IMG/VR virus record: IMGVR_UViG_2778261154_000002
Reading direction: 5' to 3' (one strand)
DNA from: a virus
Taxonomy: Duplodnaviria; Heunggongvirae; Uroviricota; Caudoviricetes
DNA length: 14,117 nt
The translations under genes and the position numbers were made by a program. Below, one piece after another: positions 1-14,117 of this stretch (its first letter is position 1; every line of letters starts with the position of its first letter). The notes under the pieces are model-generated. The model made no database searches. It worked only from the letters and a program-made list of their open reading frames with translations, and had not been told where the DNA came from.

Positions 1-199
1 GGTGCTCGTCAAAGGAAAATGCCCTGTGCCATCCTCAGCCGAAACCTCCAGCGCCTCCGGCATGGGCAATGATGCCACCGTCGAACTCTCTCCAGTTGCT
101 GGACGAAACGTTCTCGGTATCCGGGACGGAATCATCAGCGACCAGACAGCATTGAGAATGCTTCAGGAGTACATCAGGATCCAATGCCTTGGGGGGTAG
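1..199 (+). CDS. 3' end of an unidentified ORF running off the left edge (hypothetical protein, C-terminal ~65 aa)
   Basis: Frame is open from the window edge to TAG at 197-199. No motif recognised; its position upstream of the terminase genes suggests the end of the lysis or late-regulatory module, but that is a guess. Confidence 0.3.
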   Translation, partial: VLVKGKCPVPSSAETSSASGMGNDATVELSPVAGRNVLGIRDGIISDQTALRMLQEYIRIQCLGG

Positions 200-287
200 C
201 GGTAATTTTACTCATTATCCTTCAAATCAGATTCTGTTGTCAGAGGAATGGGGGAAGCTGGATTCGCAAGAGCTTTTTATGGGCAGT

Positions 288-797
288 TTAGCTAAAAAAA
301 GGCAACACGAAGCTAAAACTACCAACATAAAGTGCTGACCAGCTAGCAGCTGAAATCAGACTCACTGTATACACTTTCACTGGATGAAGTTGCAACATTC
401 CTGCCACCAAAGGAGCAATATAACGCAGCACGGCGATAAAGCGCGAAGTGAAAAGTATTGACACAGAGTTATTTTGCAACTGAAGGCGAACCCGTTCTAT
501 TGTATTGGAACGGCTCGATATTATACATGCAAGTTGAGGGATATGCCCAATTATTATACCAAGATGGTAATTAACGATAGTACCGCACCATGCGCCACTC
601 ATGACCGTGATTCCAGCTTCCCATGGTGAAAGAGTCGTCTTGCTGACTGTAATTACAGTGGCCATCATAATTGATGCTGGTGGCAATATCGCCGAAATGA
701 GTAAAGTGGATTTTGTGAACGCTATTATAAAAAGAAGCCCCCATAGGCGATATGGATGAAGTACAAAATAGTTCATCAAAGCATTTATCCACTCCAT
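288..797 (-). CDS. Small inner-membrane protein, DedA/YqaA-like (VTT-domain superfamily); prophage moron
   Basis: Minus-strand ORF with ATG at 795-797 (a TTG sits one codon upstream at 798-800) preceded by AAGGA; stop at 288-290. About 169 aa with several hydrophobic spans. By eye it resembles E. coli YqaA-type DedA proteins (ILPPASIMMATVI... GAWCGTIVNYHLG... RFIAVLRYIAPLVAG). The region is clearly AT-richer than the flanking phage genes and is oriented against the late operon. Confidence 0.55.
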   Translation of the reverse strand: MEWINALMNYFVLHPYRLWGLLFIIAFTKSTLLISAILPPASIMMATVITVSKTTLSPWEAGITVMSGAWCGTIVNYHLGIIIGHIPQLACIISSRSNTIERVRLQLQNNSVSILFTSRFIAVLRYIAPLVAGMLQLHPVKVYTVSLISAASWSALYVGSFSFVLPFFS

Positions 798-994
798 CAA
801 TGTCTTTCCTTCTGTGAATTTTTCTTTGCTATTTAACCGTGATACGACTTAATTTAGGCTTAAACACCTTACATTTACAAGGTACTCCTGTGGGGGGCCC
901 TGCCACGGAGCGTCGCAGGAGTGAGTGATGAGGAAGAATTAAAGCAACCTATTGTGACAGGCAGCGATAACAGTAAATCACAGGAAGCATAATC

Positions 995-1759
995 ATGGCA
1001 AAACCGGACTGGGAGGCCATCGAATCGGCATACCGGGCCGGAGTCCTTAGCCTCCGTGATATAGGCGAGAAATACGGCGTTACAGAAGGGGCTATCAGGA
1101 AGAGGGCCAAAAAGCTTGGTTGGGCACGCAGTGGCGGTACGCAGGTTTGCAAAAATGGTACGCAAAAAAGGAAAGTGCGTACCAGCAGAAAGCCTGCCAT
1201 TACTGGCCTTACACAAAAAAGTACGCAACTAAAAACAGAATCTACACCGGATACGAAACCGATACGCGGAATGCGTACCGATCCCCCGACTAACCCATTC
1301 CAACCCGGTAACCAGCAGGCATTAAAACACGGTGGTTATGCCCGTCGCCTTCTGCTCAAAGATGAGGTGATAGAGGACGCTAAAGCGTTGACGCTCGAGG
1401 ACGAATTATTTCGCCTTCGTGCTAACAACCTTGTCGCTGCAGAGAATATTGGCCGGTGGTTGGTGTCGCTGGAAGATGCTAATGGGGACCAGGAAAGGAA
1501 GATGCTGATTGAAAATATCAGCGCCGCCGAGAAAGCAATGATGCGCAATACAATTCGTATTGAGTCCATCGTTGGCACGCTTGCGACGGTAGGAAAAATA
1601 TTTGCTGATACAGCCTACCGCAAGGCCGCCACTGATAAGGTGTCTCTGGAGGCTGATCGTCTTCGCCGTGATGCAGGTATTGATGATGGCAATGGAGAGC
1701 GTGACCTCAATGACTTCTACTCTGACATCCAAACCGACGCTGAATCCGGCTTTACGTAG
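995..1759 (+). CDS. terS: Phage terminase small subunit (HTH-containing)
   Basis: ATG at 995 preceded by AGGAAG; stop TAG at 1757-1759. The N-terminus (MAKPDWEAIESAYRAGVLSLRDIGEKYGVTEGAIRKRAKKLGW) looks like a helix-turn-helix, followed by a basic region and a NPFQPGNQQALKHGGY motif typical of small terminase subunits. It lies immediately upstream of the large terminase subunit. Confidence 0.8.
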   Translation: MAKPDWEAIESAYRAGVLSLRDIGEKYGVTEGAIRKRAKKLGWARSGGTQVCKNGTQKRKVRTSRKPAITGLTQKSTQLKTESTPDTKPIRGMRTDPPTNPFQPGNQQALKHGGYARRLLLKDEVIEDAKALTLEDELFRLRANNLVAAENIGRWLVSLEDANGDQERKMLIENISAAEKAMMRNTIRIESIVGTLATVGKIFADTAYRKAATDKVSLEADRLRRDAGIDDGNGERDLNDFYSDIQTDAESGFT

Positions 1760-3113
1760 TTTCTGGACTATGCGGGCACGTAACAAAGTGCTTTATGGTG
1801 GTCGGTCATCGTCAAAATCATGGGATGCCGCTGGCATTGCCATATTTCTGTCGAATAAATACACCCTGCGTTTTTGTTGTGCCCGTCAGATCCAGAATAA
1901 AATCGAAGAGTCGGTGTATACCCTGCTCAAAATTCAGATAGACAGGTTTGGTCTGCGGCACCGTTTCCGTATTCTGAACAACAAAATCATAAACCGGGTT
2001 ACTGGCTCGGAATTTGTTTTTTATGGATTATGGCGCAACATCGAAGAAATTAAGTCACTGGAGGGGATCGATGTGTTGTGGCTGGAAGAAGCCCACGCAC
2101 TGACGGAATACCAGTGGAAAATTCTGGAGCCAACGATCCGTAAAGAGGGTTCGGAATGCTGGTTCATATTCAACCCCGGACTTGTTACTGATTTCGTCTG
2201 GCGCAACTTCGTTGTTGATCCGCCCGAAGGCACTCTCATCCGCAAAATTAACTATGACGAAAATCCGTTTCTGTCTGACACCATGCTTAAGGTTATCGAC
2301 GCGGCGCGACGCCGTGATCCGGATGGTTTTAAACATGTGTATGAGGGCGTTCCGGAGTCTGATGATGATGCGGCAATCATCAAACTGTCTTGGATAGAAG
2401 CCGCAGTGGATGCGCACAAAACGTTAAATTTCGAACCCAGTGGAAGAAAGCGTATTGGCTTTGACGTGGCTGACAGTGGTACAGATAAGTGCGCTAACGT
2501 TTACCGTCACGGATCCGTTGTTTTCTGGGCCGACGAATGGAAGGCCAAAGAAGATGAATTACTGAAGAGCTGCCAGCGTACTTATCAGGCGGCGCTGGAG
2601 CGTGAAGCAGATATTGTTTACGACTCTATCGGTGTTGGTGCGTCTGCCGGTGCTAAATTCTCTGAAATTAACGCTGACCGGAAGAGCGAGAACGCATACG
2701 CGCGACGTGTGAATTACCAGAGGTTTAACGCCGGTGCTGGTGTGCATGAGCCAGATGACGAGTACAACGGCATCCCCAACAAAGACTTTTTCGCAAATCT
2801 TAAGGCTCAGGCATGGTGGCTGGTGGCTGACCGTTTCAGAAATACGTTTAACGCCATTAACAACGGAGAACAGTATCCTGTGGATGAGCTGATCAGCATA
2901 GATTCTCGTTGTCCGTTGCTTGAAAAGCTGAAACTGGAACTGACAACACCTCATCGTGATTTCGACCGTAACGGACGTGTGATGGTCGAAAGTAAAAAAG
3001 ACCTCGCAAAACGCGAGATACCGTCACCAAACGTTGCTGATGCATTCATTATGGCCTTCGCGCCAATCGATACATCGCTGGATATCTGGGAACAGCTGGG
3101 GAGACAGGCCTGA
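1710..3113 (+). CDS. terL: Phage terminase large subunit (PBSX / Terminase_3-like ATPase-nuclease)
   Basis: Walker A-like VLYGGRSSSKSWD near the N-terminus and a Walker B-like VLWLEEAH. Stop TGA at 3111-3113 overlaps the portal ATG. The start is ambiguous: in-frame ATGs at 1671, 1683, 1686, 1692, 1710 and 1770. I chose 1710 (GGAGAG upstream) because the conserved-looking LNPALRSFW segment precedes the 1770 ATG; this gives a 50-nt overlap with terS. Confidence 0.85.
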   Translation: MTSTLTSKPTLNPALRSFWTMRARNKVLYGGRSSSKSWDAAGIAIFLSNKYTLRFCCARQIQNKIEESVYTLLKIQIDRFGLRHRFRILNNKIINRVTGSEFVFYGLWRNIEEIKSLEGIDVLWLEEAHALTEYQWKILEPTIRKEGSECWFIFNPGLVTDFVWRNFVVDPPEGTLIRKINYDENPFLSDTMLKVIDAARRRDPDGFKHVYEGVPESDDDAAIIKLSWIEAAVDAHKTLNFEPSGRKRIGFDVADSGTDKCANVYRHGSVVFWADEWKAKEDELLKSCQRTYQAALEREADIVYDSIGVGASAGAKFSEINADRKSENAYARRVNYQRFNAGAGVHEPDDEYNGIPNKDFFANLKAQAWWLVADRFRNTFNAINNGEQYPVDELISIDSRCPLLEKLKLELTTPHRDFDRNGRVMVESKKDLAKREIPSPNVADAFIMAFAPIDTSLDIWEQLGRQA

Positions 3114-4579
3114 TGGCACGAAACAAACAAGCCCTGCGGCGAACTGTGCAGGCCACAGCTGATGGTTATGAGAATTTTATTGCCCGCGTAGGGATGCAGA
3201 CACCTAACCAGCACTCAGCATCCACCTACCGGGCTAATTTCACCAGTCGTAACCGCATGCTGGTGGAATGGTCCTATCGTTCATCCTGGATCATCGGCGA
3301 AGCAGTCGATGCTATCCCGGATGATATGACCCGCAAAGGCATTCGCATCACTTCGGAAATTGATGCAAAAGATCGTGGCATTCTCGAATCACAACTGGAT
3401 GAGTTGCAAATCTGGGATGCGCTGAATGACGTGCTGAAATGGTCGCGCCTCTACGGCGGCGCGGTGGGTTTCATCATGATTGAGGGGCAGGCACCAATGA
3501 CCCCGCTGCGACCCGAAACCATCGGTAAGGGCAAGTTTAAGGGGATTCTCCCGCTCGACCGCTGGATGGTCGACCCGGCACTGACCCGCCGCATTAAAGA
3601 TATGGGGCCGGACCTGGGTAAACCTGAGTTTTACGATGTGGTGACCACAGCAACGGGAATTCCTGCCTGGCGCATTCATCACAGTCGCCTGATTCGCTTT
3701 GATGGCGTCACGTTGCCATTTCAGCAGAAGATGACCGAGAACGAATGGGGAATGTCGGTTGTAGAGCGTATCTGGGATCGTCTTACCGCGTTCGACAGCG
3801 CTACTGTCGGCGCGGCGCAGCTGGTCTACAAGGCGCATTTGCGTACCTACAGCGTGGAGAAGCTACGCGAGCTTATCGCACTTGGTGGTCCTGCGTATGA
3901 AGCGTTGCTGAAGAATATCGACCTGATTCGACAGTTCCAGAGTAATGAAGGCATGACGCTCATGGACTCGCGGGATAAGTTTGAAACCCATCAGTACAGC
4001 TTCAGTGGTCTGGATGACATCCTTTCGCAGTTTGCAGAACAGATTAGTGGCGCTGTTGGTATCCCACTGGTGCGGTTGTTCGGACAGTCCCCGAAAGGAT
4101 TTTCTACCGGTGATGCAGACCTTGCCAACTATTACGATCGCATCAGTTCGTTGCAGGAGAGGCGTTTACGTCTTCCGGTGCGGCGGATACTGGACATCAT
4201 GCATCGTTCGGAACTTGGCAAGCCGCTGCCGGACGATTTCACGTTTGAGTTTAACCCGCTCTGGCAAATGTCTGATGTCGATCGCTCAACGGTGGCGTTA
4301 AACACCACCAACGCAATCAGTACGGCGCTGGGTGATGGTCTGATGACACTGAAAGCCGCTATGACTGATTTGCGAGAAAATTCTGACGTAACCGGCATCG
4401 GGGCATCCATTACCGACGAGGACATCGAGAATGCCGAAGATGAAGCGCCGCCCGGCATCGGCGAACCTGATGACGAACCGCAGGAGCCGTCAGGCGGAAA
4501 TCCGGTATCGAACCAGCCTACGCAGGATAGCGAGGGCGGTCGGAGACATCGTAAATGGTCGCTACGATGGTTCAAATGA
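3113..4579 (+). CDS. Phage portal protein (DUF1073-like)
   Basis: 488-aa ORF translationally coupled to terL (TGATG overlap). Position after the terminase, size and the acidic C-terminal tail (EDIENAEDEAPPGIGEPDDEPQEPSGG) are typical of portal proteins. Family assignment is by resemblance only. Confidence 0.85.
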   Translation: MARNKQALRRTVQATADGYENFIARVGMQTPNQHSASTYRANFTSRNRMLVEWSYRSSWIIGEAVDAIPDDMTRKGIRITSEIDAKDRGILESQLDELQIWDALNDVLKWSRLYGGAVGFIMIEGQAPMTPLRPETIGKGKFKGILPLDRWMVDPALTRRIKDMGPDLGKPEFYDVVTTATGIPAWRIHHSRLIRFDGVTLPFQQKMTENEWGMSVVERIWDRLTAFDSATVGAAQLVYKAHLRTYSVEKLRELIALGGPAYEALLKNIDLIRQFQSNEGMTLMDSRDKFETHQYSFSGLDDILSQFAEQISGAVGIPLVRLFGQSPKGFSTGDADLANYYDRISSLQERRLRLPVRRILDIMHRSELGKPLPDDFTFEFNPLWQMSDVDRSTVALNTTNAISTALGDGLMTLKAAMTDLRENSDVTGIGASITDEDIENAEDEAPPGIGEPDDEPQEPSGGNPVSNQPTQDSEGGRRHRKWSLRWFK

Positions 4580-5213
4580 CAGTATCACGGAAATTATTGC
4601 GGCGCTGGAGCGTTACAGTGAAATCATCACCCCCTGGGCGACAAAGGTCGCGGAAAACTTTACTGCGGACCTAACCCGGCAGAACGAGAAAGTTTGGCGG
4701 CAACACAGCAAGAACATCAGTCGCGAGCTCCGCAATCTTGTGGAAAGCGCTCCTGTGGGCCAGGTGATGCAATCCATCATCGCCGAACAGGTCAAGTACA
4801 TCAAATCTCTGCCTCTCGAGGCCGCAGACAGGGTGTACGACATCCAGAACAAAGCGATAGAGGCTGTTGTCACCGGTGGTCGGGCGGAGCAGTTTGCTAA
4901 AGAGATTGCATCTACCGGCGATGTTGCTAAGTCTAGGGCCGATCTGATTGCCCGAACGGAACTGGGAAGAGCAACGGGCGCGCTGGATATGGCCCGAGCG
5001 ATAGCTATTGGCTCGGATGGTTATATTTGGCGTACAGCCGATGATGGCGATGTCCGAGATTCCCACGATCACATGAAAGGTAAATTCGTCCGCTGGGATT
5101 CACCTCCAACTTTGGACGGCATGACCGGCCACGCGGGCGAGCTGCCAAACTGCCGCTGCTATAAAGAGATCGTGTTTGTTCGCGTTCCATTCGCAATGAA
5201 AAGGGCAGCATAA
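4431..5213 (+). CDS. Phage head morphogenesis protein, SPP1 gp7 / Mu F-like (minor head protein)
   Basis: 260-aa ORF ending in the family-typical C-terminus (DVRDSHDHMKGKFVRWDSPP ... ELPNCRCYKEI). ATG at 4431 is preceded by GAGGA. The start lies 149 nt inside the portal ORF in another frame; alternative in-frame ATGs are at 4440 and 4470. Confidence 0.75.
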   Translation: MPKMKRRPASANLMTNRRSRQAEIRYRTSLRRIARAVGDIVNGRYDGSNDSITEIIAALERYSEIITPWATKVAENFTADLTRQNEKVWRQHSKNISRELRNLVESAPVGQVMQSIIAEQVKYIKSLPLEAADRVYDIQNKAIEAVVTGGRAEQFAKEIASTGDVAKSRADLIARTELGRATGALDMARAIAIGSDGYIWRTADDGDVRDSHDHMKGKFVRWDSPPTLDGMTGHAGELPNCRCYKEIVFVRVPFAMKRAA

Positions 5214-5216
5214 CCC

Positions 5217-6437
5217 ATGAAATACTTTTTTGAGACCAGGCTCGGGGAAACCCGATACCGCCTGGCTGACGGCTCGTTGCTGTGCAAAGACGTGCCGATA
5301 GGACGAACAGGTAAGCAGCTCTATGGTGCTGATGACCTGCCAAAACTGAAACCCGATAAGTTCGGTGAAATAGTCGTCACGCGTTCTCCTGAGCAGGTAT
5401 TCCATCCGGCCACGCTTGCCTCATTCGAAGGGATGAGCATCACGATCCTGCATCCTGAAGATGAAAACGGGAATGTGCGGCTGGTAAATCCCGAGAACTG
5501 GAAAGAGCTTGCTGTCGGGCACCTCCAGAATGTCCGGCGCGGGACGGGTGAGCAGTCTGATTTGATGCTGGCTGACCTTATCGTCAAAGACGAAAGCGCC
5601 ATTCAGCTTATCGAAGATGGCCTGCGCGAAGTGTCGTGCGGCTATGACGCGGAGTACGAGCAGACCGAGCCAGGTAAAGCCGAGCAGGTCGATATTACCG
5701 GAAACCATGTGGCTCTTGTCCCTAAAGGCAGAGCCGGAAATCGTTGTGCAATTGGAGACAGAGACACAATGGCAAATCAAAAGAAAAACTGGTGGAACCG
5801 CATGCGTGCGGCCATCAAGACAGGAGATGCCGACACCATGAACGAACTGGTGGAGTCGGCTCCCGCATCGGTTACAGGAGATGAGGGGGATTTGCCGCAG
5901 GGCGTTAATCTCAACATCAACCTGTCCCCGCAGCAACCACTACCGGACAAAGCACCAGAGATGGGCGGAGATCCAACCGGCGACAGTGATGATGACCTCA
6001 AAACATTACTGAAAGCCCTGCTGGCTAAGCTGGAAAGAAATGCCACGGGCGATAACGATAATAAGCCTGACGATAATCCGACCGGTGACGGCGAGGACGA
6101 TGAAGAGGAAACCACGATTACTGGTGACTCAGCCTGGCGTGCCGAAGTTATCGTTCCGGGTATCGATCTGAGCCGTAAGATGAAACCGACCGCGTTCAAA
6201 CGCGAGGTTCTGGCTTCTGCTGACAAAACGCTGGTTCGCCAGATAGTCGGTGATGCGGATATCCGCAAATTACCGAAACAATCGGTCGACATGGCGTTTA
6301 ATGCCGTGTCTGAGGTTGCCAAAGGGCGAAACACCCGCGCCACCACCGGCGATGCACAGCGCCTAAACATGGGCATGACCAGTATCGCTTCCCTGAACAA
6401 ACAAAACGCTGAATTCTGGGCAAGCCGTAAAGGGTAA
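5217..6437 (+). CDS. Putative prohead protease / scaffolding fusion protein (DUF2213-like)
   Basis: 406-aa ORF starting 4 nt after the head morphogenesis stop. N-terminal globular half, central acidic low-complexity linker rich in TGD motifs, and a C-terminal predicted helical segment. Its position between the MuF-like gene and the major capsid gene fits a protease/scaffold. Confidence 0.65.
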   Translation: MKYFFETRLGETRYRLADGSLLCKDVPIGRTGKQLYGADDLPKLKPDKFGEIVVTRSPEQVFHPATLASFEGMSITILHPEDENGNVRLVNPENWKELAVGHLQNVRRGTGEQSDLMLADLIVKDESAIQLIEDGLREVSCGYDAEYEQTEPGKAEQVDITGNHVALVPKGRAGNRCAIGDRDTMANQKKNWWNRMRAAIKTGDADTMNELVESAPASVTGDEGDLPQGVNLNINLSPQQPLPDKAPEMGGDPTGDSDDDLKTLLKALLAKLERNATGDNDNKPDDNPTGDGEDDEEETTITGDSAWRAEVIVPGIDLSRKMKPTAFKREVLASADKTLVRQIVGDADIRKLPKQSVDMAFNAVSEVAKGRNTRATTGDAQRLNMGMTSIASLNKQNAEFWASRKG

Positions 6438-6440
6438 AAA

Positions 6441-6947
6441 ATGAATAATGTATTTCTGTACCGGATGCCTGTTGGCATTGCCGGGGCTGTCTCTCGCCCG
6501 CAGGACTTAACCGTCGAACCGGTGGTCCTTAAATCCGATAACGCCTTCGCTGCCTATGGCCTGGCTGGTAAATACGATGATGACGGTTTTTTCGTGCCGC
6601 TGGCAGATGGTGATACCGCAGACAAGGTGAAGGGGATCTACGTGCGCCCTTATCCGACCACGTCGCAGCCGGACATGGTTCGCCAGGTGGGAACAGGCAA
6701 GAACTTCCCGGGCGACGCCATGAAGCGTGGCTACGTGACCGTTAATCTCGGTTCTGATTTTGATGCCAGCACTATCAAAAAAGGCGATCCGGTATACGTT
6801 GTCGTCTCCACTGATGAATCCATCAAAGTGCCGCTGGGTGGATTCATGTCCACGTCAGTCAGTGGCAAAAACGTGGTGCTGACCAACGCTGAATTCACAG
6901 GTGCCGGTGATGCTGACGGCAATGCAGAAATTTCCTGGAAGATTTAA
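6441..6947 (+). CDS. Putative capsid decoration / structural protein
   Basis: 168-aa ORF with AAGGG RBS, immediately upstream of the major capsid gene. Function is inferred from position and size only. Confidence 0.55.
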   Translation: MNNVFLYRMPVGIAGAVSRPQDLTVEPVVLKSDNAFAAYGLAGKYDDDGFFVPLADGDTADKVKGIYVRPYPTTSQPDMVRQVGTGKNFPGDAMKRGYVTVNLGSDFDASTIKKGDPVYVVVSTDESIKVPLGGFMSTSVSGKNVVLTNAEFTGAGDADGNAEISWKI

Positions 6948-6958
6948 GGAACAGACGA

Positions 6959-7900
6959 ATGATTACTTTTGATCAGGCAACCGTTGACAGCTCTGGTGCC
7001 TTTCTCATCGGGGAGCTGGAGCGACTCGACCAGACGCTGAACCTGCCACTGGTGGGGTACACCTGGAGCCGCGATATTCAACTGCGTGAAGACGTCTCCA
7101 TCGCAGATGACATTTCCAGCTGGACGAATACCAGCTTCGCCGCTGCGGGTACTGGCGCAAATCCGAATGGAAAAAACTGGGTAGGCAAAGACTCAACCGC
7201 TATTGCTGGCGTGAACGTGGATATCGGCAAATCCGGTAACCCGCTGAACCTGTGGGGGATGGAACTTGGCTGGACGGTCATAGAATTGCAGGCTGCTCAG
7301 CAGGTCGGCCGCCCGATTGATACGCAGAAGTATGACGGTATGCAACTGAAATGGCAGATGGATAACGATGAACAGGTATATGTTGGCGATTCCGCATTAA
7401 ACCTGAAAGGCCTTGTTACCCTGGACGGCGTGCCTGTCAACAACGCTGCCAAAACGTGGGCAACCTCAACACCGGACGAAATCCGCGCAAGCATTAACCA
7501 GGTGCTGTCTGATGCGTGGGCCGCTTCTGGTTACTCTGTGGTTCCGCGTGATTTGCTGATCCCGCCTGAGCAGTTTGCTCTGTTGTCCAGCATCATCGTT
7601 TCATCTGCAGGTAACCAGTCCCTGTTGACGTACCTTCAGACCAACACCATCAGCTATCACCAGAACGGTGTTCCGCTGAATATCCGCGCGGTTAAATGGC
7701 TGAAAGGCCGTGGTGTGGGGAATAAGGATCGCATGGTTGCGTACACCAACGATAAAAAATACGTCCGCTACCCGCTGGTTCCGCTTCAGAGCGTGCCGGT
7801 GCAGTATCGCGGTCTGTATCAGATCGTCACTTACTACGGCAAGCTGGGTGCAGTCGAGCCAGTGTACAAAGAAACCATTTCGTACGTTGATGGCATTTAA
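6959..7900 (+). CDS. Major capsid protein (DUF2184-like, HK97-fold inferred)
   Basis: 313-aa ORF with AAGGA RBS and TAA stop at 7898-7900. Size and position after protease/scaffold and decoration-like genes fit a major capsid protein. It is followed by a GC-rich hairpin. Confidence 0.75.
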   Translation: MITFDQATVDSSGAFLIGELERLDQTLNLPLVGYTWSRDIQLREDVSIADDISSWTNTSFAAAGTGANPNGKNWVGKDSTAIAGVNVDIGKSGNPLNLWGMELGWTVIELQAAQQVGRPIDTQKYDGMQLKWQMDNDEQVYVGDSALNLKGLVTLDGVPVNNAAKTWATSTPDEIRASINQVLSDAWAASGYSVVPRDLLIPPEQFALLSSIIVSSAGNQSLLTYLQTNTISYHQNGVPLNIRAVKWLKGRGVGNKDRMVAYTNDKKYVRYPLVPLQSVPVQYRGLYQIVTYYGKLGAVEPVYKETISYVDGI

Positions 7901-7907
7901 CAGCCAT

Positions 7908-7928
7908 ATGGCCCCCTGGCGGGGCCAT
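7908..7928 (+). promoter_or_regulatory. Perfect 8-bp GC-rich stem-loop (ATGGCCCC-ctggc-GGGGCCAT) just 3' of the major capsid gene
   Basis: Inverted repeat read directly from the sequence. There is no downstream U-tract, so it is more likely an RNA stability or processing element, or a partial attenuator, than a classical intrinsic terminator. Confidence 0.35.
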
Positions 7929-7941
7929 TAAGGATGACCCG

Positions 7942-8163
7942 ATGGCAAAAAATAATGCAGTAATACACGTACATACCCCGTTTGTGCTCACGCTTCCCGA
8001 CGGTTCGCGGCGCGAGTTTGTTAAAGGCCGTCATGCAGTGGAGGAAGACGTTGCCACGCACTGGTTCACTCGTGCGCACGCGGAAGTATCCGTTGGCAAA
8101 GCCACAGACGCGCGTAACGAGGTAAAAAATGCCAAAGAATCAAAGTCTGCCAGCGGTAAGTGA
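7942..8163 (+). CDS. Small hypothetical phage protein (73 aa)
   Basis: ATG at 7942 preceded by AAGGA at 7-nt spacing. It sits between the capsid gene and the head-tail joining genes and has a lysine-rich C-terminus. No family recognised. Confidence 0.5.

Positions 8164-14117: not shown

Follow-up and report, generated by a model that had tools for sequence, protein, structure and literature searches.

The window, a stretch of 14,117 nucleotides from a Caudoviricetes genome (IMG/VR record IMGVR_UViG_2778261154_000002), carries between its lysis and terminase genes a horizontally acquired accessory gene of the DedA family, whose product belongs to a tight Enterobacterales clade described here for the first time. 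In this clade the nearly universal glutamate of re-entrant helix 1 is replaced by an invariant lysine, and the second acidic position (D51 of YqjA) by alanine, a substitution pattern that is well supported by the alignments. That the gene is a DedA-family accessory gene is practically certain, and it very probably encodes a functional protein maintained by selection. Overall, we consider somewhat probable the combined reading of an acquired, lysine-type DedA gene with an ancestral link to low Mg2+, carried as cargo of the lysogen; that its product would be a proton-uncoupled flippase or binder of anionic lipids is, taken by itself, less likely than not.

The gene lies on the minus strand, opposed to the late operon and directly upstream of the terminase genes, as a reading of the sequence alone had described it (Table 1). 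The list of open reading frames gives it as a 170-codon frame with a TTG start (288-800, minus strand); the ATG start adopted here is the one conserved in all homologues. In RefSeq the identical DNA of E. coli is labelled 'DedA family protein' (WP_011069285.1), the annotation of identical E. coli DNA names the Rz-type gene 'lysis protein', and RefSeq's entry for the same DNA also supplied the start of the large terminase gene. The small hydrophobic frame that overlaps the Rz stop codon has a counterpart of 50 codons in other lambdoid prophages (WP_001139678.1), where it is followed by a hairpin and a T-run; similarity to those prophages ends at about position 228-250. Searching window positions 1-1200 against Rfam gave no credible match. 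The evidence supports well that the host element is a lambdoid prophage with PBSX-type packaging genes, whose integration site lies next to ybhA in Shigella flexneri and in a few E. coli. It is defective in the window, whose right end holds an IS3-family element that interrupts the tape-measure gene from position 13404. This element is non-structural DNA as well, and the DedA gene is hence not alone in that respect, whereas the sequence-only reading had taken it for the only plausible non-structural cargo of the window.

Table 1. Features of the DedA locus and its neighbourhood, in window coordinates.
Feature	Position	Strand	Remarks
Rz-type i-spanin gene, 3' part	2-199	+	PF03245 Phage_lysis E=1.1e-7; phrog_13 Rz-like spanin E=2.2e-20; closes the lysis cassette
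Small hydrophobic ORF remnant, 35 codons	184-291	+	overlaps the Rz stop; marks the left junction of the insertion
Transferable unit: DedA gene flanked by 10 bp (3') and 75 bp (5')	278-872	-	DNA similarity to C. youngae prophage
DedA-family CDS	288-797	-	169 aa + stop; ATG 797-795, stop 290-288
DedA CDS, codons discussed in the text	K29 713-711; A41 677-675; R119 443-441; R125 425-423	-	
Shine-Dalgarno-like AAGGA	807-811	-	9 nt before the ATG; read from the sequence
-10-like hexamer TTAAAT	831-836	-	ends 33 nt before the ATG; conserved
Degenerate PhoP-box-like direct repeat TGTTTA-AGCCT-AAATTA	850-866	-	9/12; 13 nt upstream of the -10-like hexamer
Weak sigma-70-like candidate TTGTAA-18 nt-TAAATT	851-880	-	8/12; window-specific; read from the sequence; below the threshold of the promoter scan
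Lineage-specific spacer with G+C-rich inverted repeat (~884-922)	873-987	.	
Small terminase subunit gene	995-1759	+	phrog_370 E=2.2e-94; opens the packaging/late structural operon
Large terminase subunit gene, PBSX/Terminase_3 type	1710-3113	+	PF04466 E=4.5e-38; TIGR01547 E=3e-41

The composition of the gene differs from that of the flanking late genes, confirming an earlier impression. Its GC content is 42.0% (38.8% at third codon positions) against 52.5% for the late operon (995-13431), where single genes have third-position values of 47-62%. Across 995-13400, every 510-bp window exceeds the value of the DedA gene (mean 52.6%, standard deviation 2.5, minimum 45.7%), and the spacers on either side of the gene (200-287 and 798-994) are similarly AT-rich at 42-43% GC. 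Comparison with related prophages delimits the insertion: an E. coli CDE6306 prophage with 98.4% identical terminase genes has no DedA gene, its lysis genes abutting the small terminase gene, and similarity to other prophages stops on the left at 228-243 and resumes on the right at 988-993. In prophages of Citrobacter youngae, a gene encoding a 78% identical protein occupies the same slot on the opposite strand, flanked here by lysis genes on one side and by a lambda-type GpA terminase and portal on the other. When positions 1-1800 of the window are compared with this prophage, DNA similarity is confined to the transferable unit (82.5% over 595 bp). The approximately 115 bp of the following spacer (873-987) belong neither to this unit nor to the terminase module; the originally proposed span of 200-994 includes them. 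Even at blastn sensitivity, this spacer was found solely in five E. coli genomes with the same type of prophage; it is absent from the Citrobacter unit and from the phages sharing the small terminase gene, and its inverted repeat folds no better than shuffled sequences (z=-1.1).

Since the gene is absent beside a 98% identical packaging module, differs in composition and recurs as a 78% identical Citrobacter-prophage copy beside a different terminase, it is well supported that the gene is accessory and horizontally acquired, and structurally a moron. The same can be said of its acquisition by the phage from a Citrobacter- or Kosakonia-like chromosome together with about 75 bp of 5' region. Other minus-strand accessory genes occupy the same slot in relatives (DUF1398, ynfO) and in DLP12 (borD, ybcV, ylcI), and morons between Rz and terminase are textbook knowledge. 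Like lambda bor and DLP12 borD, ybcV/DUF1398 and ylcI/ynfO, the DedA gene directly follows Rz and precedes the small terminase gene, is oppositely oriented and is present or absent among related prophages. Expression from the prophage and an effect on serum resistance are known for lambda bor, whose product is a small lipoprotein unrelated to the DedA protein. In contrast to such genes, the DedA gene has no recognisable promoter or terminator: consensus scans detected neither a sigma-70 promoter ahead of it nor an intrinsic terminator behind it, and the downstream fold is no better than that of shuffled sequences (z=+0.8). The designation as a moron thus holds for insertion, composition and mobility, while the promoter and terminator of an independent transcription unit were not found by these scans. 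As phage cargo the gene is ordinary, and its annotation as a DedA family protein already exists.

In order to place the protein within the DedA superfamily, we searched it against family profiles. The match to PF09335 (VTT_dom; E=9.2e-14) reaches 52.4 bits, above the gathering score of 33.9, with residues 41-161 covering profile positions 3-121 of 123, which bears out the membership proposed from the sequence. The more specific assignment as YqaA-like did not hold: a profile of the clade scores 57.8 bits on E. coli YqjA (COG0586) against 11.6 on YdjX, 8.7 on YqaA and -1.3 on YdjZ, and the single window sequence reaches 6.2 bits on YqaA. We therefore rejected an identity with COG1238, the YqaA-like group, whose residue pattern is also the reverse of that of the clade. 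The best NCBIfam matches were DedA (PRK10847) and UptA, with scores that fall well short of equivalog level (31 against 236 bits, 19.9 against 250 and 16.3 against 300), and among PHROGs there was a weak match to an unnamed DedA-like family (phrog_33251, E=3e-7). In a profile search of 1.84 billion representative sequences, the next-nearest relatives were VTT-PAP2-LssY_C fusion proteins; DedA-PAP2 fusions are assigned to COG0586 (Todor et al., PMC10127716). It is thus well supported that the protein is an inner-membrane member of the DedA/VTT superfamily derived from the COG0586 (YqjA/UptA-like) branch and consisting of the core domain alone.

Besides an N-terminal helix, the predicted core has three membrane helices, a pair of re-entrant hairpins and a pair of amphipathic helices; the C-terminal helices of YqjA are missing. 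The AlphaFold2 model is all-helical (pLDDT 79, pTM 0.76), with long helices at residues 15-29, 58-85 and 139-168 and helix-break-helix hairpins at 32-52 and 111-134, the first of which has a pLDDT of only 52-60 (residues 31-50). Neither a sequence nor a Foldseek fold search of the PDB returned a DedA structure (all matches E>3), and a fold search of the viral BFVD gave weak matches alone, to a giant-virus 'SNARE associated Golgi protein' (E 0.5, TM 0.47).

The distinguishing feature of the clade lies in the residues implicated in transport by DedA proteins. BLASTP and HMM alignments place K29 of the window protein on YqjA E39, A41 on D51, and R119 and R125 on R130 and R136. Every clade member carries the motif K-S-[TV]...P-P-A-[SY], whereas outgroup DedA proteins have glutamate at the lysine position in about 115 of 117 sequences (the others being one aspartate and one glutamine), and the motif is kept in all 64 genome loci wherever the N-terminus is present. 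R119 and R125 are invariant in the first alignment of 20 sequences; two clade representatives found later have lysine at 119. The clade has no invariant acidic residue at all, the only acidic residues of the window protein being E2, E60 and E101. [quoted passage not shown] The arginines of UptA (R112 and R118) bind C55-P; judged by NCBIfam coordinates, UptA E32 is probably the counterpart of D51/A41 and not of K29. In the current view, the acidic pair would take up protons while the arginines hold the phosphate (PMC10127716). The change from glutamate to lysine could equally mean a loss of transport.

Set against the known groups, the window protein resembles YqjA, YghB and UptA in its VTT/DedA domain, the predicted two-hairpin core and both arginines, and YqjA gave the best score among the E. 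coli paralogues tested; it is nevertheless only 24% identical to YqjA and about 50 residues shorter, with lysine and alanine for the acidic pair. The DedA-PAP2(-LssY_C) fusions, as the nearest outgroup, share a short (~160 aa), core-type N-terminal DedA domain with both arginines, but they keep the glutamate and are proteins of about 670 aa with phosphatase and LssY_C domains, while the window protein stands alone. COG0398 proteins (YdjX/YdjZ, TMEM41B/VMP1-like) belong to the same superfamily and, like the clade, are without the acidic residues of re-entrant helix 1; they are thought to be scramblases independent of the proton motive force (PMC10127716). They have, however, lost one or both arginines, and COG1238 proteins keep the acidic residues and have no arginines, whereas the clade shows the reverse, with both arginines and no acidic residues.

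These residues bear most directly on the possibility that the protein is a canonical flippase for undecaprenyl phosphate (Und-P), or a membrane-homeostasis factor, of the YqjA/UptA type, driven by the proton motive force and acting as a ninth paralogue in the host to raise resistance to cationic peptides. Its origin from the COG0586-like branch, the retention of both arginines and the fusion of its closest relatives to PAP2 phosphatases are all in keeping with such a role, as is the requirement for COG0586 DedA proteins in Ara4N-dependent colistin resistance in several genera (PMC10127716). A gene named dedA(Ecl) has also been reported in connection with colistin heteroresistance of Enterobacter cloacae (cited in PMC9832134). 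We nonetheless regard it as improbable: both acidic residues essential in YqjA and YghB are gone throughout the clade, one of them with reversal of charge, an E39A/D51A YqjA is expected to be non-functional according to earlier phenotypic evidence, and the NCBIfam scores for DedA and UptA come nowhere near equivalog level. Because these residues are missing, the polymyxin-resistance or exclusion phenotypes that had been suggested by analogy with canonical DedA proteins cannot simply be transferred to this one.

The clade is confined to Enterobacterales, with 64 loci among 185,579 species genomes, and consists in about 60 species of ordinary chromosomal genes, including those of Arsenophonus symbionts such as Candidatus Arsenophonus lipoptenae, with genomes below 1 Mb (0.84-0.93 Mb). 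A tblastn search of 50,697 phage records found nothing above 30% identity, its matches lying on fragment-sized records and on one titled Salmonella enterica; the clade is thus not represented among the phage records searched. Our literature searches returned no paper on a phage- or prophage-borne DedA protein and none on any member of the clade. Two further candidates for mobile copies were discarded. An IMG/VR locus with 73% identity (L042) has its DedA gene beyond the repressor gene of a Mu-like prophage, with the repressor, MuA and MuB on one side and SRAP, SMEK and Macro-domain genes on the other, and is most likely host flank rather than phage cargo. The porin neighbour of the Citrobacter amalonaticus copy was considered as a prophage remnant, but its orientation does not fit a simple deletion.

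Many of the chromosomal copies lie next to genes for Mg2+ transporters. A divergently oriented mgtE is adjacent in 26 of 31 Enterobacter/Lelliottia loci, 5 of 16 Arsenophonus loci have mgtE downstream in the same orientation, all eight Morganella loci have a convergent corA, and in Hafnia the order is mgtE-tetR-MFS-dedA; within genera this adjacency is partly inherited synteny, and the counts are not independent events. No Mg2+ transporter is found near the phage-borne, Citrobacter and Kosakonia copies. DedA proteins have been tied to Mg2+ and Ca2+ homeostasis before, as for XdfA (PMC10470534) and for YqjA/YghB of Klebsiella pneumoniae (PMC10846249).

The 5' regions hold candidate sites for PhoP, which we scored against the consensus (T/G)GTTTA-N5-(T/G)GTTTA, directly oriented and placed some 12 nt ahead of a -10 hexamer. 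A conserved 5' block, consisting of the -10-like TTAAAT and the direct repeat, travels with the gene: the hexamer is identical in the window, both chromosomal Citrobacter copies and the C. youngae prophage copy, although the surrounding spacers vary. The Citrobacter and Enterobacter copies have a box matching 9-10 of 12 positions exactly 12 nt upstream of TTAAAT or TCTAAT, a spacing that matches 'architecture I' of Zwir et al. (PMC3335776). In 22 Enterobacter species a perfect box lies 99-122 nt upstream; it is the sole perfect box in the first 473 kb scanned, with 2.6e-4 expected in that intergenic region. As the region is divergent, this perfect box could serve mgtE instead of the DedA gene. 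The repeat of the window copy matches at 9 of 12 positions, which also occurs in 23% of shuffles and is not significant on its own; it has a weak second half-site and, by a 1-nt insertion, a 13-nt gap. Compared with PhoP-activated promoters of architectures I and II (mgtA, phoP, ybjX), the Enterobacter and Citrobacter loci thus share the box 12 nt upstream of a -10-like hexamer and, in Enterobacter, have a second, perfect box, but the proximal boxes reach only 9-10 of 12 and the window copy departs further, so that all of these remain candidate sites. Among the 117 genes differentially expressed in a phoPQ mutant of S. flexneri 301, none could be identified as the DedA gene, its locus tag not being known. 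For the cellular members of the clade, synteny and boxes leave the case for a linkage to PhoP and Mg2+ evenly balanced; for the window copy such a linkage appears doubtful, and regulation of the phage copy may differ, its PhoP-like site being the most degenerate of the set.

The repeated adjacency of mgtE and corA together with the Enterobacter PhoP boxes, and the published links of DedA proteins to Mg2+ and Ca2+, would also suit a direct part in the homeostasis of these cations alongside MgtE or CorA, for instance as an accessory or regulator of flux, with no action on lipids. This is slightly less plausible still than the canonical function, given that three cationic residues without a conserved carboxylate make the membrane core a poor site for cations, that the effects on cations reported for DedA mutants are indirect, and that no Mg2+ transporter gene neighbours the copies in phages, Citrobacter and Kosakonia.

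The wide chromosomal distribution bears on a further alternative, in which a transport-dead core would pair with host DedA proteins or alter the inner membrane, thereby blocking DNA entry of superinfecting phages or modulating envelope synthesis for the phage. DedA proteins dimerise via their re-entrant hairpins, the window protein is without the essential acidic residues and the C-terminal helices, and the slot between Rz and terminase typically carries surface or exclusion genes expressed from the prophage, such as borD. Chromosomal members in about 60 species, purifying selection and the invariant lysine, however, argue for an autonomous cellular function, and a search with the PADLOC defence models gave zero matches, so that we give this interfering role little credence. 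Equally unlikely is that the gene is a silent passenger, an unexpressed or H-NS-silenced remnant that is now functionless in Shigella and E. coli, as the defective prophage with its interrupted tape-measure gene, the scans without consensus promoter or terminator, the degraded PhoP-like site and a base composition more AT-rich than in any other copy compared might suggest, for the reading frame is intact and the exact protein is found on at least 1000 contigs, mostly of S. flexneri, dN/dS is 0.15-0.25 against the Citrobacter copies and 0.25 even against the other phage-borne copy, and the gene has survived an IS911-mediated deletion of the DNA separating it from the distal tail genes.

We therefore return to the lysine-type DedA protein as a handler of anionic lipids. 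K29, R119 and R125 would place three fixed positive charges in a membrane core that has no conserved carboxylate, which should still allow the head group of an anionic lipid to be bound; undecaprenyl phosphate would be the likeliest substrate, with an anionic phospholipid as the alternative. With no protonatable Glu/Asp pair, the protein would either move the lipid independently of protons, as an equilibrative flippase or scramblase, or bind it. Such proton-uncoupled handling of anionic lipids is a tentative proposal, rather less likely than not. The mgtE/corA linkage and the Enterobacter PhoP boxes point to a role in the envelope response to low Mg2+ and cationic peptides, where Und-P-linked modification of lipid A would raise the demand for carrier-lipid recycling, and the phage copy would add this activity to the lysogen as cargo of lysogenic conversion. 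More speculatively, and at present rather unlikely, the lysine-type proteins could represent a fourth functional type of bacterial DedA: a proton-independent Und-P flippase with a built-in counter-charge, belonging to the PhoP/low-Mg2+ envelope response of Enterobacterales, encoded beside mgtE or corA, and captured by temperate phages of Citrobacter and Shigella/E. coli, where it would alter envelope remodelling or the tolerance of the lysogen to cationic peptides.

The coupling of lipid flipping to the proton motive force in DedA proteins has so far been addressed by alanine mutants of the Glu/Asp pair. The clade provides a natural, selected test case for whether the flipping of carrier lipids or phospholipids can run without a protonatable pair. 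Its neighbourhood of mgtE or corA, together with the PhoP boxes, offers a concrete regulatory setting in which the reported connections of DedA proteins with Mg2+ and polymyxin resistance can be tested, and in Shigella flexneri the gene represents a widespread, prophage-borne envelope protein.

The DedA gene of this prophage is read from an ATG at 797 that is shared by all homologues, giving a protein of 169 aa (see the feature table). The sequence-only reading had described an AT-rich, oppositely oriented gene ahead of the terminase genes, and this is confirmed by the minus-strand, intact ORF and by its composition: GC content is 42.0% (GC3 38.8%) against 52.5% for the late operon (GC3 47-62% per gene), in which no 510-bp window reaches down to that value (minimum 45.7%). 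Membership in the DedA/VTT family was likewise correctly assigned, as the protein matches VTT_dom (PF09335) with 52.4 bits at a cut-off of 33.9, while the NCBIfam matches to the DedA (PRK10847) and UptA equivalogs are weak and lie far under their cut-offs. The proposed likeness to YqaA, however, has to be dropped. A profile built from the nearest homologues gives 57.8 bits for E. coli YqjA (COG0586) but only 8.7 for YqaA (COG1238), with 11.6 for YdjX and -1.3 for YdjZ (both COG0398), and the protein is therefore YqjA-like.

Features of the window and of the comparison loci (L numbers)
Feature	Locus	Coordinates	Strand	Remarks
Rz-type spanin gene, last 198 bases	window	2-199	+	PF03245 E=1.1e-7; phrog_13 E=2e-20
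Hydrophobic ORF, 35 codons	window	184-291	+	overlaps Rz stop codon
DedA ORF, intact	window	288-800	-	between spanin and terminase genes
Spacer, 115 bp	window	873-987		G+C-rich inverted repeat at ~884-922
Weak sigma-70-like candidate, window only	window	880-851	-	TTGTAA-18-TAAATT, only 8/12
Small terminase gene	window	995-1759	+	phrog_370 E=2e-94
Large terminase gene, PBSX-type	window	end at 3113	+
IS3-family element	window	13404-14117		rve, rve_2, rve_3 integrase-core domains; ORF 13428-14033, minus
tRNA cluster, E. coli FDAARGOS_944	L001	17881-18191		Ile, Arg, Thr, Gly
tRNA cluster, E. coli VL7S7	L027	2272-2578		Ile, Arg, Thr, Val
IS911 and DedA gene, E. coli VL7S7	L027	4704-5872		IS911 at window-equivalent ~845
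Porin gene (ompC/nmpC-type)	L009	1-491	-
Porin gene (ompC/nmpC-type)	L010	1-946	-
Porin gene (ompC/nmpC-type)	L043	530-2826	-
dinI gene, C. youngae prophage edge	L002	13974-14207
dinI-family gene, C. meridianamericanus	L017	6584-6826
Second VTT-domain gene, Hafnia alvei	L021	6035-6607
Second VTT-domain gene, bta3-1	L025	5979-6554
Mg2+-gene neighbourhood	L019	5610-7504
Mg2+-gene neighbourhood	L011	8001-10050
Mg2+-gene neighbourhood	L020	7001-8470
Mg2+-gene neighbourhoods	L021, L023, L025, L052-L107
Perfect PhoP box, mgtE-dedA intergenic region	L019	6897-6913		TGTTTAAGAACGGTTTA
Second PhoP box, 10/12	L019	6934-6968		12 nt upstream of TCTAAT

Four lines of sequence evidence (presence/absence, junctions, slot and independent mobility) indicate that the DedA gene is an accessory insertion, which bears out the moron claim as to accessory status; on expression and phenotype the sequence-only reading went further than the evidence. 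In E. coli CDE6306, whose TerS/TerL are 98.4% identical, the lysis genes stand directly in front of the terminase genes with no DedA gene between. The match to many lambdoid prophages ends at window 228-243, just past Rz, and that to terminase-sharing phages begins at 988-993. The Rz-to-terminase slot of relatives holds other minus-strand accessory genes (DUF1398, ynfO), as does DLP12 of K-12 (borD, ybcV, ylcI). Finally, prophages of Citrobacter youngae have a 78%-identical gene, again opposite in strand, with lysis genes (holin, GH19 endolysin) on one side and a lambda-type GpA terminase on the other; at the DNA level only window 278-872 is similar to them, a stretch made up of the ORF, 10 bp of 3' flank and 75 bp of 5' flank. 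As cargo of a phage the gene is unremarkable, and it already bears the annotation 'DedA family protein' (WP_011069285.1) in E. coli FDAARGOS_944.

One rival explanation is that the gene is a silent passenger. A consensus scan found neither a sigma-70 promoter upstream nor a terminator downstream, and folding of the flanks was no better than for shuffled sequence; dN/dS is 0.15-0.25, which indicates purifying selection. Strain VL7S7 has IS911 immediately upstream of the gene and lacks the DNA from there to the distal tail genes, but keeps the DedA gene together with the lysis cassette. Around the insertion, the short hydrophobic ORF runs to 50 codons (WP_001139678.1) in other lambdoid prophages and is followed by a hairpin and T-run; in the window the insertion replaces the 3' part of this ORF and the hairpin. 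The 115-bp spacer occurs only in this prophage lineage, being absent from the Citrobacter gene unit and from phages with the same terminase.

Window positions 1-13403 are 99.97% identical to the prophage that E. coli FDAARGOS_944 carries next to ybhA/modC. The identity stops where, in the window, an IS3-family element interrupts the tail tape-measure/lytic-transglycosylase gene, which is intact in FDAARGOS_944 (1953 bp); the window prophage is thus defective. The exact DedA protein is found on at least 1000 contigs, mostly of Shigella flexneri. Of 5426 complete E. coli genomes, only 4 cover the whole of a 901-bp query (window 150-1050), and two more cover 98% and 77% of it. Upstream of the lysis cassette lies a four-tRNA cluster, and related lambdoid prophages have a porin gene just upstream of that cassette, which makes this a further accessory slot in this part of the genome.

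Searching 1.84 billion representatives with a profile gave only 12 proteins at E<=1e-30, followed by a sharp fall to ~85 bits, where the next relatives are mostly ~670-aa proteins with VTT, PAP2 and LssY_C domains. In the alignment of all profile matches, every member of the tight clade carries K-S-[TV] ... P-P-A-[SY], as opposed to E-[SA]-x ... P-G-x-x in about 115 of 117 outgroup DedAs. Aligned to YqjA, K29 takes the place of E39 (hence Lys-type clade) and A41 that of D51, while R119/R125 correspond to R130/R136. No acidic residue is invariant across the clade, and the window protein contains only E2, E60 and E101. [quoted passage not shown] Todor et al. defined three DedA subfamilies by the acidic residues of re-entrant helix 1 and the arginines of re-entrant helix 2: COG0586 has both, COG0398 lacks the acidic residues and has lost one or both arginines, and COG1238 has the acidic residues without the arginines (PMC10127716). 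The Lys-type combination, acidic residues absent (one charge-reversed) and both arginines present, matches none of them. An AlphaFold2 model (pLDDT 79, pTM 0.76) is all-helical, with long helices at 15-29, 58-85 and 139-168 and helix-break-helix hairpins at 32-52, its lowest-confidence part, and 111-134; this predicted fold would be that of a DedA core lacking YqjA's C-terminal helices. Searches of the PDB by sequence and by fold gave no solved DedA structure for comparison.

Scanning 185,579 species-representative genomes yielded 64 Lys-type loci, all in Enterobacterales: 31 in Enterobacter/Lelliottia and close relatives, 16 in Arsenophonus (some in complete genomes of 0.85-0.93 Mb), eight in Morganella, three in Citrobacter, two in Kosakonia, and one each in Hafnia, Shigella, E. 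coli and a metagenome-assembled genome. K-S-T ... P-P-A-S is retained at every locus that includes the N-terminus. A position between phage lysis and terminase genes is restricted to the Shigella/E. coli and C. youngae copies, and all remaining copies are chromosomal. No relative in 50,697 phage records exceeds 30% identity, and in IMG/VR the gene occurs in only these two prophage types and one further contig, where it probably belongs to the host flank of a Mu-like prophage. As the closest chromosomal relatives are those of Kosakonia and Citrobacter (72-74% identity), the donor was likely such a genome. Gene GC falls from 53-59% in Enterobacter and C. amalonaticus through 46-47% in C. meridianamericanus and the C. 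youngae prophage to 42% in the window. In C. meridianamericanus, the chromosomal copy (74% identity) has a dinI-family gene immediately upstream, and a dinI gene is also found at the C. youngae prophage edge, which hints that the C. meridianamericanus copy may be a prophage remnant. Hafnia alvei and 'Enterobacteriaceae bacterium bta3-1' have a further VTT-domain gene (~190 aa) on the opposite strand, 0.5 kb downstream of the Lys-type gene and separated from it by a YgbA_NO gene.

The chromosomal genes recurrently neighbour a Mg2+ channel gene, mgtE or corA. Divergent mgtE lies 385-515 bp upstream in 26 of the 31 Enterobacter/Lelliottia loci, and same-strand mgtE ~1.1 kb downstream in five of the 16 Arsenophonus loci; the Hafnia order is mgtE-tetR-MFS-dedA, and corA is convergent in all eight Morganella loci. 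A direct cation role of the protein is a rival reading to which this neighbourhood is relevant. In 22 Enterobacter species (L054-L082) a perfect, directly oriented PhoP box, (T/G)GTTTA-N5-(T/G)GTTTA, precedes the start by 99-122 nt; since the species are related, these Mg2+ and PhoP counts are not independent. The box of Enterobacter locus L019 is the sole perfect one in 473 kb scanned, with 2.6e-4 expected in that intergenic region, and it could serve mgtE instead. Where the Citrobacter and phage copies have a conserved 5' block, there is a second box (9-10/12); exactly 12 nt separate it from a downstream -10-like hexamer, TTAAAT or TCTAAT, whose end lies 27-36 nt from the ATG. Half-sites and -10 are conserved and the spacers vary. 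The layout of these predicted sites corresponds to 'architecture I/II' of PhoP-activated promoters (PMC3335776) and suggests PhoP control of the mgtE-dedA pair in Enterobacter; single 9/12 boxes are not significant alone. The window copy has the most degenerate site (TGTTTA-AGCCT-AAATTA, a 1-nt insertion and a 13-nt gap), and the DedA gene, compared without its locus tag, was not recognised among 117 genes changed in an S. flexneri 301 phoPQ mutant (PMC5775216).

The predicted membrane core of the Lys-type protein, in which three positive charges are fixed and conserved carboxylates are lacking, should still bind anionic lipid head groups. Undecaprenyl phosphate would be the most plausible ligand, given descent from COG0586, nearest relatives that are fused to PAP2, and arginines that have been kept. 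A canonical PMF-driven DedA, one of the rivals, would call on a protonatable pair that the Lys-type protein should be unable to use; an interfering or exclusion protein is a further rival. The expected anionic-lipid binding combined with the missing pair favours a proton-independent flippase, scramblase or binder. Its cellular role may lie in the low-Mg2+/PhoP envelope response, where Und-P-linked Ara4N modification of lipid A would raise the need for carrier-lipid recycling and in which COG0586 DedAs are required (PMC10127716); a lysogen would gain this lipid-handling activity from the phage copy. What sets the gene apart is not its status as cargo but its residue signature, narrow clade and Mg2+/PhoP context, which appear to be undescribed in the literature.
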